Below are positions 1 to 64,000 of a DNA stretch of 64,000 bases, piece after piece; within the stretch, counting starts at the first letter, position 1, and the number at the start of each line of letters is the position of its first letter. This DNA is from a virus. The stretch is from positions 1 through 64,000 of IMG/VR virus record IMGVR_UViG_3300045131_002298; one strand, written 5' to 3'. The position numbers were made by a program, and so were the translations under genes. The notes under the pieces are model-generated. The model saw nothing but the letters and a program-made list of their open reading frames with translations, had not been told where the DNA came from and made no database searches.

Positions 1-436
1 TATCTCCCGTCAAATACCCGGTGGCAGGATGCCCAGAGATAGTTCCAGCAGACAAGCAAAGGCAATGGAAACCACCTATCTTCCTAGAATTATACGCTGT
101 ATAGCCGGAGGGATATGTTGCGTTAGCACTCAATAATAATGTTGGTACAAGCGCAGAAGATTGACAGGCATACACATAGAAATCTTTACCCGCTCTAGCC
201 GCTGCAACAGAGTAATCCGTTCCTGAAACGGTGTCCCAGTGTGCATCGGTATCACAATCCAAGACAGTAGCGTTGCTCAATGCAAATGATTTATTACCCA
301 CGTCTAATTCAATAGCAGAGGGAGAAGCAATTGAAGTTCGATTAGTGCCTGTGTTTGCTGTCCACGCAGTGTTAGCCTCGTACCATGCTTGTGGAAACAA
401 TTGATTTGTAAGTGTTACTAATGGTTTTACAGCCAT
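1..436 (-). CDS. Mtd-like (major tropism determinant) tail adhesin, N-terminal part; runs off the window edge
   Basis: Not in the ORF track; translated by hand from ATG at 436: MAVKPLVTL...GTDYSVAAARAGKDFYVYAC...SANATYPSGYTAYNSRKIGGFHCLC...GHPATGYLTGD, a signature of BPP-1 Mtd-like proteins. Confidence 0.75.
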   Translation of the reverse strand, partial: MAVKPLVTLTNQLFPQAWYEANTAWTANTGTNRTSIASPSAIELDVGNKSFALSNATVLDCDTDAHWDTVSGTDYSVAAARAGKDFYVYACQSSALVPTLLLSANATYPSGYTAYNSRKIGGFHCLCLSAGTISGHPATGYLTGD

Positions 437-448
437 GTATAAATATCC

Positions 449-1555
449 TTATATTGAATGCGCATCCAAACGTGATTCATGATTAGCTAGTAATGCATCT
501 ATTGCAGCAATATGGCCCGCTAAAGTTGCCAATGCTGGAGTATAAGACACGGGGGAATATGATACCTCAAGTGCATCTGCAATAATTTCCACAATAGGGT
601 CGTTAACATTATATCCTAACTGAGGCGCAAAATTAATTTGTGTTGCTGTAATAGAATTACCTATTGATTTAATCCATTCTATGTCAGTTATATCTTCTGT
701 TATTGCTCCATCCGTTCCTAAATATAAGGGTTTTCCTGGTGTAAAGGACCACCCCACATTTGTAATAGACCCTACGCCAATTTGGACTAATCCCGTATTC
801 CCGGAGCTAATATTTGCTAATGCTATTGCTACTACATCATAGGTTAATTCATCCTCATTCGATGCTACATAATATTTACCTAAATCTGCATAATTAGCAT
901 AAAGAAGATCATATTGGGATATCGCCTCACCTGCTGTTATTGAAATAATAAACGACGCGGGGTTCTGAACTACTAGAGAATTGGCATCAAGTGACGCTAT
1001 TCCAGAAGCTTGCGCCTTTGACGCTGGCTCCTCTACCACTTTACTCGAACTGTTTAATGTCGCTAATGTGGAAGCTGCCCCTCCCCAACCAGCAGCCAAC
1101 TTCCCTGAGCCATCTGCTATGGGTATTTTTGAAGCAGTCGGCGTAGCAGTAGCATTGGCTGGATCTTCAACGACCTTAACTGAAGCATTGAGCGTAGCTA
1201 GTGTTGACGCAGATCCGCCCCAACCTGCTGCAAGCTTGCCAGAACCATCGGCTATCGGAATCTTGCTGGCAGTAGGTGTAGCCGTTGCGTCGATTACAAA
1301 ATCTAATGTATTATCAGCATCATCATAACTAACACTGATCATGGTTTCAGTGTTGGAACCTACCATAGAGCCTATAACGTCGCTAATAACTTCAGCTAGC
1401 TCTGTTGAATCAGCAGGAAGATATTGTTTTTTATTGGTGCCATCAAAAACCACCAACTTTTTTGTGTCATTTGTAAATGCAATCTCAAAATCTGCAAGAG
1501 TTGCAGCAAGCACTGCAGCCTCAGTTCCTCTTTTTAATTTTATAGCTACACTCAT
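449..1555 (-). CDS. Tail fibre-related structural protein
   Basis: N-terminal IKLKRGT motif common in fibre proteins; ATATPTASKIPIADGSGKL repeats shared with 4446-8006; C-terminal AGEAISQYD..Y cement-like domain. Confidence 0.7.
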   Translation of the reverse strand: MSVAIKLKRGTEAAVLAATLADFEIAFTNDTKKLVVFDGTNKKQYLPADSTELAEVISDVIGSMVGSNTETMISVSYDDADNTLDFVIDATATPTASKIPIADGSGKLAAGWGGSASTLATLNASVKVVEDPANATATPTASKIPIADGSGKLAAGWGGAASTLATLNSSSKVVEEPASKAQASGIASLDANSLVVQNPASFIISITAGEAISQYDLLYANYADLGKYYVASNEDELTYDVVAIALANISSGNTGLVQIGVGSITNVGWSFTPGKPLYLGTDGAITEDITDIEWIKSIGNSITATQINFAPQLGYNVNDPIVEIIADALEVSYSPVSYTPALATLAGHIAAIDALLANHESRLDAHSI

Positions 1556-1569
1556 ATTATATAACTTTC

Positions 1570-2226
1570 CTATGCCTGTCGTCTTCCACGTAAGGGGGTG
1601 TTTAATGCCTTTTCTTCAGACCATCCACACTTGTTAATCCTGGCAGACAGAGTACCAACGCTAATACCTATCTTTTGTGCTGCTTGTGTTACGGTTACAA
1701 TGTCTCCGCCTAGTGTCATTAGCCTGTTATTTCTTGTATTGTTTACCTGCTCTTGTTTTGCAATCCACAAACAATTCTCGGGCGAGTAGGGACCGTCATT
1801 GTCGACTCTTTCAATTGTGTATTGTTTAGGACAGGAGCCCATATCAATTAAGAAGCTTGAAAAACCATCTTTTCCGAGCCATTTGTCACAGACAGCAATA
1901 CCCCTACCTCCGTAATTTTTATAATCAGAAACAAGGGGGTTTAAACACCTTGCTTTCATGTTACACCAGGAAATATATTCTCTTGACTTACTCTCTCTTC
2001 TACTATTCCCATGTTTAAAATTTCGCTCAAACAACACTTCTTGTTTTAAACAACCACATGATTTTGTACGCCCATTTAATAATTGAGACCCCAGTATAGT
2101 GATATAATTACCACAGGCACATTTACATAACCATAATGACTTGCTGTATTTGTTTGTTCCTACAAATTCTATTACTTCTAGTCTATTACATTGCTGTCCC
2201 ACTAAGTTCAGTCTGTTATAACTCAT
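1570..2226 (-). CDS. HNH homing endonuclease
   Basis: CxCxCG..KSCGC Zn module; YGGRGI..C..W; TIERVDNDGPYSPENC; C-terminal HTH-like region. Confidence 0.9.
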   Translation of the reverse strand: MSYNRLNLVGQQCNRLEVIEFVGTNKYSKSLWLCKCACGNYITILGSQLLNGRTKSCGCLKQEVLFERNFKHGNSRRESKSREYISWCNMKARCLNPLVSDYKNYGGRGIAVCDKWLGKDGFSSFLIDMGSCPKQYTIERVDNDGPYSPENCLWIAKQEQVNNTRNNRLMTLGGDIVTVTQAAQKIGISVGTLSARINKCGWSEEKALNTPLRGRRQA

Positions 2227-2248
2227 TTATACCTCCCAGGTAAGTTAA

Positions 2249-2322
2249 TCTCAGTTTGTTTATTAACGGGCAGACTGCGTCTGAGAGCCACAGCTTTTTG
2301 GATGGCCTATCCTAGCCCGTTA
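2249..2322 (-). ncRNA. c4-like three-way-junction RNA leader upstream of an HNH gene
   Basis: P1 TAACGGGC/GCCCGTTA, P2 GGAT-AGGCC-ATCC, P3 loop TCTCAG complementary to downstream CTGAGA (2249-2254); homologous to 23984-24062. Confidence 0.6.
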
Positions 2323-2332
2323 GTTTCACTTA

Positions 2333-3253
2333 CTAACTAATAAGTCCTCCGTCTATGGACGTTATCTCAAAATCTAATGTGTTGTCATCGTCTTGATAGG
2401 AAACACTTATGTTTGTTTCCGTATTTCCAGAAATCATCGCTCCCACAGCATCCGCTACGGCTTCTCCGAAGTCTGACACTGAAGACGCAGGTATTGTCCC
2501 AAACCCGTAAGTGGTTGCGCCCGTCGCTTTTAAGACATGATTAGTAGTTAGTCCTGTTACCGGATGATTTGTAGTATCTACTAAATTATGATTAACAGGC
2601 GTTCTTGCATCAGAGAGACGAGAATCATTGCCCTGACAGGCAGTGTTTGAGCCTGTGCCATATGTTACTGAACCAGTAATTTTCCCTGTGGTATCATCAT
2701 AACTTAAAGCTAGGCCAGTTTCAGTATTACTCTCAACCATACCTCCAGCAATATCCTGAACCATCTCTGTTCTGTTGGTTACTAAATCAGCATATTCATC
2801 TGAAGATAAATGCTTACAATTGCCATCATTGATACCTGCTAGTGAGTTGTGGTATGTGTTACTAGCCTCGGTTACCCATATGCTGCCATTATAAACATAA
2901 TTAATATTTTCGTCTTCAACTCTACAACAAAAGCCCTCATCTGGACTAATAAAAAGCCAATCGCCTTCTGTATATTCAGCTATATCATATTCATGCCCTG
3001 CCCAATCACCAGTTGCTGGAGTATAGACAATGTATCTGGCACCTTCAGAGGGTAACGCAGGGGGAGCAGTCAAATCTCTATCTAGACAGCTATTTTGCCA
3101 ATCACGCCCTGTGTAAACAGTAGTAAACTCGTCCTGTATTGCCTCAATATTTGTATTAACTTTAATCCAAGCGGAAAAATTTGAATCTTCACTGCCTGGA
3201 GTTACATTAATTAACGTTGGTTCATAAGTCATCTGATATTCCTGCACCTGCAC
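2333..3253 (-). CDS. DUF2793-like tail structural protein (start may be ATG at 3232)
   Basis: APPALPSEGARYIV..ATGDWAGHE.DIA....W.F..P.EG motif; GNDSRLSDARTP fibre repeat. Confidence 0.75.
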   Translation of the reverse strand: MQVQEYQMTYEPTLINVTPGSEDSNFSAWIKVNTNIEAIQDEFTTVYTGRDWQNSCLDRDLTAPPALPSEGARYIVYTPATGDWAGHEYDIAEYTEGDWLFISPDEGFCCRVEDENINYVYNGSIWVTEASNTYHNSLAGINDGNCKHLSSDEYADLVTNRTEMVQDIAGGMVESNTETGLALSYDDTTGKITGSVTYGTGSNTACQGNDSRLSDARTPVNHNLVDTTNHPVTGLTTNHVLKATGATTYGFGTIPASSVSDFGEAVADAVGAMISGNTETNISVSYQDDDNTLDFEITSIDGGLIS

Positions 3254-3284
3254 TTAACGTTGTCAGCTATAATACATCTTTTAG

Positions 3285-3313
3285 AGTATACTACTATAAT
3301 TATTAAGAGTCAA
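3285..3313 (-). promoter_or_regulatory. sigma70-type promoter
   Basis: TTGACT-N17-TATACT. Confidence 0.55.
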
Positions 3314-3362
3314 TAATTATATACATTAGAATATAAAAATCATGTTATACATATATAATTAT

Positions 3363-3536
3363 TTATGTTGCTTGGCTTTGAATTTCTGCACCAATTTGGT
3401 TGATGAAGTCACCTAATGCTAAAATTAAGTTATCAGGGTTAGTCCCTGATATAGGCTTTTCAGTAAACTGTTGCTTTAGATAAAGTAACTGAGTCATCAT
3501 TTGAAATAATGTAGGGTCGCTGTTTTCCCAATTCAT
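3363..3536 (-). CDS. Small hypothetical protein (57 aa)
   Basis: MNWENSDPTLFQMMTQLL...QSQAT*; below the ORF-track cutoff; starts 4 bp after the upstream stop. Confidence 0.55.
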   Translation of the reverse strand: MNWENSDPTLFQMMTQLLYLKQQFTEKPISGTNPDNLILALGDFINQIGAEIQSQAT

Positions 3537-3540
3537 ATTA

Positions 3541-4446
3541 TTAACTCCCTTGTCTTGTAAAAGTAACTGCGCCAGTAGCTGATACGCAGGTAAATATTGG
3601 ATAACTTAAAACACCACCATAAGGCTCAGGGTAATGCGCCATGGCTCCAGGTGGAATATGTATAGCCATTCCGTAATACGTTCCGCTGCTTGCTCCTGAT
3701 GGAGTAATCCCCACATTTGTTAAATTAAAAACACCATTTGTCATATCGTTATGGGTTTTATATACAGAGTATGTTCCTGAACCATCATAAGTACAATATG
3801 GAGACTGATTTGTGCTAGGAGCATTCCAGCTTCCAATTGTGACAGATCCGCTTTGGTTATAGCTATATTCTGGTCCATATCCATAATAATACCAAAGCGT
3901 GCAATATACATTGACAGAGGTAGATCCAGATCTTGTTATGGCCGCAGTCTTACCTGAAGGAACCACAAGCCCAGTCAACGATGCTACGGCGTAAAAACTT
4001 GACGAACAGTCAGTCACATTTGTAGACCACGTTAGAGCATCCTGCCCATAAAAACTAAAGACATTCCAATTACCTGCCATGGTATTCGGAGCAGACAGAC
4101 CAGCATAGCCTACCAATACTTTGTCTGTGGATAAGGTTTGTTGATTTGTATACGTTGTGTCCGGAGCAGATGTGCTAAATTCTAGTTCTCTACCAGTAGT
4201 TAAATAGACGTAGTAAAAGGTTGACATACTTCCCGTAAATGTGGTCGTAAAGCCAGTTGAGGTTATGGTGACTGCTTCTTGTAGGTTAGGAAGGATAACA
4301 TCTATCGAGGCAGCCGTGGACCTTAACTTAACATGGGTAGTATCCTCGTATGTTAAAATTAACTGGCAACCAGTATTATACTGAGCATTTCTTAATGCCT
4401 CAGAATAACCTCCTTGCGGTCTAAATAGAAAAGGGACACTAAACAT
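3541..4446 (-). CDS. Putative receptor-binding protein, paralog of the C-terminus of 8034-12662
   Basis: LTYEDTTHVKL and LVGYAG...AGNWNVFSFYG match LEYLDTTHVRL and LVGYIG...AGTWNVFSLYG; likely start ATG 4446 overlapping the upstream stop. Confidence 0.65.
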   Translation of the reverse strand: MFSVPFLFRPQGGYSEALRNAQYNTGCQLILTYEDTTHVKLRSTAASIDVILPNLQEAVTITSTGFTTTFTGSMSTFYYVYLTTGRELEFSTSAPDTTYTNQQTLSTDKVLVGYAGLSAPNTMAGNWNVFSFYGQDALTWSTNVTDCSSSFYAVASLTGLVVPSGKTAAITRSGSTSVNVYCTLWYYYGYGPEYSYNQSGSVTIGSWNAPSTNQSPYCTYDGSGTYSVYKTHNDMTNGVFNLTNVGITPSGASSGTYYGMAIHIPPGAMAHYPEPYGGVLSYPIFTCVSATGAVTFTRQGS

Positions 4447-7400
4447 TAGCTGAATGCCCTCACTAACTGACAACAAATTGATGTTGAAGTGCGAACGAAA
4501 TAAGAGAGAACATCCACAGAGTTAGCTGCTGTGGATAGCGCCGGAGCAGTTCCATCAGGAAAATCATAATATGTTCCATAAGATAATGTTCTATTTCCTG
4601 TCGCATCTTGAATCAAAAAGATTAAGCCACTCTGTCCCACAGTTTTATTCGTTGGATTTGCTAGAGTCCTGTTATCACCCAATGTCCAAGTGAAGTTATT
4701 CGAAGCTGCAAAGTTTGGAGTAACTGTGCTTGCGTCTGTCAGTGTTGACACGGCACAACTGCTAGACTTCGTTAGAGCTACCGTTTCAAAGGTGTAGGTT
4801 CCGGCAGCGAAGGTTCCAGCTGAGACATCAGAGGCACTATGAGAATGTGTTGTAGGTGTTCTGGGATCTGATAGTCGAGCATCATTTCCAGCACATGCAT
4901 CTGTGGCATTTGTTCCTGTTATGGGAGCGAAAGTTGTAGGTTTACCTGAAACTTGGCTCCATGTTGGAGCCGGGTCAGCCCATCCATAAGTATTAGTTCC
5001 TGTTCCTGTCAAGATCTTGCCTGTTGTAACAGTAGCTGTATGACTCTCTATTGTATGAGACGAGGGTGTCCTTGTATCGGAGAGACGAGAGTCATTTCCT
5101 TGACATGAAGTCCCAGAACTTGTCCCATAAGTAATCCAAGTGTCTAGTTTCCCACTTCCATCTGCTATCGGTATTTTTGAGGCAGTAGCTGTAGCAGTGG
5201 CATTAGCAGGATTCTGAACCACCTTTGAGTTTGAATCTAGCGTTGCTAGTGTGGATGCATTTCCACCCCAACCGGCAGCTAATTTGCCAGACCCATCTGC
5301 AAGGGGTATCTTCGATGCTGTAGGTGTTGCCGTAGCATTTGCTGGATCTTGGACTACCTTGGAACTAGAATCTAAAGAAGCAAGTCCAGAAGCTGCTGCC
5401 TTGGTGCCTATAAAGGTATCTATGTTTGCGTGAGTATTTGAGCCAATATCAGATAAAGCTGTGTGACTCTTAGTGGTTATATCTGCAAGGCTACTGGTAG
5501 TCTTATCTATATCAGCCCAGGCCACGGCCCCAAAACCGTAAGTGGTAGATCCAGTTGCTCTAATTACATGCCCAGACGTTAATCCAGTAACGGGATGTCC
5601 TGTGCCATCTATAAGATTATGTGCTGTAGGTGTCCTTGCGTTTGTAAGCCTGGAATCATTCCCCGCACAAGCATCAGTAGCTCCAGTCCCTGTTATTGGA
5701 GCAAAAGTGCTAGGCTTGCTAGTAACCTGCCCCCACGTAGGCGCAGGATCTTCCCAACCGAATTCTGTGGTTGAAGAGGCAGTTAGTATTTTTCCATCAC
5801 CTGCTCCAGATGTGGTGTGGCTCGCAATTGCATGAGAAGAAGGTGTCCTTGCATCTGACAGCCTAGAATCATTTCCGGCACATGCGTCAGCAGCCCCGGT
5901 CCCCACGATGGGAGCAAAAGTTGTTGGTTTACCAGAAACTTGGCCCCACGTCGGTGCGGGATCAGCCCAAGCAAACGTATTAACTCCAGTGCCTGAGAGA
6001 ACCTTTCCGCTGGTAACAGTTGCTGTATGACCCTCAATTGTATGAGATGACGGTGTTCTGGCGTCAGAAAGTCTACTATCATTCCCCTGGCACGATGTTC
6101 CAGTCCCTGTCCCATAAGTTATCCAACCATCTAGTTTTCCGGAACCGTCGGCTATAGGTATTTTGCTTGCCGTGGGTGTTGCCGTAGCATTTGCGGGATC
6201 TTGAACTACCTTTGAACTACTATCGAGAGAAGCTAACCCCGAGGCCCCTGCTTTTGTCCCTATAAAAGAGTCAATCTGCGAATGTGTATTGGTCCCTTTA
6301 TTGGCTAGGTCAGTGTGATCCAGCGTATACCATGAAGGATTTGCGTTGGCTCCGGCTGTTTTAAGGACTTGGCCCGCCGTCCCATAACCTAGCCTTGAAG
6401 GTGTTCCCACAGTTCCATAATAGAGGATATCTCCCTGAGTCCCATGCTGCATATTATCTAGAGAAATAGCATCGTCGCCAACGGCTCCAGGAGTTACCCA
6501 ATCATCTAGTTTACCATTCTCATCGGCTATAGGAATTCCAGCGGCAATCGGAGTTGTGGTTGCACTCGCTGGATTTTGTAATACCAAAGAACCGGCATTT
6601 AGCGAAGCTACCCCCCATGCGGCCCCCTTAGAAGCCACGAAAGAATCTAACTGAGAATGGGTCGTAGTCCCCTTATTAGATAGATCAGTATGATTTAAGG
6701 TATACCAACTCGGATTAGCTCCGGCCCCACCTGCCTTCAAAACCTGTCCTACTGTGCCTGTGGGTAGCCTGGAAGGTGTTCCAGTGGCACCATAATAAAG
6801 CACATCTCCCTGAGTTCCATGCTCTAACTTAGCTAAAGTTATCGTGTCATCTTCAACAACCACACCACCTGGAGTTATCCAAGCATCAAGCTTTCCATAT
6901 TCATCAGCTATAGGTATCTTGCTTGCTGTTGGTGTTACTGTAGCATTTTCAGGGTCTTGAACAACCTTTAAGTTGGATGTTAACGAAGCCAGCCCGGAAG
7001 CTTGAGCTTTAGAATTAATGAAGGTATCAATAATCGAATGAACATTGGTCCCTTTATTAGCTAAATCAGCATGATCCAAGGGATACCATCCGGGATCTAA
7101 GGCTCCACCGGATTTCAAAACATAACCAGAAGTTCCAGATGCTAGTCTAGCGGGGGCCCCGTCTAGGGTGTAATAGAGAAGGTCTCCCCTTGTTCCGTGC
7201 GACATCTTGGCTAGGCCAATCGTATCATCTTCAATTGTGACTGCACCACCAGGAGTGATCCAGTTGTCTAGCATTCCGTCTTCATCTGCTATAGGGATCT
7301 TTCCCGCAGTTGGGGTTGCCGTTGCGTTCGCCGGGTTTTCAACTACCTTCGAGTTTGCGTCCAAGGATGCCAACCCACTAGCACTAGCTTTAGATGATAT

Positions 7401-8006
7401 GAAACTGTCTATCTGAGCATGGGTATTAGTCCCTTTATTAGCCAAATTAACATGATCATTAACATCCCAGCTTGGATCTGCTCCAGCACCTTTCGTTGTT
7501 AAGACACGGCCAGTCGAACCAGCCGTAAGCCTAGCCGGAACCCCACTAGCACCATAATAAATAATATCACCACGAACTGCGTGTTCCATGTGATCCAAGG
7601 TTATAACGTTGTCCATTACATCAACTACCGTTGGAGCATCAGCAGTTCCCCCGAGGTGATTCGTTAGCTGAATACCACCTATTGTAGATGAACTACCGTC
7701 TGACACCCACGCATCCAAAAGGCCATCGTCATCAGCTATGGGTATTTTTAGTGGAGTAGGTGTTTCTGTGGCGTTAGCTGGGTTTTGGACCACAAGGTAA
7801 TTTCCGTCCAATGAAGCCAAGCCATTGGCTCCAGCTTTTGATCCGATAAATGTATCAATAGTAGAATGAGTATTATTTCCTTTGTGCAATAAATCAACAT
7901 GATCTATTGGAATAGCAAACTCATCCACTATAGCATCAAAGTTTGTATTTAACTTGCTCTCTAATTCAGAATCATCAACTATAATTACTTCTGGCTCAAA
8001 TGCCAT
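4446..8006 (-). CDS. Long repetitive tail fibre protein
   Basis: Repeats of NKGTNTHxQIDSFIxSKA.ASGLASLD...PIAD, HGTQGDxLYY and GNDSRLSDARTP; C-terminal NRTLANPTN...QDATGNRTL domain. Confidence 0.85.
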   Translation of the reverse strand: MAFEPEVIIVDDSELESKLNTNFDAIVDEFAIPIDHVDLLHKGNNTHSTIDTFIGSKAGANGLASLDGNYLVVQNPANATETPTPLKIPIADDDGLLDAWVSDGSSSTIGGIQLTNHLGGTADAPTVVDVMDNVITLDHMEHAVRGDIIYYGASGVPARLTAGSTGRVLTTKGAGADPSWDVNDHVNLANKGTNTHAQIDSFISSKASASGLASLDANSKVVENPANATATPTAGKIPIADEDGMLDNWITPGGAVTIEDDTIGLAKMSHGTRGDLLYYTLDGAPARLASGTSGYVLKSGGALDPGWYPLDHADLANKGTNVHSIIDTFINSKAQASGLASLTSNLKVVQDPENATVTPTASKIPIADEYGKLDAWITPGGVVVEDDTITLAKLEHGTQGDVLYYGATGTPSRLPTGTVGQVLKAGGAGANPSWYTLNHTDLSNKGTTTHSQLDSFVASKGAAWGVASLNAGSLVLQNPASATTTPIAAGIPIADENGKLDDWVTPGAVGDDAISLDNMQHGTQGDILYYGTVGTPSRLGYGTAGQVLKTAGANANPSWYTLDHTDLANKGTNTHSQIDSFIGTKAGASGLASLDSSSKVVQDPANATATPTASKIPIADGSGKLDGWITYGTGTGTSCQGNDSRLSDARTPSSHTIEGHTATVTSGKVLSGTGVNTFAWADPAPTWGQVSGKPTTFAPIVGTGAADACAGNDSRLSDARTPSSHAIASHTTSGAGDGKILTASSTTEFGWEDPAPTWGQVTSKPSTFAPITGTGATDACAGNDSRLTNARTPTAHNLIDGTGHPVTGLTSGHVIRATGSTTYGFGAVAWADIDKTTSSLADITTKSHTALSDIGSNTHANIDTFIGTKAAASGLASLDSSSKVVQDPANATATPTASKIPLADGSGKLAAGWGGNASTLATLDSNSKVVQNPANATATATASKIPIADGSGKLDTWITYGTSSGTSCQGNDSRLSDTRTPSSHTIESHTATVTTGKILTGTGTNTYGWADPAPTWSQVSGKPTTFAPITGTNATDACAGNDARLSDPRTPTTHSHSASDVSAGTFAAGTYTFETVALTKSSSCAVSTLTDASTVTPNFAASNNFTWTLGDNRTLANPTNKTVGQSGLIFLIQDATGNRTLSYGTYYDFPDGTAPALSTAANSVDVLSYFVRTSTSICCQLVRAFS

Positions 8007-8033
8007 ATTAGTTATCTCCCCTAATTATATTTT

Positions 8034-11000
8034 CTACCAATCGCTGGCTGGTCTTGAAAGCATCATTTGTCCTGTACAAGTCCATGCGGTGTCATGCCAT
8101 CTATTGTTACCATAATTACCAGTATTAACTGCTGTATAATTATGATCCAAAGTAAGAGCTATATCCCCCACAGAACTTAATGTTCCGCTATGCGTTAAAG
8201 TTATAGACATGTTACAGTATGCAGTCAGTGTTTCCCAGTGTTGCTGATTCCATATATATACCGACCCACCAGGGCCTGTAACATAATATCCAGACCCATT
8301 CTCATCACTATCATACCACTCTACCTTTACTCCATTATAAGACCCTAAGGCAAAGTATACTGTGCTTAGTCCTGTAGACCACCATACACCTACGCCTCCT
8401 CCGTCCATATACCAAGCTACTGCTCCAAACCACGAGCTTCCTCCGGTCCTTGAATATGTATAATTTTTTGTAGGTCCGGTAACAGCCCCATACCAAGTAT
8501 TGGTGATATCGGCACCATTTGTGGGAATGTTAATTCCCCACTGTTTAGCCGTCTCTCCATACAGGCTAAATACATTCCATGTTCCAGCTATTTCATCAGT
8601 GTCTGAACACCCAATATATCCCACCAAAATCTTTGTGCTACCTTCTCCTCTAGTTATCATCTTAGCATAAGTTGTAACCGGAGCATCTGTAGACATAGTG
8701 ATATCTGTAGCAGATAACCATACATAGTAAAACGTGCCAGCACTTCCGCTAATTGTCATATCAAGCCCAGAATTTGGCAGTGTTCTGTTAGAGAGGTCTG
8801 GAAAGATTATATTAGGTGAATCTACTGTAGGGACAAGTCGCACATGGGTTGTATCAAGATACTCTAGGCGAACAGGAATGCCGGTCTGCTTTTGTTGGTC
8901 AAATGTTCCTGACGCCGCAATCATTGTTCTTAGGTTATTCAGTTCACTTTGTATTCTATTGCTACTCCAAGTAGTATTTGTGGCAACATTAGCATCCTCA
9001 ATCACTCCAGTAATGACGCCAATTCCGTCTCTTAAGTAAGTTCCAGAGAAGTCACCGCCATTAACTTTTCTTACTGAAATATTATCAACAGACACCGTAA
9101 ACCCCTGAGAAGGGACGAGTTCTATAAGAGAACCAGATCCAGCCACAAGGTTAGCCACAACGCTACCAGCTAAACTCTGTGAACTGCCGAGGGTATCTGC
9201 TAGTCTCGGAGCCACACTACCAGACGTGCATTCTACGAGAGAATACGAAACCTGATAGCAATCTCCTTCAGTGAGAGATATTGATTGCGATAGAGAGGCC
9301 GTTCCCGCAGTATGGACCATATATTTATTGTCAGAATCATATTCCCATCCAGTTCCTATTGTCCAATTTGCGTCTGTAGTAAAATCACCGTTAGTTACTA
9401 ATTCTGTTCCGAGAGCCACAGGAGTTAATTGAAGAGTGGCTACCCACCTTGCATTATTTCCAGGCCAGTTTTGTGAAATATATCCATTTACCTGGGGGGT
9501 GGTTGATACAAAAAGCTGACCAGCATAAGAACCCCAAAAGTCCTGCGAATTAGCCATATATACATACAAAAGCTGTCCAACAAGTGTTGAGACTTCTGGA
9601 CCGTCACTTAACGGAGACAGAAGGTTATCCTCATCATATATTTGCGAGGTATCATGGATATTAACCTTATGGACTAATTCTCTATTAGCTAATATTGGGT
9701 CCAGTGGATCATAGGTTAAGATACCCTCACCACCTACCATCAGTATTCCAGATGTCCCCTTCTTCTTTATCACCTTAAATTCATATATTGTATCTGGATA
9801 TATTGCTACTTCTGCTAACCCATCAAGGTGGGTAGCGTTCAGTGTGGTTTGTCTAATTGCCGATATCCCTGCCGAATAAATAAACTTACCATTAGCATCG
9901 GTTCTAACTTGTCCTATGTGCCTTGCCCAATAACCATAGTAAGATTCAGCTAACCTTCCATTATCGGGAGGTGTCTCTGACAGGAATAACCATAAGCGTA
10001 AGTCTTTATCGGCATTATATTCGTCATCCCCCGGCTGAAGAGGTCTTCCATCCTGTCCTTCAGGGTTACCATTATAAATATCAACATCCCCGCCTATGTA
10101 TACATAGTATAATGTGGACGGCAGAATGTTGGTATAAACGAAGCGCAAGGTTCCGTCAGGGTTTAGTTCAAGTCTAGTTGAGGTGGTTGTAACTTCTCTA
10201 CTCTGGCCTATATAGTATAAGCTTTCAGGTATGTATATCTGTCCATAACAACCATAATTTAGTTGTAATGTTAACGTGTCTTCACTTGTGAAGACCAGAT
10301 CAAAGTCGGAAAATTCTCTATAAACTTCTTTTAGATCTGATGTTCGAGATATTAGAGAAGCTGTAAGAATATTAACAAATTTAGCTTCATTATTAGTATC
10401 TATGGTCCCGACTAATACTGCATTACGACCAAGCCCCACATCACCTAAATAGTTATTCGACGGGGCAGTGTTTGAGCAGAACAGCCTCCCCCTATAATCA
10501 TAATCTCGCAACATAAATCCGCTGGATCTATCAGCCAGATAAACATAGTATGGGGACTGAACACGATCCGCCTGTAAAGTAGTTGTTGAAAGTGTCTGGG
10601 TAGATTCAGTCCAATCTAGGACCGGAGTAAATGAAAATACGCTGGTTTTTTTCGAGGCAGCTATATTTTGCTCATTAACTTTTAGGTAATCATACTCACC
10701 ATAATTAGGTCTTAGGCTCAGTTCATCTTCAGATACAAACGTAAGGATTAATTCTGTAGTAAAGCCTCTTATAAACCCGTCATAAGTAGTGCGGAACTGA
10801 CTTATATCAAAACCAATACCCTCGACAGCTACGGCTGCATTGGCTCCAGAAATGGCATTTATGATTGTAACTTTTGTATTCTGAACAGTTGTAAGGAGAC
10901 TGGTTATTGCTGCTCTATTTTCAGGAGTAATGGCTCTGGGGTATGGTGGGTTATCTACCCAACTCTCTAGGCCCTCTACTAATGCCTCCACGGCATTGCT

Positions 11001-12662
11001 ATACAACAAAGACTCATCGTCCAAGTCTAATGAATCTGCAATAACTATAAAATCTTCAGATTCCTGAACTACTGAGTCTCTCACCTGTTTTAGCGCATTG
11101 GCCTCTGCGAGAGTAATATAACCATCAGATGAAAATCTGTCTATTCCTTCGGAGAGAGCATCTAGAGCTACACCCACTTCATCTATCTGATCATTTACAT
11201 ATGTCGAAACTTTATTATCTTTTGCAGTAATTAGTGCTGTTTCTAGGATGGCTTTCTTACTCTTTACAGCTACAAACAGGGCTTTTATTGTCCCTCTATC
11301 GTCGGCTGTAATTGTTAACGGATATGTGGGTTGATCTATCCATAGAGATAGTTCGTCCTGTAGATCTATCAATGCGATAAGATAAGAATTACCATAGGCT
11401 GTTAAGCCTTCGGTAGCAGCTTCCGCTAATAATTCCTCTGACTCAGCGAAAAGTGTATTAAGTTGTAATTTTAGGGAATTAGCTTCTGGCAGAGTAAGGA
11501 TTAAATCCGACGAAATAGAATCGAATGAACTCGTAATATCATTGATCGCCGTAGTAACATCCGCAATTTCAGCCTTTACAAAATCCCTAACCCTATAAGT
11601 CTGTCTATTAGAAACCGCCTCTAGTAGTTTCCCTTTAGCTGCCTGAACTTCATTGATAAGGCGTTGGATTTCAGTCCTATCAGCTATAGTTATAGCAAGT
11701 GGGTATCTATCTTGATTAATCCAAGGAGCTATTCCGTTCCGTAGTGCCGTTAGTGCCGCCTGATATCCGGTGTCACCGGGGGCTATTCCAAGTTCCGCAG
11801 CTAAGGTGGTTAGTTCAACAGACTCCGCTATTAATTGCTCCACCGTGAGTCTTAGCGAATTTGATTCTGATAGAGATATAAAAAGGTCAGAAGAATAGCT
11901 AGATACATCACTAGAAAGACCCGAAAGTATGTCAGACACATCACCAAATTGTTCGTTAACATAATTAGTAGTGTCTATAAATTGGCTAGCTATGGTTTCT
12001 TGGTATCCAAAAAAATCTTCTAATAATTCATTATGGTCTTCTACCAAAACATTAGTAGTGTCTGTTAAAGAATGTAAGTCATCTAAAACATCCTGAAAGC
12101 CTTCAATCATGTCCCCGGAATATCTTTTCCAGAAATACCCGTTCCACATAAGCTTAATATCACGATAAGCCACTACATGTGCGGCTCCACGCTTCAAACC
12201 GGGATTAGGTAATTCATCATCTCCCTCACATGTAAAAAACCATTCTAAGGGCTTCCATGACTGAGTGTCTACATCCCACCACCAATAATCCTTTGATCTA
12301 CTATCATAATAAGGAATATCAGTAGGAGGCCAATTAGCTCTTGGTGTAGTCCACATCTCAAACGGCTGCCTTGAGCCATAAGGTTCTCCGGTTCTAGGGT
12401 TTATTTCTCCAGGGATAGGTAAATCGTTTACAGTATTGGCGGCTCCATCTTCCTCTATTATTCTATAATCAAGTCCATCCCAAAAAACAGCAGAGTACCA
12501 GTCTCTAACCCATCTTTCCTGTCCATAAAAATTACCTTCTGGTGACTGCCATCCTAATGCTCTAGAATAAGTTACACCATCTCCCAAAGAAGGAGCAGTA
12601 CCTCCCTCAGGAACATAATATAGCCAATTACCTTTATCTTCTATTGTGGAATCATAAGTCAT
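8034..12662 (-). CDS. Large tail/receptor-binding protein
   Basis: Three helical SSD..xxL.ExNxL repeats, repeated beta domains, ELVTNGDF..D.NW carbohydrate-binding-like domain. Confidence 0.7.
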   Translation of the reverse strand: MTYDSTIEDKGNWLYYVPEGGTAPSLGDGVTYSRALGWQSPEGNFYGQERWVRDWYSAVFWDGLDYRIIEEDGAANTVNDLPIPGEINPRTGEPYGSRQPFEMWTTPRANWPPTDIPYYDSRSKDYWWWDVDTQSWKPLEWFFTCEGDDELPNPGLKRGAAHVVAYRDIKLMWNGYFWKRYSGDMIEGFQDVLDDLHSLTDTTNVLVEDHNELLEDFFGYQETIASQFIDTTNYVNEQFGDVSDILSGLSSDVSSYSSDLFISLSESNSLRLTVEQLIAESVELTTLAAELGIAPGDTGYQAALTALRNGIAPWINQDRYPLAITIADRTEIQRLINEVQAAKGKLLEAVSNRQTYRVRDFVKAEIADVTTAINDITSSFDSISSDLILTLPEANSLKLQLNTLFAESEELLAEAATEGLTAYGNSYLIALIDLQDELSLWIDQPTYPLTITADDRGTIKALFVAVKSKKAILETALITAKDNKVSTYVNDQIDEVGVALDALSEGIDRFSSDGYITLAEANALKQVRDSVVQESEDFIVIADSLDLDDESLLYSNAVEALVEGLESWVDNPPYPRAITPENRAAITSLLTTVQNTKVTIINAISGANAAVAVEGIGFDISQFRTTYDGFIRGFTTELILTFVSEDELSLRPNYGEYDYLKVNEQNIAASKKTSVFSFTPVLDWTESTQTLSTTTLQADRVQSPYYVYLADRSSGFMLRDYDYRGRLFCSNTAPSNNYLGDVGLGRNAVLVGTIDTNNEAKFVNILTASLISRTSDLKEVYREFSDFDLVFTSEDTLTLQLNYGCYGQIYIPESLYYIGQSREVTTTSTRLELNPDGTLRFVYTNILPSTLYYVYIGGDVDIYNGNPEGQDGRPLQPGDDEYNADKDLRLWLFLSETPPDNGRLAESYYGYWARHIGQVRTDANGKFIYSAGISAIRQTTLNATHLDGLAEVAIYPDTIYEFKVIKKKGTSGILMVGGEGILTYDPLDPILANRELVHKVNIHDTSQIYDEDNLLSPLSDGPEVSTLVGQLLYVYMANSQDFWGSYAGQLFVSTTPQVNGYISQNWPGNNARWVATLQLTPVALGTELVTNGDFTTDANWTIGTGWEYDSDNKYMVHTAGTASLSQSISLTEGDCYQVSYSLVECTSGSVAPRLADTLGSSQSLAGSVVANLVAGSGSLIELVPSQGFTVSVDNISVRKVNGGDFSGTYLRDGIGVITGVIEDANVATNTTWSSNRIQSELNNLRTMIAASGTFDQQKQTGIPVRLEYLDTTHVRLVPTVDSPNIIFPDLSNRTLPNSGLDMTISGSAGTFYYVWLSATDITMSTDAPVTTYAKMITRGEGSTKILVGYIGCSDTDEIAGTWNVFSLYGETAKQWGINIPTNGADITNTWYGAVTGPTKNYTYSRTGGSSWFGAVAWYMDGGGVGVWWSTGLSTVYFALGSYNGVKVEWYDSDENGSGYYVTGPGGSVYIWNQQHWETLTAYCNMSITLTHSGTLSSVGDIALTLDHNYTAVNTGNYGNNRWHDTAWTCTGQMMLSRPASDW

Positions 12663-12668
12663 ATTATT

Positions 12669-12962
12669 TTATGCTATATATCCTTCTATATCCAATTGAG
12701 TAGGAACCGCGGGTGAAGTTCCCATAGCCCTAACGTTAAAGTTAAACATTTCAAAACCTTGCATTACTGACATAGCTGAATCTCCTATTATTATAGGTTT
12801 CCCAGTTACTCTCCAGCAGGCTATCTTAGGATGTAGGTCAAAAGACCAAAGATCAAATGCTAACGCCCCTCCGTTTGCTATAACTGCTTCCTCTGAGCAT
12901 ACGGGAGGACCGGCCCCCCAAGTATCTCCAGGAGTTTCAGGTGGAAAATATTTGACTGACAT
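12669..12962 (-). CDS. Small virion protein, paralog 3 of 3
   Basis: CWxVxG...GFEMxNFN...TxPA motif shared with the next two ORFs. Confidence 0.6.
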   Translation of the reverse strand: MSVKYFPPETPGDTWGAGPPVCSEEAVIANGGALAFDLWSFDLHPKIACWRVTGKPIIIGDSAMSVMQGFEMFNFNVRAMGTSPAVPTQLDIEGYIA

Positions 12963-13243
12963 TATGCTGCCCTACTATTACTATTATACAATCCAGGAAG
13001 TCCTGCTAGTGAAGGAACAGCAGGTTGTGTAGTACCTTGTGAGAAGTTAAAATTTATTACTTCCATGCCGTTATGTATTCCCATAGTATTACCTTGAATT
13101 TTAACCCTTAAACCAGTAATTGACCAACATGCCATAGCTATAGTATCTTCAATAACCATTCCTACGTAAGCGGCTCCTGCACATCCTGGACCTCCTAGTT
13201 TTTCCGCGCCCCCTGGAGCAGATCCTATATACTTAGCCCCCAT
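12962..13243 (-). CDS. Small virion protein, paralog 2 of 3
   Basis: MGAKY..CWSITG..GMEVINFN..TQPA. Confidence 0.6.
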   Translation of the reverse strand: MGAKYIGSAPGGAEKLGGPGCAGAAYVGMVIEDTIAMACWSITGLRVKIQGNTMGIHNGMEVINFNFSQGTTQPAVPSLAGLPGLYNSNSRAA

Positions 13244-13247
13244 TTTG

Positions 13248-13598
13248 TTATACTCCTACTGTTCCTACTATATTAGTATATGTAGATAATGCGGGTTGTG
13301 TTCCGCTTGTGTGAAAGTTAAAATTCACCATTTCAAAACCAGCCTGGACTGAAAATTCCTTATCATTTATTATTACTGCTCTGCCAGATACTTTCCAGCA
13401 CATCTTTTGAAAAGTATCTACTGGAACTCCGCCTTGAGGTATACCATAATTTCTGTAAACATGAGAAACTACTCCTTCTACGGTAGTGGGCCCATCAAAG
13501 GCAACAGCCCCTGACCCCGCAGCCGCTGTAGAACAAACCCCGGAATTATTAGAAAACACGCCCCCTGGCCCTACACCTGTTATATACTTACCACCCAT
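13248..13598 (-). CDS. Small virion protein, paralog 1 of 3
   Basis: MGGKY..CWKVSG..GFEMVNFN..TQPA. Confidence 0.6.
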   Translation of the reverse strand: MGGKYITGVGPGGVFSNNSGVCSTAAAGSGAVAFDGPTTVEGVVSHVYRNYGIPQGGVPVDTFQKMCWKVSGRAVIINDKEFSVQAGFEMVNFNFHTSGTQPALSTYTNIVGTVGV

Positions 13599-13708
13599 TA
13601 CTTAAGCCTTTCGACAAACGTCTTTTTTACTTTGTCTCCATGCTTACTATCTTCCACATAAGCACAGTTTCTGCCTTGAATTAGATAATTTTTTAAAGTA
13701 AGCTATAT

Positions 13709-13906
13709 TTACTTCTTGCCTTTTTTAGTAGGAATTAACCCAGTTACAAGCTCCTCTAATTGTGTCAGCCTTTCTTTAAGTTCAATATTTTCTTGCTTTA
13801 CTTTGTTAGCCATTATAGCCTGTGGTGTTTTATCTACCTTTAGCCATCCTTTTTTCCCTCGTCTACTCATCCCCATGGGTGGGGTATCAAATACGTCTTT
13901 AGCCAT
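13709..13906 (-). CDS. Small coiled-coil protein, possible tail assembly chaperone
   Basis: Likely start MAKDVF directly after the DUF4815 gene; coiled coil KQENIELKERLTQLEELV. Confidence 0.55.
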   Translation of the reverse strand: MAKDVFDTPPMGMSRRGKKGWLKVDKTPQAIMANKVKQENIELKERLTQLEELVTGLIPTKKGKK

Positions 13907-13907
13907 T

Positions 13908-16900
13908 TTACTCAACCCTCGATGCAATAAATCCAATATTGCGAACCTTGGGGGTTAACGCACGATTAGATGTTTCAAGATAAATTAGTGGTCTAAGCTG
14001 TGAAAACTCTTTCATTACAATAGTTCCACCAGTTGTATATGCATTATTTCCTACAGAGGCCACTCCAGCAGTTGTGTATAACTCAAATGTATTAGTGTCG
14101 GCATTAGTAACAACCCAATCACCGTTAGCATTACTATTTCCTCCTACACTATCAATAGTAACGATTGCCCCTTCTTTGTAACCGTGCGCTGCAGATGTGA
14201 TAACTATTGGTTCTGCATTAGTGGCATTTGTTATACTAGCTTCATCTGGTGTCTCAAACTGATATGAATACCATGGGTCATCTAAAGCTACAGGGGTATA
14301 GCCTTCTTTTAATCCTAATTCTACCCAGGTAACTCCATCATCCACTGAAAATTTAGGAGTCACACTTCTCACGCCCGTCCCGTTAGTCCCATCAGTATCC
14401 AAGTCCATAAAGGCTGATACCTTATTTGGGTAAGACAACGCATCACTAAATTCACTATCATTACCTATGTAGCTTGCACTAGCATTATGATATAATAGCA
14501 GTATACCAGCAAACTTATCTACAATTTGATAACTTCCGCCTAGACTTGTCACATCTACTCGTAATTGTAATTTAGTTATTATATCATCTAGCTCGGTGTT
14601 TATATATGGATGGAACGGTATCCATGTAACCCCACTATCTAAAGAATATGCCCACGTTACATTGGTGCCAGGAGCTATAAACTCCTCTACAGCCATTACC
14701 AAAATAGAAGCCTGAATACCAGTTAATTCAGTCCATACTATTTGACAATCATTTTCAAAATTAGACTTATATAGTTTGTATTTTAAATCTCGCTTTGTCC
14801 ATGGTTCCCATGTCCTGTTGTTAGGGCCATGGAATAGCACTCCTTCACAGGTATGAACAACAATGCGCTGACCTGTAAGAATATCAACAGTACCTAATTC
14901 AGAACTATACAAATTAAAATCAGTACTACCGCCACTAGGAATACCTACAAAACAATACTCTTGTCCTGGATTATATCCCAGCACATTATCAAATACAAAC
15001 CTAGTCTCTATACTACTGTCTGTTGACACATCTATGTCATCTGGTGTAAGAGTTTTAGAAGCATACACTAAAGGACCAGGGTAGCCATTAACAGTGTTCC
15101 TTATTTGCACAGTGTATGGCATTGTGGCTGATTTAGTTTTAAAAAACAACCCTAACTCAGATATATAAGTTAAATCGTTGTTTACCACAAACGTCTGAGC
15201 CAGGGGATCTCCTTGTACTATAACCTGTCCTGTCTCAGTAACCGTTTCTGTGGTTATTACTTTTTCTATAGAAGAAATTCCAACTACAGTGTTTTGATTA
15301 GTCTGCGTAAAACCAGCGGTATAATAATTTGCAGTTGCGGTTGATATATCCGGATCTGCATAATAAAATACCCTAATAATAGCGTTACCAATAGGGATTC
15401 CCTCTGGAACTAAAAATGTTGCAGTTAATGAACCAGTATTACTAGAAGTAACAGTAGTTTTTGATTGGTAGGTATGTGAACCTATCGCCCCACTGTGATT
15501 TACAGGAGAAGAGTCATAAGTCAAATCACAGGCTATCCCATTCATAGTTACAGCGTGATCCACATTAGGAAGAAGCCCAATAACATCACACGCTATAGTC
15601 ACTCCTGACCGCATCATACCTTGAAGAGTAAAATCAACCACCCTGTCACCCATCTCTTGTGTGACCTTATTAGGAACTAAGGATTCAACCTGTTGTGTTC
15701 CTGTTCTAGTTGTATCAAATACTCCTGTCCAAGTAGGAGCTGACCAAACCCCTGCGTATTGGTGCCAGTTTGTGGTACGAGGTAAGCCATTTGACCATCC
15801 ACCCCAATCAACTTCAGATACAACGGTTGGATTAATTGTATCTAATAATGGCTGTAAATTACTATCAAAGTCAATATTAAGTTGAGGTAATTGTGCGGAA
15901 TCTACAAACACATCTATCTCTGGGGTTATTAGCATATGACCGTAGTAATTTTCATATGTAAAATCTGAAGCTCCGTTTACTGTAATACCTGCTTGAGTCT
16001 GCTCATCAAACACCTCTGGTTGGTAGTCTAGCATAATGCTATTTCCGGCCTGTCGTACATGCACAGAATTATCTAAATCTACTTCTATAACCTGCATATC
16101 TTGAGACGCAGGAAGCCTAATACATCTCTCATTTCTATCTATTGCTGCGGTATGAGCTAGGCCCCCAGTAGAAAAATTTAGATCTATTTTACCAAATCCT
16201 GTGAGAGCATCTGTAAACACACCTTGCTTTTCAGCAGTAGTAGCCACGCCTCCCACTAACCCATACAGATCCTTATTAGATACCTCTTTTTCTAAGTCAT
16301 TAACTGTATTCCAATATTCTAATCTCTCTATACGTTCCTGCAGTCTTTGTATACCTCTTTGCGTAATTCTTTTAGGCTCTACAGAAACAACTGCAACGTC
16401 AGATATGGAATATGTGTATGCCGGTACATGTATAACAGCTAAAGTTAGCACCCCACTTTGATCAGGAGGAGCAGGGGGAGCTAAAGCAGGAGCACCAGTT
16501 ATTAGTCTAAAATTCCCAAAATCATCAATAGTCAATTTATCAATTCTTCCCAAGTAATACTCATAATCAAATCCAGGATCTTCCCCTGATCCTGGCATTG
16601 TGCCGGTTGTTCTAAAGTCTAAACAGTCACGTAAATATAACCCGCCATACATTTCTATATCGGTGTAGCTATCATAAGAAGCAGCAGTTACAACATCTCC
16701 CTCTAAAATATGAGCCCATGCATAAAAAGTAACATAATAGGTTGCAGATGAAATAGGCTGTCCTGTAACTCCGGTCCCGTGCTCTCCGGCTGCAGACCAG
16801 TCAATTTGTGATGTGTCGTGCGATAAAGCCCCACTATTCTTTAATAGAGAGTATGATGTATATTGTGTGGCGGACTGCCCCGCACTATTATTAATACGAA

Positions 16901-19067
16901 CTATTGAAATAACATCTTTAGCTGCGCCTGTTAATGAAACAGACGTTCCATAAGGCTCTCCAGTAGCTGGATCAATTGCTGCTCTTGTAATAGAGGTTGC
17001 ACTAGTAAAGGATAAACTATCTTGTCCATACTCTGCACCTTTAATTATAGGAGCATCTATAACTAGTACTTTTCTTCTCGTACCTATTATAGGTTCATAC
17101 GTCTTCTTAATCTTAGCGTAATATGTGGCTCCATCTATCGGCTGACTTCCACCTAAGGACCAATCTATACAAGGACCAGCTCCTTCAATTACACTTCTTT
17201 GATAATCTACAGATACGCTATAGTCAAACTTTTCATCGTGGCATTCAGTAAGTGAATCAGATATGCCAATTATAGATGATAAATCCTCTACCTCATCATA
17301 AGTATGAAGATTACTACGTGTCATCGTAACAACTGACTCAGTCTTATACGACATATCAGTAACTTCTTTAATATAATAATGATTCAGTTGGTATAATCTC
17401 GTCCCTTGGGGAAGATAGGTTCCTGCTGCAAGCCCCAAAATAGGTGCCGCATCATTCGAGGTGGGAGCCGATATTGTTAGGCTATTTCCTTCCCTTGCTC
17501 TAAGCTGTAAAACCGTAGTCGCAACATAAGTCATTAAATCAGCAGGATAGCCGTCTGAGACTATCTTGGCTGCGATAGCTGCCCCTACTTGTGCAGCAGT
17601 AGACTCAGATGTAAAAGCGACCTCATGGAAGTCACCACTACCTACCTTAAACTTTAGTGTCTTCCCATTTAAACTATAGGTTTGAGCAATTGTGCCTGTG
17701 CACACACCCCCATCATAATCAAACACGTCGCAGGCTGATTCGTTTTCGCTCGCAGTTACTCTGGCTTTATTAAACTCTATAAATCTAGTCCCGTCAAATT
17801 GAACTTTAAATCCTTTAGGATAAGCAACCCCTCTTCCTATTTTAAGCTGTAACTTCTCAGCGTCATCCTCGTGGTCCACAATCTGATAACTAAAGTTCTC
17901 AGTAACAAAGTGACCAGATACGTCATAAATACCTTCAGCAATTCTCTTCTGGAGTTCAGTTCTCTCCATCGGTAGTGTAGTTGTCTTTTCTATACCATCC
18001 ACAAATCGCTGTATTTCAATTGAACCAACAGTATCTAATACATATGTATATACATAAACTAATCTATCAGCCCCCGTCTGCTCATATCTATGGTCTATTA
18101 ATTCATCTATATTTCTAATATAATCGTCATCAAGATAGGTCTGAACCGTAGGTGTAACAGTTATACCAACAACTTCTTCGCCAAAGCCTGTAAGCGTAAC
18201 TAAAGCCTCTGGAACCGTTACAAATTGACCGTCTAAATAAATTACTCCCTCTGTAAAAGTATACTTCCATGAAGCAGTAATATCTACCTTGCAGCCAGTG
18301 CCTCCCCCAGCAGAAGTTGTGGTTAACCCAGTGCCATCATAATATCCACTTCCGGCTGTAGTAACCGTCAAAGTAGCCACAGCAGTTCCACTTAAAGTAG
18401 CAACGGTAGCGATAGCTCCACTTCCCTCTGTGCTATATATTGTAAGAGTATCTCCTACCTCATATCCTGTCCCGGCATTACCAGCAGTAACTGTAGCTGT
18501 TAAAACTGTACCCCTTGCGTAAGGGACAGGCTTGCAACCTTCTCTAATATCACCATTTCTAAATGTGGTGTCACCTAGGTTTTTTGTGTCCCGCATGTGT
18601 AACCATTGCTGGTCCATGCCCTCTGGTCTTTGCCAATACTTCCCATTGTTCCACAATAACGCCTGCCAGTTGTCCCTACCAGATGTATTTGTTGTAGGTG
18701 GCTCTTCACCTAAATCTAGTGATAACCCCGTATCATCTAGCACGTTAGCAGAAGGTGTTGATGTTCCTATTAAATAATATTCATTATCGGTGTGTTTCCT
18801 AAAGAACTTTATACTACGTGCTGCTGCTGAAACACTTTCACAACTAAGCCTAATAAAATTATTGGCAGTTAATGTTGCATTACCATTAGTTACTGTAGTT
18901 ACGGAACTTTGTATAGTCTCGCCTACATTTGTAGTAAACGTAGCTACATAACTATATGAGGTTGAGCCCGTAGTCCCGTGAACATCTGCTTCAACTGTAG
19001 GAGCAGAAATAGACTCCCCGGCACGGAGTTTATAATCGTACATTGCGGAATCAAGTATACCTGACAT
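13908..19067 (-). CDS. DUF4815-type baseplate/tail protein
   Basis: RIERLEYW..LEKE, DPLAQTF, ELGLFFKTK, DLKYKLYKSNF motifs typical of DUF4815 proteins. Confidence 0.8.
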   Translation of the reverse strand: MSGILDSAMYDYKLRAGESISAPTVEADVHGTTGSTSYSYVATFTTNVGETIQSSVTTVTNGNATLTANNFIRLSCESVSAAARSIKFFRKHTDNEYYLIGTSTPSANVLDDTGLSLDLGEEPPTTNTSGRDNWQALLWNNGKYWQRPEGMDQQWLHMRDTKNLGDTTFRNGDIREGCKPVPYARGTVLTATVTAGNAGTGYEVGDTLTIYSTEGSGAIATVATLSGTAVATLTVTTAGSGYYDGTGLTTTSAGGGTGCKVDITASWKYTFTEGVIYLDGQFVTVPEALVTLTGFGEEVVGITVTPTVQTYLDDDYIRNIDELIDHRYEQTGADRLVYVYTYVLDTVGSIEIQRFVDGIEKTTTLPMERTELQKRIAEGIYDVSGHFVTENFSYQIVDHEDDAEKLQLKIGRGVAYPKGFKVQFDGTRFIEFNKARVTASENESACDVFDYDGGVCTGTIAQTYSLNGKTLKFKVGSGDFHEVAFTSESTAAQVGAAIAAKIVSDGYPADLMTYVATTVLQLRAREGNSLTISAPTSNDAAPILGLAAGTYLPQGTRLYQLNHYYIKEVTDMSYKTESVVTMTRSNLHTYDEVEDLSSIIGISDSLTECHDEKFDYSVSVDYQRSVIEGAGPCIDWSLGGSQPIDGATYYAKIKKTYEPIIGTRRKVLVIDAPIIKGAEYGQDSLSFTSATSITRAAIDPATGEPYGTSVSLTGAAKDVISIVRINNSAGQSATQYTSYSLLKNSGALSHDTSQIDWSAAGEHGTGVTGQPISSATYYVTFYAWAHILEGDVVTAASYDSYTDIEMYGGLYLRDCLDFRTTGTMPGSGEDPGFDYEYYLGRIDKLTIDDFGNFRLITGAPALAPPAPPDQSGVLTLAVIHVPAYTYSISDVAVVSVEPKRITQRGIQRLQERIERLEYWNTVNDLEKEVSNKDLYGLVGGVATTAEKQGVFTDALTGFGKIDLNFSTGGLAHTAAIDRNERCIRLPASQDMQVIEVDLDNSVHVRQAGNSIMLDYQPEVFDEQTQAGITVNGASDFTYENYYGHMLITPEIDVFVDSAQLPQLNIDFDSNLQPLLDTINPTVVSEVDWGGWSNGLPRTTNWHQYAGVWSAPTWTGVFDTTRTGTQQVESLVPNKVTQEMGDRVVDFTLQGMMRSGVTIACDVIGLLPNVDHAVTMNGIACDLTYDSSPVNHSGAIGSHTYQSKTTVTSSNTGSLTATFLVPEGIPIGNAIIRVFYYADPDISTATANYYTAGFTQTNQNTVVGISSIEKVITTETVTETGQVIVQGDPLAQTFVVNNDLTYISELGLFFKTKSATMPYTVQIRNTVNGYPGPLVYASKTLTPDDIDVSTDSSIETRFVFDNVLGYNPGQEYCFVGIPSGGSTDFNLYSSELGTVDILTGQRIVVHTCEGVLFHGPNNRTWEPWTKRDLKYKLYKSNFENDCQIVWTELTGIQASILVMAVEEFIAPGTNVTWAYSLDSGVTWIPFHPYINTELDDIITKLQLRVDVTSLGGSYQIVDKFAGILLLYHNASASYIGNDSEFSDALSYPNKVSAFMDLDTDGTNGTGVRSVTPKFSVDDGVTWVELGLKEGYTPVALDDPWYSYQFETPDEASITNATNAEPIVITSAAHGYKEGAIVTIDSVGGNSNANGDWVVTNADTNTFELYTTAGVASVGNNAYTTGGTIVMKEFSQLRPLIYLETSNRALTPKVRNIGFIASRVE

Positions 19068-19085
19068 CTAATTTTGCTCCTATGT

Positions 19086-19598
19086 TTATCTAAATTCTAA
19101 AGCTATTTTTACTTCTTCTTGTCTGTCTGCCGCCATTGTTGTAACTGTATCGTTATGCACATAAACCAACACACCTTCGTCACTGACATCAGCAGGTATT
19201 AAAAAATCATCACTTTCATGTCCAGTTGTAGGAGTAAGATTAGCAAATAGACCTATCTGTCTAAAATTTCCGTATACTTGCTCAACTACTGGGTCAAACA
19301 TTACGTCTACAATTAGAAATCTAGCGTCCTCATCATATGCATCCTCATCATCAACATAAGCGTATCCCTGACTATTGATAATAATATGTGCATCAGTAGA
19401 CACTATCTTAGATAATGTAACTAAAGCAGCCTTAACATAAACTATTGGCTCTTCAATTGTAGTTGCAGATACTGGATCATCCGGAGGATCAGCCTCATTA
19501 TCCCAAGCTGTGGTCCTTCCTATTGCTCCCCACAATTCATTATTAGTCTTAAACTGTAAGGCTCTTAGTACTCTACCTGTATAAGTAGTTGCTCCCAT
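19086..19598 (-). CDS. Baseplate structural protein (gp8-like)
   Basis: AIGRTTAWDNEADPP and FRQIGLF motifs; synteny. Confidence 0.7.
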   Translation of the reverse strand: MGATTYTGRVLRALQFKTNNELWGAIGRTTAWDNEADPPDDPVSATTIEEPIVYVKAALVTLSKIVSTDAHIIINSQGYAYVDDEDAYDEDARFLIVDVMFDPVVEQVYGNFRQIGLFANLTPTTGHESDDFLIPADVSDEGVLVYVHNDTVTTMAADRQEEVKIALEFR

Positions 19599-19611
19599 TT
19601 ATACGTCCTTA

Positions 19612-20577
19612 TTAATTTGGTATTATTTCTGTAATTTCTGGTGGATCTTGTAATAATGCGTGCTCCACGGTAAGTGGGTTACTTACAGTACCCTCGCTTA
19701 TAGGAATAGTATTAGATACTCTTAAATTACTATTTACTGTTAGGTATCCGCCCATAACATTAGAATCTCCCAACTCAAATATCTCTACTCGCTGAATTGA
19801 GCCCAGCCGCTCAAAACCAATCCAGAAGGATTGCCCTATAATTCCTCTTCCTATCGCTATATCATCAAGATCGTTATCTTCGAAGATGCCCTTACGACCA
19901 AAATTGCAATCAATTGCAAATATAACTTCTGGAGAATGAACAGTTTTAATCCACCATAATTCACCGGCGGCATTTGTCTCCGCCATTCCAGTAGTTAATT
20001 CGTACCAATCTACGGTATGGTCTACTGTAAGCTCAAAGCTACCATCGTGCCAGTAATTATTATCCATGATTACACAATCAGTGCAACCAATACGACCCTG
20101 CTTACCAACTATCATAAGCCTAGAAGCATTATCCTGTATTTCACAGAAATCGCTCCCAGCTAATTTTACTTCATCCCTAAGCCTTAATTCTGTACCTTTG
20201 TAGGAATGACGTGTAATAGCACTTTGTATTCGTTCTCTATTAAATCTTCGGCTCTTGTCATCACGCCAATTATGCCCAACAAGATCAGTAAGGAAAGGCA
20301 AAAATCTATCTTGGATCACCTGAACATTATGAGTCCGCAGCAGCTCCCCAACAAAATTCTCAATGCGCTCAAAAGCACTATCTGGAACCTTAAGAAAACG
20401 TTCCAGCATGCCCTCCACACCAATTAGTTTGCTGCATTGAGGGCACCTAGTATCAGTATGATCCTCAGGGATAGCATAACCACAAGACTGACATTCATCT
20501 TTCAAGACGACATCAGTGACTCGTAAGTCTAATGCTTTCCAGATTTCAGGTAAACGATCAAATAAATTACTAGGCAT
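19612..20577 (-). CDS. Baseplate wedge protein (P2 gpI-like) with Zn-ribbon insert
   Basis: LFDRLPEIW..D, LERFL, FLPFLTDLVG, KGT; CQSC..CPQC insert. Confidence 0.75.
   Translation of the reverse strand: MPSNLFDRLPEIWKALDLRVTDVVLKDECQSCGYAIPEDHTDTRCPQCSKLIGVEGMLERFLKVPDSAFERIENFVGELLRTHNVQVIQDRFLPFLTDLVGHNWRDDKSRRFNRERIQSAITRHSYKGTELRLRDEVKLAGSDFCEIQDNASRLMIVGKQGRIGCTDCVIMDNNYWHDGSFELTVDHTVDWYELTTGMAETNAAGELWWIKTVHSPEVIFAIDCNFGRKGIFEDNDLDDIAIGRGIIGQSFWIGFERLGSIQRVEIFELGDSNVMGGYLTVNSNLRVSNTIPISEGTVSNPLTVEHALLQDPPEITEIIPN
19904..19919 (+). repeat. 16-bp near-palindromic site, copy 1 (intragenic)
   Basis: TTGCAATCAATTGCAA. Confidence 0.85.
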
Positions 20578-20584
20578 TTAATCC

Positions 20585-22027
20585 TTATGTTGCTACAGTG
20601 ATTGTTATAGTTCCGATGGTTGTTATCTGCCCATGATCAGGATAAACATTAACTACTGCGTCGTCAAATTCTACCCACGAAACACCTGTAACTGCCATGA
20701 TGGTTGTGTGTAGACTACCTAGAGAGAATACCATGTTCACGTCATTGTTGTCAACGTGAAAATACGAATTGATTGCAGTAGTTACAGAAGAAATTACAGA
20801 CTCACTTGAATATCCGTAGTTAACTCCAATGCTACACGTAATATCTACTGGAACTTCTTCGGCATCCAGCAAAATATATCTACCAGACCATCCGCCCAGA
20901 CAAGCAATACTCGTGAGTTGCGCCATAATGGTATCATAAAGTGTGGAGCTCATTTCTCCTCCACCCTCTGGTACCACATAAATAACTACATACAAATGAG
21001 GCCACCTGTCAACGTCATTACGATCAATACACTCACAACGCTTCACCCCAGGAATACTCAATACAAGCGCTTCATAATCTTCTTTTGTAACAGCGCGTCT
21101 TTGAGTGCGCACAACTTTAGGAATACGTGTCCTAAAATCTTCAATGCTCTCTACACCAGCCCCACCAGTAGCAGAGGTTGTATTAGTTACAGTAACTAAA
21201 ACATCATATTCACCGTCAATACTTGTAATTGTGCCCGAACCTGTGTTTCCAGATGCTCCATCACACTTTATATATGACAACACATAAGAGGTGCCAGATA
21301 CCAAGCTCTTACCAACAGTGCCATTACCAATAGTAAAAAATACTGTGTCAGAAATCCCATTATAAAGATCAGCATAAACTTCAAGAGCAAAATGTTCATC
21401 ATCACTAAAAGATCTATAGAAACTTTCAACCTCTTCCCAAGTAATCAAGCTATTCTCTACAAAAGTAACACTATCAGCAGCCACCCCTGTTCCCATATTA
21501 TAATAGTAACGCCCTGTTTTCTGATCCAGTGTAAAGTCACTAATAGTAAGGGTCCTAGTGATACGCTCTCCCTGCGTAACAGTAATATCTTTATATGAAT
21601 CAGACACCTGCATTGTAACAGCGGTATTTAAGAGATAACCTGTTCCATCTGCTTTATAAAAACGCGCATCTGCAGGAATACTAATAACTCCAGTGTCGCC
21701 TACATTTCCAATGTTAACACTCTTCCTAGTTAATCTAACGGTAGCAATTGCTGCGTTTGGTAGTTTAGGAAGAAGATCAACAGACCGCGCAATATCAATA
21801 AGCGATTGCTTAAATTTTGCTGAGTGAATGAAAGACTCGGCAAACGCCTCATCTACATATAAAGACATGCTGTCTGTAGCACGAGAAATAAGACGAATCA
21901 AAGCCTGACCGGGATCGCTATAATTTTTATCAGTTAATTCAGGTACTTCCTGCTCTAATATAGATATAAGCCATTCAAACACGGCAGTGTAATCTCTTGC
22001 GGTAAAGGATGTGTAATAACTGGGCAT
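20585..22027 (-). CDS. Baseplate J-like wedge protein
   Basis: ATGGAGVESIEDFR..RAVTKEDYEALVLSIPGV. Confidence 0.9.
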   Translation of the reverse strand: MPSYYTSFTARDYTAVFEWLISILEQEVPELTDKNYSDPGQALIRLISRATDSMSLYVDEAFAESFIHSAKFKQSLIDIARSVDLLPKLPNAAIATVRLTRKSVNIGNVGDTGVISIPADARFYKADGTGYLLNTAVTMQVSDSYKDITVTQGERITRTLTISDFTLDQKTGRYYYNMGTGVAADSVTFVENSLITWEEVESFYRSFSDDEHFALEVYADLYNGISDTVFFTIGNGTVGKSLVSGTSYVLSYIKCDGASGNTGSGTITSIDGEYDVLVTVTNTTSATGGAGVESIEDFRTRIPKVVRTQRRAVTKEDYEALVLSIPGVKRCECIDRNDVDRWPHLYVVIYVVPEGGGEMSSTLYDTIMAQLTSIACLGGWSGRYILLDAEEVPVDITCSIGVNYGYSSESVISSVTTAINSYFHVDNNDVNMVFSLGSLHTTIMAVTGVSWVEFDDAVVNVYPDHGQITTIGTITITVAT

Positions 22028-22030
22028 AAA

Positions 22031-22894
22031 TTATCTCCTAGTATTAATAAGAAGAATCCGCTCTTTAGACGGAACTCTAAGTAATGTTCCTGTTTCAGGG
22101 AAATTATTAGGATTTAAGATATCTCTAGTTCCGCCCTCAATAGCTTTATCCTGGATATAACAGAGGTAGGGATAAAACCAATACCTAACTTCTCCAAGTA
22201 ATGCGTAAGAAATTAACATCCATGTATCAGCTGGCTTTATCATATAAAAAATATCATCAGGAGCAGGAGGAATATTTATGTTTCGTAGTATTCTAAGATA
22301 CTTTAAATCATTATTATAATATGCTGTTCTTTTATAATATCTACTTATTAAATCATGACCATTGTCGTCTATTACACTAGCAGGATATTCCTGAACACGA
22401 ACTTGTCTAACTGTAACAAAAGGAGTAACTAGATTCTTAGGGTGTTGCTGTGTTGCATACTCTATAGAAGCTACAACTGGCAATTCTCCCCTATCTGTTT
22501 GTAAGCCAGTTGGATACCACTGTACCCCATTTTCAGGATACTTTGCTCTTTTGTCCCATCTCTCAGTGGAAAATTTTAAGTAGGAGCTAAAAAGTAATTG
22601 AAATTCTACTGTATTGGGCTCAAATATTGCGAGAGCTGTTCGTGAGCCATACCAAGGAAGATTCGACCATTCTTTTTCATGCGTTAAAAGTATATTATAA
22701 ATAGACTCTGCTACATGATTAGTAGTGTCTTCTACATCACCTCTAATAGTCCATCGCTCTTGAATATATGCAACAGCCACTGATACAGAATCATAAAATC
22801 CCTCAGAAGTAGATATTCCATTTGTATTTCTATTAAGACGAAAAGGCCAAGATATGCCTTTCCCTAGAAAAGAGCCCGTACGACCTGTAGTCAT
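22031..22894 (-). CDS. gp25/GpW-like wedge protein fused to a LysM/GpX-like domain
   Basis: GKGISWPF, SIYNILLT..E....PWYGS....FEPN; C-terminal IKPADTWMLISY..LG...W...GTLLRVP. Confidence 0.75.
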   Translation of the reverse strand: MTTGRTGSFLGKGISWPFRLNRNTNGISTSEGFYDSVSVAVAYIQERWTIRGDVEDTTNHVAESIYNILLTHEKEWSNLPWYGSRTALAIFEPNTVEFQLLFSSYLKFSTERWDKRAKYPENGVQWYPTGLQTDRGELPVVASIEYATQQHPKNLVTPFVTVRQVRVQEYPASVIDDNGHDLISRYYKRTAYYNNDLKYLRILRNINIPPAPDDIFYMIKPADTWMLISYALLGEVRYWFYPYLCYIQDKAIEGGTRDILNPNNFPETGTLLRVPSKERILLINTRR

Positions 22895-23958
22895 TTACTA
22901 CACCTTTTTCCACTATTATTTAATTTACCTACATGAAATATTCTATCTTCTGTCATATTATTTTCTATCCTATATGCTAGAGCCTTAGCAGATATACCCA
23001 ATGCTCTAGACCATGCTTCGCGTGTCATAGTAATGTCATTGTGTGTAAGTAATACACTATTTTGTTTATTTGAATTCTGCTCTTTTATTGTTACCCACCT
23101 ACAATTATCAGGAGAATAGCCGCTGTTATTATTAATACGATCTAAAGTTAAACTATCCTTATAGCCAGAAACAAACGCCCACTCAACAAAACACTCATTA
23201 TTATTAAGCCATGCATCACATACAACAATACCCCGTCCTCCGTAGTTTTTGTACCCAACGCTACTACTATTATAGCATCTCTTTATTACACTAGATAAAA
23301 TATCTAGTAATCTAGCTCTTCCTTTGCGCGGATTTTTACTCTTTTGGACCGGATTAAATATATCAGCATGAGACCACCCAGCATCATACCTATACTTAAT
23401 TGTATTGCTTTTTATTCCAGAAATATTAGACCACTCCGATAAAGTTTTTTCTTCCCCTCCTATTGTTAAAAATGTATTTCTACTTGTATTTCTATTTTGC
23501 TGAGTAGAAGAACTCCATCTACAATTTTTGGGGGAATAATCTCCTTTATTATTAATTCTATCTATAGTTAATTCATTAGTATAACCATTATCTGAAGCCC
23601 AATTATAAAATACAACAAAATCTTCAAGCCATTCTTTACATACCTTTATTCCGCTGCCACCATACTTAAGATAATTTACACTTTTACGATCGTAACACCT
23701 TCTAATCATCCCACTATATATTGAATAACGTCTAGTGTGTGCTAGACCGTGCTTAAAATTTCTAGCAGTAGTTAACTCTCTATTTAAACAACCACACGAT
23801 CTAGAAATTTCTTTTAATAAACTCTGTTTAGCTACATTCTTCTCGTTGCCACAGTCACATTTACAGCGGTAATAATGAGCAGATCCTCTGTTTTCTACAC
23901 GTTCTATTACAATCCATCTACCAAATCTCTGCCCTGTTAAATCAACAAATTTTCCCAT
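22891..23958 (-). CDS. HNH homing endonuclease with tandem duplicated nuclease domains
   Basis: Two YGG.GI..C..W...LT(I/L)DRINN..YSP.NCRW units. Confidence 0.9.
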   Translation of the reverse strand: MGKFVDLTGQRFGRWIVIERVENRGSAHYYRCKCDCGNEKNVAKQSLLKEISRSCGCLNRELTTARNFKHGLAHTRRYSIYSGMIRRCYDRKSVNYLKYGGSGIKVCKEWLEDFVVFYNWASDNGYTNELTIDRINNKGDYSPKNCRWSSSTQQNRNTSRNTFLTIGGEEKTLSEWSNISGIKSNTIKYRYDAGWSHADIFNPVQKSKNPRKGRARLLDILSSVIKRCYNSSSVGYKNYGGRGIVVCDAWLNNNECFVEWAFVSGYKDSLTLDRINNNSGYSPDNCRWVTIKEQNSNKQNSVLLTHNDITMTREAWSRALGISAKALAYRIENNMTEDRIFHVGKLNNSGKRCSK

Positions 23959-23983
23959 AATTATTGTCTCCTACAATATGTTG

Positions 23984-24062
23984 CTCCTGTGTTTTGTTTT
24001 AATTGCTGGCAGGCGGTTCAGGAGAATCCCCGCTTTCGAGTGGCCTACCCTAGCCAGCAATT
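23984..24062 (-). ncRNA. c4-like three-way-junction RNA leader upstream of an HNH gene
   Basis: P1 AATTGCTGGC/GCCAGCAATT, P2 GGGT-AGGCC-ACTC, P3 loop CTCCTG complementary to downstream CAGGAG (23984-23989). Confidence 0.6.
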
Positions 24063-24063
24063 T

Positions 24064-24079
24064 TTGCAATCAATTGCAA
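24064..24079 (+). repeat. 16-bp site, copy 2
   Basis: TTGCAATCAATTGCAA. Confidence 0.9.
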
Positions 24080-24165
24080 ATCATTCTATGTTTCCAGTAT
24101 AAACCTATTGTTCACTTTATGCAAGTATATTCGTGTTATTATCATATCTTTTGGGCGGCAAAAAT

Positions 24166-24181
24166 TTGCAATCAATTGCAA
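24166..24181 (+). repeat. 16-bp site, copy 3
   Basis: TTGCAATCAATTGCAA. Confidence 0.9.
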
Positions 24182-24182
24182 A

Positions 24183-24998
24183 TCAAGAAGGCTGCACAAT
24201 ACCATAGATGTCTATATTAGTGACGCCTGCATACCCAGCTGATCCGTTGTAAACTGCCATGATAACACCTTCTAATCCTCCACCACTTCCCTCTAAACCA
24301 GTGCCCCCACAATCAGGACATGGAGTTACCACTGTAGCTCCGGCAGGTATCTTTATCACATTCCTAGAGCAATCAAACACTGCAATATCATTTGCAGCAA
24401 AGGTCCCCAAACTAGAAATATACTCAACTGTGAAAGTCCTGTTGTTTCCATTATCTACCTGTGAGAGCAATTTGAAGAAAACAAAAACATCTGCATCGGT
24501 ATCCTTAGTAAAAGCGATATTATCGCCTCCACCCAAGACATTGAAAACAGGTGTTGCATCGTCTCCCGTACTATCAGTCTCACTGACGAAGATAGAGGTC
24601 ACTAATTCTGGATTAGTGTTGTTCATACGAAACAGGCTGTTGGATGCAAAAGCTATAGCTGTAACTGACCCATCTGGATTAGTAGTTGAAGAAGAGGCGA
24701 CAAAATCTACAATAGTAGCATCATACTTAAATGTTAGTTCATAAGGAGCTGCCTCATATACTGTTCCACTTCCTGAAGCATCACTCCGAGAACCGCCCCC
24801 ACCTCCGCCAGAACCACCACCGGCAGCGCCAGAGCCGCCACAAGAAGAGCAACTGTCAGAATAAGGGGTCATTGCTTGTTGACACGATGCATTACATTCA
24901 GATTGATAACTACAGCACTGTCCTGTAATTTCTTTTTGATTTCCGCCCCCACAACCAGAAGATACCGCCGCTGAACATGCGGCTGCTGAACATCCCAT
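24183..24998 (-). CDS. Cys/Gly-rich baseplate spike-region protein
   Basis: Follows the gp5-like genes; Cys-rich N-terminus; CPDCGGTG motif. Confidence 0.5.
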   Translation of the reverse strand: MGCSAAACSAAVSSGCGGGNQKEITGQCCSYQSECNASCQQAMTPYSDSCSSCGGSGAAGGGSGGGGGGSRSDASGSGTVYEAAPYELTFKYDATIVDFVASSSTTNPDGSVTAIAFASNSLFRMNNTNPELVTSIFVSETDSTGDDATPVFNVLGGGDNIAFTKDTDADVFVFFKLLSQVDNGNNRTFTVEYISSLGTFAANDIAVFDCSRNVIKIPAGATVVTPCPDCGGTGLEGSGGGLEGVIMAVYNGSAGYAGVTNIDIYGIVQPS

Positions 24999-25013
24999 TA
25001 TCTATTCTCCTGC

Positions 25014-25556
25014 CTAGGCCCCATAAGTTTTGACACTAACACTACCGCCGCCTTTATTGGTTTCCTGTATCAAATGATATGTAGAAGTAATTTTAGCTGC
25101 ATTTCCGTGAACAATTAATTCAGTGCCTTTACTATAGAGAGCTACAAAGCCATCAGTAATAAGTATACCATTTTGACCATCACCAGTAGCCATAAGTATT
25201 GTAGGTTTTCTGCCGCCTCCGCTATCAAAAGACATACCAGTCCCATCTGGATTACTTACCTTGATAAAAGAAGGCTTACTAACATCTGCAGTACCAGAAG
25301 CAAAATGCTTTGTACCTCGTTCCTCACTTGGGGGACTCTTACCGTTACCTAAACCACTTTTAGAGGGAGAAGATATAAATAGACCCTGACCTAAATTTCC
25401 TACAAGTGTAGTAATACAATTTTTCTCCCCACGTATAGAGACTAAACCTGCTCCACCTGTATCTGTAAATGCTATCATATTAGGAGGTCCTAGTGGTCCT
25501 TCTTTTTGAAATGCATTTCCTACTTCATGATGAGTATTTAATTTTTTTACAGCCAT
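25014..25556 (-). CDS. Putative spike beta-helix fragment (gp5/VgrG-like)
   Basis: Beta-strand-rich; directly follows the OB-fold gene. Confidence 0.45.
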   Translation of the reverse strand: MAVKKLNTHHEVGNAFQKEGPLGPPNMIAFTDTGGAGLVSIRGEKNCITTLVGNLGQGLFISSPSKSGLGNGKSPPSEERGTKHFASGTADVSKPSFIKVSNPDGTGMSFDSGGGRKPTILMATGDGQNGILITDGFVALYSKGTELIVHGNAAKITSTYHLIQETNKGGGSVSVKTYGA

Positions 25557-25558
25557 GT

Positions 25559-25897
25559 CTATTCCGTAGCTTTCTCATTCATAGTAGCATGGCTAGCCAT
25601 AAATACTGGCTTATCCATATTACCCCCAGGGAAAAAAATATATCCATACGTTCCTGGTTTAGCAGGATTATGGAGTCCTGTTTGTTTTCTACTCTTTTCA
25701 TCGTTACCTATATTACTGTTAGCACACGGTATCCAATTAGTAGATGCTTTTTTTCCAAACAATGCTGGACACTTACATTTTACTTTACCATCCCCATCCG
25801 GGGCTTCTACATCCTCTACTTTTGTAGGATGCATAGTACACGCCTGAATAATATGTAACGTAGTATTAGGCATACCCATATATCTATCTATACTCAT
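25559..25897 (-). CDS. gp5/VgrG-like OB-fold baseplate spike domain
   Basis: KVEDVEAPDGDGKVKCKCPALF...NW...P..G...I.FPGGNMDKPV. Confidence 0.7.
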   Translation of the reverse strand: MSIDRYMGMPNTTLHIIQACTMHPTKVEDVEAPDGDGKVKCKCPALFGKKASTNWIPCANSNIGNDEKSRKQTGLHNPAKPGTYGYIFFPGGNMDKPVFMASHATMNEKATE

Positions 25898-25900
25898 ATT

Positions 25901-26200
25901 CTAATCTCCTGTAACAATACTTCCCCCTCCGTCTATACTTGGTTCTCTATTTCCAGTGGCATACTTCATTTTTAGAACATCTTTTTTATCCTCGGGATAT
26001 TCACTCTCTCCAGTGCTAGCCGCTCTTTCTCCCACTTTTCCGTCTTTCTTATAAAGAAATTTAATCACATATTTCCCGTCCCCATAATTAAAAGTGGCCT
26101 GAGGAGGATCGTCTAATTTTCGTGGCCCCAGATATACAGTATTTGGCTTAGTCAATTCCGAATATACTACAGTAGGGCCTGTATCACTTGCTTCTCCCAT
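25901..26200 (-). CDS. Hypothetical baseplate hub-region protein
   Basis: Position in the operon only. Confidence 0.5.
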   Translation of the reverse strand: MGEASDTGPTVVYSELTKPNTVYLGPRKLDDPPQATFNYGDGKYVIKFLYKKDGKVGERAASTGESEYPEDKKDVLKMKYATGNREPSIDGGGSIVTGD

Positions 26201-26218
26201 ATCTATTTTCCTTATGTT

Positions 26219-26608
26219 CTAGGGTTGTCCTGTATCGTCATTGTCACCCGCTCCCCCTCCTCCTTGTCCTCCACCCCCGCCTCCTTTTCCTTTCATTAAC
26301 TGTGCGTTAGTTAGATAACCGTGCTCAACATGCCATTGTTGAACTACTGTCTTACAGTACCATACACCTGAACCTTTACCTACTCCTGTTACCTCCACTG
26401 TAGTTTTAGCCTTTAAAAGAGGGTATCCTCTAAGAACTAGCACTGCGGTTTCCTTACAATTTCCTGCCGCTTTGCCTGCATTTCCCAGGGCTTGTGCATC
26501 CGCCGCTTTTTCCGGAGTATGATCATTATGAGCATCACTCTTGGTGCCTAATGCTACGTTAATGTCTTCAGTATTTAAATTTACATTTGTATTACTGGCA
26601 TCTGGCAT
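26219..26608 (-). CDS. Baseplate hub (gpD-like), C-terminal fragment
   Basis: GYPLLKAKTTVEVTGVG..SGVWY...V....GYLT motif. Confidence 0.65.
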   Translation of the reverse strand: MPDASNTNVNLNTEDINVALGTKSDAHNDHTPEKAADAQALGNAGKAAGNCKETAVLVLRGYPLLKAKTTVEVTGVGKGSGVWYCKTVVQQWHVEHGYLTNAQLMKGKGGGGGGQGGGGAGDNDDTGQP

Positions 26609-26616
26609 TATACATC

Positions 26617-26802
26617 TTACCCATTACCTGTTCTGTTAGCTAAATATTCTATCCATTGTCTTGAACTATAATTTGCAGCCGTAAAACCGCCTGTTTTCAT
26701 TTTAGTGGGCTTTAGTCCCTTGCCTTTTTCTAAAGTAAGCCCCTTCTTTTTAAGAATTTCCTCTATTAATTGTACTGTATCTTTACCTTTAGGATTAGCC
26801 AT
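26617..26802 (-). CDS. Small protein, probable middle fragment of the gpD-like hub
   Basis: TVQLIEEILKKKGL...EYLANRTG resembles the hub middle domain. Confidence 0.5.
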   Translation of the reverse strand: MANPKGKDTVQLIEEILKKKGLTLEKGKGLKPTKMKTGGFTAANYSSRQWIEYLANRTGNG

Positions 26803-26822
26803 TAATGTTCTCCTTGATACTT

Positions 26823-27185
26823 TTATGGCTGTCCAGTATCATCACTGTCGCCATCTCCCCCACTTTTATGATTGTCGCCCTCTGTTTTCGTAGATAGATC
26901 ATCTTGTCCTATAACTTTTATATAATCGTGTTCTCCTTCTACACAATAAGACTCCTCCATTTTTACTATTTCCATAGCAATCTTCTCACCCATATTACCT
27001 ACATAACCAAATATAATTTCTACTTTCTGCCCCGTATCAAATTTACTTGATAATTTCTGATCGGGATTTCTCATACTTACTTCTAATATAGATTTTTTTT
27101 CAGAATCAGTAAGTTTCCACTCCCAAACGTATTTAGTTACTTGCTCTCCATTAACTGTAATAATAAAATCTGGATCTATACTCAT
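26823..27185 (-). CDS. Baseplate hub (gpD-like), N-terminal fragment
   Basis: PDFIITVNGEQVT...NPD...GQKVEIIFGY. Confidence 0.65.
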   Translation of the reverse strand: MSIDPDFIITVNGEQVTKYVWEWKLTDSEKKSILEVSMRNPDQKLSSKFDTGQKVEIIFGYVGNMGEKIAMEIVKMEESYCVEGEHDYIKVIGQDDLSTKTEGDNHKSGGDGDSDDTGQP

Positions 27186-27188
27186 AGT

Positions 27189-27650
27189 TTACTCTTCATC
27201 TAAATATTCTTCTACAGTCACCAAAGCCTCTGAAGAGGTGGGGAGAAGATTTATTGGATCATAGAACTCAATATTTTGGAACTTAACATCCCTCACAATA
27301 CATTTCAAATTTAAATAAGCTCCTAATATTAATTGAGCTAGAGGAGGTCTCTTCACCGTTCCCCCTGCAGTAGGCTTTGTATACTCCATTATCTGGTCCT
27401 GAACCATCATCACAAAATTAGGGGCATTATTAGAGCGTGATATAGTAAAGGGAAACATATAAATTTTAGCTTCCCCACATCCATACTGCTGAAAAGGCTG
27501 TTCTCTTCCTGCAACCTTCAAATGATTCCACTTTATCTTCTTGTCCTGCACCACAGAACTGGGATTCCATTGAAAAGTTATTACTGATGCCTCTCCATCC
27601 AGAGGAATTAACATGCCCCTAGTAAAAATAGTATCTGCTGAATCATACAT
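27189..27650 (-). CDS. Tail tube initiator (CIS tube/GpU-like)
   Basis: FQWNPSSV..K...W....AGRE.P.QQY, RPP, L.P. Confidence 0.75.
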   Translation of the reverse strand: MYDSADTIFTRGMLIPLDGEASVITFQWNPSSVVQDKKIKWNHLKVAGREQPFQQYGCGEAKIYMFPFTISRSNNAPNFVMMVQDQIMEYTKPTAGGTVKRPPLAQLILGAYLNLKCIVRDVKFQNIEFYDPINLLPTSSEALVTVEEYLDEE

Positions 27651-27663
27651 TATTTATATATTC

Positions 27664-30600
27664 CTACATCTGGATTTGTGGCACAGCGCCCGGTGCGTTA
27701 GTAGGACTAGCCCCTCCAGGATCTAATGTTGTTCTCTTAACATACCCATCTGCATTATGTATCTCTATATTAATAGGACTACCCCCAGTATTACTAGGAG
27801 ACATTGAGGTAGCTTCTGTAAAAGCATCCTTGACTCCTTGTTTTATAGCCTGGACAAAAGAATCCATACCTTGTAGCGCCCCATATAATCCTCCACCTAC
27901 ATCTGCCGCTATTCCTCCTGGTCCTTTCTCATTAGCAGTATTAACCCAGTCATACCCGCCTTTTACTTTCTTATCATAAGGATTATAGGGATAAGCTTTT
28001 TGATCCCAAGGATCGTAAGACATTCCAGATAGATCATCTTTATGAGGGGAGGGGGCGGCTGGAGATTCTCCTACTTTTTGCTGCTCCCCATATCCAACTG
28101 GACCCGGTCCTTTTTCTACCGGCTTCTTGCCTTGCATTTTATCTACGGTTGTTTGAGAAGGAATACCATGAGCAGAAGACCCTTGGATATTAGGGTATAA
28201 ATCTTTTGACGAAAAATAGTCTTTTGGAAGATCAGGGTAAAAGTCTTGTAATTTTTGAACATCCGTCCATCCCGCGCTATACTTACCACTAGGTATCCTA
28301 CCTAATAACCCCTCAACTATTTTATCTTTAGCACCATATACAGTACTACCTAGGGGACCACCTGTAAACAATCCATCCTTAGTTACCTTTCCTAGTCGCG
28401 CATAATCCTCCATTAATTTTATTGTTTTTAATATCTCGGCTTTATCCCCAGATTTCACAGCACTTCCTAGATTAGATGCGACAGTTTTTGTCAAAAGTCT
28501 TTTAGCGGCCCAAGCAAAAAACTTATCCGCCCCTATCTCTTTAGAAAGAACGCTCATGTAAGCGGTACCAGCAGAGGCCATCTCACTCAATCTACCAGAA
28601 GGGGTATCAAGTCCTTTTTTACTTTCATCTAAAGCCTTATTAACTAACGTAGGATTGAGCTCTTCAGCGTGTACTGCCGCCATCTCTCTCTGTCTATTAT
28701 TTATCATATCCTGTCTAGAATCAGAAGCAATCATTTGTCTCATGACAACATCTGCTTCTTTTCCTACCATAGCCCCGCCACGTCCTGATTTCTGTATCCA
28801 CAAAGACTGCTTAGAAAGATCACTAATGAGTCCTAATTGTTCAGCCTTATCCCCCGAGTGCAAAATTCTTGATATTCTATTTTTCTCAGATGCCAACATC
28901 TCATACCCAGGACTGGGAACAGCTACTTTTGTTCCATTGGGGCCTTTCTTAGTTTTCTGAGTCCAGAAACCCCTAGCAAACATCTCTTTTGGCATAGCCT
29001 TACCTTTAAAGCCCATGGTCTCAGCATTCTTCATGTATTGTCTGGTGATCAGGCTAAGCTTAGCCATTTTTGTCAAATTCTCACCAGCGAAAAAGTTACG
29101 CATATAAGAGCCCGCTTGTTCTGGCGTTGCACCTCTACTTATATAATGAGCCCCAAAAGCCTCAGATTCACCTGGAGACCATCTCAAACCATCCTGATTG
29201 GTTGGTCCTGCATATCTATTGTATGTAGCTAAATCATGGCCCTGTACACTAGACTGTTGCGTTATAGTTGCTCTTGCCCCCATAACAGAAGGCAAAACCT
29301 CAAAAAAGTCTTTACCTTTATATTGAGCATAGTTCTGCATAGCCATCATGGTAGCTCTAGGTATATCTACAGCAGCCTTTTTAGGGTCTTCCATAGCTAT
29401 ACCGGAGTATGCCTGCAGCTGTTCTGTGGCTTGCTCAAATTTGTAAGCATTTGCGTTGTTATAAGGAACTTCCGCAGAACTTATCAACATCTTATGTGTA
29501 TCGATAAGTTCTTGAGTTCTTAAAAAAGGCTGCGCTCCAGCAGCGGTATAAGCCCACCTACTAGTAGACGCCTTCTGCTCTTGTCCTAGGCCAACTCCAG
29601 TTAAAGCATGTATAGACCTATCAGTATAAGGATCACCTCCTACTAATCTAGCTGCAGTGTATGCTACACCACCTATAACAGGGGCCACTACTCCCCAAGT
29701 ACCAGCATGCCAGAATTGTTGGCCTACTTGCTTTCTTGCTTCTGTCGCTTTAGTTCTAGCCCATCCTTTTTTCTGCTGCCCCTCCCCATGAGTTGCGCCT
29801 GAAGAACCAGGAGAGACACTAGAAGCCCCGCGCGCTCCTCTACTACCAGGAGGCGGCTCCCCTCCTCCTCCCCCTTCAATATTATGTCCACCGCCTATTC
29901 CACCAACAGAAACACCCCCGCTACCTACTCCTGCTCCACTAAATCCTGAAGATGCCGCTGAGCCAGACATAGAGGAACCAGCCGTATGAAAATTAGTCCA
30001 GGGGGCAGCTGCTTTTATAATAGGAGCAAAAGCTTGAGAAGCTACTTTAGATATATCAGTAAAAGTCTTTTTAATATCTTCAAGAGCATGGGCTAGAGGC
30101 CCGCTCTTCATGTTAGCTATGCCCTGCTCTAATATTCTCTTATTTTCAAATTTTTGTGCGGCGCTCACACTAGTATGTGTAGTGTTTACATTAGGAACAA
30201 CGTTACTTGTAGGAAAAGAAGGACCCATTGAAGGCTCAGGGGGCTTCTGAATAAAACCTCGTCTATCCCTAAAATGACCTGAGTCATAAGGATGTTGCGC
30301 TCCTGACGTAAACGACCTTCCTGTATAATGAGGATTTATATGAGAAGACGCTGCCGGGGTAAACTGAGAAGACCCTATCTGTGTAACAGATGCGGGATAT
30401 TCCTCTGCCCGCCATCCCTGATTAGCTGCTTTTCCTTGTTTCACCCTCAGTGCTAAAGCGTCTACGCTTTTAGTGCCTATACTTTTTACTCGTATATTAT
30501 CATTGTGACTAGGTCTTACATTATTTTTTATAGAAGTAGAATCAGTATAAAGATCATCACCAGTAAGAGACGCGGTAGTTTTTCTGAGAGGAGGAACTAT

Positions 30601-30921
30601 GTTGTTACCTGTTAAAGCATTTTGATGCTTGCTCCGCTGATCCTCATATATTTCTCGCAATTGTGATTTTGTTTTATTACGAAGAGAAGAAAATTCATCA
30701 GGTAAATCTTTAGGTGATAGGAAAGTAGTGCCCTTTGCAGTGAGGGCCTGAATATGCCCGCCGGAAGTAAGGGCTAATCCATCGTTAAGAAAGCCCCATA
30801 ATGATTTACTTGTATTCTGCCCAGCAAATTTAGAGAAATCTAAATTTATATTAGCATTTACTTCATTTAAATCATCTACAGTTAAGGGGACTTTTTTATC
30901 AGAACGATTTTTACGGGCCAT
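27664..30921 (-). CDS. Tape measure protein
   Basis: Position after the chaperones; 1085 aa; central helical PhageMin_Tail-like region. Confidence 0.7.
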   Translation of the reverse strand: MARKNRSDKKVPLTVDDLNEVNANINLDFSKFAGQNTSKSLWGFLNDGLALTSGGHIQALTAKGTTFLSPKDLPDEFSSLRNKTKSQLREIYEDQRSKHQNALTGNNIVPPLRKTTASLTGDDLYTDSTSIKNNVRPSHNDNIRVKSIGTKSVDALALRVKQGKAANQGWRAEEYPASVTQIGSSQFTPAASSHINPHYTGRSFTSGAQHPYDSGHFRDRRGFIQKPPEPSMGPSFPTSNVVPNVNTTHTSVSAAQKFENKRILEQGIANMKSGPLAHALEDIKKTFTDISKVASQAFAPIIKAAAPWTNFHTAGSSMSGSAASSGFSGAGVGSGGVSVGGIGGGHNIEGGGGGEPPPGSRGARGASSVSPGSSGATHGEGQQKKGWARTKATEARKQVGQQFWHAGTWGVVAPVIGGVAYTAARLVGGDPYTDRSIHALTGVGLGQEQKASTSRWAYTAAGAQPFLRTQELIDTHKMLISSAEVPYNNANAYKFEQATEQLQAYSGIAMEDPKKAAVDIPRATMMAMQNYAQYKGKDFFEVLPSVMGARATITQQSSVQGHDLATYNRYAGPTNQDGLRWSPGESEAFGAHYISRGATPEQAGSYMRNFFAGENLTKMAKLSLITRQYMKNAETMGFKGKAMPKEMFARGFWTQKTKKGPNGTKVAVPSPGYEMLASEKNRISRILHSGDKAEQLGLISDLSKQSLWIQKSGRGGAMVGKEADVVMRQMIASDSRQDMINNRQREMAAVHAEELNPTLVNKALDESKKGLDTPSGRLSEMASAGTAYMSVLSKEIGADKFFAWAAKRLLTKTVASNLGSAVKSGDKAEILKTIKLMEDYARLGKVTKDGLFTGGPLGSTVYGAKDKIVEGLLGRIPSGKYSAGWTDVQKLQDFYPDLPKDYFSSKDLYPNIQGSSAHGIPSQTTVDKMQGKKPVEKGPGPVGYGEQQKVGESPAAPSPHKDDLSGMSYDPWDQKAYPYNPYDKKVKGGYDWVNTANEKGPGGIAADVGGGLYGALQGMDSFVQAIKQGVKDAFTEATSMSPSNTGGSPINIEIHNADGYVKRTTLDPGGASPTNAPGAVPQIQM

Positions 30922-30925
30922 CTAT

Positions 30926-31129
30926 TTATTCTCCACTCGAGGGACGCTTGTTGCGCTCAAGATAGAAGTCCCACATCATGCGCCTCCAGCTTGAAGGCCA
31001 AGACATCACTTCAGAAATTGGATTGTTTTCGGTATAAGCAGACACTATAGAGACTTCCTTCATGAATTCTTTTTCCGACTCGTAATGGGAATTAGGAACT
31101 AAGCAAATACGATCGGCTAAACCCAGCAT
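30926..31129 (-). CDS. Tail assembly chaperone GT extension (-1 frameshift)
   Basis: ISEVMSWPSSWRR motif; in the -1 frame of the upstream gene and open back to the slippery site. Confidence 0.75.
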   Translation of the reverse strand: MLGLADRICLVPNSHYESEKEFMKEVSIVSAYTENNPISEVMSWPSSWRRMMWDFYLERNKRPSSGE

Positions 31130-31162
31130 GTGCTGGCGTCCTAGCCGCTCGGAAATAAAAAA
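31111..31162 (-). other. Programmed -1 ribosomal frameshift signal
   Basis: Slippery T TTT TTA (31162-31156) followed by hairpin CGGCTAG..CCAGCA-CA-TGCTGG..TTAGCCG. Confidence 0.8.
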
Positions 31163-31848
31163 TCACGCAAACCAAGAATGTTCGTTACGTCGTAGTTTCC
31201 ACAGGATTCACATACAAGAGATACGAGAGGATCATAGCCAGCCACCAATTCTCTTCTTGCTTTTCTAATGGCTTTATGGTCCATCAAGGGCAACTTTACC
31301 ACGTCTTCATAAGATACTGGATCACATCCTTCAAGCATACGCAGTGAAAGATAATCACCCTGGTTTAGGTCCACAGAACCCTGTGAGCTCATTTGCTCAT
31401 TCAGAATCATATCATTCTGAACAGTAAGAAAGCCCACTCTAGCCCGTAATTTAGTCCTAGGCAGAACCAAATCTATAACCGGGTCTGTGCCGCCTGTGCA
31501 ATTCTCAGGAAGAGAAATCATGGGTAATTCCGATAGGTTAACAGTGTGTGAATTCATCTGTCCGCAAGAACTGCACACATTTACGAAGGAAAGTTCGTCA
31601 AGAAAATTTACCCGATAAGCTTCTATCAAAAGAAACTCATAATCAGGTACTAAAAATTGCATAACATCTGCTGTCTTACATGGCTTACCGTCATACTCCA
31701 CTATAATACTAGCTAAATAATCAGGGATAACCTGATGTAATCGTTTACCTTTTTTCAACAAAAGCCGTTCTGAGTAACCGTCTGTTTCGCGCACTTTTGC
31801 CAAAAGCTGAGAAACAGGAGTGGTTACCTCGTTAGTTATAAGTTCCAT
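31141..31848 (-). CDS. Tail assembly chaperone (T4 gp26-like)
   Basis: DYEFLLIEAYRVNF, CSSCG, LPRTK, CESCG; between tube and tape measure. Confidence 0.75.
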   Translation of the reverse strand: MELITNEVTTPVSQLLAKVRETDGYSERLLLKKGKRLHQVIPDYLASIIVEYDGKPCKTADVMQFLVPDYEFLLIEAYRVNFLDELSFVNVCSSCGQMNSHTVNLSELPMISLPENCTGGTDPVIDLVLPRTKLRARVGFLTVQNDMILNEQMSSQGSVDLNQGDYLSLRMLEGCDPVSYEDVVKLPLMDHKAIRKARRELVAGYDPLVSLVCESCGNYDVTNILGLRDFLFPSG

Positions 31849-31976
31849 ACTATATAATTACTCCACAATTAAACTTAAATCTCTTTAAAGAGATAAGTCC
31901 AATTGTAAAGCAAAAAAATTAGAATGTCATCTAAAATGTTGAGATGATACATGAAATGTATGTGCGACATGAAAAC

Positions 31977-32008
31977 AAAAAAAAAGAGCGCCCATTTAGG
32001 AGCGCTCT
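31977..32008 (-). terminator. Rho-independent terminator
   Basis: AGAGCGC stem followed by a T run. Confidence 0.75.
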
Positions 32009-32012
32009 GGAT

Positions 32013-32028
32013 TTGCAATCAATTGCAA
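32013..32028 (+). repeat. 16-bp site, copy 4
   Basis: TTGCAATCAATTGCAA. Confidence 0.9.
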
Positions 32029-32034
32029 AAAATA

Positions 32035-32997
32035 TTATTTTTTCTTAGGTCTATACTGTTCTGCCAAGGGTTCCGTCAATGCTCTTTCTACAGACCAATT
32101 TCTATTAAGTCTGCCCCTGATAGTTCCCTTATTAAAATTCAATTCTTCTGTCCACTGCGCTACACACTTAGTTTCACCGTTGAATGTAAGATATCTATTC
32201 CCTCTAGTATTTCTGCAATTCTCCTTACGAGTAACCCATCTACAATTCTCAGGGCTATAACCTCTTCCATTATCTATACGATCTATCTCTAATCCCTCTG
32301 GCCTTGGGCCCATGTCTTCTGCAAAATTAGCAAACGTGTGCCATCTTTCACATACTATTATGCCTCTTCCGCCATAATCTCGGTATCCTCCGTCATTTAC
32401 ATTATAGCATCTTTGCATCATATTATCCCATACTCCGTATATAGGAGTTCCTGTGAGCCCATGAGATATAGCCCAAGTCTTTCTATGACAGCCACACGAG
32501 ATAGTATTCCCAGTTAAAAGATTATTAGACTCCACAGAAGTTATCTTCCCACAATCGCATAAACATACCCACCTCACCCTCTTCTTCTTTGCTTTCTGGG
32601 GCGTTAAATCCTTCCCTAAAACTAGTAATCTACCGAAGCGCATACCTGTATAATCATCCCTATGACCACAAGTTTTTGAATCACCACACTTAAGAGAAGA
32701 AGCTCTAATTATCTTTTCTTTTCCACAATCGCACTTACAAAGCCACCAAGAACCAAAATCATCTACATGATCTAATTTTAAAACCTCTAATTCTCCAAAG
32801 TGTTTTCCTGCCAAATCGACTATACGCCCACAGCCACAAGAAGAAGTATTTCCACTTTTAAGGTTTTCTACTCTAACCTCGATCTCTTTACCACAATTAC
32901 ACACACATTTTACGTAAAATCTGTAAGATCCTTCTCTTTTATAAGTAGATCCTATTGTGGTTAGCTTTCCAAATTTTGTTCCTGATTCTATTTCCAA
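32035..32997 (-). CDS. HNH homing endonuclease
   Basis: Three CxCxCG Zn modules; YGGRGI; IDRIDNGRGYSPENCRW. Confidence 0.9.
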   Translation of the reverse strand: MEIESGTKFGKLTTIGSTYKREGSYRFYVKCVCNCGKEIEVRVENLKSGNTSSCGCGRIVDLAGKHFGELEVLKLDHVDDFGSWWLCKCDCGKEKIIRASSLKCGDSKTCGHRDDYTGMRFGRLLVLGKDLTPQKAKKKRVRWVCLCDCGKITSVESNNLLTGNTISCGCHRKTWAISHGLTGTPIYGVWDNMMQRCYNVNDGGYRDYGGRGIIVCERWHTFANFAEDMGPRPEGLEIDRIDNGRGYSPENCRWVTRKENCRNTRGNRYLTFNGETKCVAQWTEELNFNKGTIRGRLNRNWSVERALTEPLAEQYRPKKK

Positions 32998-33030
32998 AAT
33001 AAAATCCTCCTAAATTTTTTATTTAGGAAG

Positions 33031-33059
33031 ATTCTACCACAAACCAGACTTAATGTCAA
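33031..33059 (-). promoter_or_regulatory. sigma70 promoter of the HNH gene
   Basis: TTGACA-N17-TAGAAT with extended TG. Confidence 0.75.
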
Positions 33060-33166
33060 GAAAAAACGTACGCTCCGAAAAAATAATTTAAAAAATAAAT
33101 TAACTCAGCGTACGTTTAAACGTAATCAAAATTATTTACAATGCACGAAGCTAATCTATATAAACC

Positions 33167-33646
33167 TTACAGAGCACGTACATTCCTCTTGTTGTAAGCT
33201 ATCTCAACGAATTCTAAAACATCGGTACTGTCATCTAAAGATGACTTAGCATTTACCTTGTAAGATACTGGGAATCCCCGATAATATTCCCAGCAACGCA
33301 CTGGATCCCCTGCCGGTCCTAGTTCAAACACACTAAAATTCCTCTGGTACTTAGCGGGCATGCCACCGTTGCCTGTATCAGGGTTCTGCGCCGTATTCAA
33401 CCATTCCTCGAAATACAAACGTTGGTCAGACCCAATTGGTACTACCGTACGCATAACGCAGTTAGAGAAGCCGATCATTCCGACTTCCTTACATACGTGA
33501 TTCTGGCCCGCGCCACTATGAACGGTGACCCCATGCGTCCTTGTTCCAGGCTCAAACTCTTGTACAAGAGCTGCCTCGAGTCCATTAATTTCAACACGAT
33601 ATTTAAAATCTTTTAACCGCGGTATCGCACAAGCTGTCGTAGGCAT
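33167..33646 (-). CDS. Tail tube protein (T4 gp19-like)
   Basis: FKYRVEING, K..G...F, W.Y...FP..Y, E.VEIAY. Confidence 0.85.
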   Translation of the reverse strand: MPTTACAIPRLKDFKYRVEINGLEAALVQEFEPGTRTHGVTVHSGAGQNHVCKEVGMIGFSNCVMRTVVPIGSDQRLYFEEWLNTAQNPDTGNGGMPAKYQRNFSVFELGPAGDPVRCWEYYRGFPVSYKVNAKSSLDDSTDVLEFVEIAYNKRNVRAL

Positions 33647-33868
33647 ATATTCCTACCTCCTATACTAATTATTTCGAGATGTGCACTTTCTCGATGGAAA
33701 ACTAATTTACTAATTAAATTAACAATTTAAATATAGACGGAGATGTATAAATTCCGCCAATAATAATTAATCTTTATTATAAATGTATATGTTTATTTAA
33801 TGCAAGCTAATTGTTTGTATTGATTAGATTTTTGGGAGGAAATTATTGGAAGAGTTAGGAAATAAAAT

Positions 33869-33899
33869 AAAAAAAGAGCGCGGGTTTTAAGCGCGCTCT
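33869..33899 (-). terminator. Rho-independent terminator
   Basis: AGAGCGCG stem followed by a T run on the minus strand. Confidence 0.75.
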
Positions 33900-34222
33900 C
33901 CTCGACGACCAAGGATTTCCTTTTTGTTAAATGAAATATTTGCGAAATTTGGTCGTCTAAGTCGAATAAAGTGGCTATTGCTTTTATCCTAATTATTCAA
34001 AAGGATCTCAAAATGGATGATGAAGTATACGCAATAGCCAAACTGTTATATAAGAAATAAATTGGCTACTAGGTTTAACAATAAAAGCTCTTTAAAAGGA
34101 GGTAAAAAACAATAGTAGCCAAACTGCAATTTCAAATAAGGGGCGCTGGGTTAATAGTAGAAGGAGATTTTATGCTATAGAAGAATTAGTTGTGGGCGCG
34201 CCCTTTACCCCTTGACTAATTT
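33869..34222 (-). ncRNA. Putative multi-stem-loop antisense RNA array (~350 nt)
   Basis: No ORF in the track between a promoter (34229-34257) and a terminator; four stems enclosing 36-51-nt loops complementary to SD/ATG-like sequences. Confidence 0.6.
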
Positions 34223-34228
34223 AAACCT

Positions 34229-34257
34229 AGTCTACCACAGACTTTAACAAAAGTCAA
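34229..34257 (-). promoter_or_regulatory. sigma70 promoter with upstream 16-bp site
   Basis: TTGACT-N17-TAGACT, extended TG. Confidence 0.75.
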
Positions 34258-34264
34258 GCTTTTT

Positions 34265-34280
34265 TTGCAATTGATTGCAA
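34265..34280 (-). repeat. 16-bp site, copy 5 (7 bp upstream of a -35)
   Basis: TTGCAATTGATTGCAA on the + strand. Confidence 0.9.
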
Positions 34281-34703
34281 TTATTTTTTATCACGCCATG
34301 TGACGTAAGAAAGAGCAAATTCCATATCAATATAGTCCTGCCCTTCTTCGCTATATAAATGCATTCTAATCATTATACTTTGAGTAAACATATACTCACC
34401 CAGCGAAATATTATACCTCAAACCCACATTATCTTCTGGAAAAATAGGATTTCCTTCAAATTGCATTTTACGTAAAGTGAGATTACCCGAATGCTCAGAC
34501 TTTTCTTCAAAATATTTTATAAGGTCTTTAGGTATTTTTTTACGACCAGGAGTAAGAGCGAACAAAGACACTACTTCATTGCGTTTCCACTCTTTTCTTA
34601 TGGCGCGCATCTCATTGTCAATATCAAAGTATTCACATGTTCCATTGACATCAAATCCCTGAGTGGATCCTGTGCCGTAAATATAAAAATCCATCCTCTC
34701 CAT
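34281..34703 (-). CDS. Hypothetical protein
   Basis: ORF with GGAG RBS; no recognised motif. Confidence 0.65.
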   Translation of the reverse strand: MERMDFYIYGTGSTQGFDVNGTCEYFDIDNEMRAIRKEWKRNEVVSLFALTPGRKKIPKDLIKYFEEKSEHSGNLTLRKMQFEGNPIFPEDNVGLRYNISLGEYMFTQSIMIRMHLYSEEGQDYIDMEFALSYVTWRDKK

Positions 34704-34728
34704 TTTAATTTCTCCGTTCCCTATTAAA

Positions 34729-35121
34729 CTATTCCTTCATTTTTTTAATAGACGCTTCTAATCGCGTCATTGATATTTTAATATTATTTAATTCTGCTTC
34801 AATCATACTCAATTCCGACAGCTTTTGCTGAGAAAGGCTAGGATAGGGCTGAGAGGGCTGTGAGGAAGCCTGAACATTTGATGCCTGACTTGATGTCTGA
34901 TTTGGTACCTGTTGCTGTGGTTGATTCTGGGCCGGTTTTTGGGCCTGTGCATTATTTACTTGCTGTTGAAGATTATTTATTTGAGCAATCAACTGATTGC
35001 GCGCTGTAGGTCAAGTAGTATTCTGTAACTGATTTTGAAGAGCGCTCAACATGCTTTGATTTATATCCTGTTGCATGCTCTGTTGACTACTGTTTAAGCT
35101 GAAAAAATTAAAGAGTCCCAT
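34729..35121 (-). CDS. Gln-rich coiled-coil protein interrupted by an in-frame TGA (readthrough, pseudogene or sequence error)
   Basis: GGAGG RBS and ATG at 35121; codon 37 is TGA (35011-35013); continues in frame into ORF 34729-34992. Confidence 0.6.
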
Positions 35122-35160
35122 GGTTTCCTCCTGAGGGATTACACGTATTACTTTAATAGT

Positions 35161-35188
35161 ATTATACATTATATTTGCTGATTGTCAA
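35161..35188 (-). promoter_or_regulatory. sigma70 promoter
   Basis: TTGACA-N16-TATAAT. Confidence 0.65.
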
Positions 35189-35212
35189 GTTTTATTTTGA
35201 AGAAGAGTAAAG

Positions 35213-35288
35213 AAAAACAAAAGCCCGAAGGAGAACCCCTCGGGCATCGGGAAAGAAAGGAGAAAAAAATGAACCTTCTAGGGAAGGT
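35213..35288 (-). ncRNA. Putative ~75-nt anti-Shine-Dalgarno sRNA
   Basis: 5' hairpin ACCTTC/GAAGGT; single-stranded TCATTTTTTTCTCCTTTC; terminator GCCCGA..TCGGGC-TTTTGTTTTT. Confidence 0.65.
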
Positions 35289-35294
35289 GAATAC

Positions 35295-35323
35295 AGTATA
35301 CTTCCCTCTATAATACATGTCAA
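35295..35323 (-). promoter_or_regulatory. sigma70 promoter of the sRNA
   Basis: TTGACA-N17-TATACT. Confidence 0.75.
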
Positions 35324-35386
35324 GTAAAAAGATCAAAAGGTTGCATTTTTTTCTTGAAGTAACACTTGATAATTAGGTGCAATTAA

Positions 35387-35812
35387 TTACCAGTCTCCTC
35401 CCCCGAATAGCAGCGAGAGCACGTCGAAGGGAAAAACGCACACCCGCTGCACAGCAGAAACGCATATAGGAAGTTGACGCTGAGAAGTACTAACCCATGG
35501 ATATTGCTGCTGACAATAACTATAAGAGCAAGTATCATACATAGGCTGTGAATAATTCTGATAGTAATAAACCTGCTGGGGTCTATATGTTTTTCTTATT
35601 TGTTTTCTAGGCGCGAAATCTCGCTGCTGAGGAAGCCTGTTAACTGATACCTTCTTTTCAGGTTCCTGAGCGCGTCTAATCTTACTCTGATATGCTGAAT
35701 TATTAGGAAATTTAAAGGCAGGAAAATTCAAAGTTTCACCTTGAGGCTTCACCTGCGCGTATGAAAAGCCAGACATCATCAACACTACAAACAATACTAA
35801 AAACTTTTTCAT
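35387..35812 (-). CDS. Exported protein with signal peptide
   Basis: MKKFLVLFVVLMMSGFSYA-Q Sec signal; Q/Y-rich body. Confidence 0.65.
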   Translation of the reverse strand: MKKFLVLFVVLMMSGFSYAQVKPQGETLNFPAFKFPNNSAYQSKIRRAQEPEKKVSVNRLPQQRDFAPRKQIRKTYRPQQVYYYQNYSQPMYDTCSYSYCQQQYPWVSTSQRQLPICVSAVQRVCVFPFDVLSLLFGGGDW

Positions 35813-36444
35813 TCCATTACTCCTTCTTCCATTTTAACTTGGGGTGCCTTTTGAGGTAACGCACTCTCTCGTTCTCTAAGTAGAATCCATATAGCTTGTT
35901 CTAAATATGAAATATCCTCAAGATAATTATATTTAAAGAGCGCCTCCACTGCAGTCCCTACTCTATAATTAAGAAACCAATCCTCTATTACTTCTATAGG
36001 TTGAAATTCTACCTCATCATAAAAAACAGGGCCGTTAAGTTCATGGCGCGAAAAATTCCGCCCTTCTCCTTCACCAATATTCCCGTTAGTGAACTCATTC
36101 TGCATGTCATCTTTTGTAGGATCATAATCATCCATTTCTTTTTTGAGGCGCGAATTTATGCTCTTCTCCAATGACTCCTCTGTAGTATAATAAAGAAAGC
36201 GATGCACTCCGTCTTCCTCATAACAAAGCACATTATAATTAACAACTAGTTGAGGAGAAGTCTCTCCCTTTTTTGCGCCAATACCCGTGATACCAAAAAT
36301 GATAAGAGAATTTTCCTGAAACAAAGCCTTATTAATCCAATGCTCTAAAAGACGATCCTCTAAAATCTCCCTAACCAGTTTGGGATTTTTGTTGATAAGA
36401 GCGCTCTTTATATCAGTAGTCGGAATATTTTCTACAAGATCCAT
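35809..36444 (-). CDS. Hypothetical protein with degenerate DUF3310-like C-terminal domain
   Basis: GPVFY..QPIEVIEDWFLNYRVGTAVEALFKY..LEQAIWIL.RE. Confidence 0.55.
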   Translation of the reverse strand: MDLVENIPTTDIKSALINKNPKLVREILEDRLLEHWINKALFQENSLIIFGITGIGAKKGETSPQLVVNYNVLCYEEDGVHRFLYYTTEESLEKSINSRLKKEMDDYDPTKDDMQNEFTNGNIGEGEGRNFSRHELNGPVFYDEVEFQPIEVIEDWFLNYRVGTAVEALFKYNYLEDISYLEQAIWILLRERESALPQKAPQVKMEEGVME

Positions 36445-36557
36445 ATATCTCCCTTATAAAAAAAGTGCTGTTCTATTATTTGAAAAGGCGGAACAGCTAC
36501 ACCTTTTGACCCCGCGGGGGGATTGGGGCCAAGCTGCTTTGCGAGCAGCATGATTTT

Positions 36558-36586
36558 AATATACCACAAATTTAAAAGTATGTCAA
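36558..36586 (-). promoter_or_regulatory. sigma70 promoter with upstream 16-bp site
   Basis: TTGACA-N17-TATATT, extended TG. Confidence 0.75.
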
Positions 36587-38475
36587 GCTTTTTTTGCAAT
36601 TGATTGCAAATTAAATTTTCTACTTAAATGATCTACACGAATTTCTTTCTCTCCCCCGCTCTCTACATCGCATATAGCATAAATATTATTTTTCCTCTTA
36701 TAAATCTCCCTTACCTTAAAATCCCCAAATACATCCCCCACTTTACAAAATTTTGTGCCTGCTACTTCTAATGAATTATTCTTACTCATAGTATTGGCAA
36801 CTTCCTTTTTAATACAACCACAAGATTTAATTTTACCTGAAGTTACATCATATAATTTTTTAATATCCTCCTTTCCGCAGTCACATAAACATTTAGCATA
36901 TTTTCGCGCCCCTCCCTCAGTATTCTTTATTCTTACCTCCTTAATTATAAGCTTATTAAATTTTTCTCCTACATGCGTTGAATTTTCGTCAATAGGCCAA
37001 AATGGAAATTCCTTTTCTTTACTTTCTTTAACCTCTTTCAATCTCTCACTAGTAACAGTCATTCTATGCTCTTTAATAGATTCCTTATGATAACAACCAC
37101 AGGATTTAATTACATTAAGATGGGAAAGATTTATAGTGGTTTCATTTCCACAATCACAAGCACACCTCAGTCTATAAATATAATTACCTTTCTCTGTTTT
37201 ACCTTTTATAACTTCTAACACGGTAAGCCTATCAAACTTCTTCCCTACTATTCCTTTAATACTATATTTTTTTTCTGAACTTCCTTCAGTGGTTTCTACT
37301 TTTCCGCCTCTTCCACACCCACAAGATTTCTGACGATCATGAATCAAATCAGAAAGTAATATCTCTTTTTCTGTTACCCCACAATCACAGTCACAAATAG
37401 CATAGCTCCTATTCCCTCTGCCTCTATCTCTAGTAACAATATCTTTTATTATAACTTTCCCAAAACGCTCTCCTATATGCTTCTGATCCTCTCCTCTAAG
37501 ATTATTTCTTCCCGGTGAATACACCTCATCACTAAGAATCTGCTCTACACTCATACCGCTTATATATCTATTTTTCAACGTATCATAATTCTTACCTAAA
37601 AATTCTGCCCACTGCCCAATAGTAAGAGACTTTCCGTCATAAGTTAAAATAATATTCTTAATTGCTCCTGCATCCCTTCTTTCAACTAAAGGAGTAGTAA
37701 GAATATCTTCCGGAGACCATCCTGCGTCATACCTCCAAACTAAAGCTCTAGTTTCTATTCCAGTATACAAGGACCATTCTGGTATAGATCTAACCTCTCC
37801 TTTATACTCAACAGTAATATCCTTTAAATTGCGTTCAGTTTTTCTTTCTCTAGGAGGTGCTAATAACTCATTTCCTCTTTTATGCTCCGTATGATATCTA
37901 GTTTTTAAAGTAGATAATTTTATACCCTTTTCTTCTGCCCACGCTCTAAGGGTCTGATTTTTTCCTTCCCATTCGTAATAGATTATATTGTCCCTATTTT
38001 CGGATTGTTCCTCATGCGTAACCCACCTACAATTCTCTGGAGAGTAATCTCCGTCATTACTTATTCTATCTATCTCATAATCATTTTTAGGCTCTGGCTT
38101 TTCCCCCATATCTAATAAAAAGTTTTCGAATCCTCTTTCCTCCAGCCACCTATCACATACCTTTGTACCTTTTAGCCCATAAAAGGGATAGCCATCACTA
38201 TTAGGATTATAGCAGCGATCTTTAGCATGGTTCCAAGCATTATACTCAGAAGGAAAATTTCTACTAGTTACATTAGGGTCTACAGAATTACGCTTATTAC
38301 ATCCACAGGAAGTGGATCTTCCCTTTTTAACACTATATAATTCCATGTCTACCACAGCCCCGCACTCACACAAGCACCTACAAAATCTTCTCCTGCCCTG
38401 CTTGTCTGGTGTTTCCTTCTTAAAAACCTCAAGGATAGTAAGCTTTCCGAAAACCATTCCTACTAAATTTTCCAT
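36583..38475 (-). CDS. Large modular HNH endonuclease
   Basis: EIDRISNDGDYSPENCRW; three HTH-like repeats; at least four CxCxCG..SCGC modules. Confidence 0.85.
   Translation of the reverse strand: MENLVGMVFGKLTILEVFKKETPDKQGRRRFCRCLCECGAVVDMELYSVKKGRSTSCGCNKRNSVDPNVTSRNFPSEYNAWNHAKDRCYNPNSDGYPFYGLKGTKVCDRWLEERGFENFLLDMGEKPEPKNDYEIDRISNDGDYSPENCRWVTHEEQSENRDNIIYYEWEGKNQTLRAWAEEKGIKLSTLKTRYHTEHKRGNELLAPPRERKTERNLKDITVEYKGEVRSIPEWSLYTGIETRALVWRYDAGWSPEDILTTPLVERRDAGAIKNIILTYDGKSLTIGQWAEFLGKNYDTLKNRYISGMSVEQILSDEVYSPGRNNLRGEDQKHIGERFGKVIIKDIVTRDRGRGNRSYAICDCDCGVTEKEILLSDLIHDRQKSCGCGRGGKVETTEGSSEKKYSIKGIVGKKFDRLTVLEVIKGKTEKGNYIYRLRCACDCGNETTINLSHLNVIKSCGCYHKESIKEHRMTVTSERLKEVKESKEKEFPFWPIDENSTHVGEKFNKLIIKEVRIKNTEGGARKYAKCLCDCGKEDIKKLYDVTSGKIKSCGCIKKEVANTMSKNNSLEVAGTKFCKVGDVFGDFKVREIYKRKNNIYAICDVESGGEKEIRVDHLSRKFNLQSIAKKA
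36594..36609 (-). repeat. 16-bp site, copy 6 (7 bp upstream of a -35)
   Basis: TTGCAATTGATTGCAA on the + strand. Confidence 0.9.
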
Positions 38476-38507
38476 AATATTTTCCTTCCTTCTTTTTATT
38501 TAAAAGC

Positions 38508-38536
38508 AGTATACCACAAGCTATCGAAGATGTCAA
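38508..38536 (-). promoter_or_regulatory. sigma70 promoter of the HNH gene
   Basis: TTGACA-N17-TATACT, extended TG. Confidence 0.75.
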
Positions 38537-38691
38537 GCTTTTTTTTCATTAATTTGAAAATAAATTATCGAACTTCGATAAAAAAGCAGAGTTTTACATT
38601 CATATTTTTACATAAATTATTATAGACAAATTCGCAGTGGCGCTGACCTTCCTAGCCTGTAAAAGCTTCCATAAATTTAATATATTTTGAC

Positions 38692-38722
38692 AAAAAAAAA
38701 GCGACGCATTTAGCGTCGCTTT
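38692..38722 (-). terminator. Terminator after the sheath gene
   Basis: GCGACGC stem followed by T9. Confidence 0.8.
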
Positions 38723-38741
38723 CGTCGAACAAAGTATTAAA

Positions 38742-41336
38742 TTATGAGCGTACCCACCCTGGCAAGTACTTCATGCTTTTATAGTTCTCAAAAGACTCTC
38801 CCGTACGCATGACTCCAAGTTCGAATTCGAGATAGTATATAGCGCGGGTTGGTTGTATCAAAGCACGACACCTATAAAGGCCCCTATCTATATCCAAACC
38901 TGAATTCAAAACTGCGTTTTTTAGCTCGCCTCCGTCAAAAAAAGCGTCCCGGTCCGTTTGAAGGCAGTAGTCATAGATGGCATATTTGTTTTTCCATGAG
39001 TCGAATGCAGGTTCAAGTACCCTATGAATTTCTCTCCATGTAACTGGATGGTTAGGTTCAAATAGAAAGGTTCTTAGTACTGGCATAAGTGTTCTATTAA
39101 CAACCGTTATGAATCTCATAACGTTTAGTTCACGAGTAGCAGAAGGGGCTCTTTGTGTAGTCCTCTGCTCCCAGAACATAGCTCCCTCTATTCCAGGCAT
39201 CTTTGATATCATCAAATAATTAATGCCATACTCTGCAAAAAGATCTGCATAACCAGTTGATCTATAATCCTGGATATTAAAGTCAATTCCTTCTACCAGC
39301 TGAACAGCGCCTCTTCTTGGGCCTACTGGCGCATAATGTGAACCATAGTCATTATCAGTTCTACACAAGCAGGAAGCTAAATGTCCTAGATTAGGTATAT
39401 ATCGTTTAGCAGAATCCCTATCATCAAAGACAAGAGGGCGACCAAACCACAAGGAAAATCTATGTGAATTAAAAGCAGGATGTGTGTAATTACCAGTACC
39501 CATTCTCCAGGCTACTGTATCCTCAGGATCATTACCAGGAGGAGTTGCTCCATAACCCATCATATCGCCACGATTCTCGCAATAAGTAATCATTGCATTA
39601 TATACTGTTGCTGATACTGTGCCAGGAACCATAAGATCCATACTCATGTATGTAGTATCTGCAGCATAAATGCCAGTTTGCGCAGCGGCATCCCCAATCC
39701 AGTCAGCATCATCGAACCCATCATTTGCTAAATAAGTATCAGCTGTAAGCCCCAATACTGTATAAGCATCATGTGTAACTGCCTGTAAGTGAATGTTTTC
39801 TGTATCATCGTTTGCTTGTATTTTGAGTTTATTATTATAGGAAGTAGCTGTAGCATCTGACAAACTATCATTAATTTGTATAACAACTTCAGCTAGAGTT
39901 TTAGCTGCTCCTGAAAGAGTAATGGTTTGAGGGGCGTCGGCTCCAACCTGAATCAGTAACGTATCATCAGTACCGGTAACAAAGGTAAATGGCCCGAGTT
40001 CTGAGCCCACAAAATAACCACCCTCTTCATCAATACCATTAGAACCACCATGCAAATAATCACCAGTACCATTAGCAACTGGCATATTAAGAGGCGAAGC
40101 CGTGGCAGAATGAAGATCTACAACATCCACGAGAAAAGACTGCTCGGCAACAAAGTTTACAACATATCTTTCACTCTCTGAATCCATAGACATATCTGGA
40201 TAATATTCTTCCATATCACCTTGTCTATCATTTATAATTCTGAGATTAAAATAAAGATCTTCATGTAAGAGCGAATCGGTTATAATAACCTTAAGATCGT
40301 CTCCCCAATCACCTTCATTAAGAGCGTCAATTCTAAGGGTTGCCTGCGAAGAACCAGCAGCAGTCCCAGCTACCTCGTCTGTGTCAAAACCAAGAGGAGT
40401 AAGAGCGGTACTTGACGAGAACTGAAGAGTAGCGCTTGTACCAGAAGTTAAAGTTTCAATTCTTACTTTGCCTTCATTTGCATAGACATATACATCTTCG
40501 AAAGCCTGCATTCTTTGTACAACTTGGCCTGTAGTAAGAGTAAAGTCGCCTTCTTCTCCGGCTATAGGAGCAAGAGTTAATGATTGTGTAGCTTCTCCGT
40601 CAACAGAAAGAATAAGGTTATCTGTTCCGGCTTCTGCGGCATCGGTCGTAGTAGTAAGTGGGAGGCCCAAAAGTGCATAGGCTGAATCAGTTATAGTGAT
40701 TACACCTAAAGAGTGGGTTATTGTGTTGGCCCAAACTTTAAGAACATATGCGCCACTTCCTTCGTCATAAACAGCACTGGCAGTCATACCCGTAGTATGC
40801 GCATTTATATAATCAGCAACACCCTGCGTGGTAAGAGTTCCTGTGAGCGTTAACTCCTGAGCTGTTCCAGCATTTACAGTAAAAGAAAGTTTATCTGATT
40901 CGCCTGTAACAAAAGTAAAGGGGCCAACTTCTGTTCCCAGAAATCTACCCGAGAGCTTTTGGGTAAGAGCGAAAGGACCTACTTCACTCTCAATCACAGC
41001 CACCCCTGCAGTGTCTGCTCTATCATAAAGAGTCAATTGTGCTTTAGTTGCTGTTAATGTAGTAGGATCGGCAGGATCATCGTAATGTGCGGTTCTGATC
41101 AGATTCAGTCTTGCGCCTTGTCTAAGCGCCATTTCAACTACTAGTGGATCAGTTGTCCAAGATACTTTCTTACCGTATCTTTTCCTATACTCTTCCATGG
41201 TAGAGATAATACGGGCAACACCCATCTCACCTCTTTCTGCCTTGATGACCATGGTTACATACCCACGAACCACTTCATCAACAAATAACGATAAGTCATT
41301 TATCCGCCATATAACTCTAGCTGCGCCAAGCGTCAT
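38742..41336 (-). CDS. Contractile tail sheath protein
   Basis: APVGPRRG, ELNVMRF, FLFEPNHPVTWREI, IQPTRAIYYLEFE; GGAGG RBS favours ATG 41336. Confidence 0.92.
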   Translation of the reverse strand: MTLGAARVIWRINDLSLFVDEVVRGYVTMVIKAERGEMGVARIISTMEEYRKRYGKKVSWTTDPLVVEMALRQGARLNLIRTAHYDDPADPTTLTATKAQLTLYDRADTAGVAVIESEVGPFALTQKLSGRFLGTEVGPFTFVTGESDKLSFTVNAGTAQELTLTGTLTTQGVADYINAHTTGMTASAVYDEGSGAYVLKVWANTITHSLGVITITDSAYALLGLPLTTTTDAAEAGTDNLILSVDGEATQSLTLAPIAGEEGDFTLTTGQVVQRMQAFEDVYVYANEGKVRIETLTSGTSATLQFSSSTALTPLGFDTDEVAGTAAGSSQATLRIDALNEGDWGDDLKVIITDSLLHEDLYFNLRIINDRQGDMEEYYPDMSMDSESERYVVNFVAEQSFLVDVVDLHSATASPLNMPVANGTGDYLHGGSNGIDEEGGYFVGSELGPFTFVTGTDDTLLIQVGADAPQTITLSGAAKTLAEVVIQINDSLSDATATSYNNKLKIQANDDTENIHLQAVTHDAYTVLGLTADTYLANDGFDDADWIGDAAAQTGIYAADTTYMSMDLMVPGTVSATVYNAMITYCENRGDMMGYGATPPGNDPEDTVAWRMGTGNYTHPAFNSHRFSLWFGRPLVFDDRDSAKRYIPNLGHLASCLCRTDNDYGSHYAPVGPRRGAVQLVEGIDFNIQDYRSTGYADLFAEYGINYLMISKMPGIEGAMFWEQRTTQRAPSATRELNVMRFITVVNRTLMPVLRTFLFEPNHPVTWREIHRVLEPAFDSWKNKYAIYDYCLQTDRDAFFDGGELKNAVLNSGLDIDRGLYRCRALIQPTRAIYYLEFELGVMRTGESFENYKSMKYLPGWVRS

Positions 41337-41454
41337 ATCAGTAACCTCCAATATCAATTATAAATTTGGTCTAAGCCTCTAAAAAATTATTAATTAGTTT
41401 TTTAGTATTAGGAGCTTAGGTAAATGAAAACATTAATTTTTAAGACATAATAAA

Positions 41455-41847
41455 TTATTTCTCTTTTTTCTTTTTAATAGGTACAGTAGGAGTAGTAAGG
41501 GCTTTCTCTAAATTCCATCCTTCTTCTAGTCTACTTATTACAGCCTTAATTCCTATCTTATTATCTTTAGCATGTGCAGAAAGTGTCTTCACTTTCCCAT
41601 TAAACTCAACTTTGTCTTTAGGATTTGGTGTTAAGACGGCAAAATCTTTGTCCATATTCTGCTCTTGCTGCTCTTCTTTATAGCAACCACAAGATTTTAC
41701 GTTGCCATCTCTTAAGACATACTCAGTGATCTGGCACTCACTGCCACAATCACATTGACAATTCCAAAGAGGCTCTCCGGGCTTGATGCTTTCTGCTCGA
41801 GAATTTACTGTCAACTTGCCAAATTTTCTACCAACAAGTGTGCCCAT
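41455..41847 (-). CDS. HNH-family remnant lacking the nuclease core
   Basis: CQCDCG..KSCGC module and SRLEEGWNLEKALTTP tail, but no HNH motif. Confidence 0.65.
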   Translation of the reverse strand: MGTLVGRKFGKLTVNSRAESIKPGEPLWNCQCDCGSECQITEYVLRDGNVKSCGCYKEEQQEQNMDKDFAVLTPNPKDKVEFNGKVKTLSAHAKDNKIGIKAVISRLEEGWNLEKALTTPTVPIKKKKEK

Positions 41848-41849
41848 AA

Positions 41850-42059
41850 TTATGCGTCTATCACGCTCACCATTTTTCTAGCGAGCATACCATTCTTTTT
41901 TGTAACACTTTCCGGGAGATCATCGAACTGGACAGCCTTAGATATATGCGAAGTTTTTCCGGTTCTAAATTGTGTAAGACTAATATAAGTCCCACTATTA
42001 AGTTGTATGCCTAATTCACCATTGGTGTTATTCATTACTTTTACTAATCTATCGGCCAT
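41850..42059 (-). CDS. Small virion protein
   Basis: GGAGG RBS; position upstream of the sheath gene. Confidence 0.6.
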   Translation of the reverse strand: MADRLVKVMNNTNGELGIQLNSGTYISLTQFRTGKTSHISKAVQFDDLPESVTKKNGMLARKMVSVIDA

Positions 42060-42091
42060 TTATTTTTGCCTCCAAAAATTTATATTAGGAT

Positions 42092-42107
42092 TTGCAATTG
42101 ATTGCAA
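42092..42107 (-). repeat. 16-bp site, copy 7
   Basis: TTGCAATTGATTGCAA on the + strand. Confidence 0.9.
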
Positions 42108-42110
42108 ATT

Positions 42111-42728
42111 TTATTCCGCTGGACGTTCCCACAAGCCCATTTGAGTGGGAGTATTATCTATTTCTTTATCAAATAGTAGCTCTGACATAGGAACTACTGT
42201 ATACGATTCTAGCTTCTCTATATGAACACCATAAACATCAAAAAGATATGATACTTTAAATAATGGTTTATGAAGTACATCCTTATTTATTGGGGCTGTA
42301 AAATCAAAGAGCAAATACTGTCCTGATATATTAGGCTCAAAACCAAAGGGAAAAGCCTGATCCATCATCACAAGAAGCGTATCTGCATGCTCTTTTATAA
42401 CCGCTTCTGTATCTATTATATACCTTAATATATAAACCCCTGGATATTGTTTAACATCATAACCAGTCGGTACTACTCTAACATTACCATTAGCTAATTG
42501 TATAGTCTTTTTTGTAGTCTTTGGTACTAAAGTTTCTATACCGTACCTACGTCTTACTTTATCTTCTTCAAAGCCTACCCTTGATACACTAGCAAAAGGG
42601 TACTCATTATTGTCCCTTTCTCTAGCAGGCTCATAAGGAAGTACTGGTAATGTAACCCCATCAATAGCTATAAGCCTTAATCTATTTACTATAAACTCGT
42701 CTACGTCTGGGATTATATTATTGGACAC
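42111..42728 (-). CDS. Tail terminator/neck protein
   Basis: YPFASVSR..D..RR and P....LRY.ID motifs; synteny. Confidence 0.55.
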   Translation of the reverse strand: MSNNIIPDVDEFIVNRLRLIAIDGVTLPVLPYEPARERDNNEYPFASVSRVGFEEDKVRRRYGIETLVPKTTKKTIQLANGNVRVVPTGYDVKQYPGVYILRYIIDTEAVIKEHADTLLVMMDQAFPFGFEPNISGQYLLFDFTAPINKDVLHKPLFKVSYLFDVYGVHIEKLESYTVVPMSELLFDKEIDNTPTQMGLWERPAE

Positions 42729-42731
42729 GTA

Positions 42732-43121
42732 TTAGCCTTTTACCTTAACTGTAACTGCGTCACCCATCCACTGGGTAGACTCTGTTTTTTCTGGATCCAT
42801 TGCACGAAGAGCAGATTTTAAATCTGTGTCATTTATAGTACACTTAATAGCCGCTCCCACATACGCTTTTAAATAATTTTTTTTAGCCTTTAGGAATTTC
42901 CCTAATTTAGCTTTAAAATCCTCAGGTATACCTTCTTTACCTACCCCTGGTTTAAATCTTAATTTCATACCACCCATAGATCTATTTATAAAACTATGTC
43001 GTACTGGTATTCCTGTTTCAGCTTGAAAATCCTTAGATAACCTAGCGCCATATACATCCATAGCTTCTAACATATTTCTATGAAATAATAATCCTTCTTT
43101 TCCTGAAAACGCCAGTGTCAT
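42732..43121 (-). CDS. Hypothetical neck/tail completion protein
   Basis: Synteny. Confidence 0.4.
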   Translation of the reverse strand: MTLAFSGKEGLLFHRNMLEAMDVYGARLSKDFQAETGIPVRHSFINRSMGGMKLRFKPGVGKEGIPEDFKAKLGKFLKAKKNYLKAYVGAAIKCTINDTDLKSALRAMDPEKTESTQWMGDAVTVKVKG

Positions 43122-43124
43122 GCT

Positions 43125-43583
43125 TTATTGAGTAAGAGCCCAAGAATCAAAAGAAAATTCGCCTGTTCCGCCCGGAACGGGAGAGATTTGTGATTCTAGC
43201 TCTTCTGCTCTCCTTACATAAAATACTGAAAAAACTTGATCGGCATCTGCAAAAGGTGTAGTATCTACATCGCAAAAAGGCTCATTCGTAGAGAAATCAT
43301 ACCTCTTTCCTGCTATCAAAAAATACCATGAAGAATCTAAAGCTTCTAAACCTGAAGCCAATATATCTCTTGTGAGTAGAATGACTCTCTTTGAATTCTG
43401 ATTTAAAATACCAGCGTCATTGTCTATTTCTAACTTTTCTCTACGCGCCCTAACTACTTCGTCATGTACTATAGCCTTATAATTAATAATCGTAGTATCA
43501 GTTACACAAGATATAGTTTTATTAGCTACAGAGTCAAACGTAGATTCCAATAAATATTTTGCCTGTGCGCCACGAGAGGCCAT
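43125..43583 (-). CDS. Putative head closure protein
   Basis: Synteny; F.I.GKRY motif. Confidence 0.45.
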   Translation of the reverse strand: MASRGAQAKYLLESTFDSVANKTISCVTDTTIINYKAIVHDEVVRARREKLEIDNDAGILNQNSKRVILLTRDILASGLEALDSSWYFLIAGKRYDFSTNEPFCDVDTTPFADADQVFSVFYVRRAEELESQISPVPGGTGEFSFDSWALTQ

Positions 43584-44531
43584 TTAAGCTTCCTCTACTA
43601 CTTCATCTAAAAGGGGATACACAAAATCTTCTGGGGAAATAAGAGTGCCGCCACGAATTTGGGAAATATAAGGTTTCATACGAAGATAAGCAGGAAGGGC
43701 GAATGCGCTCGTCATTGCTTGCATCATATTATATGTCGTAGTAGAAGATGTCGAACCGCCACTAGATGAGCTAGTAGAAGTAGTACTCACGTCCATAATT
43801 CCAGCTACCTTTACTTTGTCTACTATTGCATTTTGCAACGATGTAGGAAGTAACGCTTCATCGGACATCGATATCTGCTCTAAAAGATTAGGCAATACTA
43901 CCAACGAAGCCAATATAGCCTGAGCCTCTTTTATGGGAACGGGTATCATTGTAGTATCTCTTTGCACCGTTCTAGGGAAATCCAGCGCCTGATACTCATA
44001 AACCCGTTCACCTCTAATAGGCATAAATCCAATAAGCTCAGCAGCCAGTTTTAATATGTATTCTTTTGAATAACTAATATGATCTTCATACGTACCTGCT
44101 ACAAAACCGAATACTGTGTATGCTGAAGTGTCTACTGGTTTTATATATAATGTATCTGTTGCTACTGTAGTAGTTATAACTATGCGTGAATCTGCTGTTG
44201 TTGTAAATGTAAATCCTGATACTTGTGCATTTAATGCAACACATACTTGTGTTGATGTTAAAGGTATAGGATTATCATCGTCATCTAAGCTGCATGCTAT
44301 AGTTATCTCTTGATCTGTACCTTCTCCTACAGCAAATAATAGTGTATCTGAGATTCCAGTAAGAGGCAAAAAAGGACCACTTACACGACCAGTATATCTT
44401 AATCCCTGATTGTCAGAAAGAGCGGACCACGATTCAGTAACTAAACCAGTATTAGCTAATATTATTTCTGCTTCTTCTACTGTTATGTAGCTATCAGCGC
44501 TTGATCCACCAGGAGTTATTATTAAAGCCAT
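43584..44531 (-). CDS. Head-tail adaptor (DnaT_2-like) with inserted domain
   Basis: ADSYITVEEA, QALDFPR, IKEAQ motifs. Confidence 0.75.
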   Translation of the reverse strand: MALIITPGGSSADSYITVEEAEIILANTGLVTESWSALSDNQGLRYTGRVSGPFLPLTGISDTLLFAVGEGTDQEITIACSLDDDDNPIPLTSTQVCVALNAQVSGFTFTTTADSRIVITTTVATDTLYIKPVDTSAYTVFGFVAGTYEDHISYSKEYILKLAAELIGFMPIRGERVYEYQALDFPRTVQRDTTMIPVPIKEAQAILASLVVLPNLLEQISMSDEALLPTSLQNAIVDKVKVAGIMDVSTTSTSSSSGGSTSSTTTYNMMQAMTSAFALPAYLRMKPYISQIRGGTLISPEDFVYPLLDEVVEEA

Positions 44532-44537
44532 ATTTTA

Positions 44538-44864
44538 TTAAACCAATTTATCTTGCTTTTTATTATTAATAGGCGGCTTAATTGTGTTAGTTTTTACTGG
44601 AGTTATTTTCTTTTCTACTTCAGCCTCTTCTACTGCTTTTTGCAATGCGTCTTCTGCTTTTTCTTTTACAATTTTTTCTTGAATATTTTTTTCAATTCTA
44701 AATATTGACTTACCTGAAGAAAATTTCTGCTTAATTAAGAATTTTGCTATACTTTCATCTACGGTTTTTACTGCGCCGCCTACAAAAGTTATATCTGCTT
44801 TATCGAAAATATAGTTATAAGTCGATCCAGGTCTACCCTGACATGTGACTTTATATTCGCTCAT
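44538..44864 (-). CDS. Hypothetical head-associated protein
   Basis: Follows the capsid gene. Confidence 0.5.
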   Translation of the reverse strand: MSEYKVTCQGRPGSTYNYIFDKADITFVGGAVKTVDESIAKFLIKQKFSSGKSIFRIEKNIQEKIVKEKAEDALQKAVEEAEVEKKITPVKTNTIKPPINNKKQDKLV

Positions 44865-44895
44865 AAATCATTACCCCAAAAATTAAATTGAAAGG

Positions 44896-44920
44896 AAAAA
44901 AGGCCGCCGATTTGGCGGCC
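44896..44920 (-). terminator. Terminator after the major capsid gene
   Basis: GGCCGCC stem followed by T6. Confidence 0.8.
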
Positions 44921-44928
44921 CTTGTTGT

Positions 44929-45885
44929 TTAGTAAGTTGTGGTACCCGTTGCTGTCAAGCCAGTGGCCTTAACTACTGCATCGGTTTCCTCGATAGCGAA
45001 CGCGAGACGCATCGTCAAGACGATGACATGCGCACGTTCCCTAACCAACCTATCGGTTTCGATCTGAATTTTACGCTGAATTCCAAGAATCAAATTCTGA
45101 GGAAGCGTAAAAATATAATTAGCATCAGGCATCATAGCACACGGAACTACCGGCACCCCAAAAGCCTTCAACATAGAAGCATAATCATTAGTGATTCTAA
45201 CATCACCCATTGCGGTCTCTCTGAAAGACATCTGAGCCGCAAATTCTGACTCTAGGTAATGAGACACATAAAACTTCATCTGCCCTCTATTTCTGAGGTA
45301 CTTTGTAGGCATAGCCTGAAGACCACGCTTAAAAATATCAACATCAATATCAGACGGCGGGCTGGTATAATTTACCAAATGATCGTTGGCAGTTACCAAT
45401 AGACCATTCATGAGCCCAATGTAAGGATCAGTCGCTGAGGTAAAGCCCAATATAATAAGCTCTTCCAGATCAATAGAGGCTCTCTCGGTGATCATAGACA
45501 TGATCGTCGATTCCAACGTCCCGCGCTCAATGTTGTCTTCCAACACATCATAAGGCAGCCAGACTTCTGCTATGATTTCTTTAGTCAGAAGCTCTACCTT
45601 ATCAGTAGAAGCAGCCGCTCTGGTCTGATAACCAGTTCCACTAAGAGCCGTCCCAGATGCAGGAGCCGCCCTAAGAATTCTACTAGAAAAACCAATTTTA
45701 TTGATTTCCATCGTAGGCGCATTCATAGGGACAACACGCATTTCATTAAGGATGGTAGGTTGATCCACCAGCATACGAATAAAAGTATTTGCCTGTATCG
45801 GGTTCAAATAACCACCATTGTCAATAAGGTTCTGTACGGCTATATCAGCCTTTTCTACTATAGTTTTTGGACTAAGTTTTCCCAT
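44929..45885 (-). CDS. Major capsid protein (HK97 fold)
   Basis: GGYLNPIQANTFI, LEDNIE, MPTKY, NLILGIQRKIQIE. Confidence 0.92.
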   Translation of the reverse strand: MGKLSPKTIVEKADIAVQNLIDNGGYLNPIQANTFIRMLVDQPTILNEMRVVPMNAPTMEINKIGFSSRILRAAPASGTALSGTGYQTRAAASTDKVELLTKEIIAEVWLPYDVLEDNIERGTLESTIMSMITERASIDLEELIILGFTSATDPYIGLMNGLLVTANDHLVNYTSPPSDIDVDIFKRGLQAMPTKYLRNRGQMKFYVSHYLESEFAAQMSFRETAMGDVRITNDYASMLKAFGVPVVPCAMMPDANYIFTLPQNLILGIQRKIQIETDRLVRERAHVIVLTMRLAFAIEETDAVVKATGLTATGTTTY

Positions 45886-45916
45886 CTAAATAAATCCTCC
45901 TAAATTTTTTTTATAA

Positions 45917-47008
45917 TTACCTTCGAAGATTTCCAAAAATCCCAGAAAAAGGACTTTCGCTCTTAACAGTAGGCTCTTCTTTAATCACGGGCTCCTGAAC
46001 TGAGGGTTCCGGTACATCCGCATCAATCTTTTCTACAAGTTGCTCGAGTTTCTCTAATTTAACCTTCATGGTGTCAAGAGTTTCCTCAAACTTAGCAAAA
46101 GGAACCACGGGGACTTCTTCCGCCTTAGCAACTTCTACCTGAACTTCTTCAACTTTTTCTACGACTTCTGGCTCTTCTTTCTTAACCATAGAATCCGTCT
46201 TCGCAGACAAATCTTCAATTTTCTGAGTAAGAACCGCAAGCATCTCCAAAAGTTTTTCTTCGCTCTTATTTACAGTCTCGGCCACAACGGGCTCAGCTAC
46301 AGGAGCAGGCACAGAAGCCTCCACCTTTTCAACGATAACCTCTGTTACCTTTTCATCCTTTACATCCATATTAACCTCACTTTTTTGTTCTTGTTTTGCA
46401 AATATAATATTATCTGCGCTTATATCTAAACCAGCAGAAATAAAACTCTTAAATGCATCAAGAGATTTACCAATAATATCCCTCTTCTTCTTATTATCCA
46501 TTTCATTCAATTCCATCGTACCATTTACGATAGACATCAAATTATTAATCTCACTATAGAAGGTATCTCTAAAAGTTGTAATCCCCCTATCATCCAATTT
46601 TATCGGTCTATCCATAATTATAGATTTGTAAACAATATTGGATCCTTCCATTTTTAAAGGGACGCCCACCACGGCAAAAACATGCTCATCCTCACTAAGT
46701 CTAACCAATTTAACTGAAGCTGGCTCCAGTTCATCAATAGGTATGCTAATGAATTTGCTATACTCACCATGGTTTTCAGTCTTCAATATTTTAAATTCTT
46801 TAGACCATTCATGCAACTCCTTATATTTATCAAAATCTTTAGCTAATGGAGTTATAATACTCTGAATAACTTCTTCCATCGCGTCCTCCGTTTTTATAAT
46901 TTTAAAGGGTGTTCTGTTTGCTCCTTTATTTACTAAAGAAATCCATTGAACATCCACATCATTCATATACTGAACCTCAGTCTCTACTTCTTCAACTATA
47001 TTGGGCAT
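45917..47008 (-). CDS. Capsid scaffold protein
   Basis: ISLVNKGANRTPFKIIK; acidic coiled-coil C-terminus. Confidence 0.7.
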   Translation of the reverse strand: MPNIVEEVETEVQYMNDVDVQWISLVNKGANRTPFKIIKTEDAMEEVIQSIITPLAKDFDKYKELHEWSKEFKILKTENHGEYSKFISIPIDELEPASVKLVRLSEDEHVFAVVGVPLKMEGSNIVYKSIIMDRPIKLDDRGITTFRDTFYSEINNLMSIVNGTMELNEMDNKKKRDIIGKSLDAFKSFISAGLDISADNIIFAKQEQKSEVNMDVKDEKVTEVIVEKVEASVPAPVAEPVVAETVNKSEEKLLEMLAVLTQKIEDLSAKTDSMVKKEEPEVVEKVEEVQVEVAKAEEVPVVPFAKFEETLDTMKVKLEKLEQLVEKIDADVPEPSVQEPVIKEEPTVKSESPFSGIFGNLRR

Positions 47009-47608
47009 TTACTGTACCACCTCATTAAAGGAATAACGATGAGCATGACCAAACCTAACCTCAGTGGTTGAAGCTGACCTTATAATATGATTATGTCCCT
47101 GCGACATTCCAGTATTCGCTACTATTATTTTATTTTCATCATCAAATTTTATTTTAAAGGTGTGCGTATGAGGCGGGATTAATTCATCCAAATTTTCCTG
47201 GGTATCTCCCTCTGCCTCCACTACTCGTTGAACCGTCTCAATCTTCTGGTCTAAATTAGTAAGGCCCTCAAGAGAATAACAATTTATTTCACCCTTAAGA
47301 ATTTTACCCCAAACTTCATCTGATTCTATTTTAGTAGCGCCAACCCATGCGCCTTCTACGAAGCCATCTGGATCCGACGAACGCGCTATAAAAGTTTCAA
47401 CTAAATAATCCCCCGTGGGTTCGTTATTATGCATTAGGTCAATATTATGAGTGCGCTGATTTTTCATAAAACCATAAGCGGCTTTTTTTATTTCTTCCGC
47501 TGTCATAATGTCACCGTGAGCATCTTCCTGCCCCGGAACATATATCTCACCAAAAACAACACGTTCATACTCTTTGTCGTCTTTTATCACTAATTTTCTA
47601 GGAATCAT
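47009..47608 (-). CDS. XkdF-like prohead serine protease
   Basis: RVVFGEIYVP...DAHGD.MTAEEIKKAAY.FM; GEINCYSLEG; likely start MIPRK. Confidence 0.85.
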   Translation of the reverse strand: MIPRKLVIKDDKEYERVVFGEIYVPGQEDAHGDIMTAEEIKKAAYGFMKNQRTHNIDLMHNNEPTGDYLVETFIARSSDPDGFVEGAWVGATKIESDEVWGKILKGEINCYSLEGLTNLDQKIETVQRVVEAEGDTQENLDELIPPHTHTFKIKFDDENKIIVANTGMSQGHNHIIRSASTTEVRFGHAHRYSFNEVVQ

Positions 47609-47790
47609 GCTTGCTTTAGGCCACCCTTTGAGGTATAATATTTTATGAAAATCATAACCCATTGATTCTTTAAAATAATCTGTCGGCGTACCTAATGTCA
47701 AGAAAAAAGTGCTATTAATTTTAAATTAATGTTAAAAAGACTGCGTTTCATAAGAAATAAAATTTATTTTTAGAAGCGTGCATTTTTTTC

Positions 47791-47819
47791 TTGACAAGAT
47801 TTAAAAAATATGATATAAC
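47791..47819 (+). promoter_or_regulatory. sigma70 promoter
   Basis: TTGACA-N17-TATAAC, extended TG. Confidence 0.6.
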
Positions 47820-47849
47820 TGTTTGCAGTATTGGAGCGAAGAATTTTTT

Positions 47850-48220
47850 TTAGGATAGTATTAAGAATAGTAATATATAGTATATATATAGTAAAAGAAA
47901 AGAATAGTAAATATAGTCATTACACGCGCGCGGACGCGCGCGTGATATACAGACCAATACTCTACCCCATAAGAGAAGAGAAAAATTTTTTCTCTGGAAA
48001 ATCGTAAGAAAATTTTTCTTTTTCTTTCCTTAATCAGCCAGGGTGAAAAGAGAAAATTTTTTTGCACCTTCAGCCTCTAGGAGAAAAAGAAAGAAAAAAT
48101 TTCCTTAATCATTGAAAGTAAGAAGAAAAAAATTTTTTATCTTTTAATTTTTACACCTATCCCGAAGGGATAAGAAAGAAAAGACCCCTCACCCATTGCG
48201 CTCGCCCCTCTCCCCGTGAA
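47850..48220. other. Putative replication origin
   Basis: Intergenic at the strand switch; AT-rich with TATATA runs; CACGCGCGCGGACGCGCGCGTG near-palindrome; repeated AAGA(G)AAAATTTTT and TTCCTTAATCA. Confidence 0.5.
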
Positions 48221-48228
48221 AATAAAGC

Positions 48229-48257
48229 TTGACAAACATTTTTTTTTATGGTAAAGA
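48229..48257 (+). promoter_or_regulatory. sigma70 promoter, probably leaderless
   Basis: TTGACA-N17-TAAAGA; ATG 7 nt downstream. Confidence 0.5.
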
Positions 48258-48263
48258 CTACTC

Positions 48264-48671
48264 ATGTTGCTGAAAGATTTACAAAAGCCTGAACCCAAAA
48301 AAACGCCCTCGAAAGTGTCGCTATCTTTCTTAAAGACCTTATGCGATAAATATTATTTAGAACTGGAAGAAATTCCTACGGAACATAAGCGAGCATGGAA
48401 CGGAGCTTATAAGGGAATTTTAATAAAATTTAATCAGGATTACAAAAAATTTGAACAACTAATTGAATACTACATTTTAATAGGTAGAGTATTAAGATTG
48501 AAGGGAGTAAAGATATGGAACTTACAGGTTTTCAATATTTTCGTTATAAAAAATAATCTAGACTTATTTCTATCTGCGTTGCGTATTATTAATTCAACTC
48601 ATGAGCATTTAAACCATATTGAACTTATGTTCAAGATACAGGAGGACTTAGATGGAAGGTGCAAATTATAA
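48264..48671 (+). CDS. Hypothetical protein, possible replication initiator
   Basis: First gene after the putative origin. Confidence 0.5.
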   Translation: MLLKDLQKPEPKKTPSKVSLSFLKTLCDKYYLELEEIPTEHKRAWNGAYKGILIKFNQDYKKFEQLIEYYILIGRVLRLKGVKIWNLQVFNIFVIKNNLDLFLSALRIINSTHEHLNHIELMFKIQEDLDGRCKL

Positions 48672-49317
48672 AAGTATCTTAGAATTAGATACCTGTTACC
48701 CAGAATGGGATGATTCATCTTCTGCTTCTCTATATAGAAGCATAAAATGTAAATTAAATGAACATGGTTTTGGAAGAGATATGGAATCTCTTTCTCCTTT
48801 TTTAATGAAACATCCAAAATTCTTAAGTCATTGCAATTATATTCAGGACGGATTAGATAGACATAACGCGGTTATAGTATTAATCGACGATGCTGAGTTA
48901 CTGTGGGATATTCATAGATTTTTTCCTATACTGTACGCTCTTAATAATACAGGACAGTCTGTGTATAAAGTAGCTATAAAATTCCTTTTAGATAGAATAG
49001 TAGATAGGGAACAAAATGAAGAAATATCAAAATCCCTAGATAAAAATTTAATTGTAATTAGTAACATGTTTCATGGAGATAATAGATTATCTGCTTTTTC
49101 TGCTTCCCTTGAGGGCCTATTTGACCCCCTAATATTTAAACGTAAAGTAGTTTTTACTTCTCATACTATAAAGAGTGACTTCTTTGATGCCGCTGAAGAT
49201 GCAATGTATAAGTTACGAACTTTTTATTCTCCTTCTTTTGCACAAACTTTTGAAACAAACGTTGCACCTCTCTTTATAAAAGTAAGAGAAAGCAAAAAAT
49301 CACTATGGGAGAGATAG
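48652..49317 (+). CDS. Degenerate DnaC/IstB-like helicase loader (tentative)
   Basis: Directly upstream of DnaB; NLIVISNMF and RKVVFTSH resemble the DnaC fold; no Walker A. Confidence 0.4.
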   Translation: MEGANYKSILELDTCYPEWDDSSSASLYRSIKCKLNEHGFGRDMESLSPFLMKHPKFLSHCNYIQDGLDRHNAVIVLIDDAELLWDIHRFFPILYALNNTGQSVYKVAIKFLLDRIVDREQNEEISKSLDKNLIVISNMFHGDNRLSAFSASLEGLFDPLIFKRKVVFTSHTIKSDFFDAAEDAMYKLRTFYSPSFAQTFETNVAPLFIKVRESKKSLWER

Positions 49318-49318
49318 G

Positions 49319-50599
49319 TTGAAACAACTAGAGCCAACTACCGGATTATTGTTTTCGCTAGCTGTAATTGATAATAAAGGACCTTTATCTTTTTTATCCG
49401 CTTTTAGATTAATGCGCGAGTTTTTCACTAAAGAGGAGCAGCGTGTTCTAGACGTAATGTCGAAGCACGTAGAACTTTATAAAGAAATACCTACTAAGTC
49501 TCTAATAGAAATAGAAACAGGGTATACGCTTCCCGCAATTCCAGTAGAAAGTAATATTCAATTTTGGGCGGATGAAGTAAGAAAAAGATATGCGGTAGAG
49601 AATTCCTTTTCTCTCTGCAAAGAAGCCATGTCTAAAATATCAGATGGAGATATTGATAGTGCCGCTAATATTGCTTCTACTCTTACTAGAATCCTAATAG
49701 AGGGTCAAACAAAAACTAAGGTATATTCTTTAGAAGACACCATTGATAATATTTTGGACATGTCTAGAAAAGCTAGATTAAACATTAGAGAATTTGGAGT
49801 ACCCTTTGGTTTAAGTTTTTTAGATAATAGATCCGGGGGAGCGCAGGGCGGAGATTTAGTGACTCTGGCCGGAAGACCAGGGGCAGCAAAGACTTTTTTA
49901 TTAATGCATATGGCATTGGCAGCGCATGCTCAGGGAAGTTCTATTCTATTTATTCCTACAGAAATGTCTGAAGTTCAATATCATAGAAGAGCAATAGCAT
50001 TAAGGAATAATATTAGCGTAAATAGAATAAAATTTGGGGGGCTCTCTACTCTAATTGGAGAAGAAGTAATAAAATATGATAAGCAACTTTTGTCTGAAAT
50101 GCCTAACAAATTTTATATGACAGATTCTTCCATGAGTTTAGGAATATTGGATGTTAAATCTTCTGCTTATGTATATAAGCCTGACGCAATTTATATCGAC
50201 GGTGCATATTTATTAAAACCTGAGTTCTACGCTAAATCTAGATATGAAATAGTATCTTCTGTAGCTGAGTCATTAAAAACACTAGCTAAGGAATTAAATA
50301 TTCCAATATTTGCAACTTATCAATTAAATAAAAAGACTGAAGATATATATCAAAGTGATGTAGTTAGGCAATTATCTAGTATAGTCATAGAATTATCGGA
50401 CTACGAGGATAATTCAGGGCAAACCTGGGATACAAGCCAGAAAGCTAAATTACTAAATATTACAAAGGGAAGAGACGGAGAAGAAGGTAGCACGATAATA
50501 GTTTTAGACACAGAACATACTAGAATTATTCAGGCTTCAGATACAGAACAGGTACAAAATGCAGATACGGGTCATATAGCTTTAGATCCTATAGAATAG
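49319..50599 (+). CDS. dnaB: DnaB-like replicative helicase
   Basis: AGRPGAAKT, TEMS, IDGAYLL, LKTLAKELNIPI...QLN, KGRDG. Confidence 0.9.
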   Translation: MKQLEPTTGLLFSLAVIDNKGPLSFLSAFRLMREFFTKEEQRVLDVMSKHVELYKEIPTKSLIEIETGYTLPAIPVESNIQFWADEVRKRYAVENSFSLCKEAMSKISDGDIDSAANIASTLTRILIEGQTKTKVYSLEDTIDNILDMSRKARLNIREFGVPFGLSFLDNRSGGAQGGDLVTLAGRPGAAKTFLLMHMALAAHAQGSSILFIPTEMSEVQYHRRAIALRNNISVNRIKFGGLSTLIGEEVIKYDKQLLSEMPNKFYMTDSSMSLGILDVKSSAYVYKPDAIYIDGAYLLKPEFYAKSRYEIVSSVAESLKTLAKELNIPIFATYQLNKKTEDIYQSDVVRQLSSIVIELSDYEDNSGQTWDTSQKAKLLNITKGRDGEEGSTIIVLDTEHTRIIQASDTEQVQNADTGHIALDPIE

Positions 50600-50609
50600 C
50601 AGGCTTTAA

Positions 50610-51710
50610 TTGAAAGAGATTAATATTATAAAGCTTTTACGTCTTATGGGATATGATGATACTGCTATGGTTGTCAGGGATGATTGGGTTAATGTACCTT
50701 GTCCTCTGGCATCTCATAAGCATTCATCAGGACAGGATCACCATCCTAGCGCAGGAATTTCTATAAATCCCTCCGGAAATTCTGTGTTTAAATGTTTTTC
50801 TTGTACTCCTACTCCTGTTAAGCTTTTAAGCTTAATTATTCAAAAGTCTATGTATAATGAGTATAAGGATAAAAGACTAGCCGCTCATTATCAAGCGTAT
50901 GAAATATCTGCCCTCAATGAAGATGAGAGGGAAAACGATGCGCTTTTTGAAGAAGATGCAAAAGAGGGGACGTTAAAATTTAATAAATGGGTTGTTCCTA
51001 AAGTATCAGAGCAACAACAGAAGGAAGATATACCTCCTATTTTTCCACTACAATTATTAAAAAAGTTTCCATTATTAGTGGAAAATAATGATAGCGTGGC
51101 AATGAACATGAAGGACTATCTTGTTAATGTTAGGGGTATCTCATTATCAACTATTGCAGAGATGGAAATAAGATATAATAAGCAACGAAATTTAATAATA
51201 TTTCCTCTTACTGATATAAAAGGAAATATTCAAGTATTAAGGGCACGAGTATGTGATGTCAACGCTAAAATTATGTTTACTATTTCCCCAAAACAATTTG
51301 GAAATAAATATGCGCTCCCTACTATAAGGGACAGTGGGGCTTGCTTTGGCCTTAATAGAGTTACTGCAGCCAAGCCTACTATTATAGTAGAATCCGAAAC
51401 AGATTGTCTATTGTTAAAAACATATGGATTCAACAACGTAATTGCCACTACTTCTGCTAGTTTTTCTAAAACGCAGATTTATAGTATACCCTCTCCAAAT
51501 CTCTGGGTGGGTTTCGATAACGATGATGCCGGAAGGAGGGCCACAAAAAAGTTAATAGATATATCTAATGGAAAGTTAGTTCACGTTATAAACTGGGAAA
51601 ATGCAGGAGGAAAGGACCCAGGAGATGCAGATAATCGCTTGGACATAGTCCGAGCAATCAATAAAAAAGTTCTAGTGGATAAGAAAGCGAGACAACGGAA
51701 ATATTTTTAA
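50610..51710 (+). CDS. DNA primase (Zn finger + TOPRIM)
   Basis: CP..H..D..PS..CFSC; VESETD; FDNDDAG; KDPGD. Confidence 0.9.
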   Translation: MKEINIIKLLRLMGYDDTAMVVRDDWVNVPCPLASHKHSSGQDHHPSAGISINPSGNSVFKCFSCTPTPVKLLSLIIQKSMYNEYKDKRLAAHYQAYEISALNEDERENDALFEEDAKEGTLKFNKWVVPKVSEQQQKEDIPPIFPLQLLKKFPLLVENNDSVAMNMKDYLVNVRGISLSTIAEMEIRYNKQRNLIIFPLTDIKGNIQVLRARVCDVNAKIMFTISPKQFGNKYALPTIRDSGACFGLNRVTAAKPTIIVESETDCLLLKTYGFNNVIATTSASFSKTQIYSIPSPNLWVGFDNDDAGRRATKKLIDISNGKLVHVINWENAGGKDPGDADNRLDIVRAINKKVLVDKKARQRKYF

Positions 51711-51715
51711 ATTAT

Positions 51716-51731
51716 TTGCAATCAATTGCAA
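51716..51731 (+). repeat. 16-bp site, copy 8 (7 bp upstream of a -35)
   Basis: TTGCAATCAATTGCAA. Confidence 0.9.
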
Positions 51732-51738
51732 AAAAAGC

Positions 51739-51767
51739 TTGACACATAATAAAAAATGTGATAAGCT
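51739..51767 (+). promoter_or_regulatory. sigma70 promoter with upstream 16-bp site
   Basis: TTGACA-N17-TAAGCT, extended TG. Confidence 0.75.
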
Positions 51768-51801
51768 ATTATTCAAATACTACTTGAAAGGTAAGCCAAT
51801 T

Positions 51802-52620
51802 ATGTCAAACTGGTACAGCACCGGCCTAGCAGGCCAACAAAAATTCAAAGAAATGGAAGCTCTTAGAGCAATTACAACAAAACAAACAAACATTCGTCGC
51901 TTTAGACTAAAGCCAACTGAGAAGGCTAAAGTTATTTTTCTGGAAAATCCTACAACGTGGCTCTATGAGCATAGTGTTCAGGTAGATGGCAGATGGGAAA
52001 CCTTTACTTGTACTTCTGACACTGAGACTTGTCCTCTTTGTATGATTAATAATAAGCGTAGTCCTATCCTTGTTTCTACGGTTATTGATACTCGTAAAAC
52101 TATTAGCCAGAAAACTGGTAAAGAATATCAGTTTCAGAAAGTTTTGCTAGTTTTGAAGGGTAAAGGTATTAGGGCGGTTATGCGTCAATTCTTAGAGGGT
52201 AATAAAGTAGATCTCACACACTACTCTATGGAGATTGAACGTGATACTGATAAACAGTCTGTAGCTTGTGGGGAATATTTCTCCTTGGGTAAAAAAGTTA
52301 CTATATCGGCCCTTGAAGCTATAGCCAAAAAGATCGAAGCCGATCCTAAGGAATTTCTTAAACCTATTGATTACTTTACAGTATTGGCACCTAAGTCTGA
52401 TAAAGAACTTAGAGTTATTGCCGGTATAGGCGATCCAATGGGAGCGGACGAGTCCACAGAGCTTGAGGATGAGTTTGGTTTGGGACTTGAAGAAAAAGCC
52501 CCCGTATCTGAAACTACAGAGGACTTCTTTGAAGATACTGATGAAACTATGGATGATGAAGAAGTCTCGTCAGAATCGACTACAGACCCCAAAAAAGACG
52601 ATCTCAATGATCTGCTTTAA
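51802..52620 (+). CDS. Single-stranded DNA-binding protein (gp32-like)
   Basis: YEH..C...CPLC; acidic tail ending DDLNDLL; start reassigned to MSNWY. Confidence 0.75.
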   Translation: MSNWYSTGLAGQQKFKEMEALRAITTKQTNIRRFRLKPTEKAKVIFLENPTTWLYEHSVQVDGRWETFTCTSDTETCPLCMINNKRSPILVSTVIDTRKTISQKTGKEYQFQKVLLVLKGKGIRAVMRQFLEGNKVDLTHYSMEIERDTDKQSVACGEYFSLGKKVTISALEAIAKKIEADPKEFLKPIDYFTVLAPKSDKELRVIAGIGDPMGADESTELEDEFGLGLEEKAPVSETTEDFFEDTDETMDDEEVSSESTTDPKKDDLNDLL

Positions 52621-52647
52621 TTAGCAGATTGTAGTTAGGGCTTTCTT

Positions 52648-54009
52648 ATGTTTAAAAAAGTGATCTTATCAGAGTATTTATATATACCTAAGTCAGAGAT
52701 AAATGTATCTGACTATAAACAGAGATATACGATTACAGGTAAATATAAGAATAGCCCTACTATCCCTTATTATAAAGAGACATCTGACTATATAGGAATC
52801 CCGCGCCATGCTTTGCGTTTAAGCAAGGAAATGGCCGAAACCATTATAGATAATAGAACTATAGGTAGTAAAGTAGACTTTAGATTTAAAGGAAATTTAT
52901 GGGATTATCAAACTAAAGCTATAAATGAATTTACCGCGCTGTTGGATAAAGGAGCTACCGGATTTTTTTTAGAAGCAGCCCCGGGGTCAGGTAAAACAGT
53001 AATGGGCTTAAAAATGCTTTCATTGCTTCATACTAATGCTTTAATAGTAGTTCCTAAAAGCGATCTTGTAAAGCAGTGGAAAGATAGAATTTTACAATTT
53101 ACAGATTTGAAAGAAGAAGATATTGGAATAGTAGAAGGTGGTAAAGCTGAGTATGAGAATAAAAAAGTAGTAATTGGACTAATTCATTCCATAGTAATTC
53201 CTAGAATAGCTACTAGTGAATTCAAAAATAGTTTTGGAGTTATATTCTTTGATGAATGCGATAGTTCACTTCCCCCTAAAACTTTTTCTTCTGCTTCTGG
53301 TATGTTTCCGGCTAAGTGGAGAATAGGCGTAACTGCTTCTGCCACGCGCATGGATGGACTACATGTTATATTCGAAGAAAGTTTAGCCCAATTTCGCATT
53401 AAATGTAAGAACACTAAAACTATGGCACCTATGGTTGTGCTTCACAGATTCTACGGATCCTCAGGTCTTATCCCTTCTTACTTAAAAGACATTCAACGTA
53501 GAGGAGTATTAATATCTAATCTTGCTAAAAATGCGGTAAGAAATGATCTTATTGCCAGTTATGCCTCTAAAAGCTTTAGTTCTGGTAGAGTGACTCTTAT
53601 AATGTCAGACCGTAAAGAACAATTACAAAATATTAAAGAACTTTTAGTAAAGGTATATAATATAAGTCCAAAAAGAATTGGATACTTTGTGCGCTCTTTA
53701 AATGGTAAAATGTTAAAACAGGAAGAAAAGGATAAGTCTGCAGAAGAATCATCAATAATATTAGCTAGTTATGGTATGATGAGTCGTGGTACGGATATAC
53801 CTAGAATGGATACTTTAATACTTGCTACTATTAGAACCGATATGAGACAGACATTAGGTAGGATAGAAAGATACCTAGTAGGTAAAAAAACCCCAGTAGT
53901 AATAGACGTTATTGATATGTTTTACAAGGAAACTAAAAATAGTGCACAGTCCAGAATAAAGTTTTATCAAGAACGTGGATTACAAATAAAGGAAGTTCGT
54001 AATAAATGA
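52648..54009 (+). CDS. SF2 helicase (UvsW-like)
   Basis: APGSGKT, DECD, TASATR, GTDIP, QTLGRIER. Confidence 0.9.
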   Translation: MFKKVILSEYLYIPKSEINVSDYKQRYTITGKYKNSPTIPYYKETSDYIGIPRHALRLSKEMAETIIDNRTIGSKVDFRFKGNLWDYQTKAINEFTALLDKGATGFFLEAAPGSGKTVMGLKMLSLLHTNALIVVPKSDLVKQWKDRILQFTDLKEEDIGIVEGGKAEYENKKVVIGLIHSIVIPRIATSEFKNSFGVIFFDECDSSLPPKTFSSASGMFPAKWRIGVTASATRMDGLHVIFEESLAQFRIKCKNTKTMAPMVVLHRFYGSSGLIPSYLKDIQRRGVLISNLAKNAVRNDLIASYASKSFSSGRVTLIMSDRKEQLQNIKELLVKVYNISPKRIGYFVRSLNGKMLKQEEKDKSAEESSIILASYGMMSRGTDIPRMDTLILATIRTDMRQTLGRIERYLVGKKTPVVIDVIDMFYKETKNSAQSRIKFYQERGLQIKEVRNK

Positions 54010-54398
54010 AAAAAGCAAAGCCAGCAATTAAAAAAATTGACAAAGAAGTCGCTGCACCAGAAGAAAAGGTAGTAGCTATAGACCAAATCCCCCCTGCCTC
54101 CGAAAGTATTTCTGAAGAAGGATACTTGGAAGTAACTCAAACTGTGGTAGGTAAACAAACACAAGAACCTAAAATAATTAAGATAAGGCCCTTTGTAACA
54201 ACCCCCGCCAGGGTTACAGTTCATGCTAAGAGACATATACCATTAGGACCAAATGAAGGTAACATTACTGTAGCAATAGACCTCAGCATACCATGTTATA
54301 CTGAGGAAATAGGAAGCGTTTATAAGCAAACTAGCGATCTTGTTGATAAAATAATGGAAAGAAAATTAACACATATGGGATTGGTGAATAATGGCTGA
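54006..54398 (+). CDS. Hypothetical protein
   Basis: Coupled ORF within the operon. Confidence 0.6.
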   Translation: MKKAKPAIKKIDKEVAAPEEKVVAIDQIPPASESISEEGYLEVTQTVVGKQTQEPKIIKIRPFVTTPARVTVHAKRHIPLGPNEGNITVAIDLSIPCYTEEIGSVYKQTSDLVDKIMERKLTHMGLVNNG

Positions 54399-55584
54399 GC
54401 TAAAAGATCTAGCTAAAGTAGCTAACCTCGGAAGCATATCGCAAAAGCTCAACGAAAGGTATGGGGACAGGTCCTGTATACAAGGAACCGAAGCTTTAGA
54501 CGATGCCCAGAGACTACCTACGGGCATTTTTACATTTGATTATGCTACGGGAGGCGGGTTTCCTATACATCAGTACTCTCTAGTTAAAGGCCCGGAACAC
54601 GGGGGCAAGACTTCTTTACTTATGTCTGCTATGGCAAAAGTAGCAAAAATATGCTGGAGATGTTTTAAGCCCTTAAGTCAATGTGAGTGTTCTCTTCCAT
54701 CAATAAGGATGAAATCTGTATGGTGTGATGTAGAAGGCACCTTCAATAAGTTTTGGGCACAGAGTATTGGGTGTAATCCTGAAGATTACTATTTAAATGT
54801 GAGTGATGCCGGTAACCAGTATGGAGACATCATAGATTATTCATTAAGAGCAGATGATTGTGGTTTAGTCATATTAGATTCAGTAGCAGCTCTATTTCCG
54901 TCTGATATGATGGACTCTTCTCTTGATGACAAAGTTATAGGGAACCAAGCAAAACTTGTAACCAACCTAATTAATAAGGTTAATAGTAGGCTAAGTAAAG
55001 AATACAAAAGAGGCCACCCTTGTTTAGTGCTTCTTACTAATCAACTCCGTGCTAATATAGGAGTGTTCTATGGTCCGTCTACAACACAGCCAGGGGGCTA
55101 CGCTATACGCTTTTTTTCTGCTCTTACTATCCATATCTCAAAAAAAGCACTCCAGGATAAAGAGAAGTATTACGATAAAGAAAAAGATCTGCATATGGCG
55201 CAGAAGCATTCCTTTTATATTGAAAAATTTAAATCCTTAAAACTCTCTGAATCAGGAGAATTTATAAGAGTAACCGCAGATATCCCTGAGTTAGAGTTTT
55301 CTAGGGGGGATATTATAGATCATAAGCTAGTTATAACAGAACTTCTTAATCATGGTTTAATGACAAAGGGCACTACTAAATATACAATGGGTAAAAGTAG
55401 TGGATCTCAGAAAGACTTTGTTGAAATGTGGAAGAAAAACAAGGATTTATATTTTGAAACACAAATACAGCTGATAAACCATATAAAAGATAAAATTATT
55501 AAAAAAGAAGGTGCGATTAAATCCGTGCCTAAAGAGGTAAAGGCGTGCCCAGAAGACTCTGCGCCAGTTGCAAAAAAACAATAG
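54391..55584 (+). CDS. recA: RecA/UvsX-like recombinase
   Basis: GPEHGGKT, DVEG, LDSVAAL, NQLR, PGG.A..F. Confidence 0.9.
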   Translation: MAELKDLAKVANLGSISQKLNERYGDRSCIQGTEALDDAQRLPTGIFTFDYATGGGFPIHQYSLVKGPEHGGKTSLLMSAMAKVAKICWRCFKPLSQCECSLPSIRMKSVWCDVEGTFNKFWAQSIGCNPEDYYLNVSDAGNQYGDIIDYSLRADDCGLVILDSVAALFPSDMMDSSLDDKVIGNQAKLVTNLINKVNSRLSKEYKRGHPCLVLLTNQLRANIGVFYGPSTTQPGGYAIRFFSALTIHISKKALQDKEKYYDKEKDLHMAQKHSFYIEKFKSLKLSESGEFIRVTADIPELEFSRGDIIDHKLVITELLNHGLMTKGTTKYTMGKSSGSQKDFVEMWKKNKDLYFETQIQLINHIKDKIIKKEGAIKSVPKEVKACPEDSAPVAKKQ

Positions 55585-56063
55585 TAGTAGCACAGAAAGA
55601 TTGGAAATACCAGCATAGTGGTCTAGATTTTTTCTGTAGTAAAAAATGTTTAGTAAATAAAATAAAAAGTTGCTATAAAGATGAGGGCGTTATAAATCCT
55701 GACTGGAGATATGACGTCCCTGAAATATCTGATGTAAATTGTTCTGCCTGTATGTTTTATTCAAACAAACTTGATAAATATTTTAGGTCTGAGTTTGAGG
55801 GAAGAGTGGCGGAATATTTGCAATCAATTGCAATTGATTTTTTATATGAACCTTATTGTTTTTCCATAGGCAAGTACACCTATACGCCTGATTTTTATAT
55901 TCCTCCCCCTTATGACTGTTTTTTAGAGGTCAAGGGGGAGTTTGCTATTAGAGGTAAAACTAAATTGACAGAATTTAAATTAGCATATCCTGACGTAAAT
56001 TTTATATTTATACCGTGGACGATGCGAAGTGAGTTTGAATACAGTGACCCTCACTTCGAATGA
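55545..56063 (+). CDS. PD-(D/E)xK endonuclease (T7 endo I-like) with N-terminal Zn finger
   Basis: FRSEFE, YEP, YTPDF, LEVKG; CASC..FCSKKC. Confidence 0.8.
   Translation: MPRRLCASCKKTIVVAQKDWKYQHSGLDFFCSKKCLVNKIKSCYKDEGVINPDWRYDVPEISDVNCSACMFYSNKLDKYFRSEFEGRVAEYLQSIAIDFLYEPYCFSIGKYTYTPDFYIPPPYDCFLEVKGEFAIRGKTKLTEFKLAYPDVNFIFIPWTMRSEFEYSDPHFE
55818..55833 (+). repeat. 16-bp site, copy 9 (intragenic)
   Basis: TTGCAATCAATTGCAA. Confidence 0.85.
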
Positions 56064-56901
56064 AAAATCAGGGGATCCCGAGCTAATAACACGAGATTTT
56101 GTATCAGTAAAAAGTAAGTTACATACTAAGATACTACCTAGATATCCTCGCGCTTCTTCTCTATACAAAGATTGTATGAGGCAGCTTGTTTTAATTAATA
56201 AATGTAAAATAGAAGAAAAGGAATATGTAAAATTTTCTAACACAGTAGTCTTTGATATAGGAAATTCCGTACATTTTTGGGCCCAAAATACTAAATCTTT
56301 TATATCTGATGATTTAAGAAGTGGTTTCTGGAGGTGTAGAGCATGCGATTATATGACACCTTTTACAAAGAAAGTTAAAGAAAAGTGTCCAGTGTGCGGC
56401 GCAAATCCTAAAGCCTTTGAGTATACCGAGTATTCATTAAAAATGGAAAAGCCATTATTTGTTACGGGCCATCCCGATATGTTCGTAGAAAAGCCAGAAA
56501 ACAACTTTAGAGTGTTAGAATTAAAAACAATAGATACGGTTGGGTTCGATAAATTAAAGGCTCCTCTTATTGAACACCTCTGGCAAATACAGACATATAT
56601 GTGGGGGATAGGAAAAGATCGTTTAGCTAAACATATTTCTTTTGATCCTAAATATGGGTATATAATGTATATTTCTAAGGGATTCAAAATGAAAACCTCT
56701 CCAGTTAAAACCTTTCTAGTAAAACATGACAAAGTTATACTTAGAGATATTTTCAACAAGTTAACGGAGTTTAAAAAGGGATACACAGAGAACATACTCC
56801 CCCCTAGATTAACGTCCTGTTATGATTCTGGTTACTCCACATATCTTGCAAAAAATTGTCCAGTACTAAATTTTTGTAAGATGCAGAAAGAAAAAGCTTG
56901 A
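56029..56901 (+). CDS. Cas4-like PD-(D/E)xK exonuclease
   Basis: ASSL..C.R, GNSVH, GHPD, ELKT, QIQTYM, C-terminal Cys cluster. Confidence 0.8.
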   Translation: MSLNTVTLTSNEKSGDPELITRDFVSVKSKLHTKILPRYPRASSLYKDCMRQLVLINKCKIEEKEYVKFSNTVVFDIGNSVHFWAQNTKSFISDDLRSGFWRCRACDYMTPFTKKVKEKCPVCGANPKAFEYTEYSLKMEKPLFVTGHPDMFVEKPENNFRVLELKTIDTVGFDKLKAPLIEHLWQIQTYMWGIGKDRLAKHISFDPKYGYIMYISKGFKMKTSPVKTFLVKHDKVILRDIFNKLTEFKKGYTENILPPRLTSCYDSGYSTYLAKNCPVLNFCKMQKEKA

Positions 56902-56926
56902 CAAGCTTTTAAATTTGTGGTATAGA
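56898..56926 (+). promoter_or_regulatory. sigma70 promoter, probably leaderless
   Basis: TTGACA-N17-TATAGA, extended TG; ATG 7 nt downstream. Confidence 0.6.
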
Positions 56927-56932
56927 TAGAAA

Positions 56933-57484
56933 ATGATAACAGAAGACACGCAACTAATAATAGGTTTGGACCTTTCGCTTACTTCTACTGGAGTTAGCGT
57001 ATATTCTATTTCAGAGGATACTATAGTCACTGAGAGTATAAAAACTTCTAATAAGAATTCCTATATGCAGAGATATAGAATTATACTTGATAGAATAACT
57101 GAGATAGATCATTTTATAGTCCCGGGCGCAATCTACTTTATAGAGGGATATTCATTTGGTTCCTTCGGAAAGTCCAGTTCAATGTCTAATTTAATAGAAT
57201 TAGGAGGAATAATCAAATATGATCTAACTAACAGGGAAAGGTTTTATATTGATGTTCCTCCTACTGTATTAAAAAAGTTTGTTACAGGAAAGGGCAATGC
57301 TAAAAAGGAGGACATTAAATTAGCTCTTTATAAAAAATATCATAAGGAATTTAAGAATTCTGATGAGGCTGACGCTTATGCCCTAACCATGTTTGGGCTT
57401 AAGTATTTAGCTTTAGCCTCTAACTTTAATAATAACACCACTGCGGCGGAAAAAGAATGTATCCTAAAGGTAAGAGGCATGTAA
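56933..57484 (+). CDS. ruvC: RuvC-like Holliday junction resolvase
   Basis: IGLDLSLTSTG, IEGY, LKKFVTGKGNAKK, DEADA. Confidence 0.9.
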   Translation: MITEDTQLIIGLDLSLTSTGVSVYSISEDTIVTESIKTSNKNSYMQRYRIILDRITEIDHFIVPGAIYFIEGYSFGSFGKSSSMSNLIELGGIIKYDLTNRERFYIDVPPTVLKKFVTGKGNAKKEDIKLALYKKYHKEFKNSDEADAYALTMFGLKYLALASNFNNNTTAAEKECILKVRGM

Positions 57485-59061
57485 TGACACCCAAGCTTAA
57501 AAACTATCTTGCTAGTTCTAATCCCTGTTTATTTATGCCCACTGTAGAAGATGTTAAAGCAGAAAAACATATTATATCTACTATGGTTGACTTAAATTTT
57601 ATAGATAGAGAGTTATGTATCTGGAAAGTTACCTCAGGTGCACAGAGATATGAAAGAGGAGCGTGGATAAAAGAATTAGTCCCGTCTACTAAAGATAGGC
57701 CTATAAAAGATTTTATACCTGCTCTAAATCATGTTGCAGAGAATTCCAAGACTATAGGAATCTTTTATCATATAAGAGGCTTGCTAAAAGAAGCTAATGT
57801 TATACAGTCTATAATTGACGCCGCATATAAGGCTAAACGTAATTTTTCCACTATTATTTTTGTAGGTGCTTATTTAGACTTACCCCCAGAACTTTATAAT
57901 ATAATTACGTATTGTGATTTCCCTCTTCCTACTAAAGAAGAAATTGAAGAACTTTATGATAAATTAATGAAGGAATGGGAGCCTCATATTCTTTTCTCTA
58001 AAAAGAAGAAAAAAGAAAAAAAAGAATTGATAAGTAAGGCGGCTACTTCCGCTCTGGGGTTAGACCTATTTTCAGCTGAAAACGCAATAGCACTTGCAGT
58101 TAGTCTTACCGAAGAGCCTAATTATAAAATTATACAATCACAAAAAGAACAACATGTTAAAAAATCTGAAGTTCTAGAGTGTATAGATACAGATATTACT
58201 TTAGATGATGTAGGAGGTTTTGGCTCTTTAAAAGAATGGCTTGATAAAAGAAAAACGGCTTTTGGGGACACTGCTAAAGAATATGGATTAAATTCTCCTA
58301 AAGGTATATTACTACTCGGCTTGCCCGGAACAGGAAAGTCTCATATAGGGAAATCTATAGCTTCTTTTTTAGAGTTGCCACTACTAAGACTGGATATCAG
58401 TAGTGTATTCTCTAAATTCGTAGGAGACAGCGAATCTAAAATAAGAAGAGCATTAGATGTTATAGAGGCCATAGCACCCGCCGTTGTACTCCTAGATGAA
58501 GCGGATAAAGCTTTTGCTGGTATGGAGTCTAGTGGAAAAACAGACTCTGGGGTTACTGCTAGGGTGTTATCTACCTTACTTACTTGGAGACAAGAAACTA
58601 AGAGTCCTGTATTTATGATCTTCACAGCTAATGATCCAGACATGATGCCCTCTATGGTATACAGAAAAGGCCGCCTGGATGAGATATGGGCAGTAGAACT
58701 TCCTACCTTTGAAGAAAGGCAGTCTATATATAAAATACATATAGAAAGAAGAAAAAGAGACGCGTCTAATTATGATTTAGCTTTGCTTTCAAAAAATTCA
58801 GAAAATTTTACTGGAGCAGAGATAGAAGCTACCATAGAAGATGCACTGTTTAATTCTTTTTATGAAGGAGTAGAATTAGAGAATAGACATATACTAAAGT
58901 CTATTTCTGAGACAAACCCACAAAACAATATAGAAAGCGAGGATATGGTTAGGATAAAAGACTGGATGAAGAATAGGGCCAGACCTGTATCAAACAGTGA
59001 GGAGAGTTCAGGAGAACCCACTAAGAAAAAAACAAATTTAAGTTTAATTAGGAAAGATTAA
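57484..59061 (+). CDS. AAA+ ATPase (Ycf46-like)
   Basis: DVGG..LKEWL, PKGILLLGLPGTGKS, LDEADK, GRLDE; start probably MTPKL. Confidence 0.88.
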   Translation: MTPKLKNYLASSNPCLFMPTVEDVKAEKHIISTMVDLNFIDRELCIWKVTSGAQRYERGAWIKELVPSTKDRPIKDFIPALNHVAENSKTIGIFYHIRGLLKEANVIQSIIDAAYKAKRNFSTIIFVGAYLDLPPELYNIITYCDFPLPTKEEIEELYDKLMKEWEPHILFSKKKKKEKKELISKAATSALGLDLFSAENAIALAVSLTEEPNYKIIQSQKEQHVKKSEVLECIDTDITLDDVGGFGSLKEWLDKRKTAFGDTAKEYGLNSPKGILLLGLPGTGKSHIGKSIASFLELPLLRLDISSVFSKFVGDSESKIRRALDVIEAIAPAVVLLDEADKAFAGMESSGKTDSGVTARVLSTLLTWRQETKSPVFMIFTANDPDMMPSMVYRKGRLDEIWAVELPTFEERQSIYKIHIERRKRDASNYDLALLSKNSENFTGAEIEATIEDALFNSFYEGVELENRHILKSISETNPQNNIESEDMVRIKDWMKNRARPVSNSEESSGEPTKKKTNLSLIRKD

Positions 59062-59067
59062 GGGTGA

Positions 59068-60207
59068 TTACTCCCCAGTGGCCTTCTGCCAAGGGGCTTC
59101 CATGGGTTTTAACCCAACAGCTTGTAACCCCAAGCTGCGTATGTTCAATGCAGCATTCTCGTCTCTGTCGAGCGATAGCTCGCAACAAGGGCATTTGTAA
59201 TGACGGTTCGACAACTTAAGTTTCTGCCGATAACCGCACCTGGAGCAGGTTTGACTGGTGTAGGCTGGGTTCACTCGAACGAAAGTCCTACCGGCGCATT
59301 CTGCCTTGTAGGCCAACATGTTCGAGAAGCTATTCCAAGCCGCATCTGCTATGCTCTTGTTAAGACAAGTAAAATTGTCCTGCTGCATGTTATTGATGTT
59401 CAAATCTTCCACGGCTATACCGCCGAAGTTTTTGACAATTTTATGAGAAAGCTTGTGAGCGAAATCTTTACGTTTGTTTGCTATGCGTTCGTGAACACGG
59501 GCTACCGCTTTGCGTTTGCGCCTACGCTCTCTAGAGTCCCTCTCGTGTTTAGACATTCCGCGCTGCACTTTACCAAGAGCTTTCTCTTCCGATTTGAAGA
59601 ACCTTGGGTTAGCTACGTGTGTTCCGTCAGACAGAGTTACAAAAGAAATGACTCCGGCATCTATACCAACGAAGTTTTCCAACGAGGGCAGTATGCTTTT
59701 TTCAATCTCGCACGAAAAAGAAACGAACCATTTACCTGTAGCGGTCTTCTTAACTGTGCAAGTTTTGATCTTTCCTTCGGTAGGTCGATGAATTACAGCG
59801 CGTACTTTACCAATTTTAGAGAGGCCTACGCTCGCCTCGCCTACTTTAAATCCACTTTGCGGATAAGTAAAAGAAGTATAACGCCCGCGTCCATGAAATC
59901 TAGGATATCCTGGCTTTTCGCCGTGTTTCACACGACGAAAAAAAGCTTGATAAGCAAGTTCTATACGCCTTGCAACGTCCTGGAAAACTTGAGAATACAC
60001 TGCATTCAAATCTGGTATGCGTTGCTTCAACGCTCTAAATGTTCCTATCTGGTCGTAAAGAGAAAGTCCTTTCTTTTCAAGTTCCCAGCTTTCTTTGCGC
60101 ATTTCAAGCAAATGGTTATACATAAGCCTGCATTGCTCAAGCGTATTTTCAAGCAGCGTGAGCTGTTTCTTTGTGGGGTAGATGCGGTATTGAAAAGTCT
60201 TTCTCAT
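59068..60207 (-). CDS. tnpB: RNA-guided endonuclease TnpB
   Basis: FQYRIYPT HTH; RuvC residues VGIDAG / VEDL / DRDENAA; CSRC..CPCC Zn finger; start MRKTF. Confidence 0.95.
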   Translation of the reverse strand: MRKTFQYRIYPTKKQLTLLENTLEQCRLMYNHLLEMRKESWELEKKGLSLYDQIGTFRALKQRIPDLNAVYSQVFQDVARRIELAYQAFFRRVKHGEKPGYPRFHGRGRYTSFTYPQSGFKVGEASVGLSKIGKVRAVIHRPTEGKIKTCTVKKTATGKWFVSFSCEIEKSILPSLENFVGIDAGVISFVTLSDGTHVANPRFFKSEEKALGKVQRGMSKHERDSRERRRKRKAVARVHERIANKRKDFAHKLSHKIVKNFGGIAVEDLNINNMQQDNFTCLNKSIADAAWNSFSNMLAYKAECAGRTFVRVNPAYTSQTCSRCGYRQKLKLSNRHYKCPCCELSLDRDENAALNIRSLGLQAVGLKPMEAPWQKATGE

Positions 60208-60214
60208 GTTTTTT

Positions 60215-60244
60215 ATTATAAGGCTACACCTATACAAAAGTCAA
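60215..60244 (-). promoter_or_regulatory. tnpB promoter (leaderless)
   Basis: TTGACT-N18-TATAAT; ATG 8 nt downstream. Confidence 0.6.
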
Positions 60245-60265
60245 TAAAAATCTTTCACAAAATGC

Positions 60266-60294
60266 TTGACAAGAAAGGAAAATTATGTTACAAT
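60266..60294 (+). promoter_or_regulatory. sigma70 promoter
   Basis: TTGACA-N17-TACAAT, extended TG. Confidence 0.75.
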
Positions 60295-60355
60295 TAGAAA
60301 ATAAAAAACCACATCTAAACGTGGATGTATTAAACCGCAAAAAGGAGAAATAAAA

Positions 60356-61144
60356 ATGCCAAAGACTACATTGATTGAGAGAAGCAGTAATGAAGTATCT
60401 TCAATAATAGCTAATTCCGCTGCTATTAGACAGGAAACATTGCAGGCTAGAGATATGGTAGAAATAGGTTATATGAAACTAGCTAAATGTTTATATGATA
60501 TTTATACTCAAAACATTTACCAAACTTGGGATTTCCCTAATTTTGAAAACTACGTAGACTCAGAACTTCAGTTCAACTATCGTAAAGCTATGTATCTTGT
60601 GGAAATCTATAACAAAGCCCTCCTACTTAATATGGATATGGAAAGGCTGGAACGTATAGGATGGACTAAAGCTAAAGAATTAATTAGAGTAGTTGACCAG
60701 AATAACGCTGATGAGTGGATGGATGTGGCGGAGAAGTCTACAACTAAAGAACTTAATTTTAAAATTAAGACGGAGAAAGAATCTCAACTAGACCACACTT
60801 CTATAGTAGAGGAAGTCCCTACTGTAACAACTATTACTTTTAAACTAGGCATGGCTGAGAAAACACTAGTTAGTGAAGCACTGGAAGAGAGTGCACGGCT
60901 TATTAATTCTGATGATTTTGCTCTAGCTCTGGCTAATATCGCTTCTGAGTGGTTAGAAATGAAAGGAGTAGTTCCTCTACAGACAACACTAGAAGACCAT
61001 ATAGAGCATCTAGAACGTATCTACGGAAGGAAGTTGATAGTATCCGGGCCTATCATTGTTGAAGACGAGAACGACGAGGAGGACGATGAAGAACCCGTAA
61101 CTAAGAGTAAAGAAGATACCGATGAGTTTGAGGAACTTTTTTGA
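60356..61144 (+). CDS. Putative DNA-binding protein (DUF3102-like)
   Basis: LAKCLYDI...FENYVDSELQFNYRKAMYL...IGWTKA; strong RBS. Confidence 0.55.
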   Translation: MPKTTLIERSSNEVSSIIANSAAIRQETLQARDMVEIGYMKLAKCLYDIYTQNIYQTWDFPNFENYVDSELQFNYRKAMYLVEIYNKALLLNMDMERLERIGWTKAKELIRVVDQNNADEWMDVAEKSTTKELNFKIKTEKESQLDHTSIVEEVPTVTTITFKLGMAEKTLVSEALEESARLINSDDFALALANIASEWLEMKGVVPLQTTLEDHIEHLERIYGRKLIVSGPIIVEDENDEEDDEEPVTKSKEDTDEFEELF

Positions 61145-61926
61145 TCTTCACTCGAGTACCAGAAGAGTTAGGTGTATATAAATCAATACTTTATATTAGT
61201 GTATGCAGAGGAGATTTGTCCTCTGCATACCTAGCTTATAAATATATTTCTCTTTATAATAACTCTTATAATATTTTTTCCTCCCTACTGTGGAAGGCAG
61301 CTGCCTTCCACTTTTCCGCTCTTCCTTCTGAAATAATTCATTTAGAAGAAAATAGTATATGGAAGGTTATCTCGGGGATGTGTAATTCTTGTTTAGATAA
61401 GAGAGCGCTTTCTTTATTCTTAATGCTTTCTAATCAAGGTAACACTAAAAGTGTAAGATTATTTAAAAAGTGGTTAGAGACTAATAGAGAAATTGCTCAA
61501 AATTTTAGTTCAGTAGAAGATAGAACTATACATTCAGCTATCACATATTTACAGGCGGATGAGCTAGATATTTCAGAAGATTATTTTTCCTATAATGCCT
61601 CAACAGAGAATAATCCCGCGCTTCCTACTAAAATAAATCCCATGTACCTCTTGGGAAAAGATTCATGGTTTTACAAATATATTGACAATTCTTTAGGAAT
61701 TATTTATAATTCAAGTAACATATCAAATATAATTTATTTGTTTGAAATAAATAAAATAGTAAGAAAAATGGAACATGAAAACTACTGGGAAGATGCAAAA
61801 TTATCAGTGCTTGGGGCACAAAATGAATACATAGAAGAACTTTGGGTTGAAACATTACAGCCTTATACTGAGGCTTTATTAAAAGATATATCGGAAATAA
61901 GGATGCCCTATGGCAAAAACCCCTAA
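61141..61926 (+). CDS. Hypothetical protein
   Basis: Coupled ORF. Confidence 0.55.
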   Translation: MIFTRVPEELGVYKSILYISVCRGDLSSAYLAYKYISLYNNSYNIFSSLLWKAAAFHFSALPSEIIHLEENSIWKVISGMCNSCLDKRALSLFLMLSNQGNTKSVRLFKKWLETNREIAQNFSSVEDRTIHSAITYLQADELDISEDYFSYNASTENNPALPTKINPMYLLGKDSWFYKYIDNSLGIIYNSSNISNIIYLFEINKIVRKMEHENYWEDAKLSVLGAQNEYIEELWVETLQPYTEALLKDISEIRMPYGKNP

Positions 61927-62230
61927 GCCGGATTATAAATATAAGCATATTAAAACACAGAATCCGGAAGATTGGTTAAAACAAGTAGATACTGATGGAG
62001 AATTAGTATATTGTAAAAAAAGATCAGCACGTATGCATACTCGTTTCTGCGATATTCTAAGAAAGGCAATACCTATTGCTCCTGAAAGTGGCTATATAGA
62101 TAAAGGGCTAAAAGCTGTAAATATTTGTAATGACTGTGAAGTTACGCGAAATAAATTATCTGTAAGGCGTTTCATAGAATATCAGACTCAGATTAAAAAA
62201 GATGAAAAAACTAACGGAGACAATATATAA
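61910..62230 (+). CDS. Hypothetical Cys-containing protein
   Basis: Coupled ORF; C..C..CNDC. Confidence 0.55.
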   Translation: MAKTPKPDYKYKHIKTQNPEDWLKQVDTDGELVYCKKRSARMHTRFCDILRKAIPIAPESGYIDKGLKAVNICNDCEVTRNKLSVRRFIEYQTQIKKDEKTNGDNI

Positions 62231-63111
62231 TGCAAGAGATTAGTAAGATAATACTATACGATGGAAGAGAGATAAATCATGGGGAGTGTATTAATATTCC
62301 TATGGATAGGGTGGAGCCTAACATGTTCAACCCTAATGAAATGGATGATCTATCTTTCACTCTACTTGAAAATAATGTTGATTCTATAGGCTTTGTTGAT
62401 CCTATAGTTGTAGTTCCTACTGAAGATGGAAGATTTATTATTGCAGACGGTGAGCACAGATGGGAGCAACGTCGTATATCAGGGGAAAAAGAAATACCAT
62501 GCATCGTAGTGTCTCCTGAAATATTTGATGAAAAAATGCTCATGCTTCAAACAGTTAAATTAAATAAAATTAGAGGTTCTCTCAACGCAGAAAAGTTTAA
62601 TGCACTCATAGACCAGCTTGTAAATAAACATGATATTCCTTTTGAAGATTTAGCAGAGGAACTTGGTTTTGCAGATGAAGATGAATTCGACGCTCTAGTA
62701 AAACAAGGAAGAGCGCAGCTGCCCAAAGAGGCACGTAAGGAATATGATAAAGCAGTTAAGAATGTGCAGGGAAGTGTGAGTCAGTTGGCTAAGATTATTG
62801 AGAAGCTATGGCTCAAGTACTCCAATACAGTTCCTGCAAACTTCTTTATTCTTGATTACGGGAGCCAGCGGCACTTGTGGGTAACTATGGATAAAGAATA
62901 TCTTGCGTTAACCACGGATAAATTTAGAGACATTTTTGCATCCGGGTATAAAGTTAGTTCAGTGCTACAACACATGCTAGCAGATCTGGATGTCATTTCT
63001 TATATAGAGGAGCACATAACTACGCTCGAGAAAATAGATGATGGAGAGCAGGATCTTGACAGTCTTTTAGATCTTCCTTCTGCAAATCCAGTAGAGGAAC
63101 TTTCTGAGTAA
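62230..63111 (+). CDS. ParB-like protein (ParB/Srx N-domain, possible HTH)
   Basis: PNMFNPN, GFVDPIVV, IADGEHRW, LNKIRG; FEDLAEELGF. Confidence 0.85.
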   Translation: MQEISKIILYDGREINHGECINIPMDRVEPNMFNPNEMDDLSFTLLENNVDSIGFVDPIVVVPTEDGRFIIADGEHRWEQRRISGEKEIPCIVVSPEIFDEKMLMLQTVKLNKIRGSLNAEKFNALIDQLVNKHDIPFEDLAEELGFADEDEFDALVKQGRAQLPKEARKEYDKAVKNVQGSVSQLAKIIEKLWLKYSNTVPANFFILDYGSQRHLWVTMDKEYLALTTDKFRDIFASGYKVSSVLQHMLADLDVISYIEEHITTLEKIDDGEQDLDSLLDLPSANPVEELSE

Positions 63112-63115
63112 TATT

Positions 63116-63817
63116 ATGGCTGAAGATAAATTTCTTATAGCAAAAATAAAAGAAGCAGTGCCTACTAATAGCTGGCTATCTATATTAGATGATAAGCAGT
63201 TGGTAAAGCTTCATGAAATGTTAAAAAGAGGTGTTACTAATAGTGAGATAATTAGAACCTGCCAGACTATTTTTAATGTAAAGAAGAAAGCTACTCTTCA
63301 GGATTTGTTGCCTGATCTGGTCAGGTTTAGAACGAAAGTTCTAGATGATAAAGCTTTAATGGTCCTTGAGGAAGCGCAGAAGAATAAAGTTGCATCTCAA
63401 TTAGCAACTAAACTGCGAGGACTTACCTCGAAAGTAGATGCCTTCGGTAGGCTCAGTTGGTTAGTAGATCAACAGACACAGCGTGTCCTAAAACTCATGG
63501 ACATAGAAGCTAAAACTCTACCTATGGATAAGACCACCGATAATATTGCTATATTAGATAAAATGCTGCACAGCTTACTAAAAGCACAACAAGAACTAAA
63601 GCTAGATGATAGTAATGTGATAACTGCCGAAACCACTGAAAAATTAAAGGGATTGGTAGAAGGCTTCAAAGATGATGGGGAGACCATGATTCAGGCTACC
63701 CATAAATTACTATCCCTAGCAGAAGAACGTTCCTTAATATTAAAGTTAGACGAGGACGGCAGTTATTCTATAACTACCAAAGAGGAAGAAAAAGAAGTAA
63801 TTGAAGTTACTTCTTAA
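63116..63817 (+). CDS. Hypothetical protein, possible terminase small subunit
   Basis: N-terminal helical domain plus coiled coil; follows the ParB-like gene. Confidence 0.4.
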   Translation: MAEDKFLIAKIKEAVPTNSWLSILDDKQLVKLHEMLKRGVTNSEIIRTCQTIFNVKKKATLQDLLPDLVRFRTKVLDDKALMVLEEAQKNKVASQLATKLRGLTSKVDAFGRLSWLVDQQTQRVLKLMDIEAKTLPMDKTTDNIAILDKMLHSLLKAQQELKLDDSNVITAETTEKLKGLVEGFKDDGETMIQATHKLLSLAEERSLILKLDEDGSYSITTKEEEKEVIEVTS

Positions 63818-63823
63818 ATATTC

Positions 63824-64000
63824 ATGGCACTAGAAAATTTACAGGTAATTCCTCTTAATACGGCATTTGAATTAGTATTTGATGTATTAAGGGAAAATAA
63901 GCTCTCTACTAGAGACGAGTCTATGTTAGAGGCGCTGGTATTAGCTTGTCCTCAGATCTCTGATGGTGCAGATGCTTATATTTTAAAAGATGATCTTAAT
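63824..64000 (+). CDS. Partial ORF running off the window, possibly terminase large subunit
   Basis: MALENLQVIPLNTAFELVF... open to the window end. Confidence 0.4.
   Translation, partial: MALENLQVIPLNTAFELVFDVLRENKLSTRDESMLEALVLACPQISDGADAYILKDDLN

Follow-up and report, generated by a model that had tools for sequence, protein, structure and literature searches.

In an uncultured freshwater phage, a hairpin RNA locus lies at positions 33860–34280 of the window (the whole 64,000-nt stretch of DNA that was analysed), on the minus strand. The array is flanked by two tail genes, its neighbours being a tail-tube gene and an ORF of 140 amino acids with weak Hcp/tube-like fold matches. As judged from its sequence signals, the locus is a stand-alone non-coding RNA gene of ~360 nt, which would run on the minus strand from ~34222, the predicted transcription start, to 33860. 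The positions of its features are collected in Table 1. A preliminary description, made from the letters of the DNA, had outlined the minus-strand sigma70 promoter, the intrinsic terminator and the four tandem long-loop hairpins between them; a promoter scan recovered the promoter with a TG upstream of its −10 box, and an inverted-repeat search and folds agreed on all four hairpins.

Table 1. Features of the hairpin RNA locus, in window coordinates and in the order of minus-strand transcription.
Feature	Position	Strand	Details
16-bp palindrome TTGCAAT-NN-ATTGCAA	34265..34280	no strand	abuts the −35 box on its upstream side
Sigma70-type promoter TTGACT-N17-TAGACT, TG extension	34229..34257	-	promoter scan
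Hairpin 4: 6+2 bp stem, 51-nt open loop with CAUAAAAUCUCCUUC	34138..34206	-	stem 34138-46/34198-206
Scaffold hairpin unit 3: constant base, 10-bp stem, 41-nt loop with ACCUCCUUUU	34056..34127	-	z −3.1; inverted repeat 34062-71/34113-22
Scaffold hairpin unit 2: constant base, 10-bp stem, 49-nt loop with CAUUUUGAGAUCCUUUU	33965..34046	-	z −3.5; inverted repeat 33972-86/34026-40
Hairpin 1: 9-bp stem and 5-bp inner stem	33904..33957	-	stem 33904-12/33949-57, z −4.3
Intrinsic terminator and observed RNA 3' end	33860..33899	-	sequence, fold, metatranscriptome contig

The palindrome next to the promoter is probably a regulator binding site. It occurs in ~15 copies genome-wide and its sequence is unchanged in relatives. 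Four of the copies (34280 and 36609 on the minus strand, 51716 and 69483 on the plus strand) are followed, always at the same distance, by AAAAAGC-TTGAC and an extended −10 of the TGTGGTA type, and this promoter class is common to the array, an SSB/recombination operon and a Ro60/Y-RNA operon. The array promoter is kept in 4/4 related sequences, and promoter and terminator are both unchanged in relatives. The terminator consists of an 8-bp GC stem (33875-82/33892-99), a 9-nt loop and U7 on the minus strand; the automated scan missed it because its loop limit was 8. As the preliminary description had stated for the ~350 nt between these signals, the array holds no ORF, in that no frame is conserved between lineages; a 101-aa frame spanning the L009 array is of low complexity and is not kept elsewhere. 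Additionally, ARAGORN found no tRNA or tmRNA in the array, and Rfam gave only sub-threshold chance matches over it, while genome-wide the gathering threshold was reached by two tRNA-model matches, both outside the array. We also considered the 140-aa protein as an RNA-binding or processing partner and rejected it, since a fold search with its AlphaFold model (pLDDT 76) returned weak Hcp/tube-like matches alone and no RNA-binding fold, and a structure-atlas look-up yielded nothing useful. Homologues numbered 20 for the tube protein and 8 for the 140-aa protein.

The RNA as a whole (376 nt folded) is more stable than shuffles (z −3.8), and so is each of hairpins 1–3 (z −3.1 to −4.3). The constant 11- and 13-nt segments that recur in units 2 and 3, together with their alignment, confirm the scaffold that had been proposed for this pair. 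Hairpin 1 carries no anti-SD in its loop and is identical in all lineages. The stem of hairpin 4 pairs at 8/9 positions; alone, this hairpin folds no better than shuffles (z 0.24), and its loop has an unpaired probability of 0.84–1.0 in the partition function. Similarly, the anti-start-site segments of the loops are mostly unpaired. One stem pair is U.G on the minus strand and would be A.C on the plus strand.

Freshwater metatranscriptome contigs cover the array. This RNA evidence consists of assembled contigs, which carry neither strand nor 5' end. However, contig X1-5 stops at 33860 and then continues with AU and A20, non-templated, on the minus strand (one contig, one run). The A-tailed 3' end, the promoter, the terminator and the U.G pair all point to the minus strand as the transcribed one, as had been proposed earlier. 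Positions 33755–33859 are uncovered in the best run, X1, and the next contig stops at 33754, in agreement with a tail-tube promoter at 33789–33760; position 33754 thus fits the 5' end of the tail-tube mRNA. In runs X2–X4 parts of the array are uncovered, which does not count as absence. The covering contig continues into the upstream ORF, and therefore the array RNA may be partly 3' UTR.

To follow the array among relatives, we compared it with two related lineages (L004; L009/L010). Both share the promoter, hairpin 1, the terminator and the scaffold base with the window, the kept base reading CAGUUUGGCUA...UAGCCAMUUUAUU. Each lineage has one or two scaffold hairpins, and their loops are replaced: unit 3 is missing from the L004 lineage, and in L009/L010 a different loop stands in its place. 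Across lineages the scaffold loops are 44–63% identical (chance 51%), the scaffold base 100% and the flanking genes 80–96%, so that stems are kept while loops are swapped, the pattern that the preliminary description had suggested looking for. In the scaffold stem, 3/13 pairs are changed on both sides, a small covariation count as it comes from three lineages, and 87.7% of cells pair versus at most 55% with the partner slid. Furthermore, in L004 two pairs of the hairpin 4 stem are changed in a compensatory way (GGGCGC/GCGCCC to GGCUGC/GCAGCC). The hairpin 4 loop is 90% conserved, and in L009 its CAU lies 9 nt from CUCC, versus 5. The loops had been called unrelated, but not all of them are: across lineages, three scaffold loops have the core CAU-N-UUGA-NN-(C)UCCUUU in common (unit 2, W_u2; L004, L4_u; L009 unit A, L9_uA). 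At its beginning, the L004 loop repeats part of the 5' arm. L009 and L010 have the same array and different tube genes, which indicates recombination at the locus. Pattern scans of IMG/VR with the scaffold, the hairpin 1 loop and the promoter/5' end returned the same two or three contigs only, and the intergenic DNA had no match among INPHARED phages.

Read on the plus strand, loops 2 and 4 present SD-N5-7-ATG; loop 3 offers AAGGAGG but no ATG, and an SD is missing from loop 1. The density of SD-ATG motifs (SD-N4-10-ATG) is 9.6/kb in the array versus 0.25/kb antisense to the structural genes around it (~40-fold), and when the array is shuffled, 0.4% of trials give as many motifs as observed. 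Correspondingly, the complement of SD and AUG, CAU-N5-9-CUCCUU, occurs in 5/8 loop versions across lineages, and the complement of AAAGGAG or AAGGAGA in 6/8, including the unit 3 loop (W_u3), both hairpin 4 versions, L4_u and L9_uA. Anti-SD and anti-AUG are thus displayed on a constant scaffold, largely in predicted single-stranded regions, as had been supposed.

The same signature marks one class of genes. In the close relative G001, AAAGGAG is found at 69% of 29 small early-gene start sites versus 1% of 154 others, the labels "early" and "middle" being assigned from promoter types and gene sizes. The early start sites are stereotyped (AAAAAGGAGAU-N-AUG) and belong to a cluster of small, separately promoted early genes, and the G001 early region is built of at least eight copies of one promoter-leader-SD module. 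Eight of the G001 early proteins matched no family in Pfam or PHROG. Because the window's own contig is without the early cluster, the window loops were compared only with the early genes of this relative. For W_u2, L4_u and L9_uA, pairing is stronger with early start sites than with the rest (p 3e-6 to 1e-7). No such excess was seen for hairpin 1, W_u3 or L9_uB, and hairpin 1 favours no start site of any kind. For the cognate pair, L4_u against the G001 early start sites, none of 100 shuffles that keep CAU and anti-SD reaches the observed pairing (0/100); the corresponding shuffle counts were 5/100 for L9_uA and 7/100 for W_u2, and hairpin 4 was not significant. Class-level pairing therefore clearly beats controls only for the cognate loop-genome pair.

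The preliminary description had also proposed that the loops, possibly as separate processed sRNAs, silence particular genes, for example host defence genes. In both phage contigs, the best single target of any loop never beats the controls, which were the antisense of random start sites set against non-cognate sites, and shuffles keeping CAU and anti-SD; no particular start site is thus supported, and a clear advantage over shuffled loops was seen for L4_u alone, at class level. The best match of loop 2 (gene 13248–13598, −31.2 kcal/mol) is within the non-cognate background, and that of hairpin 4 (G001 gene 2794–3150, −29 kcal/mol) is no better than shuffles (4/45, 7/45). Hairpin 4 also matches 14 nt exactly at genome position 95385, but inside a coding region, and this match was discarded. 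No near-exact copy of the L004 loop was found elsewhere in G001, and the array pairs with the tube start site by generic SD pairing only, with no special energy. Nothing in the analysis points to host defence genes, and the searches led to no host: the sheath protein gave no clue because its matches among cultured phages are only 25% identical, and the GTDB tube-profile scan led to no assignment because it gave only 44%-identical matches (Desulfomonile, Verrucomicrobiota MAGs).

Based on these comparisons, the sequences speak for the targeting of a whole class, the phage's own early genes with their stereotyped start sites, rather than of single genes. Since the loops mirror the phage's own early ribosome-loading sites, the RNA probably helps to switch early genes off. 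We tentatively favour, at a little short of even confidence, a paired-termini, multi-loop antisense RNA that would damp early-gene translation. Transcription would start from the palindrome-plus-extended −10 promoter and end at the intrinsic terminator. The short stems of the four hairpins would serve as paired termini, each keeping a 36–51-nt loop open, and loops 2–4 and their replacements in relatives display CAU-N5-9-CUCCUU(U) with flanks, complementary to the stereotyped early start site, loop 3 lacking the CAU part. The RNA might then pair in trans with early start sites, and this pairing could block 30S loading and may trigger decay. Early-gene translation would thereby be helped to end once the middle genes are on. 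Additionally, the constant stem base might let recombination exchange the loops. An unlikely extension is a natural recombination-programmable array, in which the stem base would act as a docking or exchange module and the loops as guides against phage early, rival or host start sites; if true, this scaffold-plus-guide reading would describe an RNA-only multiplex silencing system.

Other readings draw on parts of the same evidence. The RNA might be antisense but aimed at host mRNAs or the genes of competing phages, each swapped loop retargeting it. Loops replaced between near-identical phages on a kept scaffold would fit diversifying selection, and neither phage contig holds a unique target. 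However, the AAAGGAG/AAGGAGA signature found in the loops is a private mark of the phage's early genes, and three loops have a common core, unlike unrelated guides; we regard foreign targets as unlikely. Hairpin 1 and the stem base do not vary even in sequence, beyond pairing, which suggests protein recognition, and it is quite unlikely, though conceivable, that the array is a structured RNA with a non-antisense role. It would then be either a scaffold or sponge for a protein, such as S1, Hfq or one of the phage that recognises the constant stem base, or a 3' UTR that stabilises the mRNA of the upstream ORF. Its pyrimidine-rich loops would then be ligand sites instead of guides, which would suit the null single-target statistics and the contig that runs unbroken into the 140-aa ORF. 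In contrast, CAU still stands at SD-like spacing in the changed hairpin 4 loop of L009, protein binding alone hardly explains the early-class signature, and the neighbouring 140-aa protein is without an RNA-binding fold. The CsrA/RsmA sponge named as an alternative in the preliminary description falls away, its GGA motifs being on the untranscribed strand.

At the DNA level, the inverted repeats might be exchange points and the loops inverted scraps of early leaders without RNA function. In T4-type phages, PeSL cassettes have promoters and terminators flanking genes, with stem-loops that mediate modular shuffling (PMC2839356). The repeated promoter-leader modules of the G001 early cluster resemble such cassettes, and the single array beside different tube genes in L009/L010 and the copied 5' arm in the L004 loop would suit a relic as well. 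However, no gene lies within the array hairpins, whose sequence mirrors the leader instead of repeating it, and no early-type promoter or leader (AACAGTTGA) was found beside the array loops. The conserved promoter and terminator of the array, the compensatory stem changes and an RNA with a defined 3' end also argue against a recombination relic, which we consider quite improbable. Finally, were the plus strand active, the loops, kept open by the stems, would serve as real initiation sites for minigenes 2 to 23 codons long that trap tRNAs as peptidyl-tRNA or titrate ribosomes. Minigene toxicity is described as an established mechanism (PMC2490762), and features of the lambda bar type (SD, AUG, short frame) are present on the plus strand: five loop versions combine SD-N5-9-ATG with a very short frame (ML*, MQ*, MKYIRF*, MNHPQ*), and the shifted ATG of L009 is retained. 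Against minigenes, no plus-strand promoter was found, the terminator is functional on the minus strand only, the A-tail is on the minus strand, the U.G stem pair becomes A.C and W_u3 has no ATG; the strand evidence thus favours the minus strand, and minigenes are very unlikely.

Several known systems resemble the array in part. The phage antisense immunity RNAs c4 of P1/P7 and sar of P22 have exposed loops that pair with a ribosome-binding region of a phage gene and block translation, and each has a single defined target gene (ant/icd), reached in cis or from a shared operon. In contrast, the array has several loops, no single cognate target and, apparently, ~20–30 early start sites in trans; a c4-type arrangement was rejected because the terminator splits the array from the tube mRNA and the gap is uncovered in the best run. 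In Staphylococcus aureus, RNAIII and Rsa sRNAs use several C/U-rich loops to pair with the SD regions of several mRNAs. The array is similarly a long multi-hairpin RNA with several C/U-rich loops, whereas RNAIII (514 nt) also encodes hld, has short UCCC loops and is not known to have a constant scaffold or loop swapping between strains. A CRISPR array, mini-array or repeat-mimic was also rejected, as near-identical 24–48-nt direct repeats are missing and only the 11- and 13-nt segments recur; moreover, the variable stem bases covary across the "spacer", which indicates pairing across the loop and not within a repeat. The Y RNA helix (…GGCGUAGA…UACUUC…GYUUUUUCC…), partner of Ro60, is missing from the array, which has only the promoter type in common with the phage's own Y-like units with a Ro-binding scaffold (genome 69540–70260). 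Nor is the array a ToxI-like type III toxin-antitoxin, as it is without tandem ~36-nt repeats and its neighbours are the tube gene and the weakly Hcp-like 140-aa protein.

The bacterial Cuckoo/CcsR sRNAs of Alphaproteobacteria form 2–4 adjacent hairpins with the loop motif CCUCCUCCC (PMC4615179). The likeness lies in adjacent hairpins with a recurring pyrimidine, anti-SD-like loop motif on varying stems (PMC4615179). However, their loops are short with one invariant motif, whereas the array loops are 36–61 nt and differ by unit; the array is phage-borne and adds an anti-AUG at SD-like spacing and a stem base of constant sequence. Membership in this family was rejected, since CCUCCUCCC is missing and the array loops read CUCCUU, ACCUCCUU or UCCUUU. 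In synthetic PTasRNA (Nakashima et al. 2006, as presented in PMC3694883), an anti-RBS/start-codon segment is placed between inverted repeats, whose stem makes the RNA more stable and exposes the antisense segment in a loop. Such RNAs are described there as engineered, with 21–38 bp stems and fully complementary inserts of ~100–150 nt (PMC3694883). In contrast, the array has natural 10–13 bp stems, imperfect 36–61-nt loops and tandem units.

To our knowledge, the end of early expression in large lytic phages is known in detail mainly for T4, via the proteins RegB and RegA. The RegB endoribonuclease and the RegA repressor inactivate early mRNAs via a motif of the SD/start region, GGAG for RegB (PMC9409239). 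The shutoff proposed here would likewise be class-wide for early mRNAs, with a base-pairing RNA in place of the proteins. If true, control by an RNA that mirrors one private tag at the ribosome sites of all early genes would be a different solution, readable from sequence; tag and mirror would be predictable from a genome and testable with simple reporters. To this the array adds evidence of RNA in situ, its 3' end defined, a paired-termini scaffold of constant sequence akin to the engineered antisense design, and loops that are replaced wholesale between near-identical phages. Should the class be real, it might help to annotate the early genes and timing circuits of uncultured phages and provide a natural template for compact multiplex antisense tools. 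The same island contains a second RNA unit of ~75 nt (35213–35323), which presents a single-stranded CAU-N7-CUCCUUUCU.

The array, a candidate non-coding RNA gene of the minus strand, lies between a 140-aa ORF and a gp19-type tail tube gene in a 102.7-kb record (83% complete) from an uncultured freshwater myovirus-like phage, for which we found no close cultured relative. The flanking genes are all on the minus strand. In more distant relatives the tail sheath and tube genes are only 13-105 nt apart, indicating that the 5-kb island with the array is a sub-lineage-specific insertion. The 140-aa ORF matched no Pfam or PHROG family. Its structure model (pLDDT 76) yielded nothing beyond weak similarity to Hcp and tail-tube proteins, and the ORF may encode a second tube-like protein.

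Features of the array, its neighbourhood and the related RNA unit
Feature	Position	Strand	Remarks
Tail sheath	38742-41357	minus	
HNH endonuclease	36583-38475	minus	
Several small ORFs		minus	between HNH endonuclease and 140-aa ORF; unknown function
Second RNA unit	35213-35323	minus	separate, ~75 nt; near-consensus promoter TTGACA-N17-TATACT, 5' hairpin (ACCUUCCCUAGAAGGU), GC-rich terminator
140-aa ORF	34281-34703	minus	upstream of array
Gap, 140-aa ORF to tube gene			634 nt
Array promoter	34229-34257	minus	
Hairpin 4	34138-34206	minus	
Unit 3	34056-34127	minus	
Unit 2	33965-34046	minus	
Hairpin 1	33904-33957	minus	
Array terminator	33860-33899	minus	
Tail tube gene, gp19-type	33167-33646	minus	
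Second HNH gene		minus	after tube gene in listed order
Palindrome copies, window	19904, 24064, 24166, 32013, 34265, 36594, 42092, 51716, 55818		
Palindrome copies, genome	69483, 74370, 79456, 88361, 94406		

All elements listed in the preliminary description are present, including the four inverted repeats, which are at the coordinates given there. A promoter scan detected the promoter (TG-extended TTGACT-N17-TAGACT), and the terminator, with an 8-bp GC stem, a 9-nt loop and U7, is evident in the sequence, the terminator scan having overlooked it solely through its loop-size limit. Relative to shuffles, hairpins 1-3 fold with z -3.1 to -4.3 and the whole 376 nt with z -3.8, while hairpin 4 has a marginal stem of 6+2 bp (z 0.24). 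Searches of the array returned no tRNA and no Rfam family, and comparison between lineages found no ORF conserved across it. An 11-nt perfect inverted repeat (34068-34078/34221-34231) links the -10/start region (ACTAGGTTTAA, minus strand) with the 3' side of unit 3; only the window lineage has it, because the relatives have no unit 3, and it may reflect chance or an alternative pairing.

Assembled contigs holding the stretch were available from four freshwater metatranscriptome runs of one study. In run X1, an 810-nt contig spans 33860-34647 and carries 22 non-templated letters at 33860 (AU + A20 on the minus strand); this marks a tailed RNA 3' end directly past the terminator U-tract. The next X1 contig covers 33540-33754 with an Illumina adapter at 33754, and 33755-33859 has no coverage in that run. 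The tube promoter, TATACA-N18-TATTAT at 33789-33760, has a predicted start matching the contig end, from which we infer a tube mRNA 5' end at 33754. Contig depth is 60-100 over the tube gene versus about 12 over the array. This pattern in assembled contigs, with a single contig end, is better explained by RNA than by contaminating DNA and indicates the minus strand, the orientation originally proposed. The array contig extends into the 140-aa ORF and gives no 5' end; upstream read-through, or a 3' UTR origin of part of the array RNA, is conceivable. The tube 5' UTR itself has a 6-bp hairpin (33674-33694, minus) immediately upstream of the tube SD, preserved by compensatory changes in its two arms: the window has UCGAGA/UCUCGA, and both L004 and L009 have UUGGAG/CUCCAA.

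The locus was found in two further lineages: L004/L005, on two IMG/VR contigs including the 98-kb record G001, and L009/L010, on two contigs from metagenomes. Across lineages there is almost no change in the 16-bp palindrome, promoter, 5' end, hairpin 1 and terminator, and DNA identity in the flanking genes is 80-96%. In the hairpin 4 stem, L004 differs at two pairs, both compensatory (GGGCGC/GCGCCC to GGCUGC/GCAGCC). Both middle hairpins are built on a common constant base, CAGUUUGGCUA ... UAGCCA(C/A)UUUAUU, and the three lineages carry two, one and two such scaffold units. Over these five units the inner stem covaries, with 3 of 13 pairs altered on both sides, and 87.7% of stem cells pair versus at most 55% with the partner slid. 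One stem pair, U.G on the minus strand, would read A.C if the plus strand were transcribed. The scaffold loops are 44-63% identical, and shuffled pairs 51 +/- 3.4%. The expectation that relatives would conserve the stems and swap the loops was borne out, but the loops are not all unrelated as had been stated: those of window unit 2 (W_u2), the L004 unit (L4_u) and one L009/L010 unit (L9_uA) have a common core, CAU-N-UUGA-NN-(C)UCCUUU.

L009 and L010 have one common array and different tube genes, which shows that recombination occurs at the array locus. The L009 tube protein is identical to that of the window and the L010 protein 84% identical, while L009 has a different array from the window and an 86% identical ORF-140 gene; these identities place recombination breakpoints between array and tube gene.

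On the transcribed strand, CAU-N5-9-CUCCUU occurs in 5 of the 8 loop versions, and the other strand reads SD-N5-9-ATG. The loop of window unit 3 (W_u3) has the anti-SD without CAU, the other L009/L010 loop (L9_uB) a weak version, and hairpin 1 none. The SD-ATG motif reaches 9.6 per kb on the plus strand of the array versus 0.25 per kb antisense to the surrounding structural genes, and shuffles match the observed count in 0.4% of trials. In hairpin 4, the L009 and window loops differ at seven positions, yet L009 also has a CAU, whose distance from CUCC is 9 nt rather than 5. The anti-start segments are mostly unpaired when the full RNAs are folded by partition function, with values of 0.73-1.0 (hairpin 4, W_u3, L9_uA) and about 0.46 (W_u2, L4_u). 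The loops do display anti-start-site sequence, as the preliminary description proposed.

We called the SD-bearing start sites (167 in the window's genome, 183 in G001) and calculated duplex energies for every loop. The top match in the window's genome, loop 2 with the gene at 13248-13598 (-31.2 kcal/mol), falls inside the range of random start-site antisense against non-cognate start sites, and the best G001 match of any loop was no better than shuffles with CAU and anti-SD fixed. Neither contig gave evidence of a unique target per loop. The single-gene claim thus fails in the comparison with shuffled controls that the preliminary description had itself named, and specific or host targets were not borne out.

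The early region of G001 (1-11.5 kb; early as judged from promoter types and gene sizes) holds about 29 small genes of 40-120 aa, and the eight that were tested all lack a Pfam or PHROG family. Many follow copies of one repeated module, in which a consensus sigma70 promoter and a leader of 25 nt precede the start site AAAAAGGAGAU-N3-6-AUG. AAAGGAG is found at 69% of the early start sites versus 1% of the other 154, and at 1% in the window's genome. Read on the plus strand, it occurs in W_u3, L4_u and L9_uA, with AAGGAGA(U) in both hairpin 4 versions; W_u2 has no exact heptamer and is two letters off the start site of G001 gene 10001-10183. W_u2, L4_u and L9_uA pair more strongly with early start sites than with the rest (Mann-Whitney p 3e-6, 1e-7 and 2e-5, respectively). 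Under a stricter class-level control, with both CAU and anti-SD fixed in the shuffles, L4_u against its own genome's early cluster (median -20.2 kcal/mol) beats 100/100 shuffles; the non-cognate values were 5/100 for L9_uA and 7/100 for W_u2, and hairpin 4 against early start sites was not significant. The early cluster is absent from the window's own contig and expected by synteny at or beyond its end, so the window loops were compared only with a relative's early genes. The G001 early region (L039 2500-10300, minus) contains eight or more module copies (TTGACW-N17-TATACT, leader …AACAGTTGAGAAUA…, start site AAAAGGAGAU) with GC hairpins GGGCCCGAAAGGGCCC between genes, a layout similar to the PeSL cassettes of T4-type phages.

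Collectively, a minus-strand locus bounded by promoter and terminator is represented in RNA libraries, its hairpins show compensatory changes, and its replaced loops mirror the start site of the early class. The array is very probably a genuine structured phage RNA; that it acts as antisense against early genes we propose tentatively, at a little under even chances. Such an RNA would pair in trans with early start sites and block 30S binding. Its 10-13 bp stems might serve as paired termini, stabilising the RNA and displaying the loops, and the constant stem base might permit loop exchange via homologous recombination. Of the original interpretation, the strand, the anti-start-site loops and the scaffold with swapped loops are retained, and the specific or host targets are not.

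Loop turnover would also be consistent with targets in host or foreign-phage genes, but the private early signature contradicts this, and we consider such targets unlikely. Slightly less probable still is a non-antisense role, for example as a protein sponge or 3' UTR element; the stem base and hairpin 1 are invariant in sequence, as this would have it, whereas the maintained CAU spacing argues against it. The locus has its own conserved signals and compensatory stems, which makes a recombination relic of inverted early-leader scraps, like PeSL cassettes (PMC2839356), equally improbable. Plus-strand minigenes of 2-23 codons, resembling lambda bar (PMC2490762), have frames in the array, but no plus-strand promoter was found and the strand evidence is all for minus, leaving them very improbable.

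The array promoter belongs to a class distinct from the early-module promoters, in which the palindrome TTGCAAT-NN-ATTGCAA is followed by AAAAAGC-TTGAC and a TGTGGTA-type extended -10. It also precedes the island operon, the SSB/recombination operon and a Ro60/TROVE gene with a Y-RNA/tRNA-like array. Judged by promoter sequence, this class would suit an array RNA made later than the early genes. The palindrome has about 15 copies, mostly intergenic, with only four at fixed spacing before AAAAAGC-TTGAC and the TGTGGTA extended -10. The second RNA unit exposes a single-stranded UCAUUUUUUUCUCCUUUCUUUCC, of the form CAU-N7-CUCCUUUCU, which is complementary to an AAAGGAG-N7-AUG start site; its terminator loop again reads UUCUCCUU, and it occurs in metatranscriptome contigs at depth 30-50. 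As far as its sequence goes, this unit shows an anti-early-start-site theme in common with the array.

Phage c4 and sar RNAs have the principle in common with the array, but each has a single defined target gene. In S. aureus RNAIII several loops address several SDs, a logic found in the array as well. Engineered paired-termini antisense RNAs likewise use flanking inverted repeats to present an anti-RBS segment (PMC3694883). Among natural systems, the nearest architecture is that of the bacterial cuckoo/CcsR RNAs, with 2-4 adjacent hairpins and an anti-SD-like loop motif (PMC4615179); membership was rejected, as their defining motif CCUCCUCCC is absent from the array. T4 RegB/RegA would be functional analogues, but are proteins (PMC9409239). 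CRISPR, tRNA-like, Y RNA and ToxI readings of the array each miss a defining feature.

Elsewhere in the genome, six tandem Y-RNA-like units (…GGCGUAGA…UACUUC…GYUUUUUCC…) lie on the plus strand behind the same palindrome and promoter (L036 5480-6270, genome 69480-70270). One of them embeds a tRNA-model match of 38.6 bits, the start of the following gene resembles a Ro60/TROVE protein, and a second tRNA lies at L036 9980-10062.

Follow-up and report, generated by a model that had tools for sequence, protein, structure and literature searches.

A probable small RNA with an exposed pyrimidine stretch, encoded between two tail genes of an uncultured lake-water phage

Results

A promoter-to-terminator unit on the minus strand

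A compact unit between two tail genes of an uncultured lake-water phage probably encodes a genuine small RNA that belongs to a known kind, and its function can be proposed from the sequence. The reading that we favour, tentatively and with slightly less than even confidence, is that of a minus-strand small-RNA gene, the ~75-nt product of which would act by pairing with Shine-Dalgarno (SD) sequences. The sigma-70 RNA polymerase of the host would start at about A35288 and stop at an intrinsic terminator, yielding an RNA of ~74-77 nt made up of a stem-loop, a single-stranded stretch with a U-run and CUCCUUUC, and the terminator hairpin with its U tail. The 5'-terminal stem-loop may protect the 5' end of the RNA, and the pyrimidine stretch would base-pair with purine-rich SD and start regions so that ribosome loading is blocked. 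The targets could be phage or host mRNAs reached in trans, with the translation-initiation region (TIR) of the gene at genome positions 83075-83713 as the best candidate from the phage; action in cis on transcripts that read through into the Q-rich gene downstream is another possibility.

The window that we analysed covers 64 kb from the start of one phage contig, which has a length of 102,741 bp and a G+C content of 38%. The phage is a virulent-type myophage, and the window contains no tRNA genes. All gene-like ORFs of at least 100 codons from 1 to 47.7 kb are located on the minus strand. The genes for the tail sheath and the tail tube flank an island of ~5 kb that includes an HNH endonuclease gene, several small genes without a family match and several sigma-70-type promoters. 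The unit lies within this island of sigma-70-driven units and is co-directional with all neighbouring genes, which favours the small-RNA reading. Upstream of it is an operon of two genes, encoding proteins of 211 and 141 amino acids, and downstream of it is a small Q-rich gene (Table 1).

Four elements had been proposed from the letters of this locus in an earlier analysis, hereafter the sequence-only reading: a near-consensus promoter, a 5' hairpin, an unpaired stretch and a G-C-rich terminator with a U tract. All four were confirmed on the minus strand at the positions listed in Table 1, and their joint presence speaks for a small RNA. From the -10 hexamer to the end of the terminator stem the unit measures 72 nt without an intervening ORF, and it is the sole unit in the 102.7-kb genome in which a strong promoter leads to a terminator without an ORF between them, which likewise favours the small-RNA reading. 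The terminator stem has 10 pairs (7 of them G-C) and a 3-nt loop according to a consensus scan; in the minimum-free-energy fold it has 9 pairs and a 5-nt loop. The intergenic stretch that precedes the promoter may, by inference only, hold an UP element or a regulator site; it is the same in the window and in one related lineage (lineage A, see below) and shows few changes in the other (lineage B).

Table 1. Features of the unit and of its surroundings. Positions are those of the window.
Feature	Position	Strand	Remarks
T4 gp18-like tail sheath gene	38742-41357	minus	
141-aa exported-protein gene	35387-35812	minus	upstream of the unit
Intergenic stretch, 141-aa gene stop to -35 hexamer	35324..35386	minus	A/T-rich; two loosely similar TGCA(N)CCT..ATC repeats
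Sigma-70-type promoter TTGACA-N17-TATACT	35323-35295 (TTGACA 35323-35318; TATACT 35300-35295)	minus	11/12 consensus positions
5' hairpin ACCUUC-CCUA-GAAGGU	35288-35273	minus	begins at predicted +1 (A35288, 7 nt after the -10 hexamer)
Unpaired stretch UCAUUUUUUUCUCCUUUCUUUCCCGAU, i.e. UCA-U7-CUCCUUUC-UUUCCCGAU	35272-35246	minus	27 nt; proposed seed/anti-SD
Intrinsic terminator hairpin GCCCGAGGGGTTCTCCTTCGGGC	35245-35223	minus	followed by U tract TTTTGTTTTT
Terminator including tail UUUUGUUUUU	35213..35245	minus	common to the unit and the upstream operon
77-nt segment with second promoter for the Q-rich gene	35142..35218 (TTGACA at 35188; TATAAT ending 35161)	minus	12/12 consensus positions
Q-rich gene TIR CAGGAGGAAACCAUG	35119..35135	minus	possible cis partner of the CU-rich stretch on read-through transcripts
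Small Q-rich gene	real start ATG at 35121	minus	downstream of the unit
Plus-strand micro-ORF MNLLGKVNTVYFPL	35269..35313	plus	14 codons; SD AAAGGAG upstream
360-nt hairpin-array RNA	33869-34257	minus	same island as the unit
gp19-like tail tube gene	33167-33646	minus	

The fold and its conservation in two related lineages

The predicted 77-nt RNA folds with -24.5 kcal/mol (z = -3.6), and none of 200 shuffled sequences folded as well. Relatives of the region were found by means of the tail-tube protein and the 141-aa protein. Lineage A consists of three IMG/VR contigs (L001, L002, L004 and overlapping loci) and lineage B of three lake metagenome contigs (L006-L008). The RNAs of lineages A and B fold alike (z = -4.8 and -5.3), and the CU-rich stretch between the hairpins is unpaired in the minimum-free-energy and centroid structures of all three lineages. 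Rfam searches returned nothing at gathering score over the whole window; at E <= 10 over positions 35150-35450 they gave five weak matches to other families, which we regard as noise, and C4 was not among them. The unit can therefore not be filed under C4 or any named sRNA family. Phage GenBank records gave no match in near mode and chance-level matches in distant mode.

The pattern of conservation is graded along the unit. Both promoter hexamers are invariant in the window and the two lineages while the spacer varies at 5 of its 17 positions, and the sequence from the -10 hexamer through the hairpin is invariant save for one C/T just before +1. UCA and CUCCUUUC are also invariant, and the linker immediately 3' of CUCCUUUC diverges completely. 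The terminator stems have three different sequences, all of which form perfect or near-perfect hairpins followed by U tracts. RNAalifold gave a consensus of 18 pairs, with 5 of the 12 terminator pairs changed on both sides, i.e. compensatory. The other six pairs belong to the 5' hairpin; as its sequence is the same in every lineage, this element offers no covariation and is uninformative on structure. The terminator contains G-U pairs that, like the U tract, function on the minus strand only, which assigns it to that strand. As judged from these alignments, the pattern fits the prediction for a promoter followed by a structured minus-strand RNA: invariant hexamers, hairpin and CUCCUUUC, a variable spacer, compensatory terminator pairs and an unpaired seed all favour the small-RNA reading. 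This reading is weakened by the fact that the unit is no more conserved than the adjacent coding sequence and by the lineages being no more than three in number and close to one another, all at least 82% identical (82-90% in the region). More distant homologues of the 141-aa protein do exist (P0003-P0007, 66-76% identity).

The same observations bear on the idea that the unit has no function of its own, being a chance promoter-like site beside tandem terminators of the 141-aa gene that appears conserved because the lineages are so close. The genome has 17 promoter sites that agree with the consensus at 11 or more of 12 positions, versus ~6.3 in block shuffles, so that about 6 of the 17 are expected by chance. 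Moreover, a terminator scan rated the 5' hairpin with the U-run that follows it (UCAUUUUUUU) as a weak terminator-like site, and conservation does not exceed that of the neighbouring gene. On the other hand, a chance site would hardly keep its hexamers while its spacer drifts, the start of the hairpin coincides exactly with the predicted +1, the UCA that separates the U-run from the stem makes a poor terminator, and CUCCUUUC is held constant while the sequence directly 3' of it is not. We give the chance-site explanation a slim probability.

A shared terminator and a possible leader

The sequence-only reading had described the unit as stand-alone. It does have a promoter and a terminator of its own, conserved in the three lineages. 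However, the terminator is at the same time the sole one downstream of the 211-aa/141-aa operon, with no other between the stop of the 141-aa gene and 35245, so that the RNA sequence is also the 3' end of this operon. Furthermore, the window and lineage B share the 77-nt segment with the second promoter, which lineage A does not have; there the SD and ATG of the Q-rich gene follow ~25 nt after the terminator without a promoter between. In lineage A the unit is thus the leader of the next gene.

These features suggest a different account, in which promoter and terminator are real and there is no trans-acting RNA. The terminator would close the 211-aa/141-aa operon, the promoter at 35323 would feed a short leader into the Q-rich gene, and the CU-rich stretch would mask the SD and AUG of that gene in cis, leaving good translation to transcripts from the second promoter (35188). 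Besides the layout of lineage A and the shared terminator, this account draws on RNA contigs (35247-35453 and 35164-35656) that lead from within the 141-aa gene over the promoter to the unit, and on folds of the read-through RNA in which CUCC pairs with the SD of the Q-rich gene with probabilities of 0.97, 0.64 and 0.99 in the three lineages. Another leader of the phage (23959-24181), with a CUCCUG loop upstream of CAGGAG, offers a parallel. Against it, the adjacent TIR is an average partner of the seed, its duplex ranking 40th, 77th and 42nd among 158 TIRs, which implies that any SD placed there would pair. An attenuator-type layout, with the terminator between promoter and gene and no intervening promoter, was found in lineage A only; in the window and lineage B a promoter with 12 of 12 consensus positions follows the terminator, which renders the upstream unit dispensable as a leader in two of the three lineages. 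No conserved antiterminator fold was detected that would make the terminator switchable. In folds of the nascent RNA, pairing of the terminator's 5' arm is weak and not consistent between lineages (partial in the window, almost nil in lineage B), which argues against a classical attenuator. Finally, a strong terminator right after a near-consensus promoter should yield mainly short RNA. Punctuation of the operon combined with a leader role is a serious competitor that we nonetheless rate as rather unlikely.

Lake metatranscriptome contigs

The region is held by four lake metatranscriptome runs, all from one study. Contigs at 35275-35656, 35247-35453 and 35164-35656 match the window exactly and connect the interior of the 141-aa gene, over the promoter, with the unit. 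This observation favours the small-RNA reading; its weight is lessened because the contigs are unstranded, stem from a single study and may reflect DNA carry-over. Other contigs start again at 35157 or 35130. In three of the four runs none of the listed contigs covers ~35158-35246, and one run bridges this gap; in run X4 the contigs on its two sides end at 35247 and 35157. The gap would fit transcription that ends near the hairpin and starts anew at the second promoter; we take it as a hint at most and do not count it as evidence. The higher depth of contigs over 35247-35656 was rejected as a measure of expression because the ends at 35627-35656 coincide with strain-variant contigs.

As a separate observation, one contig of run X12 has 24 T before 35396 on the plus strand, equivalent to an A24 tail on a minus-sense RNA that ends 9 nt short of the stop codon of the 141-aa gene. 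Such a tail may represent a polyadenylated decay intermediate or a library artefact.

The seed motif and its predicted partners

In many bacteria, the eight letters of CUCCUUUC also make up the 3' tail of the 16S rRNA. The sequence-only reading had pointed to the exact complementarity of the unpaired part to GGGAAAGAAAGGAGAAAAAAATGA, an SD with a start codon; this complement is simply the plus strand of the same locus, and hence no independent sign of a target. Nor is a fixed register of SD plus AUG conserved, as the U-run between CAU and CUCC is 7, 9 and 6 nt long in the three lineages. In IMG/VR, 99 of the 111 fetched occurrences of the motif GAAAGGAG-N0-4-AAAAAATGA begin an ORF of at least 50 codons, and the few cases with a short ORF were devoid of the promoter-hairpin-terminator architecture. 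The exact seed of the window was found nowhere else in IMG/VR. A degenerate version gave more than 109 matches, almost every one of which is the antisense of a usual gene start, and a second unit of this type was not among them. The antisense of any good TIR will therefore resemble an "anti-SD plus anti-AUG seed", and the generic nature of the motif weakens the small-RNA reading. What is unusual is the context of the motif, not the motif itself.

For the prediction of phage targets, 158 genes were called genome-wide with a crude caller, and their TIRs (-30 to +12) were scored against the seed of each lineage. The best TIR by duplex score is that of the plus-strand gene at genome positions 83075-83713, which ranked 1, 3 and 1 of 158 with the three seeds and thereby favours the small-RNA reading. 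The product of this gene, 212 aa long, has a signal peptide and features like those of an outer-membrane beta-barrel; the predicted duplex spans the SD and the AUG, with cofold ddG values of -22, -18 and -16 kcal/mol. Composition-preserving shuffles of the seed reached the best observed energy with P = 0.02, 0.07 and 0.18 in the three lineages, so that the match is marginally better than shuffles and at best suggestive. The small-RNA reading is weakened by these values, and also by the CCCG that strengthens this duplex, which is specific to the window and not conserved although the TIR of the gene is identical in lineage A. The seed energy correlates with plain SD strength (r = 0.68). No early-versus-late preference of the seed was seen when the TIRs of the plus-strand genes in the right arm were compared with those of the minus-strand structural genes in the left arm (p = 0.35), which again weakens this reading. 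Among the 158 TIRs, no robust phage mRNA target stands out. The 10-nt match at 60341, located before the ATG at 60356 and singled out by the sequence-only reading, is real: such matches occur three times in the window against 0.34 expected, one of them being the locus itself. The 60356 leader is outside the 15 best TIRs by summed rank.

The plus strand

The seed region can also be viewed from the other side. In this alternative the plus strand is the functional one: its SD and ATG (35269) express the micro-ORF listed in Table 1, or are the relic of a truncated plus-strand gene start, and the minus-strand RNA, if made, would be a cis-antisense RNA with a logic like that of type I toxin-antitoxin systems. 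That 89% of the occurrences of the same motif elsewhere are true gene starts gives this view some credit. So does the micro-ORF itself, the 14 residues of which are identical in all three lineages, and the SD-to-ATG spacing remains in a usable range. The two substitutions within it (GTG>GTA and CCT>CCG) are both synonymous, slightly favouring a coding role, yet they fall at positions that are also free under the promoter model, namely the spacer and the base between the -10 hexamer and +1. The ORF has 14 codons in the window and lineage A, and has lost its stop in lineage B, where it runs for 35 codons; the encoded peptide is short and has no membrane-like stretch. No conserved promoter precedes it, the sole candidate (9 of 12 positions, at 35138) lying in the segment that is missing from lineage A. 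In addition, no gene between 1 and 47.7 kb is on the plus strand, and the terminator, by virtue of its G-U pairs and U tract, is specific for that strand. The sequence-only reading had named expression of this ORF as the alternative to a minus-strand RNA; the loss of its stop codon weakens the case for it, the synonymous changes keep it alive, and altogether we find it improbable that the plus strand is the functional one.

The surrounding tail-gene island and other features of the phage

The island is a patchwork of indels. The HNH endonuclease genes at 36583-38475 and 32035-32997, both on the minus strand, are absent from lineage A, in which their flanks are colinear; lineage B retains the copy at 36583-38475. 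Both genes behave as mobile insertions in the tail-gene cluster. Lineage A has ~330 nt between the 211-aa and 141-aa genes (L001:7636-7968) that are absent from the window (35826-35861), and lineage B has ~357 nt extra at window positions 36610-36619.

The Q-rich region on the minus strand (34729-35121) contains two ORFs in the same frame, one of 36 codons (start at 35121) and one of 87 codons (TTG at 34992). One TGA (35013-35011) and six sense codons lie between them. None of the three lineages departs from the others in this TGA or in its context ACTACTTGACCTACAGCGCG, a pattern suggestive of programmed read-through of the stop codon, or of recoding, at that one site. TGA terminates 34 other genes, so that a genome-wide reassignment is excluded.

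Three promoters (34228-34280, 36557-36609 and genome ~69480) share a module in which the 16-bp palindrome TTGCAATCAATTGCAA precedes AAAAAGC and TTGAC. This palindrome is missing from the promoter of the small-RNA unit, where the invariant 63 nt upstream contain half-sites resembling TTGCAC and TGCAAC. Two copies of the palindrome also precede the minus-strand leader at 23959-24181, which lies before the gene starting at 23958. This leader has a large GCTGGC...GCCAGC hairpin containing AUUCUCCUGAA, then CAGGAG, and an AGGAG ribosome site in the loop of ATTGT/ACAAT. It is another instance of a CUCC motif upstream of a ribosome site in this phage.

The two clear signal peptides of the phage end in ...A|Q, namely SYA|QV in the 141-aa protein (35387-35812, minus strand) and ANA|QV in the product of the plus-strand gene at genome positions 83075-83713, and the Q after the cleavage site is invariant in seven homologues of the 141-aa protein. 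Such an ending follows the 'Q-rule' pattern of the Bacteroidota. To our knowledge, TTGACA/TATAAT promoters and strong SD sites are normally not used by Bacteroidota; the phage, with its Q-rule-like signal peptides, nevertheless uses both. Since it encodes an outer-membrane-like protein, its host is probably diderm. Scans of bacterial genomes with this protein and with the 141-aa alignment gave no match.

Discussion

In its proposed mode of action the unit comes closest to three known kinds of small RNA. The c4 antisense RNA of phages P1 and P7 pairs around a ribosome binding site to block translation (PMC12197685). Like c4 of the immI operon, the unit is specified by a phage, has a length of ~77 nt and lies just upstream of a gene that it potentially controls; in lineage A it stands immediately before the next gene, like c4. 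In c4 RNA the two pairing sites are placed in loops, and the RNA arises by processing of an operon transcript. In contrast, the pairing stretch of the unit lies between two hairpins, the unit has its own promoter and terminator, the Rfam C4 covariance model does not match it (E <= 10, 35150-35450), and its complementarity to the downstream TIR is generic (40th to 77th of 158).

The second kind, which matches the unit in layout, includes DapZ and MicL, sRNAs from 3' UTRs with an internal promoter of their own and a Rho-independent terminator. The unit shares with them a promoter at the end of an mRNA, a terminator common with that mRNA, a conserved single-stranded seed and a U-rich tail; its own promoter, its Rho-independent terminator and its conserved single-stranded seed are also the marks of a trans-encoded sRNA. 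It differs from the DapZ/MicL type in being phage-encoded and in that its seed is a generic polypyrimidine anti-SD stretch instead of a gene-specific sequence. The RsaE/RoxS and RNAIII-type RNAs of Bacillota are chromosomal and have several copies of UCCC motifs in hairpin loops. As in RsaE/RoxS, an unpaired pyrimidine motif of the unit could pair with the G-rich SD core, making many mRNAs addressable, but the unit has a single linear motif between hairpins and the phage host is probably diderm. A type I toxin-antitoxin pair is not indicated, as there is no hydrophobic opposite-strand peptide of conserved length with a promoter, and neither is a switchable attenuator, for which a conserved competing antiterminator fold was not found.

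The unit can also be compared with the hairpin-array RNA in the same island, which is on the same strand as the unit and, like it, has a sigma-70-type promoter and ends in a terminator. Loop 2 of the array reads UUUUUUACCUCCUUUU, compared to UUUUUUUCUCCUUUC in the unit. The array has several stretches of a U-run plus CCUCCUUU inside the loops of long hairpins, whereas the unit has one linear seed, and the array promoter has the module of the 16-bp palindrome and AAAAAGC that the promoter of the unit does not have. The array is itself unevenly conserved: the fraction of invariant columns across the three lineages is 0.02-0.2 in its middle (33990-34117), where almost nothing is shared, and 0.72-0.92 in its 5' part, and every column is invariant in the 3' end, which includes the terminator (33873-33952). 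From these alignments, the middle looks like a cassette replacement inside a fixed frame.

One further proposal, to which we attach a small probability, is that the unit and the array together form a battery of anti-TIR RNAs with which the phage would reprogram the translation of host or early phage genes, not silence one gene. Host-type promoters in the tail-gene cluster would then produce pyrimidine stretches that copy the anti-SD tail of 16S rRNA, and these RNAs would compete broadly with ribosomes for SD sites.

A role is known for few small RNAs of virulent phages, and a recent review tabulates 38 phage sRNAs without a described function (PMC12197685). The present unit would be easy to test in a surrogate host, being small and conserved and combining a well-defined promoter and a terminator with a presumably protected 5' end and an anti-SD stretch that is exposed. 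If it should turn out to be operon punctuation only, it would serve as a warning that the antisense of an ordinary TIR always resembles an "anti-SD seed". If, on the other hand, the predicted pairing with TIRs is true, an uncultured freshwater phage would tune translation by RNA rather than by protein, and the adjoining larger RNA with its similar pyrimidine stretches hints that this may be part of a wider strategy.
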